The notes under the pieces: model-generated | Told to the model about the DNA's origin: nothing | Databases searched by the model: none | Seen by the model: only the letters and a program-made list of their open reading frames with translations | Position numbers and translations under genes: made by a program | Part shown: positions 1-14,391 of the stretch, piece by piece | Layout of the letters: each line of letters opens with the position of its first letter | Position numbering within the stretch: position 1 is the first letter of the stretch | Virus record (IMG/VR): IMGVR_UViG_2675903650_000028 | Reading direction: 5' to 3' (one strand) | Source: a virus | Lineage: Duplodnaviria; Heunggongvirae; Uroviricota; Caudoviricetes | Length of the DNA stretch: 14,391 nucleotides

Positions 1-22
1 TAACTATTTGATAATTAATAAA

Positions 23-1318
23 TTAATTTTGCACCACCTCGTTTTGGGGCATGGTTGGGGCAAATTCGCTTAGCTGTGTATTTAACAGGGCTACCTGTGC
101 ATTATTGTTTTCAGACATCCATTTCCCGTATACCTGAAACACCATTTGCGCATCTGCATGTCCCATCTGGTTTGCTATGAATGCCGGGTTGGCACCGGCT
201 GTCAGCGACCAGCAGGCATAAGTATGTCTCGACTGATATGATTTGCGGTGGCGGAGGCCAGCGCGCTTTATCGCTGCGTCCCACATCTGCCTTATTGAGT
301 CAACGGTAAAATGGTCACCATAATTTTTTACTCTCGCTGACACTTCAGGTTGAAAAACAAAGGTGCATTTTTGTTTTTCTGTTCTGCCGAACTCTCTGAG
401 GTGAACGTCAATAATATGTTCTTTGCTCAGCCTCGTTAGTGTCATCTGACTCCTGAGAGCGTCGATTGCAGGCTTGATAAGGTGAATTACCCGATTGGTA
501 CCAGCCTGTGTTTTCGGTACCGTAAAACGATCTTTTGCTAAATTTCTCCTGATCATCATTGTTCCATTTTTCAGATCTATATCCTCCCACCCAAGCGCAC
601 ACAGTTCACCAGGGCGAATGCCTGTATAAACAGAAACACACCATAAATTTTTGGCCTGCTGATTTCTGCAGGCGTCGATAAGACGGATAAATTCCTCCCG
701 TGAAAGAGGATCAGGAATGGTTCTTGATTCCTTTAATGGCGAGATCCCCTTAAACGGATTATCTGCCAGGTAACCGTTATCAACACCGAACTGGAACACG
801 GCGTAAAGATTTGTCATGTAATTATTTACGGTGACAGCCGATCTCCCCGGTTGCGTAACAATATAATTACTTTTGGGGATCTGGTATCCAGTAAGTAATT
901 CTTTACGTACCGCCAGCAATTTTTCTTTATTAATCGACGAGGCAAGATTTTTTTCACCGATTATGCTCAGAATATTTTTGATGACGGCACGGTACGTGTT
1001 GAGTGACGTTTTTGCGACTTCCGTTTCTTTCAGTGCCAGAAATTTTTCAGCCAGTTCCTTTATGGTTAAATCTTGTCGGGCCTCACCAAATTTTTCCAGA
1101 TTGTGTGAGGAGGGAAACTGTTTTGCATAGTCGAAAACGCCGGTTTTTATTGCATAACAAACAGAGGCGCGCAGCTCACCTGCAACGCGCCTGTTTTTTG
1201 TCGTGTCAGGAACCCCCAGATTTTCCCTGACTCTTACACCTTTATAAACAAACCAGATACGTAATTTCCCTCCATGGTTTTCCACGCCTGTCGGATATTT
1301 CATTTTAGCTTCTCTCAT
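23..1318 (-). CDS. Phage tyrosine integrase (lambda-family site-specific recombinase)
   Basis: 431-aa ORF at the prophage end. C-terminal region has box II-like SRHTYACW and a GH...VFQVYGKW segment placing the catalytic Tyr where tyrosine recombinases have it. N-terminus (MKYPTGVE...IWF) resembles the arm-binding region of prophage integrases. Likely true start is the second ATG (1301-1303), which follows GAGAG. Confidence 0.88.
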   Translation of the reverse strand: MREAKMKYPTGVENHGGKLRIWFVYKGVRVRENLGVPDTTKNRRVAGELRASVCYAIKTGVFDYAKQFPSSHNLEKFGEARQDLTIKELAEKFLALKETEVAKTSLNTYRAVIKNILSIIGEKNLASSINKEKLLAVRKELLTGYQIPKSNYIVTQPGRSAVTVNNYMTNLYAVFQFGVDNGYLADNPFKGISPLKESRTIPDPLSREEFIRLIDACRNQQAKNLWCVSVYTGIRPGELCALGWEDIDLKNGTMMIRRNLAKDRFTVPKTQAGTNRVIHLIKPAIDALRSQMTLTRLSKEHIIDVHLREFGRTEKQKCTFVFQPEVSARVKNYGDHFTVDSIRQMWDAAIKRAGLRHRKSYQSRHTYACWSLTAGANPAFIANQMGHADAQMVFQVYGKWMSENNNAQVALLNTQLSEFAPTMPQNEVVQN

Positions 1319-1337
1319 TGGTTAGTATTGTTTTTAG

Positions 1338-1589
1338 TCAAGTAAGATGACGTCTTGGTCTTGCTGATGCCTGACGTTCAATCCAGCGATCAATTTCTTC
1401 CAGGTTGTAAAAGCATGGGCTGTTATCCCATGGCATACCGTCATGGGCTACATGCTTATATTCCCTTCCTTCCATAAACGATTTTTCCCTGGCTTTTTTT
1501 AGCGTTCCCTTTTTTATTCCTTTCAGCGCAATTAGCTGTTCTTCGGATACCCATTTACCGGGAGAGACAATCATGATTACTTCGCTCAT
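1338..1589 (-). CDS. Excisionase-like protein (DUF1233-type putative Xis)
   Basis: 83-aa ORF directly upstream of int on the same strand. Pattern P-x-KWV...GT-x-K-x-AR...GREY-x-HV...DG-x-P...C-x-YN...W matches my recollection of excisionase-like proteins of E. coli prophages. Confidence 0.65.
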   Translation of the reverse strand: MSEVIMIVSPGKWVSEEQLIALKGIKKGTLKKAREKSFMEGREYKHVAHDGMPWDNSPCFYNLEEIDRWIERQASARPRRHLT

Positions 1590-1615
1590 CGCTTTTATCT
1601 CTTACTTCAGATGAG

Positions 1616-1647
1616 CGCCGGTTGCAGAATACCAGTCACAACCGGCG
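1616..1647 (-). repeat. Perfect 9-bp inverted repeat (CGCCGGTTG / CAACCGGCG, 14-nt loop) between the RecE-like stop and the xis start
   Basis: Read directly from sequence. On the transcribed (minus) strand it is not followed by a U-run, so it is not a classic intrinsic terminator. Confidence 0.5.
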
Positions 1648-1658
1648 GTGGTTGAACA

Positions 1659-4139
1659 TTAAAAATCAGCCTGACTCGGGATCAGTTTTTGTATCGTAGC
1701 TGTAACGTATTTTGCCTGGTGACGGGCGTCATCCAGTGCATTGTGGCGCACGCCTTCGAATGGAATAACGGTTCTGGCATCAAAGTCGATTGTTTTTCCC
1801 AGCTCAACGATTGTGCGTACATCGCGATCGTTGTGGTAGCGCCACGGGCAGGGGATGTCCAGACGTTCGTATGAGGTGCGCAAAATTGCGTTATCGAAAG
1901 TCGCATCATTACCCCATACCTGAACGAATTTTTCATCTGAGTATTCGTTGATGAACTCCCGAAACTGCGAAAGGGCATCCTTCAGTTTTACCTGGTCTGT
2001 TAAAATGGCAGCTCTGGCTTCACTGGACTGCTTCAGCCACCATTCGATGGTTCCACCGTCAGGAACAGCCCCTGTATTCATTGCGTCAGTCAGACTGATA
2101 ACGATATAAAATACTGGCCCGATTTCCCCTGTTTGTGGGTCGAAGAAAACCGCACCAATAACCACGATGGGCGCATTGGTGTTGGTTCCCATTGTTTCAA
2201 GGTCGATCATCAAGTGGTACCACACTCTGCTGGTGGATGTGATAACGTGATGACCGTTCACCGCAATTAAGGGATCTGCCGTCTCGCCAGTTTCATTATC
2301 GCTGGCGTGGTCCTGAGCGCTGCCAGCATTCTCCTTGTGTGGATGTTCAGCGCCTTCCATTTCCTCCGGATCATTTTCCTGAACTTCAACCTGATTCTCT
2401 TCATTGAATGTTTCCTGGTATGTTGCGTCGCCCATCACCGCGCCACAATCAGGGCAGTTGCCGCCGCCGGTCTGACCGCAGGCGGTGCAGATCTTTTCCG
2501 GTTCCTGTTGCACTACTGGTTCAGGTTGTTTCGTTTCTGGCTCATTTTGTAACGCATTTGGGCTGTTTTGTTCCGCTTTCTGGCCGTTCTGTTCCGTTTC
2601 TTGCTGGTTTTGGTTCACAGAATCGCGGGTTTCCATCCCCTTCACCCATTTCGGATCATTCGGATCGCTAATTCCTGCAACAAATTCACCACGTGATACT
2701 GCAAGCAGTTCATCGGCGTCAGGCTGGCTGATATTGGCTGCCTGCATAATGTTGTTTACTTCGTCAGCGGTAACTTTTACCGGCCCTGGTTGTGCGGTCG
2801 TGTCAGATGCACCAGTATTTTGTTGTGAACCTGAGTATGTACTGTTTTTGCGGACGAAATATTCTTCTTTCGTGATTTCAGTAGCCCCGGCAGCCAGTGC
2901 CTTATCCAGACCAGAAAGTTTGTTTGCGCGACCGTATTTTTCGCCATCCTTGTCGGTGAAGAGGAAGTAGAACGGCCCCTCACGCTCTACAGATGGTTCG
3001 ACTTCCACTTTGCATTCGGTTTTTTCGTTGTCCGGAATTGCCGTTTCCACTGCATCAGTTTCTGGTACTGGCGACGAGAGAGTATCAGTTGCGATCTGAT
3101 TTGTTCCTTCATCTTCAAACACGCCCTTTGTAGTCAGGTATTCAGTAATGTATTTGTTCAGTGCCACAGGGTCTTTGTGAATGTCGATCGGACGCTCACG
3201 GACAAGGCCAAAAATAGTCTGGCGGTCGTAGCGAAGGGCATCAGGCTGTTTGCGCATTGATGCTGAGATACGCTTCCAGTCTTCGCGGTCGTTGTTGATA
3301 ACTTCATTTTTTGCCCAGCGATGGATGCTGCCGTCAATGTTTCCGGCATCAATGTCACCAGGCCACAGAGCGTAGGCCAGTTCATCATCCAGTGTTTTCC
3401 ATGTCTGCTTATATTCGCGACGAATGACTGCAGTGACAGGGGAGATATTTTCTGCTGAGTTTTCAGTGTGCTGTCGGTTGACTCTGGCGCGGGCGAGATC
3501 AACAGCAGACGTGTATTTTCCGGTTTCCTTGCGTTCACCTTCGCGACGTTTTTTCCAGATGCGCATCTCTGCCTGAATTTCGGGCCATTTAGCTCCAGGC
3601 TTACATTTATGCTTAACCCACCCGATGGCATGCAACTTAAGTTCTGGATACATGGCGTTAACTTCTGGCATTTTCATCAACGCTTCAACGATATGTCCGT
3701 CGAATGTTGCCATGTCTTCCTGCAACAGTTCCTGTGCACTAATCACCATATCAACGGTGATGTTTTCACATGTGTCGAACTTAACCATGACAGCGTTCTG
3801 TACTTCAGGGGCCAGCTTGTCAAAAGTGACGTTCATCGGATCTGATTCAGTCTCAACCGGGACAAAGGAAGCTGACTCCTCATCCCAGCGGTTTTCCTGC
3901 ATATATTCAGCATCCCAGGAATCGAGGGCAGGGCGGGGTATACCGGGTTTATCCTCGCAAACAAGAAATTTATAAGCGCAGTCCTGAGCAGCCGGATAAT
4001 GTTCCAGGAATTGCCAGTGAAATTTTGCGCGGGCGCGACGTTCATCACCGGCTTCAATGGCAGTGGCTACAGCGACTGCACCTTCTTCCTTTATTGCCTG
4101 TTCGTCCGGAATGGCGGCGCAAATAAAGACTTTACTCAT
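1659..4139 (-). CDS. RecE-like exonuclease (exodeoxyribonuclease VIII family) with C-terminal DEDDh-type 3'-5' exonuclease domain and Cys4 zinc ribbon
   Basis: 826-aa ORF. Central stretch (…SRGEFVAGISDPNDPKWVKG…, C-T-A-C-G-x8-C-P-D-C, …DPEEMEGAEHPH…) matches my recollection of the RecE linker region. C-terminal ~190 aa carries Exo I (MIDLETMG), Exo II (WGNDATFD) and Exo III (HNALDDA) motifs. SD GAGG lies upstream of the ATG at 4139. Confidence 0.8.
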   Translation of the reverse strand: MSKVFICAAIPDEQAIKEEGAVAVATAIEAGDERRARAKFHWQFLEHYPAAQDCAYKFLVCEDKPGIPRPALDSWDAEYMQENRWDEESASFVPVETESDPMNVTFDKLAPEVQNAVMVKFDTCENITVDMVISAQELLQEDMATFDGHIVEALMKMPEVNAMYPELKLHAIGWVKHKCKPGAKWPEIQAEMRIWKKRREGERKETGKYTSAVDLARARVNRQHTENSAENISPVTAVIRREYKQTWKTLDDELAYALWPGDIDAGNIDGSIHRWAKNEVINNDREDWKRISASMRKQPDALRYDRQTIFGLVRERPIDIHKDPVALNKYITEYLTTKGVFEDEGTNQIATDTLSSPVPETDAVETAIPDNEKTECKVEVEPSVEREGPFYFLFTDKDGEKYGRANKLSGLDKALAAGATEITKEEYFVRKNSTYSGSQQNTGASDTTAQPGPVKVTADEVNNIMQAANISQPDADELLAVSRGEFVAGISDPNDPKWVKGMETRDSVNQNQQETEQNGQKAEQNSPNALQNEPETKQPEPVVQQEPEKICTACGQTGGGNCPDCGAVMGDATYQETFNEENQVEVQENDPEEMEGAEHPHKENAGSAQDHASDNETGETADPLIAVNGHHVITSTSRVWYHLMIDLETMGTNTNAPIVVIGAVFFDPQTGEIGPVFYIVISLTDAMNTGAVPDGGTIEWWLKQSSEARAAILTDQVKLKDALSQFREFINEYSDEKFVQVWGNDATFDNAILRTSYERLDIPCPWRYHNDRDVRTIVELGKTIDFDARTVIPFEGVRHNALDDARHQAKYVTATIQKLIPSQADF

Positions 4140-4219
4140 GTTGTTTTAACCTCATTACAGATTTAAGGGTGAACAAATCTCTGCCATTGCTGGCATATAA
4201 AAATGAAACCGGATATTAA

Positions 4220-4423
4220 TTACGGTGCTGTTTTAAGTCCTGCCGGGATTTCGTTATTATCCATGAGAATAACTTTATCGACCGGATAGCAGTTACCGGG
4301 AATTTTTTGTTCTGCTGCGGCAGCCATGCATTCTTTCATTGAACCGTAAATGTCAATAACCATGTCAACAGGCTCGCCAGTATTAAGAAAAACAGTCAGA
4401 GTGAGGGCAATAGTAGTATTCAT
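4220..4423 (-). CDS. ydfD: YdfD-like small protein (Qin lysis protein homolog)
   Basis: 67 codons from an internal ATG (4421-4423) preceded by AAGGA; the track ORF extends to 4477. Its ATG overlaps the dicB stop (ATGA). Hydrophobic N-terminus (TIALTLTVFL). Position immediately after dicB matches the dicB-ydfD order of Qin; the protein sequence itself is not confidently recalled. Confidence 0.55.
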   Translation of the reverse strand: MNTTIALTLTVFLNTGEPVDMVIDIYGSMKECMAAAAEQKIPGNCYPVDKVILMDNNEIPAGLKTAP

Positions 4424-4608
4424 TGCCAGTATCCTTTTTGCATCGGGCGTAAACGTGCCAGCATTGAAAGAATGCATATTTTATTTAATAGCTCCCGTTC
4501 GTGTTTTCTCTTATTAATGGCATCTTCAGTAAATACAGGGTTACTGATTCTGACACCAATTTCAAAACAACCTTCAGACGTATTGACGTTTGGTAATAAC
4601 GTTTCCAT
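4420..4608 (-). CDS. dicB: Cell division inhibitor DicB
   Basis: 62-aa product from internal ATG 4606-4608 with GAGGA SD. Sequence METLLPNVNTSEGCFEIGV...NKICI.SMLARLR matches my recollection of 62-aa DicB. The track ORF 4420..4704 is a 5'-extended version. Confidence 0.8.
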   Translation of the reverse strand: METLLPNVNTSEGCFEIGVRISNPVFTEDAINKRKHERELLNKICILSMLARLRPMQKGYWQ

Positions 4609-4787
4609 TATCGCGTCCTCAACAATGAATTTTGTGATGCGGTGCCTGGTGCCTCCAGGTGACGTTAACCAGTTAATAATTAACGCCGGATACAGAGAAC
4701 CCACCCATAAGAACCAATACGGAAGTCAACTGGCCTTTTTAACTGTTCCGCGTGCGCTGAGCCGCATTCACCGCATCACAAAATTCA

Positions 4788-4850
4788 CTTTAAAAGGGGC
4801 GGGTATCATAGGAAAAACAAAACGGATACCCGCTAAAAGGTAATCAACAT
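4788..4850 (-). ncRNA. dicF: DicF-like small RNA (approximate ends)
   Basis: On the minus strand: ...UUUUAGCGGGUAUC-(17-nt loop)-GAUACCCGCCCCUUUU, a hairpin plus short U-tract, followed by AAAGUGAAUUUUGUGAUG. Position (between ydfC and dicB) and architecture match my recollection of DicF and its 3' flank. The loop sequence differs from what I recall for K-12. Confidence 0.45.
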
Positions 4851-5174
4851 GGGTTGTTGCAGCGGGGTTGTCACTCAGGCGTATGGTCAACCTGACAACC
4901 CGGTGGACATTTGCGAGGAACGGAGAACCCCCGCCATACTTACCGCCGCGCCATTTCGCGGAGTGCCACAACCGGAAGCGCACGGTCGACGAAAATTTAA
5001 CGACAGGCTATCTATGAACCAGCAACCTCGCCGTGCGCTTTCGCGTTATGCTCTGACTTTTCAGAGAAATATCCTTTCAGTAAACTGTCAGTGCCGGATG
5101 CTCACCCGTGTCCGGCGCACACACTCCACCTCACCCGTGGAGAACTCCTTAATTACCAACCCTCAGGAGGGTGA

Positions 5175-5303
5175 ATGTTAAAATCAACGCTTATTGCTAA
5201 ATGCCTTTATCAAAATCGCATGGTAAGCAGCATTTCAATAGGCGAATCTGTAGTTAAAAGTATTTTCGAAGAGTACTTTCGAAGAGTACTTTTCTGGGCG
5301 TGA
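5175..5303 (+). CDS. Doubtful 42-codon ORF antisense to the dicB operon
   Basis: ATG 5175 is preceded by AGGAGG (5165-5170), which can pair within a CCCUCAGGAGGG hairpin. The ORF contains a tandem 13-nt repeat (not a multiple of 3), which argues against real coding. Confidence 0.2.
   Translation: MLKSTLIAKCLYQNRMVSSISIGESVVKSIFEEYFRRVLFWA
5265..5290. repeat. Perfect tandem 13-mer TTCGAAGAGTACT x2, near-palindromic (AGTACT / TTCGAA cores)
   Basis: Read directly from sequence; preceded by a partial third copy (AGTATT). Confidence 0.7.
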
Positions 5304-5398
5304 TTTTAATAAATGGAATACCAAATTACCGCCAGCAGTTTCAACGCGTATTCTGAAAGCAACTGAAAGAGCAAGTACAATTCGCGTTAACTATTTCA

Positions 5399-5806
5399 TT
5401 AAAGATTTGTGGGATCTTTGATATCCACAGAGCCTAAAGTATGTGCATATGGATGTGCTATTGTGCGCCCCTGTAAATTTGCATCGTTTTCTAAATCTTT
5501 TGATTTCAACAGAACATCAGCAAGACTCTGAATCATGCAGAGATAATCAAAAACAGTTGCCGTTTCTGTTCTGATTGCTGAAATAACATGACCATTCAGG
5601 CAAACAGAAATTACCCGTTCATCAATATCGTTTTTCTGTTTTTGATTATCAGAACCATATAGCCCTGAAAAAGCATTGCGCACATTACGAACCATATTAT
5701 CGATGGTTTCTTTTTTGGTGTATGCCGGGTCAATTTTCACCAGACTATCACCGAGTGTCGTTGCAGCAATTATCTGGATTTCTTTTGGTAAATCTTTAAA
5801 TTCCAT
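5399..5806 (-). CDS. Hypothetical protein (135 aa), low-GC insertion inside the dicB operon
   Basis: ORF with GAGG SD 7 nt upstream of ATG 5806, 22 nt downstream of the ydfC stop. Visibly AT-rich relative to flanking genes. No motif recognised. Confidence 0.6.
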   Translation of the reverse strand: MEFKDLPKEIQIIAATTLGDSLVKIDPAYTKKETIDNMVRNVRNAFSGLYGSDNQKQKNDIDERVISVCLNGHVISAIRTETATVFDYLCMIQSLADVLLKSKDLENDANLQGRTIAHPYAHTLGSVDIKDPTNL

Positions 5807-5828
5807 TATTAGCCTCGTTGGTTAACCA

Positions 5829-6047
5829 TTAACGTGGGTATGTAATCATTCTGGCAATGCTTAATGCCGCTGCTTTTTCCAGATTGGTGATATCCTGCTC
5901 CAGAGCGGACAGATTTTCAGCCTGCTTAGCCCTGGCTTCATTGGCCCATTTCAGGTCCTGCGCAGCCTTAATTTTCTGGTGCATCCACTCATAAAGTTCA
6001 TCATCGGTATAGTCTGGCGCGATGATGACGGGTTCTCGTTTCTGCAT
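5829..6047 (-). CDS. ydfC: YdfC-like protein (72 aa)
   Basis: Length and position after ydfB match the Qin dicB operon; GAGGA SD upstream. Confidence 0.7.
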   Translation of the reverse strand: MQKREPVIIAPDYTDDELYEWMHQKIKAAQDLKWANEARAKQAENLSALEQDITNLEKAAALSIARMITYPR

Positions 6048-6076
6048 ACTGATTCCTCGCGGTGCTGCTTCGCTTA

Positions 6077-6205
6077 TCAGCCGTTAGATTTTGCCGGGCT
6101 GGAAAGCGCCTGTTTAAATTCGCTGAAGCTGAGGGCTTCTTCGCCTTCGGCAAGGCCTTCGAAGTATTCTTCGTAAGCCTTTTCCATGATTGTGTCGAAA
6201 TCCAT
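6077..6205 (-). CDS. ydfB: YdfB-like protein (42 aa)
   Basis: Not in the ORF track (under 60 aa). Translated by hand: MDFDTIMEKAYEEYFEGLAEGEEALSFSEFKQALSSPAKSNG*. Start is 1 nt after the ydfA stop. Length and position match ydfB. Confidence 0.7.
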   Translation of the reverse strand: MDFDTIMEKAYEEYFEGLAEGEEALSFSEFKQALSSPAKSNG

Positions 6206-6206
6206 A

Positions 6207-6362
6207 TCACCCACCTGAATCTCTTTCCAGCCAGCGACGCGCTCCAGATTCGGTTTTAAACGTTTTGCTTTTGGTATACGTCATTGCGGTGAACGTGCCG
6301 TCCTGGTTTGGAAACACGCCGTACACCAGAGATTCGTTGTTGCCAAGATCGATAGTATCCAT
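6207..6362 (-). CDS. ydfA: YdfA-like protein (51 aa)
   Basis: Internal ATG 6360-6362 with GAGG SD gives 51 aa (MDTIDLGNNESLVYGVFPNQDG...). First gene downstream of the dicB-operon promoter region. Confidence 0.7.
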   Translation of the reverse strand: MDTIDLGNNESLVYGVFPNQDGTFTAMTYTKSKTFKTESGARRWLERDSGG

Positions 6363-6439
6363 GCTGACCTCATTTCCCCTTAACGCCGGGGTAGCGGAAC
6401 TGTTTGCTGAGAACACCGTGCGGTGTCTTGATGCAAGCA

Positions 6440-6499
6440 AGATTAGCCATGACTAACAATTTGGTCAAGCATTTTTGTTTGTCATGACTAACATTTTGG
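6440..6499 (-). promoter_or_regulatory. Putative dicB-operon promoter with two operator-like repeats
   Basis: Minus strand reads TTGACC-17 nt-TAATCT. A TGTTAGTCATG(G/A)C motif occurs twice, once in the spacer and once upstream of the -35 (plus-strand copies at about 6448-6464 and 6483-6499). Confidence 0.5.
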
Positions 6500-6500
6500 G

Positions 6501-6533
6501 CAACCAAAAAGATAACGCATTGATTGCGTTATC
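6501..6533 (-). terminator. Intrinsic terminator at the dicA 3' end (bidirectional-looking)
   Basis: GATAACGCA / TGCGTTATC 9-bp stem with 5-nt loop overlaps the dicA stop; followed by TTTTTGG on the minus strand and TTTTGTTTG on the plus strand. Confidence 0.6.
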
Positions 6534-6936
6534 TTTTGTTTGTTCGTTGACGGGCTTTTAATAACTCTTCAAAGAGTTTGTTGAAATTTTTTACTCGGGC
6601 GCGCATCTCGGTGAGCTGAGCATCCTGTTCTGATTCAGGCAATGCATTAAAAAGCTCAAGGAGCTCATGTTCTTTGGGGGATAGAGCAACTGGCTCCTCA
6701 ATAGGTGGTGATGGCTGCTTGTCTTCATCGCCAAATAGAATCCATGTTGGCGAGCACTGCAGTACTTTGCTGAGGGCAAAAAGATTCTTTCCTGTAGGTT
6801 CGCTATCATCCCGCTCCCATTGTGAAACCGATACGTGAGAAATTTTCAGGGCTTTAGCAAGAGACCTTTGGGTGTATTTGAGGTTTTTTCGGCGATATCT
6901 AATGCGTTCGCCAATGGTTAAATTTTTTGTATCCAT
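6529..6936 (-). CDS. dicA: DicA repressor (HTH, Xre/cI-like)
   Basis: 135-aa ORF. N-terminal HTH (LTIGERIRYRRKNLKYTQRSLAKALKISHVSVSQWER) and the rest of the sequence match my recollection of DicA. Divergent from a Cro-like gene. Confidence 0.88.
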   Translation of the reverse strand: MDTKNLTIGERIRYRRKNLKYTQRSLAKALKISHVSVSQWERDDSEPTGKNLFALSKVLQCSPTWILFGDEDKQPSPPIEEPVALSPKEHELLELFNALPESEQDAQLTEMRARVKNFNKLFEELLKARQRTNKR

Positions 6937-7019
6937 AGTTAGCTAATGCTAAATCTTATTGACTATGTTTTTGTTAACATCTATTTTGTTAGTTATGGCT
7001 AACAATTAAGGTGCTTTAA
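6937..7019. promoter_or_regulatory. Divergent dicA/dicC promoter-operator region
   Basis: Plus strand TTGACT (6959-6964)-17 nt-TATTTT (6982-6987) is a candidate dicC promoter. A 20-bp palindrome TTGTTAGttatggCTAACAA (6986-7005) overlaps its -10 and likely start site. The half-site is shared with the dicB-operon promoter repeats. Confidence 0.55.
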
Positions 7020-7250
7020 ATGCTTAAAACTGACGCACTTTTGTATTTCGGTTCAAAAACAAAACTTGCACAAGCTGCTGGTATTCGTTTGGCTTCGCTT
7101 TATAGCTGGAAAGGGGAGCTAGTACCTGAAGGTCGCGCGATGCGCCTGCAAGAGGCATCCGGCGGGGAACTTCAGTACGACCCCAAAGTTTATGACGAAT
7201 ATCGTAAGGCAAAGCGGGCGGGGCGGTTGAACAATGAAAATCACCCCTGA
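7020..7250 (+). CDS. dicC: DicC (Cro-like regulator)
   Basis: 76-aa ORF divergent from dicA with AAGGTG SD 6 nt upstream. Length and position match DicC. Confidence 0.8.
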   Translation: MLKTDALLYFGSKTKLAQAAGIRLASLYSWKGELVPEGRAMRLQEASGGELQYDPKVYDEYRKAKRAGRLNNENHP

Positions 7251-7755
7251 ACAGGTTTGTGAGGCTCTGGATGCCTGGGTGTGCCGACCAGGAATGACAC
7301 AGGAGCAGGCGACGATATTAATCACGGAAGCATTCTGGGCTCTGAAAGAACGCCCGAACATCGATGTTCAACGCGTCACGTTTAATGATGGCGAGGTTGA
7401 TCAACGGGCGCTGGGCGTTAACCGGGTGAAGATATTCGAACGCTGGAAAGCTATCGACACCAGGGATAAGCGGAAAAAATTCACGGCGCTGATTCCGGCA
7501 ATTATGGAGGCTATCCGGATTAATGATTTCAGGTTGTATCGTGAAATTAGTGACGGAAAAAGCATCACGTACATGATCGCCGGGTTAAACAAAGAATATG
7601 GCGATGTGGTGGAGTCCGGGCTGCTTTTTGCAGATCCAGCTGTAGTGGATCGTGAAACTGACGAACTTATAGAAAAAGCCATTGCTTTCAAACTTGCGTA
7701 TCGACAGCAATACCAACAAAAAGCTGGATGGAATTATGAGTCTTCTTTTTGCTGA
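7234..7755 (+). CDS. YdaT-like protein (putative CII-position regulator or toxin family)
   Basis: 173-aa ORF overlapping the dicC 3' end by 17 nt, in the position occupied by ydaT/cII in lambdoid prophages. Weak pattern resemblance to YdaT (MKI..E...A..W...ALIPAI). Confidence 0.55.
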   Translation: MKITPEQVCEALDAWVCRPGMTQEQATILITEAFWALKERPNIDVQRVTFNDGEVDQRALGVNRVKIFERWKAIDTRDKRKKFTALIPAIMEAIRINDFRLYREISDGKSITYMIAGLNKEYGDVVESGLLFADPAVVDRETDELIEKAIAFKLAYRQQYQQKAGWNYESSFC

Positions 7756-8701
7756 ACGCCCACTGGTTATAAACACGCAGCTGGCAATGAAAATTGGCTT
7801 AAACGAAGCCATTGTTTTGCAACAACTGCACTACTGGTTGAGAGATACCAACTCCGGCATGGAATGTGATGGTGTTCGCTGGATTTATAACACAACGGAA
7901 CAATGGCTGGAACAGTTCCCGTTCTGGTCAGAGTCAACGTTAAAGCGCGCGTTTGCAAGTCTGAAAACGCTGGGGCTTATGCGTTGTGAAAAGCTCAATA
8001 AATCAAAGCGCGATATGACCAATTTCTACACGATCAACTACGGGAGCGAGCTTTTAGATGGTGGCAAAGTGAGCGAATCCATCGGTTCAAAATGCGCCGC
8101 TCCATCAGGTCAAAATGACACGATGGAAGAGGTCAAAATGAAACGCTCCATTGGTTCAAAACGGCTCAATGTCATCGGGTCAAAATGGCCTGATGATCTT
8201 ACAGAGAATACAACAGAGATTACTACAGAGAATAAAAACACTTCTCGTCCGGAAGCTTCGCAACCGGACCCGCAGACGGTTGAACAGGATTTTTTAACCC
8301 GACACCCTGACGCGGTTGTGTTCAGTGCAAAAAAACGCCAGTGGGGCAACCAGGAAGATTTGGCGTGTGCGCAGTGGATCTGGGGACGAATCGTGAGTCT
8401 TTACGAGCAGGCCGCCAGCGATGATGGCGAGATTTCGCGACCGAAAGAACCCAACTGGACCGCATGGGCCAACGACGTGCGCACAATGCGGATGCTGGAT
8501 GGCAGAACTCACAGACAAATTTGTGAAATGTTTGGTCGGGCGCAGCGGGATCCATTCTGGGTAAAAAATATCATGAGTCCGTCAAAGCTTCGCGGAAAAT
8601 GGGATGAACTGGTTATCCGCCTGGGGCGTTCGTCTGTACAGCGTTGTGTGAATCATATTTCTGAGCCGGATACCGAAATTCCGCCGGGGTTCAGGGGGTA
8701 A
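7736..8701 (+). CDS. Phage replication initiator (O-like, iteron-containing)
   Basis: ORF to 8701. Preferred start is ATG 7736, not the TTG at 7682 used by the track. Carries an internal iteron array at the DNA level and an (I)GSK repeat in the protein. Followed immediately by a DnaC-like gene. Confidence 0.75.
   Translation: MSLLFAERPLVINTQLAMKIGLNEAIVLQQLHYWLRDTNSGMECDGVRWIYNTTEQWLEQFPFWSESTLKRAFASLKTLGLMRCEKLNKSKRDMTNFYTINYGSELLDGGKVSESIGSKCAAPSGQNDTMEEVKMKRSIGSKRLNVIGSKWPDDLTENTTEITTENKNTSRPEASQPDPQTVEQDFLTRHPDAVVFSAKKRQWGNQEDLACAQWIWGRIVSLYEQAASDDGEISRPKEPNWTAWANDVRTMRMLDGRTHRQICEMFGRAQRDPFWVKNIMSPSKLRGKWDELVIRLGRSSVQRCVNHISEPDTEIPPGFRG
8084..8187. repeat. Origin-type iterons: five copies of GG(G)T(T)CAAAA(T/C)G at 22-24 bp spacing inside the O-like gene, followed by an A+T-rich stretch
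   Basis: Copies at 8084-8094, 8108-8117, 8131-8140, 8153-8163 and 8177-8187. Downstream, 8190-8250 is AT-rich with a repeated ACAGAGAATA. Confidence 0.7.
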
Positions 8702-8706
8702 CGGCC

Positions 8707-9453
8707 ATGAAAAATATCGCGGCAGGTGGTGTTCTTGAGCGTATCCGTAAGCTGACCCCGCAGCATGTAATCGCGCCGTACCGGACAGTGGATGAGTGGC
8801 GCGAGTGGCAACTGGCTGAAGGGCGAAAACGTAGCGAGGAGATCAACCGCCAGAATCGCCAGTTGCGGGTGGAAAAAATCCTGAATCGTTCGGGCATCCA
8901 GCCTCTGCACAGCAAATGCTCGTTTGCGAATTATCAGGTGCAGAACGACGGGCAAAAACATGCGCTGAGCCAGGCAAAATCCATCGCTGACGAACTGATG
9001 ACCGGGTGCACGAATTTTGTGTTCAGCGGTAAGCCGGGTACCGGAAAGAACCACCTTGCAGCCGCCATTGGCAATCATCTTCTGGCGAAAGGTCGCAGCG
9101 TGATTGTGATAACGGTGGCTGATGTGATGCTGGCGTTACACAACAGCTACGACAACAAAAACTCAGGCGAAAAATTTTTACAGGGGTTGTGTGATGTTGA
9201 CCTGCTTGTCCTGGATGAAATCGGAATGCAGCGGGATACGCGCAACGAGCAGGTCACACTGAACCAGATAGTCGACCGCAGAACGGCTTCGATTCGTAGT
9301 GTCGGAATGCTGACGAACCTGAACCACGTAGCGATGAGTACGCTTCTTGGCGAGCGTGTGATGGACCGCATGGTCATGAACGGTGGTCGCTGGGTGAATT
9401 TTAACTGGGAGAGCTGGCGTTCGAATGTCAGACACCTGAGGGTTGTGAAGTAA
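8707..9453 (+). CDS. DnaC-like helicase loader (IstB-like AAA+ ATPase)
   Basis: 248-aa ORF with Walker A GKPGTGKNHLAAAIG and Walker B DLLVLDEIG. AGGGGG SD. Directly follows the O-like gene. Confidence 0.88.
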   Translation: MKNIAAGGVLERIRKLTPQHVIAPYRTVDEWREWQLAEGRKRSEEINRQNRQLRVEKILNRSGIQPLHSKCSFANYQVQNDGQKHALSQAKSIADELMTGCTNFVFSGKPGTGKNHLAAAIGNHLLAKGRSVIVITVADVMLALHNSYDNKNSGEKFLQGLCDVDLLVLDEIGMQRDTRNEQVTLNQIVDRRTASIRSVGMLTNLNHVAMSTLLGERVMDRMVMNGGRWVNFNWESWRSNVRHLRVVK

Positions 9454-9467
9454 TTTCAGGAGGACTT

Positions 9468-9884
9468 ATGGTAAAAGTTTTTACTCCCGAACAACGGGAA
9501 GAAGTAAAGGCGCGTATTGTGGAACTGGTACGCAGAGATGGTAGGAAAACGCGTAAACAACTGGAAAATGAAACAGGGGCGACGAGACATCTGATTGAAG
9601 TTCTGGCGAAAGAACTGGTAGACAGTGGTGTTGTATATGGTTCAGGGCATGGAATATTCCCTTCTGAGCAGGTACGTAAAGACTGGATAAAAGCCCATAA
9701 AGAGATGTCTAAAGGTGCAGCGAAAAAGAAGAGCGACCCTGGCCTGATTTATTCATTACCAGATGGAGAGATACGCCACTACGACAGGCGTCAGAACATA
9801 ATCTGTCTCGAGTGCCGGAAAAGCAAGGTTATGCAGCGTGTGCTGGCGTTTTATCAGGGTAATTTTCAGGAGGTGATGGCGTGA
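9468..9884 (+). CDS. Hypothetical protein (138 aa) with putative N-terminal winged-helix region
   Basis: Strong AGGAGG SD. Stop overlaps the next start (GTGA). Confidence 0.65.
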   Translation: MVKVFTPEQREEVKARIVELVRRDGRKTRKQLENETGATRHLIEVLAKELVDSGVVYGSGHGIFPSEQVRKDWIKAHKEMSKGAAKKKSDPGLIYSLPDGEIRHYDRRQNIICLECRKSKVMQRVLAFYQGNFQEVMA

Positions 9885-10186
9885 GGGTGAGGGTTTATAT
9901 CGCCGGTCCAATGACGGGGTATGAAAATTTCAACCGTGAGGCGTTTCACAAGGCAGAAGAGGAACTGAAACGGGAAGGGCATACCGTTTTAAATCCGGCT
10001 GTGCTTCCGGATGGGCTGACACAGCCGCATTACATGGATATTTGCATGGCAATGATTCGTTGTGTGGATGCGATTTACATGCTGAAAGGCTGGCAGCGGT
10101 CAGCAGGCGCTAAGGCAGAACTGGCGCTGGCGGAGAAACTGGGGCATGCGGTGATTTTTCAGGAGACAGCCAGTGTGCAAGACTAA
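9881..10186 (+). CDS. DUF4406-like protein (nucleoside 2-deoxyribosyltransferase-like fold)
   Basis: 101-aa ORF, GTG start coupled to the upstream stop. YIAGPMTG motif near the N-terminus is typical of this family as I recall it. Confidence 0.6.
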   Translation: MRVRVYIAGPMTGYENFNREAFHKAEEELKREGHTVLNPAVLPDGLTQPHYMDICMAMIRCVDAIYMLKGWQRSAGAKAELALAEKLGHAVIFQETASVQD

Positions 10187-10628
10187 TTACCAGGCATTAC
10201 GTGAACGTTATTCACCAATTCAGGTGCCGGAATGTTCTGTTTGTGGCGATGAAATGTCGATACAGCGCATATTTTCCAGAGCGCATATTGTGTATGCCTG
10301 CACAGGTGAGGGGGATGATGGATATTTTAAAACTGGTCGAACTTTTGCGGATGAACATTACCTGAAATCGCGCGTAACCGTCGTTGATGTTAGCGATCCT
10401 GACGTACTGGCTTTACTGAAAGAGCTGGAAGTTAAAGACAAACGCATTGCAGAATTGACAGACGCGCTTACACAAATGATTAATGCGCACAAAACCACAA
10501 TTCGTTTTGGTCATGAACGCATAACTGAATGTGGTGGTGATTGCGACTCGCCGGAAAAGATGATTTCAGAAAATCCGGATATCAGAATGGCAGAGGCTGT
10601 TTTGAGAGCAGGAATAAAAACTGAATAA
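10173..10628 (+). CDS. Hypothetical protein (151 aa) with Cys clusters (CSVCGDE ... ECGGDC)
   Basis: GTG start with AGGAGA SD; overlaps the upstream gene by 14 nt. Confidence 0.6.
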   Translation: MCKTNYQALRERYSPIQVPECSVCGDEMSIQRIFSRAHIVYACTGEGDDGYFKTGRTFADEHYLKSRVTVVDVSDPDVLALLKELEVKDKRIAELTDALTQMINAHKTTIRFGHERITECGGDCDSPEKMISENPDIRMAEAVLRAGIKTE

Positions 10629-10718
10629 TTAAATTTAGCACAGCAAATAAAATTTAATCCTTAACCGGAGGGATTTCTGCACCCTCAGAACATCAGGAGG
10701 CCGCCTGAAAGGGCGGTA

Positions 10719-11141
10719 ATGAAAATGACTGAATTAACAAAAGAACAATTAATCGAAGAAGCCAAATTAAAAATAGCGATTACGAAATGCCACCCCAATT
10801 CAGGGATGGCGCGAGTAGAGGGCGAGTTATTCAAAATTGCACTGGCATCGCTGGAAGCAGAGCCGATAGCGTGGCGATATCGCTACGTGAAAAAAGGTGT
10901 TATGGACTCTCAGGGGGAGTTGTGGGTTGGTGACTGGAAATATGTACCGAAAAAAGAGGATTGTAACGACAGGCCGAACTATGAAATTCAGGCCTTATTC
11001 ACTGCCCCACCAGTCCCGGTTACATCAGAAGAACTGGTTAAAGCTGTGCACTTTTATGAACAACTAAAACGCGAAAATCCACCAGCATCCGGCAACCAGA
11101 TTAATGGGTTAACTATGCCGGTTAAACGACCAGCCGACTGA
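10719..11141 (+). CDS. Hypothetical protein (140 aa)
   Basis: ORF after a 90-bp structured intergenic gap; alternative start at ATG 10725. Confidence 0.6.
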   Translation: MKMTELTKEQLIEEAKLKIAITKCHPNSGMARVEGELFKIALASLEAEPIAWRYRYVKKGVMDSQGELWVGDWKYVPKKEDCNDRPNYEIQALFTAPPVPVTSEELVKAVHFYEQLKRENPPASGNQINGLTMPVKRPAD

Positions 11142-11352
11142 AAAACGGAAACCTGATTACAGATTCCCAGATAAGGCAATGAGCTACCTGGCGTAGAGTG
11201 GGCTGATAAGTATGGGGAATGTTTTACGATGAATACTTAGACTAAAGAGTTTGTAACGCTATGTAAGTGATTTTTTCTGGTTTAGATATTTATATGTCCG
11301 GCCAAATTGAGGTGTGTTTAAATGTAATTGCACATTGATTGTAGGGGGAATA

Positions 11353-11532
11353 ATGAAAAACGCATTGCAGTTTTTGTTTGTTGCGTTCTGGTTGTTCGCA
11401 TCATGTATGCCCATCATCTTCACAGCAAGGTATATGGAAAAAATTGATGTTTTGATATTAATGTTTGGACATATAAATGCCCTTTTTTTAGGGGTGTTCA
11501 TGGCGGTCACGTGCATTGAATACTGGCGGTAA
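11353..11532 (+). CDS. Small putative membrane protein (59 aa, two hydrophobic segments)
   Basis: Internal ATG 11353 preceded by AGGGGGA. Hydrophobic stretches ALQFLFVAFWLFASCMPIIF and IDVLILMFGHINALFLGVFMAVTCI. Sits in an AT-rich segment. Confidence 0.5.
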   Translation: MKNALQFLFVAFWLFASCMPIIFTARYMEKIDVLILMFGHINALFLGVFMAVTCIEYWR

Positions 11533-11587
11533 ATACAGCGAACGCTATTGGTTTAGTTGGATATTTACTGTGCCGGACAAAAACGGT

Positions 11588-11615
11588 TTGCAGGGAAATC
11601 TTAGTTAAGTAGAAT
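11588..11615 (+). promoter_or_regulatory. Putative hok mRNA promoter (TTGCAG-16 nt-TAGAAT)
   Basis: Read directly from sequence. Would start the transcript near 11622, giving a message of about 415 nt to the terminator at 12036. Confidence 0.45.
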
Positions 11616-11684
11616 GACTGTGGGTGCTTGAGGCTATCTGTCTCAGGCATGAACACCAAAAGGCAGATAGAGAAAAGCCCCAGT

Positions 11685-11743
11685 TAACATTACGCGTCCT
11701 GCAAGACGCTTAACATTAATCTGAGGCTCAATCCATGCTGAAC
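11685..11743 (-). ncRNA. Putative Sok-like antisense RNA (approximate)
   Basis: Minus-strand promoter-like TTGCCT-17 nt-TAACCT (plus coordinates 11778-11750). The transcript would be complementary to the SD and start of the upstream in-frame ORF (ATG 11735) and would contain hairpin GCGUC-UUGCAG-GACGC (11693-11708). About 60 nt. Confidence 0.3.
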
Positions 11744-11791
11744 ACATGTAGGTTAGCCTCTTACGTGCCGAAAGGCAAGGAGAAGCAGGCT

Positions 11792-11947
11792 ATGAAGCAG
11801 CAAAAGGCGATGTTAATCGCCCTTATCGTCATCTGTTTAACCGTCATAGTGACGGCACTGGTAACGAGGAAAGACCTCTGCGAGGTACGAATTCGAACCG
11901 GCCAGACGGAGGTCGCTGTCTTCACAGCTTACGAACCTGAGGAGTAA
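11792..11947 (+). CDS. hokD: Hok-family type I toxin (HokD/RelF-like)
   Basis: 51-aa product MKQQKAMLIALIVICLTVIVTALVTRKDLCEVRIRTGQTEVAVFTAYEPEE: Hok signature with one transmembrane helix and CEV.IRTGQTEVAVF. An in-frame upstream start at 11735 gives the 70-aa track ORF (mok-like; not resolved). Confidence 0.85.
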   Translation: MKQQKAMLIALIVICLTVIVTALVTRKDLCEVRIRTGQTEVAVFTAYEPEE

Positions 11948-12015
11948 GAGACCCAGCGGGGGAGAAATCCCTCGCCGCCTCTGATGTGTCAGGCATCCTC
12001 AACGCACCCGCACTT

Positions 12016-12036
12016 AACCCGCTTCGGCGGGTTTTT
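12016..12036 (+). terminator. Intrinsic terminator (AACCCGC-UUCG-GCGGGUU + U5) ending the hok transcript
   Basis: GC-rich stem with UUCG tetraloop and T-run, read from sequence. Confidence 0.8.
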
Positions 12037-12162
12037 CGTCGCATTATGAGGTTGTAATTTTAGCTACCATGAGACTATCCTAAGGATCTCAAACAGATCT
12101 ATTTTGTATCAAATTTGGTGCATGGCTTTGCCAATAATCGGAAAACAAAAGGACTCATTAGT

Positions 12163-12342
12163 ATGAGCTGCCCACTCAAAAAACACACGCGGTTGAGTAT
12201 TCCGCCTCGCGATAAAAGCGTTGTGGCAGTCCCTCGCCCAGTGATTGATGAAAACTGCGCACATCGTGAACAAGTGAAAAATGCTTTTGATTTCGGTTTT
12301 TCTCGTTATGAGAAAGCCATGGAAGAACTTTCAAAAGTGTAA
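12163..12342 (+). CDS. Small protein upstream of the Doc-family toxin (candidate antitoxin, unclassified)
   Basis: 59 codons from ATG 12163 with AAGGA SD 9 nt upstream; the track ORF starts at GTG 12115. Its stop lies 10-19 nt before the toxin start. No Phd/YefM-like motif recognised. Confidence 0.45.
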   Translation: MSCPLKKHTRLSIPPRDKSVVAVPRPVIDENCAHREQVKNAFDFGFSRYEKAMEELSKV

Positions 12343-12351
12343 TGATGGGTA

Positions 12352-12846
12352 TTGTACTCTATGGCTGAGATTGTTGAAGGAGTGCATTACCTTACGGTTG
12401 ATGATCTTGTTGAAATCAATCATTCCCTAATTGAATTACAGACGCCAGATGAGCCCGTTGGTGTTCTGAGTCCAGATAACTTAAGTTCTTCTCAGGCCCG
12501 TCCCAGCATGGTTCGATGGTATGAACAGACTAATGACATGTTTGTACTGGCATCGGTATTGATTGAAAGTCTGATTCAGAATCATCCGTTTGCTAATGCG
12601 AACAAACGAACAGCTATGATGGCTGGTTACGTCTTCTTGTTGTTGAATGGCTATGAGTTAACAGCACCAGGCGATGAAATCGTGGAAATGGCAGAGGGAC
12701 TGGCCTGCAAAACCTATACTCGAGAAGATCTCGAGAACTGGTTGTGTTATTGGTCTCGCGCGTATGACAGCCGGGAATTATGTAAAACAAGCGCAACTAT
12801 TGTTTTGTATGAAACTATCAAGCTTAAAATAGAACAGCAAAACTAA
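12352..12846 (+). CDS. Doc-family (Fic/Doc) toxin
   Basis: Motif HPFANANKRTA matches the Doc-type H-x-F-x-(D/N)-(A/G)-N-K-R signature. Start is ambiguous (TTG 12352 or ATG 12361) and has a weak SD. Confidence 0.7.
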   Translation: MYSMAEIVEGVHYLTVDDLVEINHSLIELQTPDEPVGVLSPDNLSSSQARPSMVRWYEQTNDMFVLASVLIESLIQNHPFANANKRTAMMAGYVFLLLNGYELTAPGDEIVEMAEGLACKTYTREDLENWLCYWSRAYDSRELCKTSATIVLYETIKLKIEQQN

Positions 12847-12860
12847 AGGTGCTTCCAATG

Positions 12861-12886
12861 AAAACCCGCTTCGGCGGGTTTTTTAT
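12861..12886 (+). terminator. Intrinsic terminator, second copy of the 20-nt hairpin found at 12016-12036
   Basis: AACCCGCTTCGGCGGGTTTT occurs identically at 12016-12035 and 12863-12882; here it is followed by a longer T-run. Confidence 0.8.
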
Positions 12887-12937
12887 TTTAATGGACTAAA
12901 TTTTAGCCAATTCTTCTATTTAACCGACCAGGGTTTG

Positions 12938-12965
12938 TTGATTAGCTGGTATGCCTGACTAGAAT
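12938..12965 (+). promoter_or_regulatory. Putative promoter (TTGATT-16 nt-TAGAAT) upstream of the rem-like gene
   Basis: Read directly from sequence. Confidence 0.35.
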
Positions 12966-13046
12966 CGATGCACTTAAGTAGCGCGCAGGGAGAAGAGGGA
13001 TGGACCCCAAACAGGGGAGTGCTATTTATCTGGAAGGATTCTGTTG

Positions 13047-13307
13047 ATGAAAATCAAAGAATTACGTGAAATTTTTAGTGAAGATGGCCTCTATACTGTG
13101 CGCGTTGAGAATGGCGCAATTGTCAGCCACTGCCGTATTAAATGTTTACAGTCTCAACAAAGGAAGAGTGGAGCTGCGTTAATTCATTTGGTGGATGGGC
13201 TTGTGACGGATGGTTTTATTTTGCGTGCAAATGAATTTGTCACATCGTTGCCGTCTCTGAAAGAAGCTGGGATTAAGGCTGGTTTTTCTGCTTTTGAAGA
13301 TGAGTGA
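13047..13307 (+). CDS. Hypothetical small protein (86 aa), Rem-like by position
   Basis: ATG 13047 with GGAAGGA SD (the track starts at TTG 13044). In Qin the gene after hokD is rem (83 aa); the sequence itself is not confidently recalled. Confidence 0.55.
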   Translation: MKIKELREIFSEDGLYTVRVENGAIVSHCRIKCLQSQQRKSGAALIHLVDGLVTDGFILRANEFVTSLPSLKEAGIKAGFSAFEDE

Positions 13308-13373
13308 ATTCATCTACAATTCAGCGCAGGGCTGAACCCCTGTTGAGTAACACTGTGCCACCGGAGAAAGCCG

Positions 13374-13652
13374 ATGGCGCAAAATTCCAGACTACACAAT
13401 TCTGATAATTCAGCCGCCTTTGCCAGCAGGCACGGGCGGCGCTCTCATGCATTCAAATATGACTGGTATCAGCACGATCCCTGCACCGAAGAACAGGCTG
13501 AATGGCTGATTCAGCGCTACCGCAGACACGGATACGAGATTAAGAAAGCCCTCAGCCTCGATTATCGTCTCTGGATAATCTACGTCAGACTCCCTTATTC
13601 CGAACGCCCACCGCGTCCGTCCCGCACATTCCAGCAACGCATCTGGAGGTAA
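13374..13652 (+). CDS. Hypothetical protein (92 aa)
   Basis: GGAGA SD 6 nt upstream. Stop TAA (13650-13652) lies 1 nt before the GTG of the next ORF. Confidence 0.5.
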   Translation: MAQNSRLHNSDNSAAFASRHGRRSHAFKYDWYQHDPCTEEQAEWLIQRYRRHGYEIKKALSLDYRLWIIYVRLPYSERPPRPSRTFQQRIWR

Positions 13653-13653
13653 C

Positions 13654-14391
13654 GTGCGGGTATTACTTCGACCTGTTCCGGTACCGGAACTTGGGCTGGT
13701 GGTGCTAAAACCGGGCCGTGAATCCATGCAGGTATTTCATAACCCTCGAGTTCTGGTGGAGCCGGAACCGAAAAGCATGCGCGGTCTGCCGTCCGGAGTC
13801 GTTCCTGCCGTTCGCCAGCCATTGGCGGAGTATAAATCACTACTGCCATTTTTCAGCGATGAGCGGGTGATTCGTGCTGCTGGCGGTGCTGGTGCGCTGT
13901 CTGACTGGCTGTTACGCCACGTTAAATCCTGCCAGTGGCCACACGGCGATTATCATCACAGCGAAACCGTCATACATCGTTATGGTATCGGCGCAATGGT
14001 GTTGTGCTGGCACTGCGACAACCAGCTGCGTGACCAGACCTCCGAATCACTCGGGCAACTTGCTCATCAAAACCTGTCAGCATGGATGATTGACGTCATA
14101 CGTCACGCAATCAGCGGTACGCAGGAGAGGGAGTTATCGCTGGCCGAATTATCCTGGTGGGCGGTCTGCAATCAGGTGGCTGATGCGCTTCCGGAGTCTG
14201 TATTGCGTCGTTCACTGGGATTACCGGTGAAAAAAATCCGCTCCGTATACAGTGAGAGCGACATCGTACCGGGAGAACAGACAGCCACCAGCATACTGAA
14301 GCAGCGCACAAAAAATATTGCGCTACCGCCTCACGTCCACCAGCACCAGCAACAGAACCCACCACAGGAAAAGACGGTGGTCAGCATTGCC
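13654..14391 (+). CDS. Hypothetical phage protein, 3'-truncated by window end (possibly DUF968/YdfU-like)
   Basis: Not in the ORF track because no stop falls in the window. Open frame from GTG 13654 (SD GGAGG 13645-13649) to the window end, 246 codons, with His/Cys cluster C-x-W-P-H-G-D-Y-H-H ... C-W-H-C. Family assignment is by synteny only. Confidence 0.55.
   Translation, partial: MRVLLRPVPVPELGLVVLKPGRESMQVFHNPRVLVEPEPKSMRGLPSGVVPAVRQPLAEYKSLLPFFSDERVIRAAGGAGALSDWLLRHVKSCQWPHGDYHHSETVIHRYGIGAMVLCWHCDNQLRDQTSESLGQLAHQNLSAWMIDVIRHAISGTQERELSLAELSWWAVCNQVADALPESVLRRSLGLPVKKIRSVYSESDIVPGEQTATSILKQRTKNIALPPHVHQHQQQNPPQEKTVVSIA

What the first reader, a model, noticed from the sequence alone, without database searches (positions are those of the whole stretch)
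1659..4139. RecE-like protein with DEDDh 3'-5' exonuclease motifs at its C-terminus and no RecT partner
The central region resembles the RecE linker as I recall it and includes a Cys4 zinc ribbon. The C-terminal ~190 aa shows Exo I/II/III motifs of the DnaQ/RNase T-like superfamily (MIDLETMG, WGNDATFD, HNALDDA) rather than the PD-(D/E)XK 5'-3' nuclease expected of canonical RecE. No annealase gene is adjacent; the next genes upstream in the operon are ydfD and dicB. The N-terminal ~480 aa are unassigned. Similar proteins may already carry an exodeoxyribonuclease VIII label in databases, so this is likely uncharacterised rather than unknown.
Basis: partly seen in the sequence, partly recalled or inferred. 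Interest (0 to 1): 0.55.

Follow-up and report, generated by a model that had tools for sequence, protein, structure and literature searches.

The report
Prophage RecE-like protein with 3'-5' exonuclease
This is the intact form of the E. coli Qin-prophage gene ydfE, a very common and already annotated but untested phage protein that joins a RecE-like scaffold to a DnaQ/DexA-type 3'-5' exonuclease and never comes with a partner annealing protein.

Summary
ORF 1659-4139 (-) encodes 826 aa. Residues 1-256 are 94% identical to the IS2-truncated K-12 Qin pseudogene product YdfE. Residues 262-625 match RecE 278-591, including a CxxC-x8-CxxC zinc ribbon. Residues 642-814 are a DEDDh exonuclease domain (Pfam Rv2179c-like, E=5e-67); the nearest solved relative is T4 DexA. 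There is no PD-(D/E)XK domain. No RecT, Bet, Rad52-like annealase or Gam was found in the window, in a 30-kb homologous prophage region, or in the whole genomes of phages Evi and Tritos. Among 80 related viral contigs, 0 of 43 DEDDh forms have RecT, against 33 of 37 PD-(D/E)XK forms.

It is not new. At least 80% of the gene is present in 3526 of 5426 complete E. coli genomes, annotated '3'-5' exonuclease'. Pfam has YdfE_N and YdfE_C families. A 2025 survey reports DnaQ-like nucleases in lambdoid early-left operons and a nuclease-only, Chi-rich class whose prototype, Tritos, carries an 83%-identical copy.

The most likely function is a 3'-5' DNA exonuclease of the early-left operon, in phages that leave recombination to host RecBCD/Chi. 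The biological role is untested. In passing, the same N-terminal module is fused elsewhere to a Rad52-like annealase.

The parts
1659..4139 (-). Whole ORF, 826 aa: the intact ydfE-type RecE-like protein with a DEDDh exonuclease
   Evidence: It is 100% identical to NCBI protein P0001 and matches PHROG 2082 'exonuclease' over its full length.
3105..4139 (-). YdfE-type N-terminal module, aa 1-345. AF2 gives three confident sub-domains: aa 1-90 (alpha/beta), 100-200 (helical) and 240-340 (helical, shared with RecE 278-370).
2844..2981 (-). Conserved mini-domain, aa 387-432 (GPFYFLF...GRANK...EITKEEY): a beta-hairpin pair plus helices
   Evidence: This is the most conserved stretch across the YdfE-type family (nearly invariant columns in A3). 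AF2 pLDDT is 75-84. It is absent from K-12 RecE, which shows a gap here.
2262..2747 (-). RecE-type acidic/Gln-rich linker, aa 465-626
   Evidence: BLASTP against K-12 RecE. The NCBIfam NF007259 partial match covers aa 445-626.
2442..2489 (-). CxxC-x8-CxxC zinc ribbon, aa 551-566
   Evidence: Read directly from the sequence. The same motif occurs in K-12 RecE.
1698..2216 (-). DEDDh 3'-5' exonuclease domain, aa 642-814. Predicted catalytic residues are D646, E648, D749, H799 and D804.
   Evidence: Pfam PF16473 E=4.7e-67. The PDB sequence search returns only T4 DexA, 8kel/8ken, E=2.6e-7. The catalytic residues align with DexA D7/E9/D119/H186/D191. They are invariant in 154-155 of 155 homologues. 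dN/dS has a median of 0.16 over 30 alleles.
2187..2210 (-). Exo I motif MIDLETMG
1893..1916 (-). Exo II motif WGNDATFD
1725..1745 (-). Exo III motif HNALDDA (the 'h' variant)
4220..4477 (-). Upstream operon gene of the ydfD family (DUF1482)
   Evidence: Pfam PF07358 E=1e-19. RefSeq annotation in L001.
4420..4608 (-). Upstream operon gene dicB
   Evidence: Pfam PF05358 E=1.2e-36 on aa 33-94 of ORF 4420-4704. RefSeq dicB in L001.
1338..1589 (-). Downstream excisionase (DUF1233, xisR-like)
23..1318 (-). Downstream integrase, marking the left end of the prophage
6529..6936 (-). DicA/CI-like HTH repressor at the head of the leftward gene block, presumed to control the operon
   Evidence: Pfam HTH_3 and Phage_CI_repr. 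The gene order is the same as K-12 Qin dicA-ydfABC-dicF-dicB-ydfD-ydfE and phage Tritos.

Best explanation
The ORF is the intact version of the Qin-prophage gene ydfE. It is a modular protein of the lambdoid early-left operon, sitting where Rac carries recE-recT. It has three parts. The first is a YdfE-type N-terminal module of unknown biochemical function. The second is the RecE-type linker with a zinc ribbon. The third is a DEDDh (DnaQ-like, DexA/Rv2179c-type) exonuclease where RecE has its PD-(D/E)XK 5'-3' nuclease.

Shown here: the architecture, the intact and selectively maintained active site, the complete absence of a phage annealase or Gam, and the membership of its carriers in the Chi-rich 'nuclease-only' class of lambdoid phages.

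Inferred: the enzyme is a metal-dependent 3'-5' exonuclease acting on DNA 3' ends. The gene order suggests it is made together with DicB and YdfD when the DicA/CI-like repressor is lifted. It does not start Red/RecET-type single-strand annealing, because it would remove the 3' tails that annealases use.

Most speculative: these phages leave recombination to host RecBCD-Chi-RecA. The enzyme may trim or blunt 3' ends so that RecBCD can load, or it may degrade unprotected unmodified DNA for nucleotide supply, as T4 DexA does.
For: Architecture.

Active enzyme: all five DEDDh residues are kept in 154-155 of 155 homologues. dN/dS for the domain is about 0.16. The gene is intact in the sequenced phages Evi, Tritos, mEp460_ev081, HannyBb and PhiR42_1.

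DNA rather than RNA substrate: the only solved relatives found by sequence are T4 DexA chains, and Rv2179c does not appear at E<=1. The partner domains in the same family are all DNA-recombination domains: the RecE nuclease, RecT and a Rad52-like fold.

No annealase: Pfam on the window ORFs. Six-frame phmmer/hmmsearch with RecT, Bet, lambda Exo, Gam, the RecE C-terminus and a Rad52-like profile found nothing at E<=10 in the window, the 30-kb locus L001, the Evi genome or the Tritos genome. Of the viral contigs, 0 of 43 DEDDh-type have RecT, Bet or a Rad52-like domain, against 33 of 37 PD-(D/E)XK-type with RecT.

Host RecBCD context: Chi sites number 9/2 in Tritos, 3/12 in Evi and 2/3 in the window, against fewer than 1 expected per strand. 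PMC12315714 lists Tritos as the prototype of a class with a nuclease, no SAP and no anti-RecBCD protein, with 7-21 top-strand Chi sites. The same paper reports DnaQ-like 3'-5' nucleases in lambdoid early-left operons, often close to int.

Operon context: the gene lies on the same strand as dicB and ydfD, about 80 nt downstream of ydfD. No sigma-70-like site was predicted on that strand between 1300 and 7300.
Against: No biochemical data exist for this protein or any fused homologue. Polarity and substrate are inferred from the fold family only, and the Pfam family is named after an exoribonuclease. 3'-5' exonucleases usually inhibit homologous recombination (noted in PMC12315714), so a positive role in recombination is not obvious. 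The end-blunting idea is my inference from E. coli genetics, not a result. A stand-alone E. coli relative, EcD, is reported to be an anti-T4 defence nuclease (PMC12153337), so an exclusion role cannot be ruled out. The function of the N-terminal module is unknown, and no structural analogue was found. The pairwise dN/dS of the DEDDh domain against the close Evi copy was 0.6, although that rests on very few substitutions.
Confidence: 0.6

Rival explanations
1. The protein is an anti-phage exclusion nuclease of the HREX/EcD kind. It would degrade the DNA of superinfecting phages, for example cytosine-modified T-even DNA, and so benefit the lysogen. That benefit would explain why the gene is kept in so many cryptic prophages.
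For: PMC12153337 reports that the stand-alone E. coli DexA homologue EcD cleaves 5hmC DNA, spares unmodified DNA and protects against T4. EcD-like 189-aa proteins, recovered through the published primer, are homologous to this domain (35% identity, phmmer E about 4e-28). The gene is very common: at least 80% of its length is present in 3526 of 5426 genomes, with up to 10 places per genome. From my own knowledge of the literature, not checked here, the neighbouring DicB is reported to block lambda and 434 DNA entry.
Against: DexA W152 is required for cleavage of T4 DNA. It is kept in the EcD-like proteins and in the stand-alone Flotzy enzyme, but it is H769 here, and that position varies (H/Y/C/T/S) across the fused family. 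DexA D169 aligns with a conserved Phe. DexA D90, whose loss defines the EcD-like 'dimer-only' state, is retained here as D721 in 154 of 155 sequences. The gene sits in the repressed early-left operon and no promoter-like site of its own was predicted. PADLOC gives only a weak generic DEDDh hit (E=3e-5). The K-12 copy is destroyed by IS2.
Confidence: 0.2
2. The protein is a 3'-5' exoribonuclease, like the family founder Rv2179c. It would act on phage or host RNA, for example by trimming or turning over transcripts of the dicBF operon.
For: The best Pfam family is '3'-5' exoribonuclease Rv2179c-like'. There is a weak NCBIfam hit to oligoribonuclease (E=0.007). Many RefSeq copies are named '3'-5' exoribonuclease'. 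Relatives such as Qin and Tritos carry the sRNA DicF in the same operon.
Against: The only solved structures found by sequence are of the DNA exonuclease T4 DexA. The domains that replace this one in sister proteins are all DNA-recombination domains. This window has no DicF at all, so the gene does not depend on it. The family names are inherited from Pfam and were not tested.
Confidence: 0.12
3. The protein is a functional RecE equivalent that works with an unrecognised annealase elsewhere in the prophage. Alternatively, it is a decaying remnant with no function.
For: It occupies the recE position, shares the RecE linker and carries 'exonuclease VIII' labels in several records. Most copies lie in prophages that may be defective.
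Against: A 3'-5' polarity cannot generate the 3' tails used by RecT, Bet or Rad52-type annealases. No annealase of these three families was found in two complete phage genomes or in 43 related loci. Decay is contradicted by the intact ORF, the invariant catalytic residues and low dN/dS, and by the gene's presence in sequenced phages.
Confidence: 0.05

Closest known systems
RecE (exonuclease VIII) of the Rac prophage, E. coli K-12
   Same: It occupies the same position in the lambdoid early-left operon, upstream of xis and int. Both proteins share a helical domain (aa 262-345 against RecE 278-370). Their acidic linker with the CxxC-x8-CxxC zinc ribbon is nearly identical (aa ~470-625 against RecE ~450-591). 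Sister proteins such as P0129 have the full RecE N-terminus plus this DEDDh domain.
   Different: The catalytic domain is DEDDh, not PD-(D/E)XK. The expected polarity is 3'-5', not 5'-3'. The first 256 aa are YdfE-type, not PF06630. No recT follows the gene. The upstream genes are dicB and ydfD rather than racC, ydaE and kilR.
Phage T4 DexA (exonuclease A; PDB 8kel/8ken)
   Same: DexA is the nearest solved relative of the C-terminal domain (E=2.6e-7, 27-32% identity). All five catalytic residues align, and D90 of the tetramer interface is conserved.
   Different: DexA is a stand-alone 227-aa protein of a virulent phage and has extra loops. Its W152 and D169, needed for 5hmC DNA, are not conserved here (H769 and F786).
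EcD / 'HREX' stand-alone DexA homologue of E. coli (PMC12153337)
   Same: It has the same DEDDh fold family and is an E. coli mobile-element gene. EcD-like 189-aa proteins share 35% identity with this domain.
   Different: EcD is a single domain. It has Ala at the D90-equivalent position and keeps the W152 equivalent, whereas this protein has the opposite state at both positions. An anti-T4 role has been reported for EcD only.
Stand-alone ~186-aa exonucleases next to xis/int in temperate E. coli and Salmonella phages (Flotzy, mEp460, ST64B sb30, SKA5)
   Same: They are about 60% identical to the C-terminal domain and sit in the same place, just upstream of xis and int.
   Different: They lack the YdfE/RecE scaffold, and they keep the W152-equivalent Trp.
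'Tritos-type' nuclease-only Rec module and DnaQ-like nucleases of lambdoid phages (Zheng et al., Genome Res 2025, PMC12315714)
   Same: Phage Tritos carries an 83%-identical full-length copy in the same order: int-xis-exo-ydfD-dicB. The paper's class has a nuclease, no SAP and no anti-RecBCD protein, and is Chi-rich.
   Different: Nothing material differs. The main text held here does not describe the domain architecture or the swap of nuclease domains. The window's copy of the operon lacks DicF.
Rv2179c of Mycobacterium tuberculosis (founder of Pfam PF16473)
   Same: Same Pfam family.
   Different: Rv2179c is a stand-alone bacterial exoribonuclease, and it was not retrieved by the sequence search of the PDB at E<=1.

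Membership tests
RecE / exodeoxyribonuclease VIII (NCBIfam NF007259 equivalog) | C-terminal PD-(D/E)XK 5'-3' nuclease domain | tested here: not met
   Pfam gives no such hit. phmmer with RecE aa 596-866 finds nothing at E<=10 in the window.
RecE / exodeoxyribonuclease VIII (NCBIfam NF007259 equivalog) | Whole-protein score above the curated cut-off | tested here: not met
   283 bits against a cut-off of 1269. Only aa 445-626 match.
RecE / exodeoxyribonuclease VIII (NCBIfam NF007259 equivalog) | N-terminal Exonuc_VIII domain (PF06630) | tested here: not met
   Pfam gives no hit at E<=1. The N-terminus is YdfE-type.
RecE / exodeoxyribonuclease VIII (NCBIfam NF007259 equivalog) | Adjacent recT annealase gene | tested here: not met
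   Of related DEDDh loci, 0 of 43 have RecT, against 33 of 37 RecE loci.
RecE / exodeoxyribonuclease VIII (NCBIfam NF007259 equivalog) | Central linker with a Cys4 zinc ribbon | tested here: met
DEDDh (DnaQ-like) exonucleases, Pfam PF16473 Rv2179c-like | Pfam score above the gathering threshold | tested here: met
   225.6 bits against 27, aa 642-814, covering profile positions 2-175 of 177.
DEDDh (DnaQ-like) exonucleases, Pfam PF16473 Rv2179c-like | Exo I (DxE), Exo II (D) and Exo III (H-x4-D) catalytic residues | tested here: met
   D646, E648, D749, H799 and D804 align with the DexA catalytic residues. They are invariant in 154-155 of 155 homologues.
DEDDh (DnaQ-like) exonucleases, Pfam PF16473 Rv2179c-like | Metal-dependent 3'-5' exonuclease activity | not testable with these tools
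   Requires a biochemical assay.
HREX / EcD-type modification-dependent defence exonuclease (PMC12153337) | Residues needed for 5hmC DNA cleavage (DexA W152 and D169 equivalents) | tested here: not met
   H769 and F786 by MAFFT. The Trp is kept in the EcD-like proteins and in Flotzy. The alignment around D169 is uncertain.
HREX / EcD-type modification-dependent defence exonuclease (PMC12153337) | Loss of the tetramer-interface Asp (DexA D90; A78 in EcD) | tested here: not met
   D721 is retained in 154 of 155 sequences.
HREX / EcD-type modification-dependent defence exonuclease (PMC12153337) | Protection against T4-like phages | not testable with these tools
   Requires plaque and growth assays.
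YdfE family (Pfam PF27430 YdfE_N, PF27432 YdfE_C) | Matches to both Pfam families and identity to K-12 YdfE | tested here: met
   Precomputed hits exist on the identical protein P0001. Identity to K-12 YdfE is 241/256. The two families are not in the local Pfam copy, so the scores were not recomputed.
Tritos-type nuclease-only Rec module of Chi-rich lambdoid phages (PMC12315714) | A nuclease present, with no SAP and no anti-RecBCD gene | tested here: met
   Erf, Sak4 and SSB families were not searched with dedicated profiles.
Tritos-type nuclease-only Rec module of Chi-rich lambdoid phages (PMC12315714) | Abundant, strand-biased Chi sites | tested here: inconclusive
   Tritos has 9/2 and Evi 3/12, which are clearly biased. 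The 14.4-kb window has 2/3, enriched over the 0.22 expected per strand but without bias, and it covers only the early region.

The most novel reading that the evidence does not exclude
The YdfE/RecE N-terminal scaffold may be a common delivery or targeting module of lambdoid phages. Across the family it carries interchangeable DNA-end enzymes: a PD-(D/E)XK 5'-3' exonuclease, a DEDDh 3'-5' exonuclease, a Rad52-like annealase or RecT. On this reading the DEDDh version defines an annealase-independent strategy, in which trimming of 3' ends prepares phage DNA ends for host RecBCD-Chi recombination. That would give the first function for the long-unexplained N-terminal two-thirds of RecE.
Probability: 0.2. 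Interest if true: 0.6.

Novelty: already known. Interest (0 to 1): 0.3.

Why it matters
At least 80% of this gene is present in about two-thirds of complete E. coli genomes, often in several copies, yet no experiment has addressed it. It is also often labelled 'exonuclease VIII', which implies the wrong fold, the wrong polarity and a RecT partner it never has.

Learning what a 3'-5' exonuclease does in the recombination slot of Chi-rich lambdoid phages that lack Gam would test the recent proposal that such phages depend on host RecBCD. The shared N-terminal scaffold is also relevant to recombineering. Full-length RecE is reported to behave differently from the truncated nuclease (from my own knowledge of that literature, not checked here), and the reason is unknown.

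None of this makes the finding surprising. The domain content is already in Pfam, PHROGs and RefSeq, and the arrangement has been catalogued.

Tried and rejected

3. Recovering EcD. The reverse cloning primer from PMC12153337 gave either no match or one chance match in the viral contigs. The forward primer worked. The exact accession HAK9828821.1 could not be fetched, so 'EcD-like' rests on the primer match, the MIDTET start and Ala at position 78.

4. PADLOC gave only a weak, generic Cas-associated DEDDh hit, which does not count as evidence for a defence system.

5. Literature searches for ydfE, for Rv2179c with prophage, and for RecE with DEDDh found no experimental work on this protein. 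One search was wasted because 'RecE' matched 'receptor'.

6. The promoter and terminator scan found nothing above chance near the gene.

7. DicF was looked for and is not in this window.

8. A first dN/dS attempt failed because it ignored indels. It was redone with codon alignments.
Full report
OBSERVATION. The window is the left arm of a Qin-like lambdoid prophage of E. coli. It is 99.1% identical over 94% of its length to strain AST205. On the minus strand, listed from the prophage end inward against the direction of transcription, the genes are: integrase (23-1318), excisionase (1338-1589), the 826-aa ORF (1659-4139), a DUF1482/ydfD-family gene, dicB, ydfC, ydfB, ydfA and a DicA/CI-like repressor. 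On the plus strand they are followed by cro, ydaT, replication genes, hok/sok and a Doc toxin. K-12 Qin has the same order, and there ydfE is a pseudogene cut by IS2. The sequenced phage Tritos has it too.

ANATOMY OF THE PROTEIN. Residues 1-256 are 94% identical (241/256) to K-12 YdfE up to the IS2 junction, so this ORF is the intact ydfE. Residues 262-625 align with RecE 278-591 at 40% identity overall, E=6e-65. From about residue 470 the match is nearly identical and includes the zinc ribbon CTACGQTGGGNCPDCG. The NCBIfam RecE equivalog matches only this stretch, at 283 bits against a cut-off of 1269.

Residues 642-814 match Pfam PF16473 (Rv2179c-like 3'-5' exoribonuclease domain) at E=4.7e-67, and more weakly RNase_T. 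The only solved structures found by sequence are two T4 DexA chains, 8kel and 8ken, at E=2.6e-7. D646, E648, D749, H799 and D804 align with DexA D7, E9, D119, H186 and D191.

These five residues are kept in 154-155 of 155 homologous domains. The domain has a median dN/dS of 0.16 against 30 distinct alleles. The folded N-terminal sub-domains have dN/dS of 0.03-0.10 against the phage Evi copy, while one disordered linker (aa 201-240) is near 1.1.

NO ANNEALASE. Pfam scans of 20 other window ORFs found no RecT, Erf, Bet or Rad52 family. Six-frame phmmer/hmmsearch was run with K-12 RecT, lambda Bet, Exo and Gam, the RecE nuclease domain and a Rad52-like profile. It found nothing at E<=10 in the window, in 30 kb of the AST205 prophage, in the whole genome of phage Evi (94%-identical copy) or in phage Tritos (83%-identical copy).

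A scan of IMG/VR with a sister protein (P0129: RecE N-terminus plus DEDDh) returned 80 loci. Of these, 43 carry the DEDDh C-terminus. None of them has RecT, Bet or a Rad52-like domain, although 40 have at least 1 kb of downstream sequence. In 37 of the 43, dicB and ydfD lie immediately upstream. The other 37 loci carry the PD-(D/E)XK C-terminus, and 33 of them have recT downstream. The nuclease type and the presence of an annealase are therefore tightly coupled.

THE FAMILY IS MODULAR. An exhaustive search with residues 1-640 found only 247 clusters at 50% identity. The long members combine the modules freely:
- YdfE-type N-terminus plus DEDDh (this protein, P0121).
- RecE-type N-terminus (PF06630) plus DEDDh (P0129, P0138, P0256).
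- YdfE-like N-terminus plus the RecE nuclease (P0132, P0202, P0205, P0236).
- RecE N-terminus plus RecT (P0196).
- Many 700-790-aa Enterobacter, Klebsiella and Citrobacter proteins whose C-terminal ~260 aa match no Pfam family at E<=0.001 or PDB sequence at E<=1.

Foldseek had missed this. The next gene in such a locus is a Sipho_Gp157 homologue. From my own knowledge, Gp157 genes are common neighbours of phage annealases. The YdfE module is thus attached to an annealase in some phages and to a nuclease of either polarity in others. This ties the module to DNA-end transactions but does not say what it does.

WHAT IS ALREADY KNOWN. The protein is identical to an NCBI entry (P0001), and more than 7,700 clusters at 90% identity match it. 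They are named 'exonuclease', '3'-5' exoribonuclease' or 'putative exonuclease VIII'. At least 80% of the gene is present in 3526 of 5426 complete E. coli genomes, with up to 10 places per genome. Full-length copies occur in 17 phage records, including Evi, mEp460_ev081, the PPompW prophages, Tritos, HannyBb and PhiR42_1.

Zheng et al. [quoted passage not shown] They also define a class whose prototype is Tritos: nuclease present, no SAP, no SSB, no anti-RecBCD protein and 7-21 top-strand Chi sites. My counts agree: Chi is 9/2 in Tritos, 3/12 in Evi and 2/3 in the window, against fewer than 1 expected per strand. The same paper mentions 'RecE-2' proteins that lack a nuclease domain and have no known role. 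These may be the Rad52-like fusions described above, but I could not check that.

RELATION TO DexA AND EcD. Kang et al. (NAR 2025, PMC12153337) show that T4 DexA needs W152 and D169 to cut 5hmC DNA and D90 to form the tetramer that cuts unmodified DNA. They also show that the stand-alone E. coli homologue EcD (Ala at the D90 position, Trp kept) cuts only modified DNA and protects against T4.

Using their forward primer I recovered 189-aa proteins that start MIDTET and have Ala78. These are 35% identical to the domain studied here. The ~186-aa stand-alone enzymes of phages such as Flotzy, mEp460 and ST64B are about 60% identical to it.

In the four-way alignment, the W152 equivalent is Trp in EcD-like, Flotzy and DexA but His769 here, and that position varies (H/Y/C/T/S) across the fused family. 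The D90 equivalent is retained as D721. By the logic of that one paper, this enzyme should prefer unmodified DNA, the opposite of EcD. This is an inference from an alignment, not a measurement.

MECHANISM. I commit to the following. The protein is a metal-dependent 3'-5' DNA exonuclease. The gene order suggests it is made with DicB and YdfD from the repressor-controlled leftward operon. It lies on the same strand, 80 nt after ydfD, with no predicted promoter of its own. It does not initiate RecET/Red-type annealing. The phages that carry it have neither an annealase nor a RecBCD inhibitor and are Chi-rich, so host RecBCD/RecA presumably supplies recombination.

The architecture, the selection on it, the lack of partners and the Chi context are shown. 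The polarity and the DNA substrate are inferred from family membership. The proposed roles, 3'-end trimming for RecBCD entry or DexA-like scavenging of unmodified DNA, are speculation.

The rivals are an HREX-like exclusion nuclease (weakened by the residue pattern and by the operon position), an RNA exonuclease (weakened by the closer similarity to DexA and the DNA-recombination company the module keeps), and a RecE equivalent with a hidden annealase or a dead gene (contradicted by the searches and by selection).

VERDICT. Both the observation and the interpretation are correct, but the object is a very common, annotated and recently catalogued kind of prophage gene. It is uncharacterised rather than new. 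The added value here is threefold. It identifies the gene as intact ydfE. It shows the strict coupling between nuclease type and the presence of RecT. It shows that the same scaffold is fused to a Rad52-like annealase in other enterobacterial prophages.

Noticed in passing
[not shown]
   Followed up: yes
Protein P0196 (703 aa): A RecE N-terminal domain (PF06630) is fused directly to a RecT domain (aa 528-678), with the nuclease domain missing. This could be a natural fusion or a deletion product..
   Followed up: no
Proteins P0126, P0240 (PHROG 26058): A further C-terminal type is attached to the YdfE module (conserved 'ALxDLLSGRTDVM...LTxAALxGxCANP'). It has no Pfam or PDB match at all..
   Followed up: partly
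window 4705-5828: The sRNA DicF lies between ydfC and dicB in K-12 Qin and in phage Tritos but is absent here, with no Rfam hit even at E<=1. The interval holds a 135-aa ORF (5399-5806, minus strand) with no Pfam match. There is also a sub-threshold STnc100 hit at 4631-4785 (33.5 bits against a gathering score of 47)..
   Followed up: partly
window 2229-2236; L092 (Tritos) 27079; L005 (Evi) 29592: A Chi octamer lies inside the exonuclease gene in the window, in Tritos and in Evi. In the window it falls just before the start of the DEDDh domain. These phages are strongly Chi-enriched overall..
   Followed up: partly
window 11622-11947 and 12352-12846: There is a hok/sok type I toxin-antitoxin locus (Rfam sok, 118.9 bits) with a hokD-like ORF. 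A Fic/Doc-family toxin ORF follows, and L001 annotates it as a death-on-curing toxin..
   Followed up: no
L007 4004-4564 (phage Flotzy); L008 3995-4568 (phage SKA5): Stand-alone ~186-aa versions of the same DEDDh domain (about 60% identity) sit just upstream of xis/int in temperate phages. In SKA5 the gene is split into two ORFs, both labelled 'exodeoxyribonuclease VIII'..
   Followed up: partly
L095, L100, L110, L111, L113, L116 (IMG/VR contigs): These contigs encode 189-aa EcD-like proteins (MIDTET..., Ala78) that match the forward cloning primer of PMC12153337. The published reverse primer differs from these genes by one extra A near the stop codon..
   Followed up: partly
window 7682-8701 (+), 10719-11141 (+), 13374-13652 (+): Three sizeable ORFs of the rightward operon have no Pfam match. 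One is the 339-aa ORF in the replication-initiator position..
   Followed up: no

What the first reader, a model, noticed from the sequence alone, without database searches (positions are those of the whole stretch)
4788..4850. DicF-like sRNA with a different loop sequence from the one I recall for K-12
Position, 3' hairpin plus U-tract and downstream flank (AAAGUGAAUUUUGUGAUG) match my recollection of DicF. Here the stem is longer (GCGGGUAUC / GAUACCCGC) and the intervening sequence is CGUUUUGUUUUUCCUAU. If target pairing uses this region, this variant may regulate a shifted target set (ftsZ and others).
Basis: partly seen in the sequence, partly recalled or inferred. Interest (0 to 1): 0.5.

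Follow-up and report, generated by a model that had tools for sequence, protein, structure and literature searches.

The report
Non-DicF hairpin allele at dicF site
The hairpin sits exactly where the cell-division-inhibiting small RNA DicF lies in E. coli K-12, but it is a diverged alternative allele that lacks both of DicF's target-pairing regions, so it is most likely a transcription-stop and processing hairpin in front of the dicB gene, not a working DicF.

Summary
The hairpin is real (minus strand, 4833-4799; 9-bp stem, 17-nt loop, then CCCUUUU). It occupies the dicF position of a Qin-like prophage operon, upstream of an intact dicB. Flanks are 88-91% identical to K-12, but the 64-nt cassette (4855-4792) is only 59% identical.

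- **Not Rfam DicF:** the model scores 76.7 bits on K-12 and gives no hit here, even at E<=10.
- **Both seeds missing:** the 5' seed (UUUCUGGUGAC) is deleted. The loop and 3' half that pair with ftsZ and pykA are replaced.
- **Pairing lost:** K-12 DicF scores ftsZ -22.9, pykA -22.5, xylR -15.9 kcal/mol. This allele scores only -6 to -10, as generic anti-Shine-Dalgarno matches.
- **Multi-allelic site:** 194 cassette instances show two 5' arms and at least three hairpin families sharing a GGCGG/CCGCC base and U-tract.
- **Private variant:** the window carries family "C2" with two private substitutions, one breaking the basal pair and one in the loop.
- **Loop not conserved:** within family C the arm and stem are invariant and the loop varies, unlike true DicF.

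Best reading: an intra-operon terminator and 3'-end-forming hairpin. A new sRNA with other targets is not excluded.

The parts
4792..4855 (-). The 64-nt variable cassette at the dicF position, lying between conserved anchors CCCCGCTGCAAC (4867-4856) and AAAGTGAATTTTGTG (4791-4777). It is the 'C2' haplotype with two private substitutions.
   Evidence: Identity to the K-12 cassette is 0.59, against 0.91 and 0.88 for the 200-nt flanks.
4834..4855 (-). Alternative 5' arm AACCCAUGUUGAUUACCUUUUA. It replaces the DicF 5' seed arm and lacks UUCUGGUGAC. A4834 is private; it is G in all other family-C copies recovered.
   Evidence: The arm occurs in 71 IMG/VR contigs and shows no common variant within family C.
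4825..4833 (-). 5' half of the stem, GCGGGUAUC.
4808..4824 (-). 17-nt U-rich loop CGUUUUGUUUUUCCUAU. U4810 is private; it is C in the common C2 allele and falls in the UUCCC motif shared by C1, C2 and C3.
4799..4807 (-). 3' half of the stem, GAUACCCGC.
4792..4798 (-). CCC spacer plus a 4-U tract: the presumed terminator tail and Hfq-binding 3' end.
   Evidence: Read from the sequence. Other alleles have C plus 5 U. The simple terminator scan does not call it.
4769..4789 (-). 5' strand of a 21-bp long-range helix. By homology to K-12 it is the probable RNase III site that makes the longer DicF 3' end.
   Evidence: -77.9 kcal/mol, z = -5.8. PMC5069750 reports a 72-nt species produced by RNase III.
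4625..4785 (-). Structured dicF-dicB spacer, STnc100-like. The 3' strand of the long helix (about 4645-4625) lies just upstream of the dicB SD.
   Evidence: One search gives 33.5 bits (gathering score 47). The same sub-threshold hit occurs in K-12 and at six of the seven other allele loci scanned (C1, C2, C3, B, D, E, F). Fold.
4420..4608 (-). dicB, intact at 62 aa plus stop.
   Evidence: Pfam DicB 126 bits. 87% identical to K-12 DicB.
4856..5165 (-). Conserved non-coding leader between ORF135 and the cassette, about 95% identical to the K-12 ydfC-dicF spacer. In K-12 this is the source of the 190-nt DicF precursor.
   Evidence: bioRxiv 10.1101/2023.04.14.536235.

Best explanation
The element is the allelic counterpart of dicF in the early-left (dicBp-type) operon of a Qin-like lambdoid prophage. 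It is not a DicF RNA.

The operon order on the minus strand is: DicA-like repressor, YdfC, ORF135, about 310 nt of conserved leader, this hairpin, an STnc100-like structured spacer, dicB, a ydfD-like gene, exonuclease, xis, int.

The hairpin keeps what all alleles at this site share: a GC-rich stem base (GGCGG/CCGCC) followed by a U-tract. It most likely works as a leaky Rho-independent terminator and 3'-end-forming, RNA-stabilising hairpin. That would attenuate read-through into the toxic dicB gene and mark the end of the upstream transcript.

By analogy with K-12, RNase E cleavage in the AU-rich arm (GA/UUACC) and termination, or RNase III cleavage in the downstream 21-bp helix, would release an RNA of about 50-70 nt. 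That RNA lacks the DicF 5' seed and the ftsZ/pykA-pairing loop and 3' stem. It is therefore not expected to inhibit ftsZ translation the way DicF does. Division inhibition by this prophage would rest on DicB.

Shown here: the hairpin, its homology and position, loss of the seeds, loss of predicted pairing, allele polymorphism, and stem conservation with a variable loop.

Inferred, not shown: termination, processing, and absence of trans-acting function.
For: - **Position and homology:**. The hairpin aligns with the A and B hairpins through GGC(G)GG-YATC-MGTTT and TGATRY-CCGCCC.
- **No DicF model hit:**, with a working positive control at 76.7 bits. The model grades across alleles: D 43.5, E 34.7, B 34.1 bits, and C and F none.
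- **Structure maintained across 11 distinct alleles:** 96.9% of cells are paired, against 29-65% when the partners are slid. One U-A to C-G compensatory pair is present.
- **Conservation pattern within family C (n = 46):** arm and stem show no common variant, and all common variation lies in the loop. True DicF (n = 111) is 3-4 times less diverse than its flanks across its whole length, pi 0.013 against 0.041 and 0.054.
- **Pairing lost:** my accessibility-aware script recovers the published DicF interactions (ftsZ -22.9, pykA -22.5, xylR -15.9 kcal/mol). The window allele gives only -7.1, -10.1 and -6.1, and ftsZ ranks 16th of 46 TIRs.
- **No strong partner among the prophage's own TIRs:**
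- **dicB is intact downstream:**
- **K-12 biogenesis is known:** DicF's 3' end is made by Rho-independent termination at the homologous hairpin, and its 5' end by RNase E (PMC9438474; bioRxiv 10.1101/2023.04.14.536235).
- **Non-coding:** cassette lengths of 48 to 76 nt differ by non-multiples of three.
Against: - By a simple consensus this is a poor terminator. The loop is 17 nt, there are only 4 U, and they are separated from the stem by CCC. The scan does not call it.
- Termination and processing were not measured.
- The invariant U-rich arm directly upstream of the hairpin, together with a 3' U-tail, is also what an Hfq-dependent sRNA looks like.
- C1, C2 and C3 loops share a G-Y-U-U-(U)-CCC core. 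This could be a short seed.
- The common C2 allele pairs slightly better with the ftsZ SD (-9.7 kcal/mol, rank 6 of 46).
- The target background was only 46 TIRs, not a whole genome.
Confidence: 0.55

Rival explanations
1. This is a functional Hfq-dependent sRNA with a different seed. The same processing site releases an RNA of about 50 nt. Its U-rich, CC-containing loop (or the UUACCUUUU arm) would pair with a target set different from DicF's, possibly still including SD regions such as that of ftsZ.
For: - The architecture resembles DicF: an AU/U-rich arm, a GC hairpin and a U-tail.
- The arm is invariant in 46 copies.
- The allele is maintained in about 290 complete E. coli genomes and 17 identical copies among the loci recovered here (16 IMG/VR contigs plus strain 602354).
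- C1, C2 and C3 loops share a UUCCC core.
- C2 pairs with the ftsZ SD at -9.7 kcal/mol, rank 6 of 46.
- The neighbouring allele family B has an invariant loop, which suggests that alternative sRNAs can exist at this site.
Against: - The loop is the most variable part of the family, including indels, which is opposite to the pattern in true DicF.
- All predicted pairings are short anti-SD matches with no specificity.
- The window copy carries a private substitution in the only shared loop motif and another that weakens the stem.
- There are only 4 U at the 3' end.
- No described sRNA matches: Rfam gives nothing at E<=10, and the Pas sRNAs lie elsewhere in prophages.
Confidence: 0.3
2. This is a decaying remnant. 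The C-type cassette, and especially the window's doubly mutated copy, would be a degenerating dicF or terminator with no remaining function in a cryptic prophage.
For: - The window has two private substitutions in 64 nt, while 200 nt on each side are identical to the closest allele.
- One substitution removes the basal G-C pair, changing the fold from -17.2 to -14.1 kcal/mol.
- Other singletons break stem pairs, and two loci carry a 48-nt deletion allele.
Against: - Family C stems and arm are otherwise invariant across 46 copies with diverged flanks (upstream pi 0.125).
- The hairpin is kept across all families, with a compensatory change.
- The surrounding operon (leader, spacer, dicB, exonuclease, xis, int) is intact.
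Confidence: 0.12
3. The region is protein-coding, as part of the 71-aa minus-strand ORF 4768-4983 or the plus-strand ORFs 4472-4843 and 4849-5181.
For: These ORFs exist mechanically.
Against: - Allele lengths differ by non-multiples of three (48, 55, 62-67, 72-76 nt).
- No CDS is annotated here in K-12 or in the closest genome.
- The conservation pattern is that of a hairpin.
Confidence: 0.02

Closest known systems
DicF sRNA (Rfam RF00039; E. coli K-12 Qin prophage, b1574)
   Same: - Same locus. It lies between the conserved ydfC-proximal leader and the structured spacer upstream of dicB, with flanks 88-95% identical.
- Residual homology in the stem base (GGCGG(G)UAUC.GUUUU ... CCGCCC) and the U-tract.
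- Presumably the same biogenesis: intra-operonic, with termination or RNase III at the 3' end and RNase E at the 5' end.
   Different: - No covariance-model hit.
- The 5' seed UUUCUGGUGAC is absent.
- The loop ACUCCGUGA and the 3' stem CUGCUCUGCC that pair with ftsZ and pykA are replaced.
- It has 9 contiguous bp and a 17-nt loop, instead of 7+4 bp and an 11-nt loop.
- It has 4 U rather than 5 U.
- Predicted pairing with ftsZ, pykA and xylR is lost.
Intra-operon Rho-independent terminators of lambdoid early-left operons, and 3'-end-derived or intra-operonic sRNAs generally (for example SroC; PMC9438474)
   Same: A GC-rich hairpin plus U-tract inside a polycistronic early operon, upstream of a host-toxic gene (dicB here, analogous in role to lambda kil).
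   Different: The loop is unusually large and the U-tract is short and displaced. No antitermination system or termination efficiency is known for this operon.
Other alleles at the same site found here: B (GGCGGCAUCAG-UUUCAUUGCUGG-CUGAUGUCCGCC), D, E, F, and C1 and C3
   Same: Same flanks, same stem base and U-tract. B, C and E share the alternative 5' arm.
   Different: - The upper stem and loop differ.
- B, D and E still score 34-43 bits with the DicF model, while C does not.
- B's loop is invariant, while C's is variable.
STnc100 (RF02076) and PasD, prophage structured RNAs
   Same: They are adjacent.
   Different: It is a separate element, sub-threshold here (33.5 bits against a gathering score of 47). 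PasA-D of EPEC map to late or structural prophage regions, not to this locus (bioRxiv 10.64898/2026.05.13.724894).

Membership tests
DicF (Rfam RF00039) | Covariance-model score at or above the gathering score (48 bits) | tested here: not met
   No hit at gathering threshold on the whole window or at E<=10 on 4600-5100. K-12 control scores 76.7 bits. The same allele family (C1, C2, C3) at other loci also gives no hit.
DicF (Rfam RF00039) | 5' single-stranded seed (UUUCUGGUGACGUUU) that pairs with xylR | tested here: not met
   The seed is deleted or replaced in the alignment. xylR pairing is -6.1 kcal/mol against -15.9 for K-12 DicF.
DicF (Rfam RF00039) | 3' region (loop ACUCCGU plus 3' stem) complementary to the ftsZ and pykA ribosome-binding regions | tested here: not met
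   ftsZ hybrid is -7.1 against -22.9 kcal/mol, rank 16 of 46 against 4 of 46. pykA is -10.1 against -22.5.
DicF (Rfam RF00039) | Genomic position: between the ydfC leader and dicB in a lambdoid prophage early operon | tested here: met
DicF (Rfam RF00039) | Hfq binding, RNase E and RNase III processing, and filamentation on overexpression | not testable with these tools
   These need Northern blots, co-IP and overexpression experiments.
Rho-independent (intrinsic) terminator | GC-rich stem maintained by selection | tested here: met
   9 bp with 6 G-C pairs. z = -3.7. 96.9% of cells paired across 11 alleles, with one compensatory pair.
Rho-independent (intrinsic) terminator | Short loop and a U-tract of at least 5 U immediately after the stem | tested here: not met
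   The loop is 17 nt and the tail is CCC followed by UUUU. The consensus scan does not call it. K-12 DicF's experimentally shown terminator is also atypical (11-nt loop, C plus 5 U).
Rho-independent (intrinsic) terminator | Measured termination | not testable with these tools
   This needs Term-seq or in vitro transcription.
Pas sRNAs of EPEC (PasA, B, C, D) | Location and sequence as described | tested here: not met
   The papers place PasA, C and D by Q, RusA and holin genes, and PasB among structural genes. The hairpin sequence is not in the held supplement.

The most novel reading that the evidence does not exclude
The dicF site is a 'seed-swap' cassette. Qin-like prophages would use one conserved processing and termination scaffold (leader, then GGCGG...CCGCC hairpin base with U-tail, then an RNase III helix) to express alternative Hfq-dependent sRNAs (families A = DicF, B, C and others). 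These would be shuffled by recombination at the stem base, each with its own host targets. The window's C-type RNA would then be an undescribed prophage sRNA whose U-rich, CCC-containing loop acts as an anti-SD seed.
Probability: 0.25. Interest if true: 0.6.

Novelty: new variant of a known kind. Interest (0 to 1): 0.4.

Why it matters
DicF is a textbook prophage sRNA, and its presence is usually inferred from the dicB locus.

This result shows that a dicB-linked 'dicF position' does not guarantee a DicF. At least three hairpin families and two 5' arms segregate at the site.

The C family is the best match in about 290 of 5,426 complete E. coli genomes. It can sit in a second prophage beside a canonical dicF, as in strain 602354. 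It has lost both seeds and escapes the Rfam model.

For annotation, such loci should not be labelled dicF.

For biology, this is a natural allelic series for separating the terminator and processing role of the hairpin from the antisense role of DicF. It also offers candidates for new prophage sRNAs, chiefly family B with its invariant loop and less clearly family C.

Tried and rejected
- **Short megablast query:** a 65-nt query found nothing, probably because of the low-complexity filter. I replaced it with a 161-nt query.
- **Whole-molecule RNAduplex against ftsZ:** this gave unrealistically long hybrids with no discrimination. I replaced it with an accessibility-corrected local scan, which I validated on the published DicF targets.
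- **RefSeq annotation as evidence:** even K-12-type loci show 'none' under the match in RefSeq genomes, so the absence of a dicF annotation is uninformative.
- **Pas sRNAs and STnc100 as identities for the hairpin:** rejected on location.
- **Prophage-internal targets:** no hybrid stronger than -13.8 kcal/mol.
- **Coding reading:** rejected on indel lengths.
- **Plus-strand reading:** there is no U-tract after the hairpin on the plus strand.
- **Papers not held:** Faubladier & Bouche 1994 (PMC205167) and Melson & Kendall 2019 (PMC6628830) could not be read. Earlier descriptions of divergent dicF-like sequences therefore cannot be excluded.
- **Allele proportions:** Allele proportions from viral contigs are therefore not estimates.

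Full report
**What is there**

The feature is on the minus strand. It reads:

5'-AACCCAUGUUGAUUACCUUUUA | GCGGGUAUC | CGUUUUGUUUUUCCUAU | GAUACCCGC | CCC UUUU | AAAGUGAAUUUUGUGAUG-3'

The parts are the arm (4855-4834), the 5' stem (4833-4825), the loop (4824-4808), the 3' stem (4807-4799) and the tail (4798-4792).

The 91-nt context folds with this hairpin at -18.8 kcal/mol. The z-score is -3.7, and 0 of 200 shuffles fold as well.

**Context**

On the minus strand the window encodes a Qin-like early-left operon:

| Element | Coordinates | Evidence |
|---|---|---|
| DicA-like HTH repressor | 6936-6529 | |
| YdfC-size ORF | 6047-5829 | no Pfam hit; closest genome annotates ydfC at the equivalent position |
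| 135-aa ORF, no Pfam hit | 5806-5399 | |
| Non-coding leader, about 310 nt | 5165-4856 | |
| The hairpin | 4833-4799 | |
| Structured spacer, about 160 nt | 4785-4625 | |
| Intact dicB | 4608-4420 | Pfam DicB 126 bits; 87% identical to K-12 |
| DUF1482 / YdfD-like | 4477-4220 | |
| 826-aa exonuclease | 4139-1659 | |
| Excisionase | 1589-1338 | |
| Integrase | 1318-23 | |

A P22-Cro-like gene and a YdaT gene diverge on the plus strand.

Alignment with the K-12 ydfC-dicF-dicB interval gives 91% mean identity over 793 columns. The homology collapses exactly over the dicF cassette. Identity is 0.91 in the upstream 200 nt, 0.59 in the cassette and 0.88 in the downstream 200 nt.

**Is it DicF?**

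No.
- The Rfam DicF model finds nothing in the window at gathering threshold.
- It finds nothing at E<=10 on 4600-5100.
- The same tool scores K-12 dicF at 76.7 bits.

Published genetics show that the DicF 5' end pairs with xylR and its 3' region pairs with ftsZ and pykA (PMC5069750). In the window:
- The 5' seed (UUCUGGUGAC) is absent.
- The loop and 3' stem are replaced.

I wrote an accessibility-corrected interaction scan. It recovers the published K-12 interactions, while the window allele reaches only weak U/C-rich anti-SD matches:

| Target | K-12 DicF, hybrid kcal/mol | Window allele, hybrid kcal/mol |
|---|---|---|
| ftsZ | -22.9 (DicF 32-53 with ftsZ -29..-7) | -7.1 (UUUUUCC:GGAGAGA) |
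| pykA | -22.5 | -10.1 |
| xylR | -15.9 (10 contiguous bp from the 5' seed) | -6.1 |

Among 46 real E. coli TIRs, ftsZ ranks 16th for the window allele and 4th for DicF.

**The site is multi-allelic**

I anchored on the conserved flanks and recovered 194 cassette instances from IMG/VR, GTDB genomes, K-12 and the closest E. coli genome.

Two 5' arms occur:
- The DicF arm.
- An alternative arm, AACCCATGTTGATTACCTTTTG, found in 71 viral contigs.

Several hairpin families occur:
- **A:** DicF.
- **B:** GGCGGCAUCAG...CUGAUGUCCGCC.
- **C:** GGCGGGUAUC-loop-GAUACCCGCC, with loop haplotypes C1 to C4.
- **Others:** D (DicF arm plus a B-like hairpin), E, F, and a deletion allele.

Arm and hairpin combinations are mosaic (F5/A 116, ALT/C 46, ALT/B 26, F5/B 3, F5/other 3).

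The DicF model grades across them. D scores 43.5, E 34.7 and B 34.1 bits, all below the 48-bit gathering score. C and F give no hit.

MAFFT aligns the C hairpin to A and B through the stem base and U-tract, so it is a diverged homologue and not an insertion.

In the C register, 96.9% of cells pair across 11 alleles, against 29-65% for slid partners. There is one U-A to C-G compensatory pair.

The flank-anchored pattern scan of GTDB species representatives matched only Escherichia and Shigella, plus three MAGs that are probably contaminated.

**The window's copy**

It is the C2 haplotype with two private changes:
- A4834 is G elsewhere. The change removes the tenth base pair and shifts the fold from -17.2 to -14.1 kcal/mol.
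- U4810 is C elsewhere. It falls in the UUCCC motif shared by the C1, C2 and C3 loops.

All 17 other C2 copies are identical to each other. All best full-length hits in 5,426 complete E. coli genomes are 98.8% identical over the 161-nt query, the two differences expected for C2, so none has the window's exact sequence. The 200 nt on each side are identical to C2.

**Frequencies**

These counts use the best place per record only. K-12-type DicF at >=95% identity is the best match in about 4,190 records. C2-type at >=95% is the best match in about 290. Strain 602354 carries both a 100% canonical dicF and the C2 allele in different prophages.

**Constraint**

| Family | n | Cassette pi | Flank pi (up / down) | Where the variation lies |
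|---|---|---|---|---|
| A (true DicF) | 111 | 0.013 | 0.041 / 0.054 | Low across the whole RNA |
| C | 46 | 0.076 | 0.125 / 0.028 | No common variant in arm or stems; all common variation in the loop, including indels |
| B | 24 | 0.040 | 0.12 / 0.13 | Loop invariant |

The C loop therefore does not behave like a conserved seed.

**Mechanism**

In K-12 the homologous hairpin is a Rho-independent terminator that makes the 53-nt DicF 3' end. RNase III makes a longer 3' end, and RNase E makes the 5' end (PMC9438474; bioRxiv 10.1101/2023.04.14.536235).

This helix closes the STnc100-like spacer just before the dicB SD (-77.9 kcal/mol, z = -5.8). By homology it is the likely RNase III site.

I therefore read the window hairpin as a leaky terminator and 3'-end-forming element that gates dicB expression, without DicF's antisense function (confidence 0.55).

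Caveats:
- It is a poor match to a simple terminator consensus, with a 17-nt loop and CCC followed by only 4 U.
- A decaying remnant is a minor alternative (0.12).

**Literature**

I found no paper describing alternative alleles at the dicF site. The EPEC Pas sRNAs and their STnc100 and PasD relatives lie elsewhere in prophages. Two relevant papers, Faubladier & Bouche 1994 and Melson & Kendall 2019, are not held.

**Verdict**

The locus is right, but the RNA is not DicF. It is a new variant of a known kind, of moderate interest.

Noticed in passing
window 11622-11797 (+), with ORF 11735-11947 (+): A full-length sok antisense RNA (Rfam RF01794, 118.9 bits, E = 4e-27) overlaps a hok-type ORF. 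This is a hok/sok type I toxin-antitoxin module in the prophage.
   Followed up: no
window 4625-4789 (-): The dicF-dicB spacer is a strongly structured domain closed by a 21-bp helix (z = -5.8). It matches Rfam STnc100 below threshold (33.5 bits against a gathering score of 47). The same sub-threshold match occurs in K-12 and at six of the seven other allele loci scanned. Its apical part (about 4700-4725) carries a 14-nt insertion and substitutions relative to K-12.
   Followed up: partly
loci L049, L109, L110, L113, L141, L145 and others (allele family B): Family B (GGCGGCAUCAG-UUUCAUUGCUGG-CUGAUGUCCGCC, with the alternative 5' arm) has an invariant loop. Its cassette is three times less diverse than its flanks (pi 0.040 against 0.12 and 0.13). 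It scores only 34 bits with the DicF model. It is a better candidate than family C for an undescribed alternative sRNA.
   Followed up: partly
L001 2777-2796 with 2912-2933 (K-12); window about 4944-4925: In the K-12 190-nt precursor fold, the ftsZ-pairing 3' half of DicF pairs with a conserved upstream segment, GCGGCGGUAAGUAUGGCGGGG (z = -1.95). That upstream segment is conserved in the window, although its partner has been replaced. It could be a cis 'self-target' or an RNase III duplex. The reason it is conserved without its partner is unexplained.
   Followed up: no
window 5399-5806 (-): A 135-aa ORF with no Pfam hit sits between ydfC and the leader. It is absent from K-12 Qin and is annotated as a hypothetical protein in strain 602354.
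   Followed up: no
window 4792-4855 compared with L002: About 3 differences separate the window from its closest genome over 801 nt (99.6% identity). Two of them fall inside the 64-nt cassette, and the 200-nt flanks are identical. A rough post hoc probability is about 0.02.
   Followed up: partly
L153, L164 (IMG/VR): A 48-nt deletion allele lacks the 5' half of the B-type hairpin, so the terminator is destroyed.
   Followed up: no
PP818812 (Actinobacillus phage vB_Apl-pPE4), MT713136 (Aeromonas phage AP1); L191-L193 (Veillonella, Collinsella and 'Proteobacteria' MAGs): E. coli-type dicF-region sequence at 94-95% identity appears in phage records and MAGs assigned to unrelated hosts. This probably reflects contamination or mis-binning.
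   Followed up: no
OV696610.1 (Escherichia phage Tritos), about 29.6 kb: At least one sequenced, apparently complete phage carries and annotates a K-12-type DicF. Several other phage records carry K-type cassettes at about 80% identity to this window. A 2016 paper reported that phage databases held no DicF or DicB (PMC5069750).
   Followed up: no

What the first reader, a model, noticed from the sequence alone, without database searches (positions are those of the whole stretch)
4851..5398. About 550 bp of structured, non-coding-looking sequence within the dicB operon
No convincing ORF on either strand: the only long plus-strand ORF (4849-5181) is Arg/Pro-rich and looks non-protein, and the minus strand has stops in all frames. 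The 4860-5170 part is GC-rich with perfect hairpins (GGGTTGTCA / TGACAACCC at 4865-4901, CCGGA...TCCGG near 5094-5116, CTCCAC...GTGGAG near 5125-5143). The 5175-5398 part is AT-rich. The mosaic composition suggests a remnant or an RNA element. The 9-bp hairpin lies immediately 5' of the DicF-like RNA on the operon transcript and could guide its processing.
Basis: seen in the sequence. Interest (0 to 1): 0.5.

Follow-up and report, generated by a model that had tools for sequence, protein, structure and literature searches.

The report
DicF-precursor leader plus broken small gene
The 550 bases hold three things: a small prophage gene broken by a 13-base duplication, that gene's upstream signal, and a conserved folded RNA leader from which a DicF-type small RNA is cut, whose E. 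coli K-12 counterpart is known as a processed transcript but has no described structure.

Summary
The operon runs on the minus strand, and the finding splits into three parts.

(1) 5175-5421 (+), the AT-rich part, is a frameshifted copy of a conserved 77-aa phage protein (phrog_10348). A 13-bp tandem duplication broke it. The gene is intact in 649 of 650 E. coli genomes that carry it.

In related prophages this block sits upstream of at least 8 different small plus-strand genes. It is probably the leader of an antisense accessory-gene slot. The strand on which the hairpins act is unresolved.

(3) 4852-5043 (-), the GC-rich core, is 92% identical to the unannotated ydfC-dicF spacer of K-12 Qin and occurs in about 80% of complete E. 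coli genomes. It folds into a long hairpin (H1) and a four-way junction. Covariation supports the fold on the operon strand. In K-12 an RNase III cut, which size arithmetic places inside H1, gives the 190-nt DicF precursor, and RNase E cuts after the junction.

No coding signal exists in part 3. The "no ORF" claim fails for the AT-rich part. The biology is largely known, so interest is modest.

The parts
5175..5421 (+). Pseudogene of a conserved 77-aa phage protein (p77, phrog_10348), antisense to the operon. The frame breaks after codon 35 and stops after 42 aa.
   Evidence: PGAP marks the same stretch 'frameshifted' in a 99.6%-identical genome. It is intact as WP_000920491.1 in other strains. 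The restored protein matches phrog_10348 over 77/77 positions at E 1e-47. There are 33 homologue clusters at 55-72% identity, nearly all 77 aa, in seven genera. The AF2 model has pLDDT 97.3. Of 650 E. coli genomes with the gene, 649 lack the duplication.
5259..5292 (.). Tandem repeat array of 13-bp period (2.6 copies). One extra unit (GAAGAGTACTTTC) is the frameshifting lesion.
   Evidence: TRF. Alignment to intact copies shows a 13-nt insertion.
5166..5170 (+). Shine-Dalgarno GGAGG, 4 nt upstream of the p77 ATG.
   Evidence: Read from the sequence. The same TCAGGAGGGTGAA-ATG junction precedes four unrelated complete ORFs in related loci.
5124..5142 (.). Hairpin 1: CTCCAC-CTCACCC-GTGGAG (plus-strand reading). 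Acting strand unresolved.
   Evidence: The stems are invariant in 24 representatives and the loops vary. Counterpart hairpins lie about 35 nt upstream of p77 homologues in Yersinia, Salmonella, Klebsiella and Serratia. A different hairpin replaces it in a second leader variant.
5093..5116 (.). Hairpin 2: GCCGGA-12 nt-TCCGGC, with the same loop motif CTCACCCGTG. Acting strand unresolved.
   Evidence: It is the constant element upstream of both leader variants and all cargo genes.
5058..5086 (+). Candidate weak sigma-70 promoter TTTTCA-17 nt-TAAACT for the plus-strand cargo gene. The predicted start falls at hairpin 2.
   Evidence: Inference only. It matches 8 of 12 consensus positions and the promoter scan did not call it. 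TTTTCA is kept in 17 and TAAACT in 18 of 19 distinct variants, while the spacer sequence varies and stays 17-18 nt.
4973..5043 (-). H1: long hairpin with a conserved basal stem of about 15 bp and a hypervariable top. By homology it is the RNase III substrate.
   Evidence: Inverted repeat I2. RNAalifold places it at columns 13-28/70-86. Distinct variants each keep the basal stem. Nine of 14 pairs show double changes in the metagenome sample. L106 shows compensated changes.
4978..4979 (-). Inferred RNase III cut, giving the 5' end of the roughly 190-nt precursor.
   Evidence: The K-12 190-nt and 53-nt DicF species share a 3' end, so the cut lies 137 nt upstream of the DicF 5' end. That is GUGCG|CUUCC, inside the H1 3' arm. 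The site maps to the window through the alignments. The K-12 experiments are in PMC10448788. It was not measured in this strain, and the exact nucleotide could not be read from the stored supplement text.
4856..4972 (-). Four-way junction. P1 is 4965-4972/4856-4863. P2 is 4957-4961/4946-4950. P3 has its base at 4942-4944/4902-4904 and carries a variable hairpin. P4 is 4865-4901.
   Evidence: Consensus fold. Most of 35 distinct variants fold independently into the same junction. There are 42 distinct P3 inserts and nearly all form hairpins with different stems. The sense strand is favoured, 3274 against 3020 of 3343 cells paired. The loops and junction strands are 98-99% conserved.
4865..4901 (-). 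Loop CCAUAC may pair with GUAUGG in the P3 strand.
   Evidence: I8. Arm variants include compensated ones. Thirteen of 19 loop columns are invariant. The loop-junction pairing has one compensated case (L120), one wobble case and one terminal mismatch. It is a lead only.
4846..4855 (-). Single-stranded A/U-rich linker, the predicted RNase E entry site that would create the sRNA 5' end.
   Evidence: Inferred from K-12, where RNase E makes the DicF 5' end 16 nt after P1. In the window the linker differs in sequence.
4790..4845 (-). DicF-position sRNA variant: terminator hairpin 4799-4807/4825-4833 plus a U run, without the canonical DicF 5' seed. It is a neighbour of the finding.
   Evidence: I7 and the terminator-like call. 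Alignment to K-12 DicF shows a 9-nt gap and substitutions. Rfam DicF gives no hit, against 76.7 bits in K-12. It is one of at least 6 cassette types.
5399..5806 (-). 135-aa operon-strand gene (phrog_1363), the convergent partner of p77, overlapping its 3' end by 23 nt. Together with p77 it is an insertion relative to K-12.
   Evidence: The same 23-nt convergent overlap is seen in Serratia, Klebsiella, Dickeya and Salmonella, and a 26-nt overlap in Yersinia, where the homologue is 78 aa.

Best explanation
The region is a composite inside a prophage early-left (dicBF-type) operon transcribed on the minus strand. It contains three things.

(a) 5175-5421 (+) is a small accessory gene (p77, function unknown). 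It lies antisense to the operon and was recently inactivated by a 13-bp tandem duplication.

(b) 5058-5174 is that gene's conserved upstream block: a candidate weak promoter, two hairpins and a Shine-Dalgarno sequence. In sister prophages the same block drives other small cargo genes. K-12 keeps the block without any cargo gene.

(c) 4852-5043 (-) is the structured 5' portion of the sRNA precursor.

Proposed mechanism. When the operon is derepressed, the polycistronic RNA folds here into a long hairpin (H1) stacked next to a four-way junction (P1-P4). RNase III cuts the H1 stem and releases a precursor of about 190 nt. RNase E then cuts the A/U-rich single strand just 3' of the junction and frees a sRNA of about 52 nt that ends at its own intrinsic terminator.

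Shown here: homology, the fold, its covariation, strand preference, absence of coding signal, and the frameshift. [quoted passage not shown] Inferred: that the same cuts occur in this prophage, and the cut positions.
For: - Homology: window 4856-5161 is 92.5% identical to K-12 Qin between ydfC and dicF. It is present in 4310 of 5426 complete E. coli genomes and unannotated in MG1655.
- Literature on the K-12 copy: the 190-nt species needs RNase III, the 53-nt species needs RNase E, and Fig. S1 shows this very sequence (PMC10448788). [quoted passage not shown] An Hfq-enriched interval lies upstream of dicF (PMC4152368).
- Structure: RNAalifold gives H1 plus a four-way junction, and distinct variants refold the same way.
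- Covariation: in a metagenome sample chosen only on the P2-junction 28-mer, 97.9% of cells pair. Seventeen of 45 pairs show double changes, against 6.0 in shuffles (0/500 reach it) and 3-7 when partners are slid.
- Strand: 3274 cells pair on the sense strand against 3020 on the antisense, out of 3343, and the sense strand is favoured in every helix. The covariance model scores 222-252 bits on the sense strand and 17-25 bits on the antisense.
- Cut site: the cut inferred from fragment sizes falls inside the H1 stem.
- No coding: the synonymous fraction in the long plus-strand frame is 26%, the same as other frames. Variable sites by codon position are 63/67/58. Six alleles create stops.
- p77.
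- Cargo slot.
Against: - No transcript data exist for this strain. The sRNA here is not canonical DicF, and its linker differs, so the RNase E site is a guess.
- In the first alignment the stems were nearly invariant and covariation was not above shuffles. The stronger counts come from alignments fitted to the covariance model and from related sequences.
- The MFE z-score is better on the antisense strand (-3.77 against -1.88).
- Loops and junction strands are as conserved as the stems. A plain processing spacer does not obviously need that.
- The role of the two short hairpins and the promoter call are inference. The promoter matches only 8 of 12 consensus positions and the scan did not report it.
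- K-12-type prophages keep the hairpin block without any cargo gene.
Confidence: 0.78

Rival explanations
1. The H1 plus four-way-junction module is mainly a cis-acting transcription element. It could be a processive antiterminator or terminator-control RNA, in the manner of HK022 put. It would set how much RNA polymerase reads through the sRNA terminator into dicB and the recombination genes. sRNA processing would then be secondary.
For: The module always lies just upstream of an intrinsic terminator that must be read through to express downstream genes. In a second subfamily it sits directly after the cI-like gene, where nutL or putL sit, and is followed by a different terminator-sRNA and non-dicB genes. 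Loops and junction strands are 98-99% conserved while the sRNA seed varies among at least 6 types. That pattern suggests a sequence-specific partner. K-12 makes both terminated and read-through transcripts.
Against: There is no significant similarity to HK022 putL: only a 9-nt match at E 0.16. put is a two-stem RNA of about 73 nt, not a four-way junction. No alternative pairing with the terminator was found. No experiment links this leader to read-through. The known RNase III and RNase E roles already account for the structure.
Confidence: 0.12
2. The functional RNA is on the plus strand. The region would be a long 5' UTR of the cargo gene, or an antisense RNA that silences leaky DicF/dicB expression in lysogens.
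For: Plus-strand genes start at 5175 and need transcription from the left. The plus strand has the better MFE z-score, -3.77. Some P4 changes (G to A in the 5' arm, 19 distinct sequences) are wobble pairs only on the plus strand. A promoter-like site lies at 4583-4611 (+).
Against: Across all helices the minus strand pairs better, 97.9% against 90.3%. The 302 G-U cells on the minus strand would be A-C mismatches on the plus strand. In P1, 102 of 600 cells are G-U pairs on the minus strand. The covariance model scores 17-25 bits on the antisense strand. The best-conserved promoter candidate lies downstream of H1 and the junction, so they would not be in the cargo transcript.
Confidence: 0.07
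3. Conservation is at the DNA level. The block would be a boundary or linker sequence that mediates homologous exchange of flanking modules among lambdoid prophages, or a protein-binding site, with no RNA role.
For: Several mosaic breakpoints lie at its edges or inside it. These include the junction with the cargo gene or ydfC, a point inside hairpin 1, and a point just before H1. The two short hairpin stems never vary. The flanking cargo and sRNA cassettes are swapped.
Against: Compensatory double changes occur in H1, P3 and P4. The wobble pattern is strand-specific. The K-12 RNA is cut by RNase III within this stretch, at a position that size arithmetic puts inside H1. An Hfq-enriched interval lies upstream of dicF in K-12.
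Confidence: 0.05
4. The GC-rich part encodes the 110-aa Arg/Pro-rich protein on the plus strand (4849-5181).
For: An open frame of 110-111 codons exists in both the window and K-12. PHROG families give weak partial hits to ORFs called here.
Against: The first 25 or so residues are in a different frame in K-12 because of indels. The window's ATG is AGA in 53 of 56 homologues, and in those the window's reading frame hits a stop after 9 codons. The synonymous fraction is no higher than in other frames. Variable sites show no codon-position periodicity. Six alleles create stops. There is no Pfam hit. PGAP never annotates it.
Confidence: 0.02

Closest known systems
The 'long untranslated region containing dicF' (ydfC 3' UTR, 190-nt DicF precursor) of the dicBF operon in E. 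coli K-12 prophage Qin
   Same: It is 92.5% identical over window 4856-5161 and lies in the same position relative to the sRNA and dicB. It has the same H1 hairpin and four-way junction. [quoted passage not shown]
   Different: The window has a 630-bp two-gene insertion (the 135-aa gene plus p77) between ydfC and the leader. The tops of H1 and P3 differ. The sRNA that follows is not canonical DicF. No secondary structure for the leader was found in the papers read.
3'-UTR- or operon-derived sRNAs whose ends are set by flanking stem-loops and RNase E, such as MicL, CpxQ and SroC
   Same: The sRNA is cut from a longer mRNA. A structured element lies next to a single-stranded A/U-rich cleavage site, and the sRNA ends at an intrinsic terminator. 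DicF is listed in this class in the review PMC9438474.
   Different: An additional RNase III step acts in a dedicated hairpin. The upstream structure is a junction of about 120 nt with invariant loops, not one or two simple stem-loops. That stem-loops direct MicL cleavage is my recollection of a paper title in that review's reference list. It was not tested here.
HK022 put RNA (cis-acting processive antiterminator of a lambdoid early operon)
   Same: Both are structured RNAs in the early-left transcript of an N-less lambdoid phage, upstream of terminators. One leader subfamily lies directly after the repressor gene.
   Different: put is about 73 nt with two stems and starts at +2 of the transcript. 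Only a 9-nt match was found, at E 0.16. No functional evidence exists for antitermination here.
Lambdoid 'morons' and accessory-gene slots
   Same: Small genes of unknown function are inserted between conserved backbone genes, on the strand opposite the repressed early operon. They sit behind a shared upstream signal and are swapped among relatives. In Salmonella the p77 homologue follows sieB.
   Different: No promoter or terminator was demonstrated. The cargo gene's 3' end overlaps the operon-strand partner gene by 23 nt, and this overlap recurs in four other genera (26 nt in Yersinia). The upstream block persists in K-12 without cargo.
Rfam STnc100 (RF02076)
   Same: A sub-threshold match covers the dicB 5' UTR next to the finding. 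It scores 33.5 bits in the window at 4631-4785 (-) and 34.4 bits in K-12.
   Different: It lies outside the finding and below the gathering score of 47. It does not cover the leader.

Membership tests
K-12 Qin dicBF leader (ydfC-dicF untranslated region, pre-DicF) | Sequence homology to the K-12 ydfC-dicF spacer | tested here: met
   92.5% identity over 306 nt.
K-12 Qin dicBF leader (ydfC-dicF untranslated region, pre-DicF) | Lies on the operon strand between the promoter-proximal small genes and a terminator-ended sRNA followed by dicB | tested here: met
   The order is ydfA/B/C, 135-aa gene, leader, sRNA, dicB, all on the minus strand. The covariance model hits all 7 dicB-derived loci.
K-12 Qin dicBF leader (ydfC-dicF untranslated region, pre-DicF) | Double-stranded stem at the RNase III cut that gives the 190-nt species | tested here: met
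   The cut position inferred from fragment sizes lies inside the H1 3' arm. The stem is conserved and covaries.
K-12 Qin dicBF leader (ydfC-dicF untranslated region, pre-DicF) | [quoted passage not shown] | not testable with these tools
   Known only for K-12 (PMC10448788).
DicF RNA (Rfam RF00039), for the neighbouring sRNA | Match to the DicF covariance model at or above its gathering score of 48 bits | tested here: not met
   No hit at E<=10 in window 4300-5900. The K-12 copy scores 76.7 bits. The window sRNA lacks the 5' seed GGUGACGUU.
DicF RNA (Rfam RF00039), for the neighbouring sRNA | Same locus position and a GGCGG...CCGCC-type terminator with a U run | tested here: met
   The sRNA behaves as a positional analogue and is not filed as DicF.
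phrog_10348 (77-aa phage protein, function unknown) | Full-length match to the family profile | tested here: met
   The intact homologue from locus L002 (the frame the window would have without the duplication) matches positions 1-77 of 77 at E 1.1e-47. Homologues are 77 aa in seven genera.
phrog_10348 (77-aa phage protein, function unknown) | Intact reading frame | tested here: not met
   The 13-bp duplication stops the frame after 42 aa in the window and in L001 only. It is a pseudogene.
HK022 put antiterminator RNA | Sequence or structure resemblance to putL (two stems, about 73 nt) | tested here: not met
   Best match is 9 nt at E 0.16. The architecture differs.
HK022 put antiterminator RNA | Suppresses termination in cis by binding the RNA polymerase beta' zinc-binding domain | not testable with these tools
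   Needs in vitro transcription or genetics.
Any curated RNA family (Rfam 15) | Covariance-model match within 4851-5398 | tested here: not met
   Only chance-level eukaryotic hits at E above 4. Nothing was found in the K-12 leader or the subfamily-2 leader.
Known anti-phage defence proteins (PADLOC) | Profile match for p77, its 135-aa partner, or the alternative cargo proteins | tested here: not met
   No hits at E<=0.01.

The most novel reading that the evidence does not exclude
The H1 plus four-way-junction module could be an undescribed, widespread class of structured RNA in N-less lambdoid early-left operons. It has near-invariant loops and a possible loop-junction pseudoknot. It precedes interchangeable terminator-sRNA cassettes, and in one subfamily it sits right after the repressor gene. 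On this reading it binds a specific partner, such as RNA polymerase, Hfq, RNase E or a phage protein. It would control the choice between terminating to make the sRNA and reading through to express dicB/kil and the recombination genes. It would not be a passive processing spacer.
Probability: 0.15. Interest if true: 0.7.

Novelty: new member of a known kind. Interest (0 to 1): 0.35.

Why it matters
DicF is one of the oldest known bacterial sRNAs, and its operon sits in most E. coli genomes, often in several copies. Even so, none of the papers read here described a structure or role for the roughly 340-nt RNA in front of it.

This analysis gives a concrete, covariation-backed fold: an RNase III hairpin next to a four-way junction. 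The fold's loops and junction strands are more conserved than the sRNA's seed and linker that follow it. That yields precise mutations for asking how the prophage divides its early transcript between sRNA production and read-through into the toxic dicB gene.

It also shows that the sRNA position is a swappable cassette, with at least six seed types. The opposite strand holds a swappable small-gene slot. For genome annotation, the practical lesson is that an AT-rich "non-coding" patch here is a one-lesion pseudogene.

Tried and rejected
- Rfam at gathering and E-value thresholds found nothing real inside the finding.
- MFE z-scores do not separate the strands and were not used as evidence.
- The first 38-sequence MAFFT alignment showed no covariation above shuffles because the stems were nearly invariant. 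The viral loci had also been selected on the P4 arms, which biases P4 conservation. I corrected this with a metagenome sample selected on a different motif.
- A pseudoknot between the P3 loop and its 3' tail looked attractive by eye but is not above shuffled tails, p about 0.14. I dropped it.
- The simple sigma-70 scan found no promoter for the plus-strand gene. The TTTTCA/TAAACT candidate rests only on its conservation pattern.
- A literature search for the p77 accession and sequence found nothing.
- Comparison with HK022 putL gave no significant similarity.
- The covariance model found no leader in the Serratia, Klebsiella, Dickeya, Salmonella or Yersinia loci that carry p77 homologues. The leader therefore goes with the sRNA/dicB side and not with p77.
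- A 65-nt megablast of the sRNA variant returned nothing, so its frequency in E. coli was not measured.
- The 110-aa plus-strand ORF and the 71-aa minus-strand ORF were rejected as genes.
Full report
**Orientation.** The genes around the finding run on the minus strand. From right to left they are a CI/DicA-like repressor (6529-6936), ydfA/ydfB/ydfC homologues, a 135-aa gene (5399-5806), the finding itself, dicB (4420-4608), a DUF1482 gene and a RecE-like exonuclease. This is a dicBF-type early-left operon of a lambdoid prophage. A genome 99.6% identical over 4600-5500 (E. coli 602354, NZ_CP025847) places it next to int/xis and potC. Alignment to K-12 Qin, phage Tritos and a second E. coli prophage shows three pieces with different histories.

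**Observation check.** The hairpins and the composition step are real. The 110-aa plus-strand ORF exists. The claim of no convincing ORF fails for the AT-rich half, as described next.

**Piece 1: 5175-5421 (+), the AT-rich part.**
- PGAP annotates this stretch as a frameshifted pseudogene in the near-identical genome. In other strains, including O157:H7, it annotates an intact 77-aa hypothetical protein, WP_000920491.1.
- The window carries one extra 13-bp unit in a short tandem array at 5259-5292. This ends the frame after 42 aa.
- The restored protein matches phrog_10348 end to end.
- It has 33 homologue clusters at 55-72% identity, almost all exactly 77 aa. They come from Klebsiella, Dickeya, Xenorhabdus, Salmonella, Morganella, Yersinia and Serratia.
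- The predicted structure is a confident five-helix fold, pLDDT 97.3. It has no informative structural neighbour.
- Of 650 complete E. coli genomes with this gene, only one shares the duplication. The lesion is therefore recent.
- In every genus examined the gene lies beside the CI-like repressor on the strand opposite the early-left operon. It converges on an operon-strand gene whose 3' end it overlaps by 23 nt (26 nt in Yersinia).
- Together with the 135-aa gene it is an insertion relative to K-12.

**Piece 2: about 5058-5174, the two short hairpins.**
- Their stems are invariant in homologues, and their loops share the motif CTCACCCGTG and vary.
- Read on the plus strand, the block ends in TCAGGAGGGTGAA-ATG.
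- In sister prophages the same block and junction precede four unrelated complete ORFs: p77, a 92-aa phrog_18692 protein, a 91-aa protein, and a 73-aa phrog_7249 protein.
- A second leader variant keeps hairpin 2 but has a different second hairpin. It precedes four more ORFs.
- Hairpins in the same position lie upstream of p77 homologues in other genera.
- A TTTTCA-17-TAAACT motif just upstream keeps its hexamers while its spacer varies. It matches only 8 of 12 consensus positions and the scan did not call it.
- I read this block as the expression leader of an antisense accessory-gene slot, with moderate confidence. K-12-type prophages keep it without cargo. A role on the operon strand, for example as a 3' stabiliser of the upstream mRNA after cleavage, is not excluded.

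**Piece 3: 4852-5043 (-), the GC-rich core.**
- *Homology.* Window 4856-5161, which spans this core and the hairpin block of piece 2, is 92.5% identical to the K-12 sequence between ydfC and dicF and is found in 4310 of 5426 complete E. coli genomes. It carries no annotation in MG1655 or elsewhere.
- *Literature.* Papers call it a long untranslated region or the ydfC 3' UTR. They show that the 190-nt DicF species needs RNase III and the 53-nt species needs RNase E. The supplementary figure displays this sequence. An Hfq-enriched interval was reported upstream of dicF.
- *Cut site.* Because 190 minus 53 is 137, the RNase III cut maps to GUGCG|CUUCC. That corresponds to window 4979/4978.
- *Fold.* RNAalifold on 38 representatives gives a long hairpin H1 (5043-4973), immediately followed by a four-way junction. 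The inferred cut lies inside the H1 3' arm.
- *Refolding.* Distinct variants refold into the same shapes. P3 has 42 distinct inserts, and nearly all are hairpins with different stem sequences.

**Strength of the structural evidence.**
- The first alignment gave 99% pairing but no covariation above shuffles, because the stems hardly vary. Those loci had also been picked by the P4 arms.
- I built a covariance model and drew an independent metagenome sample selected on the P2-junction 28-mer.
- In that sample the P4 arms vary and include a fully compensated GGATCACCA/TGGTGATCC variant.
- Seventeen of 45 pairs show double changes, against 6.0 in shuffles (0/500) and 3-7 when partners are slid. These include 9 of 14 pairs in H1 and 5 of 9 in P4.
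- That alignment is fitted to the model and the sequences are related, so the numbers lean towards the structure.
- The operon strand pairs better than its complement in every helix, 3274 against 3020 of 3343 cells. The model scores ten-fold higher on that strand.
- MFE z-scores do not help.
- Loops and junction strands are 98-99% conserved, while the H1 top, P3 and the linker vary.
- The P4 loop CCAUAC may pair with GUAUGG in the P3 strand. The support is one compensated case, one wobble case and one terminal mismatch, so this is only a lead.

**Not coding.** The window's 110-aa ORF and a 111-aa K-12 ORF share a frame only after residue 25 or so. The window's ATG is AGA in 53 of 56 homologues. 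Substitutions show no excess of synonymous changes and no codon periodicity, and six alleles create stops.

**Mechanism.** On derepression the polycistronic RNA folds into H1 and the junction. RNase III cuts H1, separating the upstream mRNA from a precursor of about 190 nt. RNase E then cuts the A/U-rich strand after P1 and releases the sRNA, which ends at its terminator. The first two steps are shown in K-12 and inferred here. The cleavage position in the window's different linker is a guess.

**The sRNA next door.** It is a positional analogue of DicF. It lacks the canonical 5' seed and the Rfam DicF model does not find it. At least six such cassettes follow the same leader.

**Rivals.** A put-like transcription role is the most interesting alternative. 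Its support is the module's position upstream of a terminator, a subfamily placed right after the repressor gene, and the invariant loops. There is no similarity to putL and no functional data. Plus-strand function, a DNA-only role, and protein coding are each contradicted by the tests above.

**Verdict.** The finding is real but mostly explained. It consists of a recent pseudogene, that gene's leader, and the homologue of a known sRNA-precursor region. What is new is the fold of that region and the modular layout around it.

Noticed in passing
window 4790-4845 (-): The sRNA at the DicF position is a variant. Relative to K-12 it has a 9-nt gap that removes the GGUGACGUU seed, a different loop, and the same kind of terminator. 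Rfam DicF does not detect it. At least six cassette types follow the same leader in 124 loci. Canonical DicF accounts for 108 and the window type for 4. Targets are unknown.
   Followed up: partly
window 4631-4785 (-): The dicB 5' UTR gives a sub-threshold STnc100 (RF02076) match at 33.5 bits (gathering score 47). It is closed by a 15-bp long-range inverted repeat at 4630-4644/4770-4784. It still contains AACGUCACC, which is complementary to the canonical DicF seed that this prophage's sRNA has lost.
   Followed up: no
related loci L023, L024, L030, L034, L019, L062, L077, L130 and others (plus strand upstream of the leader): There is an antisense accessory-gene slot. At least eight different small ORFs of 68-98 aa sit behind the same hairpin block and Shine-Dalgarno sequence. 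Two of them match PHROGs of unknown function (18692 and 7249). None matches PADLOC.
   Followed up: partly
window 5399-5421, and L132-L140: p77 and its operon-strand partner overlap tail to tail by exactly 23 nt in E. coli, Serratia, Klebsiella, Dickeya and Salmonella, and by 26 nt in Yersinia. The partner gene varies from 77 to 191 aa. In Salmonella (L139) a sieB gene lies upstream of p77 on the same strand.
   Followed up: partly
L148 1704-1907 (-), also L212, L178, L106: A second subfamily of the leader scores about 148 bits with the model. Its H1 stem carries compensated changes. It lies directly after a cI-like gene. A different terminator-sRNA, a different long-stem UTR and a non-dicB gene follow it. 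The same contig carries C4 antisense RNA and IsrK.
   Followed up: partly
L188 1526-1626 (-), L228: A partial leader has only P2-P4 and no H1 or P1. It carries the fully compensated P4 arms GGATCACCA/TGGTGATCC. A tRNA-like Rfam hit lies a few hundred bases away on the same strand.
   Followed up: no
window 11622-11797 (+): There is a full-length sok antitoxin RNA (RF01794, 118.9 bits). This implies a hok/sok-type locus elsewhere in the prophage.
   Followed up: no
L001 7786-8029 (near-identical genome; window about 7385-7628 if collinear): PGAP marks the Cro/CI-family gene of the near-identical prophage as frameshifted. If the window shares this, the prophage carries more than one recent lesion. 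This was not checked in the window.
   Followed up: no
window 5001-5013 (-), top of H1: The motif UGUCGUUAAAUUU inside the otherwise hypervariable H1 top is kept across most variants. It could be an Hfq or RNase E site. It remains unexplained.
   Followed up: no

What the first reader, a model, noticed from the sequence alone, without database searches (positions are those of the whole stretch)
5399..5806. Low-GC 135-aa gene inserted inside the dicB operon
Between ydfC and the DicF-like sRNA sits a well-initiated 135-aa ORF (GAGG SD, 22 nt after the ydfC stop) that is visibly more AT-rich than its neighbours. As far as I recall, the K-12 Qin operon runs ydfA-ydfB-ydfC-dicF-dicB-ydfD with nothing here. 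A cargo gene co-transcribed with a division inhibitor and a lysis gene, and derepressed with them when DicA is lost, is a plausible defence, exclusion or host-takeover function. I recognise no motif in it.
Basis: partly seen in the sequence, partly recalled or inferred. Interest (0 to 1): 0.62.

Follow-up and report, generated by a model that had tools for sequence, protein, structure and literature searches.

The report
Two-gene prophage cargo cassette, function unknown
The 135-aa gene is real and is missing from K-12, but it is one half of a widespread, uncharacterised pair of tail-to-tail overlapping prophage genes (the partner is broken in this copy) that usually sits at the very start of the phage's early operon.

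Summary
A 135-aa ORF lies at 5399-5806 (-), 22 nt after ydfC, with a GAGG Shine-Dalgarno. Its GC is 0.37 against about 0.50 in the flanks, and K-12 Qin has nothing there.

The indel is 647 bp (5162-5808) and carries two genes. The second is a convergent 77-aa ORF on the + strand that overlaps the 3' end of ORF135 by 23 nt. Here it is frameshifted by a 13-bp tandem duplication, an allele seen in 1 of 650 complete E. coli genomes that carry the gene.

ORF135 has two modules: an N-terminal helical hairpin shared by early proteins with unrelated C-termini, and a C-terminal "M" module (phrog_23433). M also occurs free-standing as the first gene after the repressor and operators in lambdoid prophages of many Enterobacterales. 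It is almost always paired with the convergent ORF77 family (91/92 and 74/79 loci).

About 15% of E. coli ydfC loci carry the cassette. Pfam, NCBIfam, PADLOC, PDB and fold searches gave no functional match.

My working model, held with low confidence, is a phase-opposed antagonistic pair: M is made on derepression and ORF77 comes from its own promoter. This is a catalogued but uncharacterised accessory cassette of moderate interest.

The parts
5399..5806 (-). ORF135 (135 aa), the gene in the finding; intact
   Evidence: ORF list. phrog_1363 E 3e-42 over residues 1-130. 98% identical to P0001, annotated 'hypothetical protein' in E. coli.
5813..5816 (-). Shine-Dalgarno GAGG, 6 nt before the ATG of ORF135
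   Evidence: Read directly from the sequence.
5657..5806 (-). N module (residues 1-50, MEFKDLP...GLY), predicted helical hairpin
   Evidence: AF2 helices 8-23 and 32-50, pLDDT 73-86. Residues 1-55 also match phrog_9419, 2151, 6937 and 33007. About 35 representative proteins carry this module joined to unrelated C-termini. A 52-aa protein of phage phi191 is the only BFVD match.
5621..5656 (-). Linker (residues 51-62), predicted disordered
   Evidence: pLDDT below 50 for residues 51-62.
5402..5620 (-). M module (residues 63-135): beta-hairpin plus two helices; motif VNG..T..A.DY...LE.(E/D)AN..G(K/R)TI
   Evidence: phrog_23433 E 7.6e-10. Free-standing 75-80-aa homologues occur in many Enterobacterales. 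AF2 strands 65-70 and 73-79, helices 85-100 and 102-111.
5175..5421 (+). Convergent partner gene ORF77 (phrog_10348 family), frameshifted here (pseudogene remnant; the first frame stops at 5303)
   Evidence: The intact 77-aa allele in ATCC 43886, phage Evi and PPompW matches phrog_10348 at E 2.7e-46. Deleting one 13-bp unit restores the 77-aa ORF. PGAP marks it 'frameshifted' in strain 602354.
5267..5292 (+). 13-bp tandem duplication (CGAAGAGTACTTT x2) that breaks ORF77
   Evidence: Alignment with three relatives. The allele is found in 1 of 650 complete E. coli genomes and in IMG/VR loci L016 and L026.
5399..5421 (.). 23-nt overlap of the 3' ends of ORF135 and ORF77
   Evidence: Coordinates. 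The same 23-nt overlap is seen in all 81 complete pairs among L095-L177, and overlaps of 23-53 nt in 74 diverse loci.
5162..5808 (.). The whole 647-bp low-GC cassette that is absent from K-12 Qin
   Evidence: Pairwise alignment with NC_000913.3. GC 0.369.
5829..6047 (-). ydfC, the upstream neighbour in the DicA-controlled operon
   Evidence: phrog_1744 E 2e-39. Annotated ydfC in relatives.
4850..5161 (-). GC-rich untranslated leader shared with K-12; the cassette's downstream junction
   Evidence: Alignments.

Best explanation
Shown. ORF135 is a genuine protein-coding gene of a Qin-like lambdoid prophage. It lies in the DicA-controlled dicB operon and arrived as part of a 647-bp low-GC two-gene cassette. 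The protein joins an N-terminal helical-hairpin module, shared by many early-left-operon proteins with unrelated C-termini, to a C-terminal 'M' module. In other Enterobacterales, M is a free-standing protein of about 78 aa encoded by the first gene behind the repressor's left operators. M genes are almost always followed by a convergent 77-aa gene (ORF77) whose 3' end overlaps theirs.

Inferred (working model). The two genes form a phase-opposed antagonistic pair. ORF77 is made from its own promoter, firing against the early operon, while the prophage is repressed. M is made only on derepression. At that point M neutralises or replaces ORF77, either by protein contact or through convergent transcription and 3' antisense overlap. 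On this model ORF77 is either a lysogen-expressed exclusion factor with M as the phage's own escape, or a buffer against leaky expression of a host-directed M. In this window ORF77 is frameshifted, so only the ORF135 half can still work.
For: Gene reality and polymorphism.
Modular build.
M is the first early-left gene. Copies of the oR-type operators recur between the repressor's stop and M in L086, L089 and L090. In L086 a terminator follows cI and a 10/12 promoter precedes M. A repressor-like ORF with a G[DE]SM motif ends 150-579 nt upstream of M in 50 of 80 loci.
Pairing: 91 of 92 loci with ORF77 have a convergent M ORF, and the one exception is cut by the contig end. 74 of 79 loci with M have a convergent ORF77, with overlaps of 23-53 nt.
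ORF77 is under protein-level selection: 56-66% identity across eleven genera, 31 invariant columns and a fixed length of 77 aa.
Own promoter: TGnTAnnnT lies 38-43 nt before the ORF77 start in 40 of 59 distinct upstream regions.
Precedent: the cI-proximal region is a known hotspot for prophage defence genes, and cognate self-immunity is documented for BstA/aba (PMC8585504).
Against: There is no functional evidence of any kind. No domain, defence model, PDB sequence or fold match exists for M, N or ORF77.
A physical 3' overlap alone would keep two unrelated genes together, so co-occurrence does not prove interaction.
M also occurs with unrelated convergent partners. These are a 63-aa ORF in the 201-aa E. 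coli form (hhalign probability 0.1), and zinc-ribbon or 150-180-aa ORFs in 4 of the 5 exceptions. That argues against a strictly cognate protein pair.
The E. coli cassette lacks the TGnTAnnnT element, and no promoter for ORF77 was called in the window.
The conserved upstream sequence could be kept for RNA structure rather than as a promoter.
The locus counts come from redundant, top-80-capped samples and are not phylogenetically independent.
Confidence: 0.35

Rival explanations
1. The two genes are independent cargo. M (and so ORF135) is a stand-alone early protein aimed at a host or defence target, in the manner of small lambda pL-operon proteins such as Ral, Gam, Kil or CIII. ORF77 is an unrelated moron that stays attached only because the coding 3' ends overlap.
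For: M sits first in the early-left operon. M can be paired with non-homologous convergent genes. ORF135 stays intact in this window and in strain 602354 although ORF77 is broken. The N module is joined to many other C-terminal modules in the same operon slot without any convergent partner.
Against: The pairing persists at 26-60% protein identity across many genera while the flanking repressors and other genes are shuffled. The pair also moved together into a different operon position in E. coli.
Confidence: 0.3
2. The cassette has a regulatory role inside the early operon. M is a small nucleic-acid- or RNAP-binding regulator. The convergent ORF77 promoter damps read-through from the early promoter into dicF/dicB by transcriptional interference or antisense pairing.
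For: M is the promoter-proximal gene. Conserved hairpins and a possible pseudoknot flank the ORF77 start, with apparent compensatory changes seen by eye. Face-to-face promoters are an established switch design in phages 186 and P2 (general knowledge).
Against: K-12 Qin and 38 of 80 sampled ydfC loci lack the cassette yet keep the same leader, dicF and dicB, so it is dispensable for the operon. M has no arginine-rich motif and no fold match to DNA- or RNA-binding proteins. RNAalifold found no consensus structure on the MAFFT alignment. A simple motif search found no counterpart of the element in HK022.
Confidence: 0.15
3. One reading: ORF135 is itself a defence or superinfection-exclusion gene that protects the lysogen.
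For: It is low-GC, polymorphic cargo in a prophage hotspot. DicB in the same operon is reported to protect against phages; this rests on literature knowledge and was not checked here.
Against: It sits 22 nt behind ydfC with no promoter of its own called. In other genera its M module lies directly behind the operators, so it should be silent in a lysogen. PADLOC gave no hit.
Confidence: 0.07

Closest known systems
PHROG families phrog_1363 (full length), phrog_23433 (M module) and phrog_10348 (ORF77)
   Same: Direct sequence membership, at E 3e-42, 7.6e-10 and 2.7e-46 (intact allele) respectively.
   Different: All three are listed as 'unknown function'. PHROGs records neither the two-module build nor the convergent pairing.
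Morons and accessory cargo of lambdoid prophages (cI-to-N hotspot: rexAB, bstA)
   Same: Presence/absence polymorphism, lower GC than the flanks, and a position next to the immunity region. ORF77 points against the surrounding operon and has a candidate promoter of its own (PMC8585504).
   Different: rexAB and bstA are co-directional with cI and lie before the left operators. Here the operators precede M, so M is an early lytic gene. There is no sequence or fold similarity.
Prophage defence with cognate self-immunity (BstA/aba; SieB/Esc with sas antisense RNA in P22)
   Same: Only the logic is shared: one product present in the lysogen, with a counter-element supplied by the phage's own early transcription. 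In P22 this includes an antisense RNA (general knowledge; BstA from PMC8585504).
   Different: No homology. No phenotype is known. aba is a DNA element and Esc is an internal product of sieB, whereas here there are two separate convergent proteins.
Toxin-antitoxin modules
   Same: Two small, tightly linked genes on a mobile element, with occasional inactivation of one partner.
   Different: The genes are convergent and overlap at their 3' ends, rather than forming a co-directional operon. No TA domain was found in Pfam or NCBIfam, and toxicity is untested.
Small lambda pL-operon proteins (N, Ral, CIII, Kil)
   Same: Small size and an early, promoter-proximal position.
   Different: No sequence similarity and no arginine-rich motif of the N type. 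The operon exists without the cassette in K-12.

Membership tests
phrog_1363 / phrog_23433 (uncharacterised phage protein families) | Significant full-length HMM match | tested here: met
   phrog_1363 E 3.1e-42 over residues 1-130 against profile positions 1-138 of 139. phrog_23433 E 7.6e-10 over residues 54-128.
phrog_10348 (ORF77 family) | Intact 77-aa ORF that matches the HMM | tested here: not met
   The window copy is frameshifted (42-aa first frame). The intact allele in L001 matches at E 2.7e-46.
M-ORF77 convergent cassette (defined here) | An M-module gene followed by a convergent ORF77-family gene with overlapping 3' ends | tested here: met
   The window has a 23-nt overlap at 5399-5421. 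The same layout is seen in 91/92 and 74/79 related loci.
Moron (lambdoid accessory gene unit) | Presence/absence polymorphism between otherwise collinear phages, with deviant base composition | tested here: met
Moron (lambdoid accessory gene unit) | Own promoter and terminator; expression from the repressed prophage | tested here: inconclusive
   ORF135 has no promoter called. ORF77 has a conserved TGnTAnnnT in 40/59 non-E. coli upstream regions but not in the E. coli type. Expression cannot be tested with these tools.
Known anti-phage defence systems (PADLOC-DB v2) | Match to any defence-protein model | tested here: not met
   No hit for ORF135, ORF77 or ydfC and none for 12 ORF77 members. 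One of 10 M members gave a chance-level hit, Tin at E 0.032.
Type II toxin-antitoxin | Co-directional bicistronic operon with a recognisable toxin or antitoxin domain | tested here: not met
   The orientation is convergent. There are no Pfam or NCBIfam TA domains.
Type II toxin-antitoxin | One product is toxic and the other neutralises it | not testable with these tools
   This needs expression experiments.
Lambda N-type antiterminator | N-terminal arginine-rich motif, and a requirement for expression of the downstream operon | tested here: not met
   M sequences have no arginine-rich N-terminus. K-12 and 38/80 sampled loci keep dicF and dicB without the gene.
DicF sRNA (Rfam RF00039), for the neighbouring element named in the finding | Covariance-model match | tested here: not met
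   There is no DicF hit at the gathering threshold or at E<=10. The site holds a diverged terminator-like hairpin.

The most novel reading that the evidence does not exclude
M and ORF77 are a new, widespread prophage switch-coupled system built from two protein families with no known relatives. ORF77 acts in the lysogen, for example in exclusion or abortive infection. M, the first product of the derepressed early operon, is its cognate self-immunity factor, reinforced by convergent transcription and 3' antisense overlap. In E. coli the M half has been fused to a shared N-terminal adaptor that defines a swappable-cargo slot between ydfC and dicF.
Probability: 0.2. Interest if true: 0.75.

Novelty: new member of a known kind. 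Interest (0 to 1): 0.5.

Why it matters
The cassette is present in about 12% of complete E. coli genomes (650 of 5426) and in lambdoid prophages of at least a dozen enterobacterial genera. Both proteins are still annotated 'hypothetical', and no paper in the searchable library mentions their PHROG ids, their RefSeq accessions or their signature peptides.

Its fixed place at the head of the early operon, and the strictly kept tail-to-tail overlap with a small opposing gene, make a clear and cheap experimental target. Candidate roles are prophage self-immunity, leak-buffering or host takeover. Phage Evi is a sequenced phage that carries the cassette and could be used to test these.

The work also shows that the ydfC-dicF junction of Qin-like prophages is a cargo slot. 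The alternative genes found there share one N-terminal module.

Tried and rejected
- **Domain libraries.** Pfam, NCBIfam and PADLOC scans of ORF135, ORF77, free-standing M proteins and the 201/212/179/124/133-aa variants gave nothing above noise.
- **PDB sequence search.** Profile searches with M and with ORF77 gave nothing (best E 0.38 and 0.45).
- **Structure prediction.** AF2 with the shallow 18-sequence alignment gave pLDDT 45 and was unusable. It was repeated with 99 sequences and reached pLDDT 75.
- **Homology of the 63-aa convergent ORF** (beside the 201-aa variant) to ORF77 was rejected: hhalign probability 0.1. Its appearance is an artefact of having been included in query alignment A6.
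- **Genome-contig scan for ORF77** returned only 3 loci. A first attempt with alignment A6 failed for lack of conserved stretches.
- **Put-like antiterminator idea.** I asked whether the conserved hairpins beside ORF77 are an HK022 put-like antiterminator. A loose motif search found no counterpart of the element in 13 kb of HK022 (21000-34000), and its only match there is a terminator-like hairpin far from the immunity region. RNAalifold on the MAFFT alignment found no structure, probably because of register shifts. I left this open.
- **Literature.** Searches by PHROG id, RefSeq accession and signature peptide gave 0 papers. The dicBF papers do not mention the gene.

Full report
**1. The observation**

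The ORF is at 5399..5806 on the - strand. It is 135 aa and starts with ATG. The ydfC-like ORF ends at 5829, which leaves 22 nt. GAGG lies 6 nt before the ATG.

The neighbourhood on the - strand runs in this order:
- dicA-like repressor, 6529-6936
- ydfA (DUF1391)
- ydfB
- ydfC
- ORF135
- a GC-rich leader
- a DicF-position hairpin
- dicB, 4420-4608 (Pfam DicB, E 1e-36)
- a DUF1482 ydfD-like gene
- an 826-aa exonuclease
- xis and int

GC is 0.370 for ORF135. It is 0.497 for ydfA-ydfC and 0.521 for the leader. In K-12 MG1655, ydfC is followed directly by the leader and dicF. A pairwise alignment shows that window 5162-5808 (647 bp) has no K-12 counterpart.

**2. What the indel contains**

The close relatives are E. 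coli ATCC 43886, phage Evi and prophage PPompW. All three annotate two genes here: the 135-aa gene and a convergent 77-aa gene whose last 23 nt overlap it.

In the window the second gene (5175-5421, + strand) is broken by a 13-bp tandem duplication at 5267-5292. Removing one unit restores a 77-aa ORF.

Among 650 complete E. coli genomes that carry this gene, only strain 602354 has the duplication. NCBI's PGAP annotation pipeline marks it 'frameshifted' there. Two IMG/VR contigs share the allele.

**3. How polymorphic the slot is**

In complete E. coli genomes, ydfC occurs at 4302 places in 3083 of 5426 genomes. ORF77 occurs at 664 places in 650 genomes, which is about 15% of ydfC loci. ORF135-like DNA occurs in 677 genomes.

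I classified 80 IMG/VR loci that were chosen through ydfC:

| Content of the slot after ydfC | Loci |
|---|---|
| Empty, as in K-12 | 38 |
| ORF135 + ORF77 | 23 |
| 201-aa form (ORF135 plus a 66-aa C-terminal extension) with a different convergent 63-aa ORF | 2 |
| 124-aa protein with the same N-terminus, an unrelated C-terminus and no convergent partner | 11 |
| Too short to classify | 6 |

So the slot 22 nt after ydfC is a cargo site.

**4. Anatomy of the protein**

PHROGs matches the whole protein to phrog_1363. It also matches residues 1-55 to four other families, and residues 54-128 to phrog_23433.

Homologues found by word-indexed search all come from Escherichia or Salmonella. They show one conserved N-terminus (MEFKDLP...GLY) joined to at least five unrelated C-terminal regions.

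An exhaustive profile search of 1.84 billion representative proteins found only 51 hits. About 35 of them have the N module with assorted C-termini. A separate set has the C-terminal 'M' module alone (75-90 aa) or in other fusions.

A profile of M retrieved 98 proteins. They come from Citrobacter, Serratia, Enterobacter, Yersinia, Klebsiella, Pectobacterium, Erwinia, Lonsdalea, Cronobacter, Providencia and others, and every one that carries an annotation is labelled 'hypothetical' or 'uncharacterized'.

AF2 with a 99-sequence alignment gave pLDDT 75:
- a helical hairpin at residues 8-50
- a disordered linker at 51-62
- M as a beta-hairpin (65-79) followed by two helices (85-111)

ORF135 is therefore a fusion of two modules that also exist as separate small proteins.

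**5. Context of free-standing M**

In Serratia, Cronobacter and Klebsiella prophages the M gene lies directly after a CI-type repressor (HTH_3 + Peptidase_S24) and points the same way. It is followed by a convergent ORF of 77-78 aa that overlaps its end.

Copies of the oR operators recur in the gap between the repressor's stop codon and M. In L086 an intrinsic terminator follows cI and a 10/12 promoter precedes M. L167 has the same layout. M is therefore the first gene of the early-left operon, not a passenger on the cI transcript.

In 50 of 80 loci chosen through M, a repressor-like ORF with a G[DE]SM motif ends 150-579 nt upstream.

**6. The pairing**

The convergent ORFs are homologous across genera. 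They show 56-66% identity to the E. coli protein, and 26% for the Cronobacter type. There are 31 invariant columns and the length is almost always 77 aa.

Starting from ORF77, 91 of 92 loci have a convergent M ORF. The one exception ends at a contig edge. The overlap is 23 nt in all 81 complete pairs among the loci fetched through ORF77 (L095-L177).

Starting from M, 74 of 79 loci have ORF77, with overlaps of 23, 26, 33, 51 or 53 nt. Four of the five exceptions carry other convergent genes right after an M-bearing gene.

These samples are redundant and each was capped at 80 loci, so the counts are not independent events.

**7. A promoter for ORF77?**

In 40 of 59 distinct upstream regions, all from outside E. 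coli, TGnTAnnnT starts 38-43 nt before the ORF77 start codon. By eye, a TTCnCC-type hexamer lies 16-17 nt upstream of the TAnnnT hexamer. Together these would make an extended -10 promoter that fires against the early operon.

The same stretch forms conserved hairpins with what look by eye like compensatory changes. Its conservation could therefore serve RNA structure instead.

The E. coli cassette brings only 13 nt (5162-5174) upstream of the ORF77 ATG and lacks this motif. No promoter was called there.

**8. Function**

What can be said from the anatomy:
- (a) ORF135 should be made only when DicA repression is lifted.
- (b) Its M module is normally the very first early product.
- (c) M is kept together with a small gene that points against early transcription and appears to have its own promoter.

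I take as the most likely reading a phase-opposed antagonistic pair. ORF77 would be present in the lysogen, and M would counter it on induction. Alternatively, ORF77 would buffer leaky expression of M. This would be helped by convergent transcription and the 3' overlap.

The logic has precedents in BstA/aba (PMC8585504) and, from general knowledge, in SieB/Esc of P22. I put about 0.35 on this reading.

The main rival, at 0.3, is that the two genes are functionally independent and are held together only by the overlap. In favour of the rival, M tolerates unrelated convergent partners, and ORF135 stays intact where ORF77 is broken.

A regulatory role in the operon is less likely, because K-12 and about half of the sampled loci do without the cassette. 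A lysogen-expressed defence role for ORF135 itself is unlikely, given its position behind the operators.

**9. Verdict**

The thing is a catalogued (PHROGs) but uncharacterised two-gene accessory cassette of lambdoid prophages. It is common in E. coli and widespread in Enterobacterales, and this copy carries a rare inactivated partner gene. I file it as a new member of a known kind (prophage accessory cargo), of moderate interest. It is a clean candidate for experiments.

Noticed in passing
window 4791-4850 (-): At the DicF position the window (and ATCC 43886) has a diverged sequence. The 5' part of K-12 DicF is replaced, and only a 9-bp-stem hairpin (4799-4833) followed by CCCCUUUU remains. 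The fold has MFE -17.3 kcal/mol and z -2.8. Rfam does not call DicF even at E<=10. Phage Evi and PPompW carry canonical DicF at this position.
   Followed up: partly
window 4631-4785 (-): There is a sub-threshold Rfam match to STnc100 (33.5 bits against a gathering score of 47, E 3.5e-5) in the dicB 5' leader. This region is also conserved in K-12.
   Followed up: no
window 5075-5175 (+); L086 6452-6540 and about 40 other loci: Just upstream of the ORF77 start lies a conserved element of about 75 nt. It has two hairpins and a possible pseudoknot (CCAC/GTGG interleaved with GCCTG/CAGGC; GCCGG/CCGGC in L193). It includes a TGnTAnnnT motif outside E. coli. A related sequence occurs unannotated in phages SfII, YeP1-3, EPP-1 and others. 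Whether it acts as a promoter, as a 5'-UTR structure or on the early transcript is unresolved.
   Followed up: partly
window 5353-5381 (+); L086 6286-6258 (-): A promoter-like site (CTGAAA/TTGAGA, 17 nt, TACAAT) lies inside the 3' part of ORF77. In both E. coli and a Serratia prophage its second hexamer ends 40 nt before the ORF77 stop. It points antisense into the M/ORF135 gene. The TACAAT comes from the conserved Thr-Ile codons, so it may be a coincidence.
   Followed up: no
L008, L023 (positions 30-804 after ydfC); L034-L083 subset: The same slot after ydfC holds alternative cargo that starts with the same N module. One is a 201-aa form of ORF135 with a 66-aa C-terminal extension and a non-homologous convergent 63-aa ORF that also overlaps by 23 nt. 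The other is a 124-aa protein with no convergent partner.
   Followed up: partly
L085 (phage PA2) 4501-4944: In Stx phages the N module heads a 147-aa protein further down the early-left operon, between a DUF2303 gene and a PAPS-reductase gene. The module is therefore not tied to the ydfC slot.
   Followed up: no
window 11622-11947 (+): A hok/sok type I toxin-antitoxin locus. Rfam sok scores 118.9 bits (E 4e-27) at 11622-11797, and the ORF at 11735-11947 matches Pfam HOK_GEF (E 3e-23).
   Followed up: partly
window 12115-12846 (+): A Fic/DOC-family protein (164 aa, 12352-12846, Pfam E 1.2e-11, motif HPFANANKR) is preceded by a 75-aa ORF with no Pfam hit. This may be a Doc-type toxin with its antitoxin.
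   Followed up: partly
window 6529-6936 (-) versus L001 2523-3167 and L178 2921-3101: The repressor next to the same ydfABC-ORF135 block differs between close relatives. It is a 135-aa DicA type here. In ATCC 43886 it is a 214-aa helix-turn-helix protein, and in strain 602354 it is a LexA-family protein. This shows mosaic exchange of the immunity module around a conserved early operon.
   Followed up: no

Follow-up and report, generated by a model that had tools for sequence, protein, structure and literature searches.

ORF59, an open reading frame upstream of the hok locus in an Escherichia coli prophage, very probably encodes a small membrane protein

Introduction

Exclusion factors, toxins and modulators of host membrane complexes have repeatedly been found among the small membrane proteins that phages carry. 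The locus described here raises the question of whether a short hydrophobic reading frame next to a hok locus is a gene for a protein of this kind and, if so, how the protein may act. The window (the whole stretch of phage DNA analysed, 14,391 nucleotides from IMG/VR record IMGVR_UViG_2675903650_000028, to which all coordinates refer unless otherwise stated) matches a Rac/Qin-like lambdoid prophage of E. coli AST205 at 100% identity. A sequence-only reading had drawn attention to positions 11142-11560, described as an AT-rich segment with a 59-codon frame for a two-helix membrane protein, and had proposed a phage moron as its possible nature, with toxin, exclusion factor or holin-like modulator as candidate functions. 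The frame is hereafter called ORF59.

ORF59 is a new and narrowly distributed member of the broad class mentioned above, and it provides the small-protein field with a clean, short and testable candidate. We lean, with modest confidence in the statement as a whole, towards the view that ORF59 is a gene whose product forms a membrane hairpin, travels as prophage cargo together with hok, would be transcribed by read-through and may act as a modulator through helix contacts.

Results

Prophage setting and make-up of the low-GC segment

In the AST205 prophage, int, xis, exo, dicB, ydfABC, a cI-like gene, a cro-like gene and a gene of the YdaT family are followed by replication genes, DUF977, DUF4406, an ead/Ea22-like gene and a hypothetical gene (window positions 10719-11141). 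Next is a gap of about 650 nt without annotation, followed by hokD (11792-11947), a gene for a Doc-family toxin, DUF968, RusA and a Q-like gene. ORF59 lies in the unannotated gap, and is prophage cargo in the variable region between the replication and the DUF968/RusA/Q modules. The earlier placement of a low-GC reading frame between an uncharacterised upstream gene and a hok locus was borne out by an Rfam match to sok and by the hokD call of PGAP. The features of the region are listed in Table 1.

Table 1. Features of the ORF59-hok region (window coordinates).
Feature	Position	Strand	Evidence and remarks
Upstream gene, phrog_660 family	10719..11141	+	140 aa, shortened relative to the 193-position profile; PGAP hypothetical protein
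Decayed 3' tail of upstream gene	11140..11232	+	Frameshift and in-frame stop; GC 0.44
Spacer and ORF59 leader, 120 nt	11233..11352	+	GC 0.325, lowest part of the segment
Shine-Dalgarno sequence of ORF59	11344..11349	+	GGGGGA, read directly; ends 3-4 nt 5' of the ATG
ORF59	11353..11532	+	ATG 11353, TAA 11530-11532; 59 aa (MKNALQFLFVAFWLFASCMPIIFTARYMEKIDVLILMFGHINALFLGVFMAVTCIEYWR)
T7 homopolymer in ORF59	11483..11489	+	Frameshift hotspot among database variants
Spacer before hok promoter	11533..~11586	+	3' of ORF59
Promoter-like site of hok mRNA	11587..11615	+	TTTGCA-17-TAGAAT, score 9.0, among the top 10 of the window; predicted start ~11622
hok leader, sok, mok regulatory region	11622..11797	+	Rfam RF01794, 118.9 bits, E=4e-27
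mok-like overlapping frame, 70 aa	11735..11947	+	ORF listing; established knowledge of hok/mok/sok
hokD-type toxin gene, 51 aa	11792..11947	+	PGAP WP_000813254.1 at the identical AST205 locus
Intrinsic terminator of hok	12014..12037	+	CCCGC-TTCG-GCGGG followed by TTTTT, -10 to -12 kcal/mol; right edge of the cassette

The GC content of positions 11142-11560 is 0.382, compared with 0.468 for the whole window, and 3.2% of windows of equal length are as low or lower. The lowest stretch of the window (0.36) is found elsewhere, near position 5231. The 400 bp proposed as an AT-rich segment do not form one unit but are composite, as the first 91 nt are the decayed tail of the upstream gene. This gene has a PHROG match (E=2.4e-47) that covers profile positions 1-131 of 193; its equivalents are marked by PGAP as pseudogenes ('frameshifted; internal stop') in ST131, CE10 and MRSN346647, while an intact, longer member of the phrog_660 family is found in strain SCAID (171 aa). 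When the 171-aa SCAID homologue was used as a tblastn query, EKRKPDYRFPDKAMSYLA*SGLISMGNVLR was aligned with KKAQPDCKLPEKAMDYLKRNGLISVEDVLR, in a different frame interrupted by a stop. The GC content of ORF59 itself is 0.383.

A minus-strand hairpin resembling a terminator is present at 11169-11146, inside the decayed gene tail, and is not conserved in the SCAID-type allele.

The possibility that the segment is an RNA element was considered and rejected: Rfam gave zero matches within 11142-11560, and folding energies compared with shuffled sequences gave no indication of a structured leader (z = +0.69 for the leader and -0.54 for the whole segment).

Start signals and predicted anatomy of ORF59

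The longest open frame over ORF59 comprises 72 codons from a GTG start (11314..11532). The 59-codon form with a strong Shine-Dalgarno sequence, as described in the sequence-only reading, was confirmed at the ATG at 11353. In an alignment, GGAGGA is the sequence found at this site in most relatives, compared with GGGGGA in the window. In a second, distant clade described below, the corresponding element is AGGGA, 6 nt 5' of the ATG, and a purine-rich Shine-Dalgarno sequence is thus kept at the equivalent ATG in both clades.

The encoded protein has a GRAVY value of 1.15. Its Kyte-Doolittle profile, computed with 19-residue windows, has one maximum of 2.14 near residues 7-25 and another of 2.15 near residues 33-52. 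The AlphaFold2 model places helices at residues 2-24 and 30-58, with a mean pLDDT of 73 on a 9-sequence alignment. The two hydrophobic segments noticed earlier are confirmed. Between them lies a short polar loop (A25-R-Y-M-E-K-I-D32). Helix 1 is strongly hydrophobic and not SAR-like, and the C-terminus, ...CIEYWR, follows helix 2 directly, without a charged tail. In the second clade the N-terminus is MRK and the loop is the acidic SEYLTE. Judged from charges only, the likely topology would be N-in/C-in, with a periplasmic loop of 5-8 residues.

Hydrophobicity alone does not raise ORF59 beyond chance, because two spurious ORFs elsewhere in the window match or exceed its GRAVY value. This observation lends some weight to an alternative view, namely that ORF59 is no functional gene but either a chance hydrophobic frame in a T-rich and AT-rich spacer or a dying gene, and that the segment is a spacer or leader of hok. 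What raises ORF59 above chance is conservation across clades.

Conservation of the 59-codon frame across two clades

A second clade (P0041/P0047) was detected when 1.84 billion representative proteins were searched exhaustively with phmmer; its members are exactly 59 aa long and 44% identical to ORF59 in a gap-free alignment (E=8.7e-10). At the DNA level, the window copy and a clade 2 copy (L012) are 59% identical, and their differences are distributed over the three codon positions as 25/18/30, with pN of 0.337 and pS of 0.721. Each of the five other frames contains stops in at least one of these two copies. The flanks of the two clades, compared position by position without gaps, are 23-37% identical, which is roughly the level of unrelated sequences.

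To provide a reference, 73 random substitutions were introduced into ORF59 in 20,000 simulated trials. The frame remained open with its ATG and stop in 0.17% of the trials. The BLOSUM62 score observed between the clades was 160, compared with 53.5 ± 17.4 (mean ± SD) in the simulation, where the maximum was 126.

The residues that do not vary between clades are W13, S17, C18, P20, I21, I22 and T24 in helix 1, and F38, G39, N42, A43, L44, E56, W58 and R59 in helix 2. A stripe on the latter, G39xxxA43xxxG47, is completed by G47, a residue kept in the two clades with a single rare exception (variant P0049, G47V). Both clades fit the same set of motifs (W13, S17-C18-x-P20-I-I-x-T24, F38-G39-x-x-N42-A-L44 and a C-terminal E-x-W-R), and in both the frame lies upstream of hok.

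Conservation of frame, length, start and stop, a pN lower than pS, and the outcome of the simulation establish that the 59-codon frame of the plus strand has long been under purifying selection. The evidence comes from a single deep split, as there are just two clades and both belong to E. coli/Shigella. Outside these two, no third clade was found by phmmer in the 1.84 billion representative proteins, by a profile search of 5.8 billion proteins, by tblastn of phage and plasmid collections, or in a scan of one genome per species. All that these searches returned were copies of clades 1 and 2 from E. coli/Shigella; one clade 1 copy is carried by a 9.5-kb plasmid record labelled Klebsiella oxytoca.

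PGAP annotates ORF59 in 0 of the 6 RefSeq genomes inspected (five with clade 1, one with clade 2), an omission that would fit the view of a non-functional frame. GenBank and UniRef do carry the protein as 'hypothetical' or 'membrane' (for instance, A0A0J2DWW3_ECOLX and A0A2S5RMW9_ECOLX), and no full-length RefSeq WP accession was seen among the cluster members read. A conserved family that has no model in Pfam, PHROG or NCBIfam and is left out of all six RefSeq genomes is likely to represent an annotation gap. The non-functional view is further opposed by the features kept across the clades: the frame, its length, start and stop, a pN well under pS, a protein similarity that no simulated trial reached, and a Shine-Dalgarno sequence present in both. 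We conclude that ORF59 is very probably a real gene for a membrane protein, and hold its being a chance frame or a dying gene to be improbable.

Another reading of the same DNA is found in the PhiR42_1 record (PV340562.1), in which an 85-aa ORF on the minus strand (11516..11259) is annotated as a hypothetical protein; this frame is open in the window as well. In clade 2, however, the corresponding frame contains 2 stops. Its pN and pS hardly differ (0.41 and 0.42, respectively). Its product is rich in N, K and H, as would be expected from the antisense of a frame that encodes transmembrane segments. We have rejected this ORF, and the idea that it is the real gene is barely credible.

Distribution and variation within E. 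coli

Among 5,426 complete E. coli genomes, 1,585 contain clade 1 (90-100% identity) and 1,050 contain the relic that harbors clade 2. Close relatives of ORF59 (at least 76% identity) are confined to E. coli and Shigella, and say little about selection.

Diversity along the cassette was compared using 43 haplotypes from 71 loci. ORF59 is its least variable part, with 5.6% of variable sites, compared with 17-18% in the spacers (22 of 120 sites in the spacer at 11233-11352), 15% in the hok coding sequence, and 30-31% in the hok leader and 3'UTR. Such low diversity is unfavorable to the view that ORF59 is a non-functional frame. That view receives support, on the other hand, from the nature of the polymorphisms: the clade 1 changes in ORF59 are 10 non-synonymous and 0 synonymous, compared with 15 and 10 in hok. 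The changes are mostly conservative (A16V, M28I, I31V, M37I, F38S, H40Y, A43V, M50I, V52G and T53M). Compared with the neutral expectation, the 10:0 pattern has P=0.036, and P=0.15 if singletons are excluded; it fits the excess of slightly deleterious variants that is usual on short timescales. Since none of these changes is silent, the clade 1 data do not demonstrate recent purifying selection at the protein level.

Intact forms of 59 aa and 72 aa are found on at least 1000 contigs each, and truncated forms on at most 11. The rare disrupted copies are caused by frameshifts in the T7 run and by IS ends; variants P0020, P0021, P0024 and P0025, for instance, terminate in ...FFRGVHGGHVH after the run.

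ORF59 and hok as a mosaic cassette

When the IMG/VR and E. coli loci were compared with the window, the left breakpoints of homology fell at 11060-11200, within the upstream gene. At the right end, homology breaks at 12030-12050 in 67 of the 80 loci whose right end is not limited by a contig end, and at about 11790 in 7 loci, with IS elements at that point in CE10 and PhiR42_1. At least the hok leader is retained downstream in 79 of the 80 clade 1 loci with a right end free of contig limits. Breaks at 11060-11200 and at about 12040, past the hok terminator, indicate that ORF59 and hok/mok/sok move as one mosaic cassette.

The clade 2 ORF resides at the ttcA site, within a decayed prophage relic with the gene order dbpA, ttcA, integrase remnant, DUF1627 fragment, ORF, remnants of sit-permease genes, uspF and ompN. 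The ORF is intact, while the integrase, hok and sit genes of the relic have all decayed. This intactness may reflect mere shared ancestry, since all copies represent one chromosomal locus. A hok pseudogene is found 56 nt 3' of the clade 2 ORF (VTKKDLHQVRI*GGQMEVDIY, aligned with VTRKDLCEVRIRTGQTEVAVF), and the amino acid identity of this remnant is 57%. The presence of the pseudogene indicates that the adjacency of ORF59 and hok predates the split of the clades.

The dependence is one-way, as hok is often found without ORF59. Loci of the hokD type occupy 12,169 places in 4,937 genomes, compared with 1,664 places for ORF59, and many of them begin at the equivalent of 11603, with other genes upstream. 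That hok can do without the segment is a further argument against considering it a spacer or leader of hok. The identical Hok protein WP_000813254.1 is found both alongside ORF59 and without it. In prophages of the O157:H7 and LF82 types, the slot upstream of hok is filled by a 34-aa ORF with one helix, WP_001278450.1, which has a strong Shine-Dalgarno sequence, is annotated by PGAP, and occurs at 1,469 places in 674 genomes. The hokD prophage of LF82 lacks ORF59; in this strain, hokD RNA was 3792-fold over the prophage background in an RNA-seq study (PMC9928086).

Expression signals

No sigma-70 promoter above background was detected upstream of ORF59: the best candidate reaches 6.2, in a window that has 69 sites with scores of 6 or higher. 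The lack of a promoter of its own is another point in favor of a non-functional frame. On the minus strand, no antisense promoter stands above background at ORF59 either (best score, 6.0). No terminator was found from the upstream gene through ORF59 to the hok promoter, the best hairpin having -5.2 kcal/mol.

These results bear on the proposal that the segment is a moron. Its lower GC content (0.38, compared with 0.47) and its mosaic borders agree with the proposal, but the borders enclose ORF59 and hok jointly, and ORF59 lacks a promoter and a terminator of its own. ORF59 does not appear to be a self-contained moron; the mosaic unit of lower GC consists of ORF59 plus hok/sok. Transcription of ORF59 would occur by read-through from the early-right operon, mainly upon induction, and the transcript would continue into hok and end at the hok terminator.

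The literature searched contained nothing on ORF59. SMP7, a small protein described in a Ribo-seq preprint on CFT073, was considered as a candidate and discarded, as it is a different protein.

Comparison with known systems

With E≤10 as threshold, the only Pfam match of ORF59 in hmmscan was a spurious one to a viral glycoprotein (9.5 bits), and the PADLOC-DB defence models contained no family for either clade. PHROGs, NCBIfam and the PDB, the latter searched by sequence, gave no match. Foldseek against the PDB retrieved only generic or designed helical hairpins, all with E>2. ORF59 is outside the Hok/Gef, GhoT, holin and PADLOC families as judged by these sequence searches. Likenesses to known systems can be summarized as follows:

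(i). Hok has one N-terminal helix and a periplasmic domain that contains Cys, and its control involves mok, Sok RNA and fold-back of its mRNA. ORF59 resembles the Hok/Gef proteins in being a small, very hydrophobic, predicted inner-membrane protein carried as prophage cargo, and shares cassette and strand with hokD. In contrast, it has two helices (2-58), almost no extramembrane residues and an exposed Shine-Dalgarno sequence, and has no match to HOK_GEF (PF01848) in Pfam at E≤10. Regulation of the sok type was not found at ORF59, as the Rfam sok model matches 11622-11797 only. Other features of type I toxin-antitoxin loci, namely an antisense promoter above background, a leader that blocks the Shine-Dalgarno sequence or an Rfam match, were likewise not found there. 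From sequence, a cis-antisense RNA at ORF59 appears unlikely.

(ii). GhoT, a type V toxin of E. coli, has 57 aa and two predicted helices. ORF59 has nearly the same length and is also a hydrophobic two-helix hairpin; however, neither Pfam (GhoT/OrtT, E≤10) nor NCBIfam relates the two. No gene for a GhoS-like antitoxin lies beside ORF59, whose neighbors are the phrog_660 pseudogene and hok.

(iii). Class II holins and the pinholin S21 of phage 21 have two transmembrane domains and an N-in/C-in topology. ORF59 is likewise predicted to have two transmembrane domains, may have an N-in/C-in topology as judged from charges, and has a small-xxx-small stripe on helix 2 that resembles a glycine zipper, but lacks a charged C-terminal tail, a dual start and a SAR-like helix 1. 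No holin profile matches it in Pfam or PHROGs. The lysis genes of AST205 (holins and M15 peptidase) lie about 7 kb 3' of ORF59, at 19296-20333 of that locus (L001).

(iv). T4 Imm, an 83-aa protein with two helices, blocks superinfection. Like Imm, ORF59 is a small two-helix membrane protein, and both would be early if ORF59 is transcribed on the early-right transcript. The two differ in that no sequence relationship is detectable and no ORF59 promoter active in lysogens was found.

(v). The 34-aa protein WP_001278450.1 is, like that of ORF59, a tiny membrane protein encoded just 5' of the hok promoter, in the same orientation and with a strong Shine-Dalgarno sequence. Unlike ORF59, it has one helix and is annotated by PGAP, and the sequences are unrelated; it is a positional analogue only.

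Possible modes of action

The product of ORF59 would be almost wholly a helical hairpin embedded in the membrane. With almost no residue outside the bilayer, it would have to act through helix-helix contacts. Simple helical-wheel arithmetic was used to assign the helical faces. On helix 1, the candidate contact face is formed by the conserved W13-S17-P20/I21-T24. On helix 2, the candidate surface is the G39xxxA43xxxG47 stripe beside F38/N42/F49/E56. Small-xxx-small motifs are common in transmembrane helices. The partner could be the protein itself or another protein of the inner membrane.

As to the outcome of such contacts, our tentative proposal, possible rather than probable, is that ORF59 is a non-lethal intramembrane modulator or a factor of the exclusion type, and not a regulated killer toxin. 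The non-lethal reading is favored because the Shine-Dalgarno sequence is strong and exposed, the leader is unstructured, and neither an antisense RNA nor an antitoxin is found; because ORF59 is outside the lysis cassette and lacks a charged tail; and because in clade 2 the ORF has remained intact while the regulators and neighbors in its relic decayed. A difficulty for the exclusion version is that a factor protecting lysogens would need a promoter active in lysogens, and none was found for ORF59.

The opposite outcome would be that ORF59 is a small toxin that damages the membrane, akin to GhoT, pinholins or type I toxins: oligomers assembled through the small-xxx-small stripe would form pores and depolarise the inner membrane. 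Size and the hydrophobic two-helix hairpin fit this picture, and so does the conservation of both the G39xxxA43xxxG47 stripe and the intramembrane polar residues S17, T24, N42 and E56. The neighborhood is one of toxin modules, with hok/sok downstream and a Doc-family toxin beyond, and database variants are found broken by frameshifts and IS ends. Disrupted copies are, however, rare, and the ORF has stayed intact in a decayed relic without a visible regulator. Furthermore, no match to GhoT/OrtT, Hok/Gef or holins was obtained in Pfam, and none at all in PHROG, PADLOC or NCBIfam. An antitoxin-like partner, an antisense promoter above chance and a leader that hides the Shine-Dalgarno sequence are missing, and the distance of about 7 kb from the lysis cassette, the C-terminus without charged tail and the helix 1 that is not SAR-like also speak against a toxin. 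We regard a membrane-damaging toxin as unlikely.

The constant vicinity of hok suggests a different kind of role: ORF59 might be a partner of Hok, a third protein of the cassette that gates, neutralises or potentiates Hok during induction. The two clades, although 41% diverged in their DNA, both have ORF59 immediately 5' of hok, and divergence is also seen in the clade 2 hok remnant (57% amino acid identity), which is consistent with co-divergence. Conservation of at least the hok leader downstream in 79 of 80 clade 1 loci, the lack of a terminator between the two genes, and the unrelated one-helix 34-aa ORF that occupies the slot upstream of hok in other prophages point in the same direction. 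Against a partnership, hokD-type loci greatly outnumber ORF59 (12,169 compared with 1,664), many starting at 11603 without it, and the clade 2 ORF persists without a functional hok. The occurrence of an identical WP_000813254.1 with and without ORF59 indicates that there is no pairing specificity. Moreover, a hok locus that is so widely shared can act as a recombination anchor that drags its neighbor along. A role as Hok partner thus appears improbable.

A broader version of the same idea, very improbable in our judgement, is that lambdoid hok/sok cassettes recurrently carry a third component, either ORF59 or the 34-aa protein, which gates or neutralises Hok. The protein made from an early transcript that reads into hok would then act on Hok in the membrane. 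If this were true, the phage would control the time at which its own type I toxin fires, upon induction or superinfection. The existence of ORF59 and of an unrelated small ORF upstream of hok raises the question, with a small chance of a positive answer, of whether prophage hok loci have overlooked protein partners. If, at the other extreme, ORF59 is only silent cargo, its description still sets right the wrong-strand annotation of PhiR42_1 and makes the layout of a very common prophage cassette clearer.

Variation and disruption of ORF59

ORF59 (window 11353-11532), the 59-aa two-helix membrane-protein gene directly upstream of hok, shows an unusual pattern of variation. Each of the 10 polymorphisms within its clade changes the amino acid, with no synonymous change among them (P ~0.04 under neutrality); in contrast, no other segment of the cassette that it forms with hok/mok/sok varies as little as ORF59. 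Disrupted forms were also detected: a T7 run (window 11483-11489) is a frameshift hotspot among database variants, and several variants end in IS-derived sequence. A recurrent IS insertion point lies at ~11790, at the hok start codon, in CE10, PhiR42_1 and seven IMG/VR loci.

ORF59 is intact though shorter than the adjoining phrog_660-family gene, which is decayed: in the window its final ~30 codons are still present, but out of frame and with a stop, and in ST131, CE10 and MRSN346647 PGAP likewise treats this gene as a pseudogene. Shortly past its stop, a terminator-like hairpin followed by TTTTT was observed on the minus strand (window 11169-11146); conservation of this hairpin does not extend to the SCAID-type allele, where the upstream gene is intact and longer.

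Genomic setting

The two genes directly after the hok cassette (see table) probably constitute a Phd/Doc-like pair. Because this probable pair adjoins the cassette, window 11200-12850 can be viewed as a small cluster of toxin-type cargo.

Location of features around ORF59 and in the loci compared
Feature	Location	Strand	Context
Truncated phrog_660-family gene and remnant	window 10719-11232		upstream of ORF59
59-aa hypothetical ORF and 'death-on-curing family toxin' (PGAP)	window 12163-12846	+	directly after hok cassette
Clade-2 relic	L012 4984-7200; L017 1072-4521
Antisense ORF	PV340562.1 10959-11210 = L002 4161-4412	-	PhiR42_1 annotation
34-aa ORF	L101 2357-2461		O157:H7 G5295
34-aa ORF	L102 around 1300-1400	-	LF82 Tritos

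In clade 2, the second E. coli clade, ORF59 resides within the decayed relic of a prophage at ttcA, the Rac attachment site, and adjoins remnants of sit (Mn/Fe ABC transporter). One such locus, L017, has a full sitABCD-like operon. With its sit genes, the relic resembles Perceval, the sit-carrying prophage of LF82 (PMC9928086).

Other lambdoid prophages have a tiny membrane ORF unlike ORF59 directly before the hok promoter. This 34-aa, one-helix ORF (MSDDISLAMEGALAVIAVVGVYCLVVFLMDRLGN; SD, AAGGAGGG) carries the PGAP annotation WP_001278450.1. It is present at 1,469 sites across 674 genomes and is an analogue of ORF59 by position. Shortly upstream of it in L101, an unannotated 27-aa hydrophobic ORF (MIWPEAFAITGVAIAIDFLVYVICRWG, 2238-2321) overlaps the end of a DUF551 gene.

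Annotation of the ORF59 stretch and sub-threshold RNA matches

Phage records annotate the ORF59 stretch wrongly: an antisense ORF is called in PhiR42_1, and two vB_EcoS records (ON470612.1 and ON470619.1) bear a mistaken 'hornerin' label.

Two Rfam matches fell below the gathering threshold. STnc100 (window 4631-4785, minus strand; 33.5 bits, threshold 47) lies immediately upstream of dicB, the position occupied by dicF in K-12 Qin; no DicF match was reported. The isrK match (window 11956-12037, plus strand; 26.7 bits, threshold 50) covers the hok 3' UTR and terminator.

Follow-up and report, generated by a model that had tools for sequence, protein, structure and literature searches.

Evidence for an intact hok/mok/sok module of the hokD/hokW subfamily in a lambdoid prophage of Escherichia coli

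Loci of the hok/sok type have been familiar for decades. In E. coli K-12 the hokD gene (relF) of the Qin prophage stands behind a second toxin-antitoxin pair, in the order relB, relE, hokD, rem and ydfU. A hok gene also occurs in a stretch of 14,391 nucleotides of viral DNA (Caudoviricetes; IMG/VR record IMGVR_UViG_2675903650_000028), referred to here as the window. A sequence-only reading of this DNA contrasted it with the K-12 order and described the window copy as a complete, self-contained locus, possibly the intact ancestral form. The locus raises the question of whether its parts make up a whole toxin-antitoxin module and how such a module is related to K-12 hokD.

The segment from 11588 to 12036 very probably holds an intact type I toxin-antitoxin module, hok/mok/sok, which belongs to the hokD/hokW subfamily and has early genes of a Qin/Rac-like lambdoid E. 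coli prophage as its neighbours. It contains a promoter, a 5' translational activator element (tac), a mok frame, the hok gene, a 3' fold-back inhibition element (fbi), a terminator and a convergent antisense (Sok) gene; the elements listed in the earlier reading were all found where it had placed them (Table 1). The locus is 99.8% identical to a segment of the chromosome of strain E300082 (NZ_CM128602), where it lies in a lambdoid prophage. The locus type is already known: it is annotated as hokD in RefSeq, and hokW-sokW is its near-identical, experimentally characterised counterpart.

Table 1. Features of the hok/mok/sok locus, in window coordinates
Feature	Position	Strand	Description
hok promoter	-35 11588-11593; -10 11610-11615	+	TTGCAG, 16-nt spacer, TAGAAT; from sequence, consensus scan and homologs
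Predicted full-length hok mRNA	11622-12036	+	415 nt; starts at the conserved 5' GGG and includes the whole terminator U-run
tac	11622-11633	+	GGGUGCUUGAGG (DNA GGGTGCTTGAGG); pairs with fbi
Sok-like antisense RNA (predicted)	11673-11743	-	about 71 nt; coordinates transferred from sokW in NC_000924
mok-like frame	11735-11947	+	70 codons; Shine-Dalgarno GAGG 11723-11726; in frame with hok
sok promoter	-35 11778 to 11773; -10 11755 to 11750	-	TTGCCT, 17-nt spacer, TAACCT, in minus-strand reading
Upstream box ("ucb")	11758-11764	+	CUCUUAC; pairs with 11944-11950; also lies in the sok promoter spacer
hok toxin gene (HokD)	11792-11947	+	51 aa; Shine-Dalgarno GGAG 11779-11782; stop codon 11945-11947
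Small hairpin	11925-11939	+	CAG/CUG stem with UACGAA in the loop; TadA-type A-to-I editing site
Downstream box ("dcb")	11944-11950	+	GUAAGAG; overlaps the hok stop codon; pairs with 11758-11764
GC-rich 3' stem-loop	11956-11975	+	between the hok stop codon and fbi; forms in the minimum free energy (MFE) fold
fbi	11997-12009	+	CCUCAACGCACCC (DNA CCTCAACGCACCC); complementary to tac
Intrinsic terminator of hok mRNA	12016-12036	+	AACCCGCUUCGGCGGGUUUUU (DNA AACCCGCTTCGGCGGGTTTTT); hairpin and U-run in the MFE fold

The hok gene, its transcript and the mok frame

The leader of the hok mRNA carries the conserved sequence and structure of the family, as it matches Rfam RF01794 (sok) at 11622-11797 over the full model (positions 1-157 of 157) with 118.9 bits against a gathering score of 59. 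No other Rfam family was found in the whole window. This full-length match, the presence of all regulatory elements and their conservation in homologs bear out the earlier description of a complete and self-contained hok/sok-type locus. Assignment to the hokD/hokW prophage subfamily follows from high DNA identity, from the extension of the Sok/target hairpin and from the position of the locus between early genes of a lambdoid prophage.

The reading had also given hok a promoter of its own, TTGCAG-16-TAGAAT, and this is present as stated and can be read directly from the sequence. A consensus scan reports the same promoter in another register, with TTTGCA (11587-11592), a 17-nt spacer and TAGAAT. 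A -10-like hexamer lies exactly 6 nt 5' of a conserved GGG in 33 of 33 related loci, and the hok -10 is the same in phage 933W. In uninduced lysogens of the Stx2 phage Sp5, hokW mRNA has been detected (PMC8621323). The transcript would begin at 11622, the position at which the Rfam sok model starts and at which an alignment of 33 homologs starts with the same GGG. Folding of the predicted 415-nt RNA gave an MFE of -167.7 kcal/mol compared with a mean of -124.2 for shuffled sequences (z = -7.8). The 5' element is followed on the plus strand by a leader of about 170 nt. The terminator at the other end has the same sequence in K-12 hokD. A terminator scan did not list this copy at 12016-12036 and listed an identical second copy at 12860-12883; the first copy, like the sok promoter described below, was accepted on comparative and experimental grounds and not on a consensus scan.

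The toxin matches Pfam HOK_GEF (PF01848) with 82.9 bits against a cut-off of 22. Its translation is identical to K-12 HokD, and the same RefSeq protein, WP_000813254.1, stands in the K-12 and E300082 records. HokD is toxic on overexpression (bioRxiv 10.1101/2025.08.07.668861). The toxin gene is overlapped by the upstream mok-like frame, which has its own Shine-Dalgarno sequence and whose first 19 residues, MLNTCRLASYVPKGKEKQA, are those of annotated MokW. By analogy with homologs, translation of hok would be coupled to that of mok. The mok ATG is kept in 32 of 34 aligned loci and is in frame with hok in 24 of them; the earlier reading did not mention that the two share a frame in the window, a minor omission.

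Near the 3' end of the hok coding sequence, the editing codon is Tyr47 (TAC, 11930-11932), which A-to-I editing would recode from Tyr to Cys. The TACGAA motif is invariant in the 34 loci and the stem that flanks it covaries (CG in 19 and UA in 14; GC in 22 and AU in 10). In K-12, hokD mRNA has been reported to be edited at 6% (PMC12214031).

Predicted long-range pairing in the hok mRNA

Fold-back pairing between the two ends of the mRNA had been proposed from their complementarity. Folding of the transcript 11622-12036 agrees with this proposal: tac and fbi form 12 of 12 pairs in the MFE fold, with a single bulged C at 12003, and each pair has an ensemble probability of 0.97-1.00. The duplex has an energy of -21.5 kcal/mol; among 307 other segments of 89 nt taken from the window, none gave a duplex as strong. 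When 2038 other 14-mers of the window were paired with the 3' UTR, the only one to equal tac was one that overlaps tac itself.

Related loci were collected by scanning one genome per species with a single Hok protein, which gave 53 loci from Escherichia, Shigella, Kluyvera, Citrobacter, Pseudocitrobacter, Pantoea, Photorhabdus, Erwinia and others. Almost every related locus with a preserved 5' region has tac at a constant spacing from the hok ATG, mostly at about -141 to -170, and the best 3' partner lies 45-56 nt past the stop codon in 41 of 43 scored loci. Both spacings are seen in Escherichia, Shigella, Kluyvera, Citrobacter, Pseudocitrobacter, Pantoea and Photorhabdus. The two elements have changed together. 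GGGUGC/GCACCC has become GGGCGC/GCGCCC in Photorhabdus and Pantoea (U:A to C:G), GAGG/CCUC has become GAGA/UCUC in Kluyvera, and in Citrobacter the same GAGG/CCUC has become GAAG/CUUC (G:C to A:U in both genera). Such compensation, which preserves the regulatory pairings from genus to genus, implies that the RNA is under selection.

RNAalifold analysis of a 34-sequence alignment independently recovered the end-pairing, a 5' hairpin, the Sok-target hairpin, the helix between upstream and downstream boxes, the 3' stem-loop and the small hairpin around the invariant UACGAA. In the consensus structure, standard pairs occupied 98.1% of cells, compared with 37-46% when partners were slid by 1-3 columns, and 16 pairs had changed on both sides compared with 2-8; the slid control is somewhat generous, as the structure came from the alignment on which it was counted. 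None of 500 shuffles reached the observed value for pairing, and none of 500 reached that for changes on both sides.

These comparisons bear on a rival view, in which an ordinary small gene happens by chance to be surrounded by 5'-3' complementarity and an antisense promoter. A consensus promoter scan by itself is not significant (1 site against 0.8 expected), and shuffles of the GC-rich 3' UTR equalled the duplex energy in 33 of 2000 trials (1.65%), as a chance origin would allow. Against this, 34 loci share both the pairing and its position and show compensatory changes in it, the Rfam match is full-length, and the antisense promoter has the very sequence of the sokW promoter that was mutated in experiments. 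The homolog positions and compensatory changes, together with the chance controls, led to the rejection of tac-fbi as a chance complement; the comparative data effectively refute the view as a whole, and its probability is close to nil.

Other long-range contacts are predicted in the same RNA. The helix between the upstream and downstream boxes is present in the MFE fold of the window RNA and in the RNAalifold consensus (columns 141-147 with 328-336). It is paired in 100% of cells in the 34 sequences and is nearly invariant, so that it offers no covariation. In the full-length RNA, coding sequence further downstream pairs with the hok start region. The GC-rich 3' stem-loop (helix 12 of the alignment) is paired in 97% of cells and has compensatory changes in 2 pairs. 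By analogy with the R1 model (PMC1635323), it is likely to be the roadblock that halts 3' trimming.

Folding of 3'-truncated mRNAs ending at 11979-11990 did not reproduce, in the MFE structures, a pairing of tac with the upstream box. The 5' end instead paired locally with AAAGCCCC at 11675-11681 or with 11640-11648, and forcing tac onto 11755-11760 in the upstream box of the truncated RNA cost about 7 kcal/mol. Judged by these folds, the proposed refolding step is the weakest link of the analysis.

The antisense RNA, its relatives and the likely role of the module

The antisense promoter that had been thought plausible is present and is identical to the sokW promoter. It precedes a G at 11743, is the same in 933W and keeps its position across the 34 loci. 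A consensus promoter scan of the window did not pick it up, because its -10, TAACCT, agrees with the consensus at only 3 of 6 positions. From the mutagenesis primers, the -10 destroyed in order to silence sokW (PMC8621323) appears to be this same hexamer. sokW has been seen by Northern blot with a probe (PMC8621323) that we read as matching the sense strand of the window at about 11713-11742. The RNA predicted from this promoter would be a cis-antisense Sok with complementarity to the mok region, covering the mok Shine-Dalgarno sequence and start codon. Its predicted fold has a single-stranded 5' tail of 13-14 nt (GUUCAGCAUGGAUU), followed by a long hairpin and, at the 3' end, CUUUU. One nucleotide of the apical loop sets this RNA apart from sokW. 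The length of roughly 60 nt first suggested for it was not borne out, since the 71-nt sokW maps exactly to 11743 to 11673, which gives about 71 nt here. The estimate was too short. The subfamily has an extension of 18-20 nt in the Sok/target hairpin, which is common to the window, 933W and Kluyvera loci and is lacking in the hokC type.

Alignment with known systems, which the reading had proposed as a check, revealed the same ordered elements in the window, 933W hokW, K-12 hokC and the IncFII R1-type locus. The closest is hokW/mokW/sokW of the Stx2 phages 933W and Sp5 (VT2-Sakai), annotated in the 933W record, with 93% DNA identity over 95% of the locus. The sok promoter, tac and fbi are identical in the two, as is the Mok N-terminus, which is in frame with hok. 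Both loci follow an ead/Ea22-like gene and a short unnamed ORF in the same direction in a lambdoid phage. They differ at the Hok C-terminus (VFTAYEPEE in the window, VFVDYESEK in HokW), and 933W diverges right after fbi and lacks the CCCGCTTCGGCGGG terminator. Judged by flanking genes, the window copy follows replication genes whereas the 933W copy is near the end of the linear record. Related loci are present in 110 records of sequenced phages, among them 933W, VT2-Sakai, Stx1 phages and P1-like phages; identity to phage loci is 93-96%.

The hokC/mokC/sokC (gef) locus has the same element order and a mok in frame with hok, and its toxin is 82% identical to the window Hok. The first 9 nt of annotated sokC (GUUCAGCAU) are those of the predicted Sok 5' tail in the window. 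sokC is annotated with 59 nt compared with about 71 nt in the window, because the hokC type lacks the hairpin extension. The K-12 hokC alignment stops where the annotated IS186 begins, before fbi. R1 hok/sok (parB) and its IncF relatives share with the window the 5' GGCGCUUGAGGCU, the AGCCCC box, the mok Shine-Dalgarno sequence and ATG, AGCCUCUUAC, the CAAGGAGAAG hok Shine-Dalgarno sequence, UACGAA and the 3' AAGCGCC fold-back partner. The R1-type Hok, whose sequence was confirmed at 100% in plasmids, is only 39% identical to the window toxin. The R1 mok is out of frame with hok, as read from the printed sequence and not computed, and R1 Sok has 64 nt; unlike the window copy, the R1 locus resides on a plasmid, where it brings about post-segregational killing.

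A mode of action can be proposed with R1 (PMC1635323) and the hokW-sokW experiments (PMC8621323) as templates. The hok promoter would produce a stable mRNA of about 415 nt in which tac is locked to fbi and in which the upstream box and the region of the hok start likewise have partners downstream, so that the locked RNA would be neither translated nor bound by Sok. Slow 3' trimming as far as the GC-rich stem-loop would then, by analogy with homologs, remove fbi and allow the 5' region to refold. Ribosomes would start at mok and, reading in the hok frame, open hok for translation. The weak convergent promoter would meanwhile supply the unstable Sok over the mok ribosome-binding site and start codon, which would block translation and lead to cleavage of the duplex by RNase III. 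Once Sok is no longer produced, the 51-aa HokD would be made, insert into the inner membrane and kill or lyse the cell.

The experiments in Sp5 suggest when this would happen. HokW is toxic, and sokW made from its own promoter is the antitoxin, with contributions of RNase III and Hfq; sokW is lost after mitomycin C in a RecA-dependent manner (PMC8621323). HokW reaches the inner membrane and appears about 1 h before endolysin, and deletion of the locus delayed growth arrest and halved phage release (PMC8621323). By analogy, the trigger in the window is most likely prophage induction, as in hokW-sokW, where the module speeds lysis and about doubles phage release. How prophage induction turns Sok off is the question that the locus touches.

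A complete structure does not guarantee activity. The C-terminal difference between HokD and HokW and the poor consensus match of the sok -10 also speak against the proposed mode of action. In a recent preprint (bioRxiv 10.1101/2025.08.07.668861), the intact chromosomal hokA and hokC of other E. coli strains and K-12 hokB are described as giving neither post-segregational killing nor a response to rifampicin. The window locus could likewise be a complete but physiologically silent passenger that is transcribed and never releases enough Hok, as the reported silence of several chromosomal hok loci and the weakness of the sok and hok promoters by consensus would allow. We consider this quite improbable, given that hokW-sokW, at 93% identity, is functional in the prophage to which it belongs, that compensatory changes across genera imply selection on the RNA and that the toxin is HokD, which is toxic when expressed.

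For an active module, a lysis-assisting role as in Sp5 appears most likely by analogy, with prophage stabilisation or phage exclusion as non-exclusive alternatives. That killing of prophage-losing cells or abortion of infection by other phages is the main role, and not help in lysis, is a somewhat unlikely alternative. It draws on R1 hok/sok, which stabilises plasmids by post-segregational killing (PMC1635323) and which, as cited in PMC8621323, lowered T4 plating by 42%. hok genes are also about four-fold enriched in prophages (bioRxiv 10.1101/2025.08.07.668861), and the flanks of hokD gather toxin-antitoxin cassettes, namely relBE in K-12, Doc in the window and Doc with a RelE/ParE-type pair in O104:H4. 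However, the sole direct test of a near-identical prophage copy gave a lysis and release phenotype, and hok is not enriched near defence systems (bioRxiv 10.1101/2025.08.07.668861). The sequence separates none of these roles, which are not mutually exclusive.

The direction of hok is that of the upstream early genes (cro, replication genes and an ead-like gene) in the window and that of the ead/Ea22-like genes in 933W. No plus-strand terminator-like site was found in the scanned stretch of about 1 kb upstream, between 10600 and the hok promoter. Once derepressed, transcription of the early genes would therefore pass through the locus and meet the weak sok promoter head-on. A joint proposal, that the module senses prophage induction by such transcriptional interference and that the hok terminator hairpin is a landing site for toxin-antitoxin cassettes, is tentative and rather doubtful. 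If true, transcriptional interference would explain the RecA-dependent disappearance of sokW.

K-12 hokD and the prophage context

The absence of relBE, noted in the earlier reading, agrees with the 99.8%-identical E300082 record, in which none is annotated. The 51-aa toxin is identical in the window and K-12 Qin, the two are near-identical from the hok Shine-Dalgarno sequence through the terminator, and the downstream genes are syntenic (rem-like, ydfU/DUF968 and Q). In the alignment, K-12 homology to the window starts only at about 11778, at AGGAGAAGCAGGCT, just after relE, which stands in place of everything upstream. K-12 therefore lacks the hok promoter, tac, the Sok target, the mok start, the upstream box and the sok -10; it retains the hok Shine-Dalgarno sequence, the coding sequence, the downstream box, fbi and the terminator. 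In K-12, hokD shares a transcript with relBE (PMC5120126).

Among 5426 complete E. coli genomes, 3826 (about 70%) have the 501-nt intact locus over 80% or more of its length, and 1165 have the K-12-type relE-hokD junction; the intact form is thus about three times commoner. A statement in PMC6379469, which cites Ramisetty and Santhosh (2016), has it that integration of relBE cut an ancestral hokD frame of about 70 codons to 51. K-12 hokD is a 5'-truncated copy, and it is reasonable to regard the window locus as the ancestral intact form. The suggestion made from the sequence is sustained by the greater frequency of the intact form and by an architecture common to loci in other genera, and it is already in print. 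A "novel ancestral form" was rejected in view of the 933W annotation, Takada 2021 (PMC8621323) and the relBE-truncation statement in PMC6379469. With the relBE-hokD arrangement of K-12 as a derived, truncated state, intact copies are better suited to work on the regulation of hokD, including A-to-I editing.

The annotated genes of the E300082 prophage are, in order, integrase, excisionase, exonuclease, dicB, ydfC and ydfB, followed by a cI-like repressor, cro, ydaT, replication genes and an ead/Ea22-like gene. These are followed by hokD, a Doc-family toxin pair, DUF968, rusA, Q and the lysis and terminase genes. A Pfam scan gave no match for the neighbouring small ORFs at 10719-11141, 11353-11532, 13044-13307 and 13374-13652, nor for the candidate Doc antitoxin at 12163-12342. 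In the window, the Doc/Fic-family toxin-antitoxin cassette that follows the hok terminator occupies 847 bp between two perfect 21-nt copies of that terminator. The Doc cassette is present in 125 genomes. K-12, which differs from the window in lacking this cassette, has one terminator copy, as does phage vB_EcoS-640R1, also without the Doc cassette. E. coli O104:H4 has the same bracketed Doc arrangement and a further toxin-antitoxin pair.

Prophage setting and Doc-family cassette

The whole window (L001) belongs to a Qin/Rac-like lambdoid prophage, of which it forms the left half; integrase, excisionase, exonuclease, dicB, ydfC/ydfB, a cI-like repressor, cro, ydaT and replication genes are retained. 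The prophage appears to be related to the cryptic Qin prophage of K-12 but less decayed.

A perfect 21-nt direct repeat, AACCCGCTTCGGCGGGTTTTT, whose sequence is that of the hok terminator, is present in two copies that enclose an 847-bp cassette containing a small ORF and a Fic/DOC-family toxin gene. K-12 and phage vB_EcoS-640R1 each have one copy of the repeat and no Doc cassette. The cassette was present in only 125 of 5426 complete E. coli genomes. In E. coli O104:H4 2009EL-2071 it likewise lies 3' of hokD and is flanked by two copies of the hairpin, with an HTH + RelE/ParE pair next after it. The flanks of hokD resemble a landing pad for toxin-antitoxin cassettes.

The Hok protein scan also returned hokD at 96–100% protein identity on contigs of only 275 to 2995 bases from assemblies labeled Acinetobacter idrijaensis, Xanthomonas pisi and a 'Candidatus Scatousia' MAG (loci L020, L025 and L058). 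These most likely represent E. coli DNA contamination or mis-binning and not genuine occurrences.

Positions of features in and around the hok locus
Feature	Window position	Strand
ORF preceding terminator-like hairpin	10719-11141	
Terminator-like hairpin	11146-11169	minus
Unannotated ORF, 59 codons	11353-11532	
Insertion in Sok hairpin	11690-11709 (alignment A2 columns 73-92)	
First 9 nt of predicted Sok 5' tail	11735-11743	minus
Hairpin with UACGAA loop	11925-11939	
Tyr47 codon (TAC)	11930-11932	
21-nt repeat, first copy	12016-12036	
Small ORF of cassette	12163-12342	
Fic/DOC-family toxin gene	12352-12846	
21-nt repeat, second copy	12863-12883	

Region upstream of the hok promoter

An unannotated ORF encoding a hydrophobic peptide, MKNALQFLFVAFWLFASCMPIIF..., is found in the AT-rich spacer (GC about 0.36) that separates the hok promoter from the ead-side genes. 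This ORF gave no match in a Pfam scan and has no corresponding CDS in a 99.8%-identical RefSeq record. The minus-strand terminator-like hairpin is located directly downstream of the ORF at 10719-11141. The terminator scan found no plus-strand terminator-like sites from 10600 to the hok promoter, and read-through from the early operon into hok is therefore plausible.

Sok RNA and the Tyr47 codon

The 5' tail of the predicted Sok starts with the same 9 nt, GUUCAGCAU, as annotated K-12 sokC (positions 553-611 of record L003), because both mok frames start with ATGCTGAAC. Sok RNAs from different hok loci within one cell might therefore recognize each other's targets or one another's loci. In the hokD/hokW and Kluyvera loci, an insertion of 18–20 nt lengthens the Sok/target hairpin and forms its own covarying stem (CGCGUCC...GGACGCG), whereas the hokC-type and Photorhabdus loci are without it. 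The insertion accounts for a Sok of 71 nt versus 59 nt for annotated sokC.

Within hok, a hairpin with a covarying stem and a UACGAA loop that was invariant among the 34 aligned hok loci contains the Tyr47 codon in its loop. The loop matches a TadA-type A-to-I editing site, and editing at this codon would recode Tyr to Cys. In K-12, 6% editing of the hokD mRNA has been reported (PMC12214031).

What the first reader, a model, noticed from the sequence alone, without database searches (positions are those of the whole stretch)
12037..12886. Doc-family toxin cassette bracketed by two identical terminator hairpins
AACCCGCTTCGGCGGGTTTT occurs at 12016-12035 (end of the hok transcript) and again at 12863-12882 (end of the Doc gene). 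The 850 bp between them hold a possible promoter (TTGTAA-18 nt-TATCCT), an imperfect inverted repeat AGGATCT...AGATCTA, a 59-aa upstream ORF and a Doc-family toxin with HPFANANKRTA. This looks like a moron inserted by recombination at the terminator. The upstream partner does not look like Phd, so the neutralisation mechanism may be non-canonical.
Basis: partly seen in the sequence, partly recalled or inferred. Interest (0 to 1): 0.62.

Follow-up and report, generated by a model that had tools for sequence, protein, structure and literature searches.

The report
Prophage Doc toxin cassette, unannotated partner
An 847-bp, two-gene toxin-antitoxin "add-on" sits just after the hok gene of a lambda-like E. 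coli prophage, and the only unfamiliar parts are its tiny uncharacterised partner protein and the shared terminator hairpin at which such add-ons are swapped in and out.

Summary
A 21-nt hairpin terminator, AACCCGCTTCGGCGGGTTTTT, occurs at 12016-12036 and 12863-12883. Between the copies lie a leader, a 59-codon gene (12163-12342) and a 161-aa Doc-family toxin gene (12361-12846).

Other E. coli prophages carry hok, one terminator copy and the same right flank, so the cassette is a precise 847-bp presence/absence polymorphism.

Two corrections apply:
- The downstream hairpin is the Doc cassette's own terminator. It follows doc in Salmonella, Proteus and Providencia loci that lack hok, sometimes with compensatory stem changes.
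- The 20-mer is a generic phage terminator, so identity alone does not prove duplication.

Leaders and right flanks reassort around the cassette. Two other cargo cassettes occupy the same slot between the same hairpins.

The 59-aa partner has no match to Phd or to any curated family. It pairs with Doc in every locus examined, in both directions. It is under purifying selection and is predicted to be a disordered N-terminus plus one amphipathic C-terminal helix. It is most likely a minimal antitoxin without a DNA-binding domain. Toxicity and neutralisation are untested.

Verdict: a Doc toxin-antitoxin moron with a new partner family; moderate interest.

The parts
11622..11797 (+). sok / hok-mRNA 5' regulatory region of the neighbouring type I toxin-antitoxin locus (context)
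   Evidence: Rfam RF01794 sok, 118.9 bits against a gathering score of 59
11792..11947 (+). hokD coding sequence (51 aa); the overlapping mok-like ORF starts at 11735
   Evidence: Pfam HOK_GEF 3e-23; RefSeq annotates hokD in the near-identical locus L001
12016..12036 (+). Terminator copy 1 (end of the hok transcript): AACCCGCTTCGGCGGGTTTTT
   Evidence: conserved after hok in 32 viral contigs
12037..12162 (+). Cassette leader with a weak promoter-like pair, TTGTAA (12052-12057), 18 nt, TATCCT (12076-12081). GC is 36.5%.
   Evidence: Read from the sequence. 8 of 12 consensus positions, not passed by the scan. The hexamers and spacing recur in a second leader type that is only 50-60% identical overall. 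GC.
12163..12342 (+). ORF59: 59-aa partner gene, the putative minimal antitoxin (end coordinate includes the stop)
   Evidence: PHROG 2208, function unknown, 1.7e-40. No Pfam, NCBIfam, PADLOC or PDB hit. Exactly 59 codons in 91 of 91 loci, with variation concentrated at third codon positions. Always paired with doc. AlphaFold2 predicts a helix at residues 34-57 and a low-confidence N-terminus.
12361..12846 (+). doc: 161-aa Doc-family (Fic-fold) toxin with the motif HPFANANKR (end coordinate includes the stop)
   Evidence: TIGR01550 2.2e-37. PDB sequence hits to Doc proteins. Foldseek top hits are P1 Doc 3dd7 and 3k33, probability 1.00. Motif residues are invariant in a 49-sequence alignment.
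12863..12883 (+). Terminator copy 2, the cassette's own terminator, and the right end of the 847-bp indel (12037-12883)
   Evidence: The same or compensatory-variant hairpin follows doc in hok-less loci of other genera.
12884..13043 (+). Right-flank spacer. It joins directly to the single hok terminator in prophages that lack the cassette.
   Evidence: Chimeric query and loci L131, L132
13047..13307 (+). 86-aa conserved nin-region gene downstream (context; end coordinate includes the stop)
   Evidence: PHROG 340, function unknown; annotated as a hypothetical protein in L001-L003

Best explanation
The segment 12037-12883 is a self-contained two-gene Doc-family type II toxin-antitoxin moron. It lies in the nin region of a lambdoid (Qin-like) prophage, immediately after the hok/sok locus.

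Doc is inferred, by family membership, to phosphorylate EF-Tu and stop translation.

ORF59 is translated from the same transcript, ending 18 nt upstream of doc. It is inferred to neutralise Doc by laying its conserved amphipathic C-terminal helix (residues 34-57) onto the toxin. This would be functionally like the C-terminal segment of Phd. ORF59 has no folded DNA-binding or dimerisation domain and no detectable sequence relationship to Phd.

The cassette ends in its own intrinsic terminator, which is the same generic cUUCGg hairpin that ends the hok transcript. This leaves 21-bp direct repeats on both sides. I infer that recombination within those repeats moves the cassette in and out of the site and re-pairs it with different downstream flanks. 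The same slot takes other small cargo cassettes in other prophages.

Shown: anatomy, family membership, precise indel, reassortment, strict gene pairing, purifying selection.
Inferred: toxicity, neutralisation, binding mode, promoter activity, recombination mechanism.
For: Doc identity.

Precise empty site: an in-silico excision product (hok, one terminator, the window's right flank) matches as a single piece in 82 E. coli genomes, up to 97% identity. The junction is exact in L131 and L132.

Distribution and mosaicism: the cassette is in 129 of 5426 complete E. coli genomes. Among 49 viral loci there are 3 leader types and 6 right-flank types in at least 11 combinations. Homology breaks in the T-run.

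Right flanks: those found after the doc terminator also occur directly after the hok terminator in cassette-free phages.

Other cargo between the same hairpins after hok: L083 (an HTH-like protein plus a Peptidase_M78 protein) and L016 (a 216-aa protein plus an HTH_3/Peptidase_M78 protein).

The terminator belongs to the cassette: an identical 20-mer follows doc in Salmonella phage SW-37, and compensatory variants follow it elsewhere (CCCACTCCGGTGGG in Proteus, CCCACTTCGGTGGG in Providencia), all without hok.

ORF59:
- An ORF59 homologue lies directly upstream of doc in every Doc locus examined (about 95).
- In the reverse direction, 79 of 79 ORF59 loci have doc 7-18 nt downstream.
- All 91 complete copies have exactly 59 codons. 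Across 59 codons, 56 third positions vary against 23 second positions. In the C-terminal 26 codons the figures are 25 against 6.
- AlphaFold2 predicts one helix at residues 34-57 (block pLDDT 79-86) and a low-confidence N-terminus.

Precedent: a Phd-C segment alone, fused to SUMO, neutralises a Doc toxin, and single-domain antitoxins exist (PMC10440598).

Moron criteria come from PMC3594210. Cassette GC is 42.4%, against 46.8% for the window and 51.3% for the hok locus.
Against: - There is no experimental evidence for toxicity or neutralisation.
- ORF59 shows no similarity to Phd or to any solved chain, so the binding mode rests on analogy.
- No DNA-binding domain is predicted, so the autoregulation typical of type II systems is unexplained.
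- The promoter match is weak (8 of 12).
- The Doc model is only moderately confident (mean pLDDT 69.7).
- The 20-mer is common in unrelated phages (88 of 122 occurrences). Its identity on both sides may therefore be convergence, and breakpoints at terminators could reflect selection on viable junctions rather than homology-guided exchange.
- In 9 of 43 hok-adjacent cassettes the two copies differ by point mutations.
Confidence: 0.65

Rival explanations
1. The two hairpins are identical by convergence on an optimal terminator, not because recombination uses them. Under this view, cassette boundaries at terminators arise from illegitimate recombination followed by selection for junctions that keep transcription units intact (the Hendrix-type model of phage mosaicism).
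For: The 20-mer occurs in 88 contexts unrelated to hok, doc or the L083 cargo among 122 occurrences in viral contigs. The two copies differ in 9 of 43 hok-adjacent cassettes. Leaders and internal patches of the cassette are also mosaic, so exchange is not confined to the hairpins.
Against: Empty and filled alleles differ by exactly one repeat unit, with the crossover inside the 21-bp identity. At least six different right flanks all start within the T-run. Three unrelated cargo cassettes share the same bracket at the same site.
Confidence: 0.3
2. The downstream hairpin is a duplicate of the hok terminator made during insertion (a target-duplication-like event), and the Doc cassette has no terminator of its own.
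For: The copies are 21 nt long, identical, directly repeated and flank an insertion. A single copy marks the empty site.
Against: doc is followed by the same or a compensatorily mutated hairpin in Salmonella, Proteus, Providencia, Morganella, Serratia and Kluyvera loci that have no hok and no upstream copy. The cassette has no transposase or integrase and no terminal inverted repeats, and 21 bp is longer than usual target-site duplications.
Confidence: 0.07
3. ORF59 is not the antitoxin. It could be a regulator, adaptor or unrelated small phage protein. Doc would then be controlled in another way, for example by its own roughly 30-aa C-terminal extension, or would not be toxic.
For: There is no homology to any antitoxin family. 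This Doc is about 35 aa longer than P1 Doc, and its predicted extra C-terminal helix (residues 144-160) is of low confidence. Every source names ORF59 only 'hypothetical protein' or 'bacteriophage protein'.
Against: Strict two-way co-occurrence, fixed upstream position and 7-18 nt spacing hold across at least seven genera. The C-terminal helix of ORF59 is more conserved than Doc itself. The Doc C-terminal extension is the most variable part of the protein (consensus). No third conserved gene travels with the pair.
Confidence: 0.15

Closest known systems
phd-doc of bacteriophage P1 (type II toxin-antitoxin; PDB 3dd7, 3k33, 3kh2)
   Same: A phage-borne two-gene operon with a small partner gene upstream. 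The toxin has the Doc HxFx(D/N)(A/G)NKR motif and the Fic/Doc fold. The partner has a disordered region and a C-terminal helix, which in Phd is the neutralising element (background knowledge: Garcia-Pino 2008, as cited in PMC10440598).
   Different: The partner shows no detectable similarity to Phd (hhalign probability 0.2%) and lacks the Phd/YefM N-terminal DNA-binding domain. Doc here is 161 aa against 126 aa. The location is the nin region of a lambdoid prophage next to hok, not the P1 plasmid prophage.
Modular 'Phd-C' neutralising element and single-domain antitoxins (NetFlax study, PMC10440598)
   Same: A short C-terminal helical segment is sufficient to neutralise a Doc toxin once stabilised. 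Antitoxins consisting only of the neutralising element are known.
   Different: In that study the element is fused to a Panacea domain. Here it is a free-standing 59-aa protein with a conserved IPxRD N-terminal motif of unknown role. Similarity to Phd-C is not demonstrated.
Class I Fic toxins with small inhibitory partners (VbhA-VbhT, FicA-FicT; PDB 3shg, 5jff)
   Same: A small upstream protein is thought to supply an inhibitory helix to a Fic-fold enzyme. These are the next-best structural matches to the Doc model.
   Different: The (S/T)xxxE(G/N) inhibitory motif (recalled from background knowledge) is absent from ORF59 on reading the sequences. The toxin carries the Doc kinase-type motif, not the Fic AMPylation motif HPFx(D/E)GN(G/K)R.
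Phage morons (HK97 gene 15, lambda lom/bor; review PMC3594210)
   Same: An extra transcription unit lies between genes that are adjacent in related phages. It has its own terminator and a candidate promoter, and a lower GC content. Toxin-antitoxin pairs as morons are already reported in that review.
   Different: Here the moron terminator is identical to the neighbour's terminator, and the same bracket recurs around different cargo at one site.
relBE-hokD arrangement in the E. coli K-12 Qin prophage (background knowledge, not tested here)
   Same: A type II toxin-antitoxin module sits directly next to hokD in a Qin-type prophage.
   Different: relBE lies upstream of hokD and is co-transcribed with it. 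The Doc cassette lies downstream of the hok terminator as a separate unit.

Membership tests
Doc subfamily of Fic/Doc proteins (TIGR01550, PF02661) | Profile match above the curated cutoff | tested here: met
   TIGR01550 at 127.9 bits against a cutoff of 38.65; PF02661 at 45.7 bits against 24; PHROG 577 at 2e-51
Doc subfamily of Fic/Doc proteins (TIGR01550, PF02661) | Doc-type catalytic motif HxFx(D/N)(A/G)NKR | tested here: met
   HPFANANKR at residues 75-83. H75, F77, N79, N81 and K82 are invariant and R83 nearly invariant in 49 homologues. The motif aligns with that of P1 Doc and 9vzc.
Doc subfamily of Fic/Doc proteins (TIGR01550, PF02661) | All-helical Fic/Doc fold | tested here: met
   The AlphaFold2 model (mean pLDDT 69.7) has P1 Doc 3dd7/3k33/3kh2 as top Foldseek matches at probability 1.00, followed by VbhT and Bep Fic domains. 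The model has only moderate confidence.
Doc subfamily of Fic/Doc proteins (TIGR01550, PF02661) | Phosphorylation of EF-Tu and growth arrest | not testable with these tools
   Requires expression and biochemical assays
phd-doc type II toxin-antitoxin system | Small partner gene immediately upstream of the toxin in the same orientation, always co-occurring | tested here: met
   Every Doc locus examined (about 95) has an ORF59 homologue directly upstream. In the reverse direction, 79 of 79 ORF59 loci have doc 7-18 nt downstream.
phd-doc type II toxin-antitoxin system | Antitoxin belongs to the Phd/YefM family | tested here: not met
   No Pfam or NCBIfam hit at E<=1. hhalign against P1 Phd gives probability 0.2%. 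No PDB sequence hit at E<=10.
phd-doc type II toxin-antitoxin system | Antitoxin carries a DNA-binding domain that autoregulates the operon | tested here: not met
   AlphaFold2 gives a single helix at residues 34-57 and no folded N-terminal domain. All 38 family representatives are small, with no fusion to a recognisable DNA-binding domain among the sequences inspected. A novel DNA-binding mode cannot be excluded.
phd-doc type II toxin-antitoxin system | Partner binds and neutralises the toxin | not testable with these tools
Phage moron | Present or absent between genes that are adjacent in related phages | tested here: met
   A precise 847-bp indel against L131/L132 and 82 genomes; other empty sites in L002 and L003
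Phage moron | Own terminator | tested here: met
   Hairpin plus T-run at 12860-12883; it travels with doc in other genera
Phage moron | Own promoter active in the lysogen | tested here: inconclusive
   TTGTAA, 18 nt, TATCCT matches 8 of 12 consensus positions and is below the scan threshold. The arrangement recurs in a diverged leader type. No expression data are available.
Phage moron | Base composition different from the neighbours | tested here: met
   Cassette GC 42.4%, against 46.8% for the window, 51.3% for hok and 54.5% downstream. The difference is modest.
Transposable element or integron-type cassette (considered) | Transposase or integrase, terminal inverted repeats, or short target-site duplication | tested here: not met
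   The unit holds only ORF59 and doc. There are no terminal inverted repeats. The direct repeat is 21 nt long and is a functional terminator.
[quoted passage not shown] | Hok peptide and sok RNA profiles | tested here: met
   HOK_GEF 3e-23; Rfam sok 118.9 bits

The most novel reading that the evidence does not exclude
ORF59 founds a new family of minimal Doc antitoxins that lack a DNA-binding domain. Its invariant C-terminal helix and its conserved IPxRD N-terminal motif may neutralise or sense in a way that differs from Phd-type fold complementation. Possibilities include an active-site-directed peptide or a labile sensor that releases Doc during superinfection. In addition, the generic cUUCGg terminator after hok may act as a homology-guided docking site, so that this position would be a general exchange slot for toxin-antitoxin and defence-like cargo in lambdoid prophages.
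Probability: 0.25. Interest if true: 0.6.

Novelty: new variant of a known kind. Interest (0 to 1): 0.4.

Why it matters
Doc is a well-understood translation-blocking kinase. Its Enterobacterales prophage subfamily (155-166 aa, seen in at least a dozen genera) is annotated everywhere as a toxin with no named antitoxin.

Recognising the 59-aa partner would complete these annotations. It would also add a very small, experimentally convenient neutralising module to the list of single-domain antitoxins.

The bracket of identical terminators offers a concrete, testable case for an old question in phage genomics. That question is whether mosaic boundaries arise through short conserved sequences used for homologous exchange, or through random joining followed by selection.

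Neither point overturns current views.

Tried and rejected
- hhalign of the ORF59 alignment against P1 Phd (sequence verified against PDB) found nothing.
- PDB, Pfam, NCBIfam and PADLOC searches with ORF59 found nothing.
- A profile search of 1.84 billion representatives found only 38 small relatives and no informative domain fusion.
- EF-Tu pseudo-substrate idea: K-S-V-V-A in ORF59 resembles R-T382-V-G-A in EF-Tu. I dropped it because Ser19 is not conserved across the family.
- Zinc-site idea: a Cys-x-His site in ORF59 was dropped because the Cys is not conserved.
- Fic-type inhibitory motif (S/T)xxxE(G/N): absent.
- Possible hok remnant upstream of the hok-less E. coli leader type (L006): the alignment shows no convincing homology.
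- Six literature searches found no description of this cassette or of ORF59. One E. coli toxin-antitoxin survey lists Fic toxins with unknown partners, without characterising them.

Full report
**1. The observation**

The 20-mer AACCCGCTTCGGCGGGTTTT occurs exactly twice in the window, at 12016-12035 and 12863-12882 on the + strand. None of 200 shuffles gave two matches. The identity extends to 21 nt and the spacing is 847 nt. Each copy folds as a G+C stem with a UUCG loop followed by a U-run, at -12.7 and -14.9 kcal/mol. The first copy has a shorter U-tract, so only the second passes the simple terminator scan.

Upstream lies a complete hok/sok locus: Pfam HOK_GEF 3e-23 and Rfam sok at 11622-11797.

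Between the hairpins lie three elements:
- a 126-nt leader;
- a 59-codon ORF (12163-12342);
- a Doc gene.

The better-supported Doc start is the ATG at 12361 (161 aa), as in RefSeq and as homologues align.

The proposed promoter, TTGTAA, 18 nt, TATCCT (12052-12081), matches only 8 of 12 consensus positions. The proposed inverted repeat has only 5-bp arms, about what chance gives in a leader of this size.

**2. Context**

The window is 99.9% identical to a prophage of E. coli E200086. In order it carries:
- integrase;
- a large protein with an exoribonuclease-like domain;
- a CI-like repressor, Cro and YdaT;
- replication genes and DUF977;
- hok;
- the cassette;
- the DUF968, RusA and DUF1133 genes in the related record.

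. This is the early-right (nin) region of a lambdoid, Qin-like prophage.

**3. The toxin**

The 161-aa protein is a Doc-family member by every sequence test:
- TIGR01550 at 127.9 bits against a cutoff of 38.65;
- Pfam Fic;
- PHROG 'Doc-like toxin';
- PDB sequence hits to Doc proteins.

The motif HPFANANKR has its key residues invariant in 49 homologues. A moderately confident model (pLDDT 69.7) has P1 Doc as its best structural match at probability 1.00, followed by Fic domains.

It belongs to a 155-166-aa subfamily spread over many Enterobacterales genera. Its last 30 or so residues are the variable part.

**4. Presence/absence polymorphism**

A synthetic "excision product" (hok 3' end, one terminator, the window's right flank) matches as one piece in 82 complete E. 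coli genomes, up to 97% identity. In strains A30 and OkiPb01679 the junction is exact to the base. The cassette is therefore an 847-bp indel (12037-12883) flanked by the 21-bp repeat, and a single copy marks the empty site. Other empty sites with a different spacer also have one copy. The cassette is present in 129 of 5426 complete E. coli genomes.

**5. Whose terminator is the second copy?**

It is the cassette's own. doc homologues of 54-76% identity occur in loci without hok and without an upstream copy, in Salmonella, Proteus, Providencia, Morganella, Serratia and Kluyvera. There they are still followed by this hairpin or a variant of it. The variants include compensatory stem changes (CCCACTCCGGTGGG, CCCACTTCGGTGGG) and loop changes (CCCGCTACGGCGGG).

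The exact 20-mer is also a generic phage terminator. A capped scan of viral contigs gave 122 occurrences:

| Context | Occurrences |
|---|---|
| After hok | 32 |
| After doc | 1 |
| After another cargo (L083) | 1 |
| Other contexts, often in front of structural genes | 88 |

. Identity of the two copies is therefore weak evidence for a duplication event.

**6. Evidence that the hairpins are exchange points**

Among 49 viral-contig loci carrying the E. coli-type cassette I found three leader types and six right-flank types in at least 11 combinations. Every right flank starts within the T-run. Several of these flanks also occur directly after the hok terminator in cassette-free phages.

The two copies share the 20-mer core in 34 of 43 hok-adjacent cassettes. 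In the other 9, one copy has point changes.

Two other cargo cassettes sit in the same slot between the same hairpins and rejoin known empty-site flanks:
- L083: an HTH-like protein plus a Peptidase_M78 protein;
- L016: a 216-aa protein plus an HTH_3/Peptidase_M78 protein.

This fits homologous exchange at a short shared sequence. It does not exclude random joining followed by selection for intact transcription units. Inside the cassette the leader is only 50-60% identical between types while the genes are 93-100% identical, so exchange is not limited to the hairpins.

**7. The partner, ORF59**

It is a real gene.
- All 91 complete copies have exactly 59 codons.
- Across the 59 codons, 56 third positions vary against 23 second positions.
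- In the C-terminal 26 codons the figures are 25 against 6.

It is always directly upstream of doc in every Doc locus examined. In the reverse direction, 79 of 79 ORF59 loci have doc 7-18 nt downstream.

It has no Pfam, NCBIfam, PADLOC or PDB match. It matches PHROG 2208, which has no assigned function, and sources name it only "hypothetical protein" or "bacteriophage protein". A profile search of 1.84 billion representatives finds 38 relatives, nearly all 47-95 aa, with no informative fusion. Profile comparison with P1 Phd is null.

AlphaFold2 predicts a low-confidence N-terminal 33 residues and one helix at residues 34-57. The helix, QVKNAFDFGFSRYEKAMEELSKV, is amphipathic and nearly invariant across genera. 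The N-terminus holds a conserved IPxRD motif.

**8. Mechanism**

By family membership, Doc is expected to phosphorylate EF-Tu and arrest translation. That is established knowledge for P1 Doc (Castro-Roa 2013, as cited in PMC10440598) and is inferred here.

ORF59 is most likely the antitoxin, acting through its C-terminal helix. This is by analogy with the C-terminal segment of Phd. It also draws on the finding that a Phd-C segment alone neutralises a Doc toxin when stabilised, and that single-domain antitoxins exist (PMC10440598).

What is missing is a DNA-binding domain, so how the operon is regulated is open. I could not model the complex.

The biological role cannot be decided from sequence. 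Candidates are prophage retention, exclusion of other phages, or something else.

**9. Comparison and novelty**

The cassette meets the moron criteria of PMC3594210: it is inserted between otherwise adjacent genes, has its own terminator and has lower GC. The promoter criterion is unproven.

It is a member of the Doc toxin family. It is not a phd-doc system in the strict sense, because the Phd membership test fails. I rate it a new variant of a known kind: a Doc toxin with an undescribed minimal partner family, in a recurrent terminator-bracketed cargo slot next to hok.

Six literature searches found no description of it. One survey lists Fic toxins with unknown partners in E. coli, without characterising them.

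**10. Verdict**

Interest is moderate at 0.4. The finding is ordinary in kind, but it names a testable new antitoxin family and offers a clean natural system for asking how phage modules are exchanged.

Noticed in passing
L083 (IMGVR_UViG_2619619126_000010) 334-1701, minus strand; L016 (IMGVR_UViG_2609459821_000007) 2815-4671: Two other two-gene cargo cassettes occupy the same position after hok, each between two copies of CCCGCTTCGGCGGG. One is an HTH-like 119-aa protein plus a Peptidase_M78 158-aa protein. The other is a 216-aa protein plus an HTH_3/Peptidase_M78 367-aa protein. Each rejoins a right flank known from empty sites.
   Followed up: partly
L181-L206 (Salmonella-type viral contigs), about 0-70 nt after the doc stop: doc is followed by two tandem terminators. 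The first is ATCCGCTGAGAGGCGGTTTTT. The second is the generic AACCCGCTTCGGCGGGTTTTTTT, immediately in front of TTTATGGAG..ATG of the next gene. The cassette there also sits next to a resident copy of the generic hairpin.
   Followed up: no
window 12037-12162 compared with L005 2382-2500 and L006 2370-2500: The cassette leader exists in at least three types that are only 50-60% identical, while ORF59 and doc are 93-100% identical. Only a CTA[TA]NCTAA box and CTATTTTGTAT are shared. The N-terminal residues of ORF59 (MSCP.. against MSYA..) differ along with the leader type.
   Followed up: partly
L129 (Salmonella phage SW-37, CP051275.1) 2465-3200: The ORF59 and doc homologues are interrupted by frameshifts in this deposited phage genome. 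This is either decay or sequencing error.
   Followed up: no
L130 (NZ_OL790812.1, Proteus mirabilis): The record is filed in the plasmid collection as 'plasmid unnamed' but is 4.09 Mb long, so it is evidently a chromosome. There the ORF59-doc pair lies next to two small upstream ORFs and far from any hok.
   Followed up: no
window 7234-7755 (+) and 1659-4139 (-): A YdaT_toxin-family gene overlaps the end of cro. An 826-aa early-left protein carries a C-terminal Rv2179c-like 3'-5' exoribonuclease domain.
   Followed up: no
window 12466-12519 (Doc residues 36-53): This stretch (NLSSSQ.RPS) contains several invariant residues in the 49-sequence alignment, yet it is the least confident part of the model (pLDDT below 50). 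It may become ordered only on partner or substrate binding.
   Followed up: no
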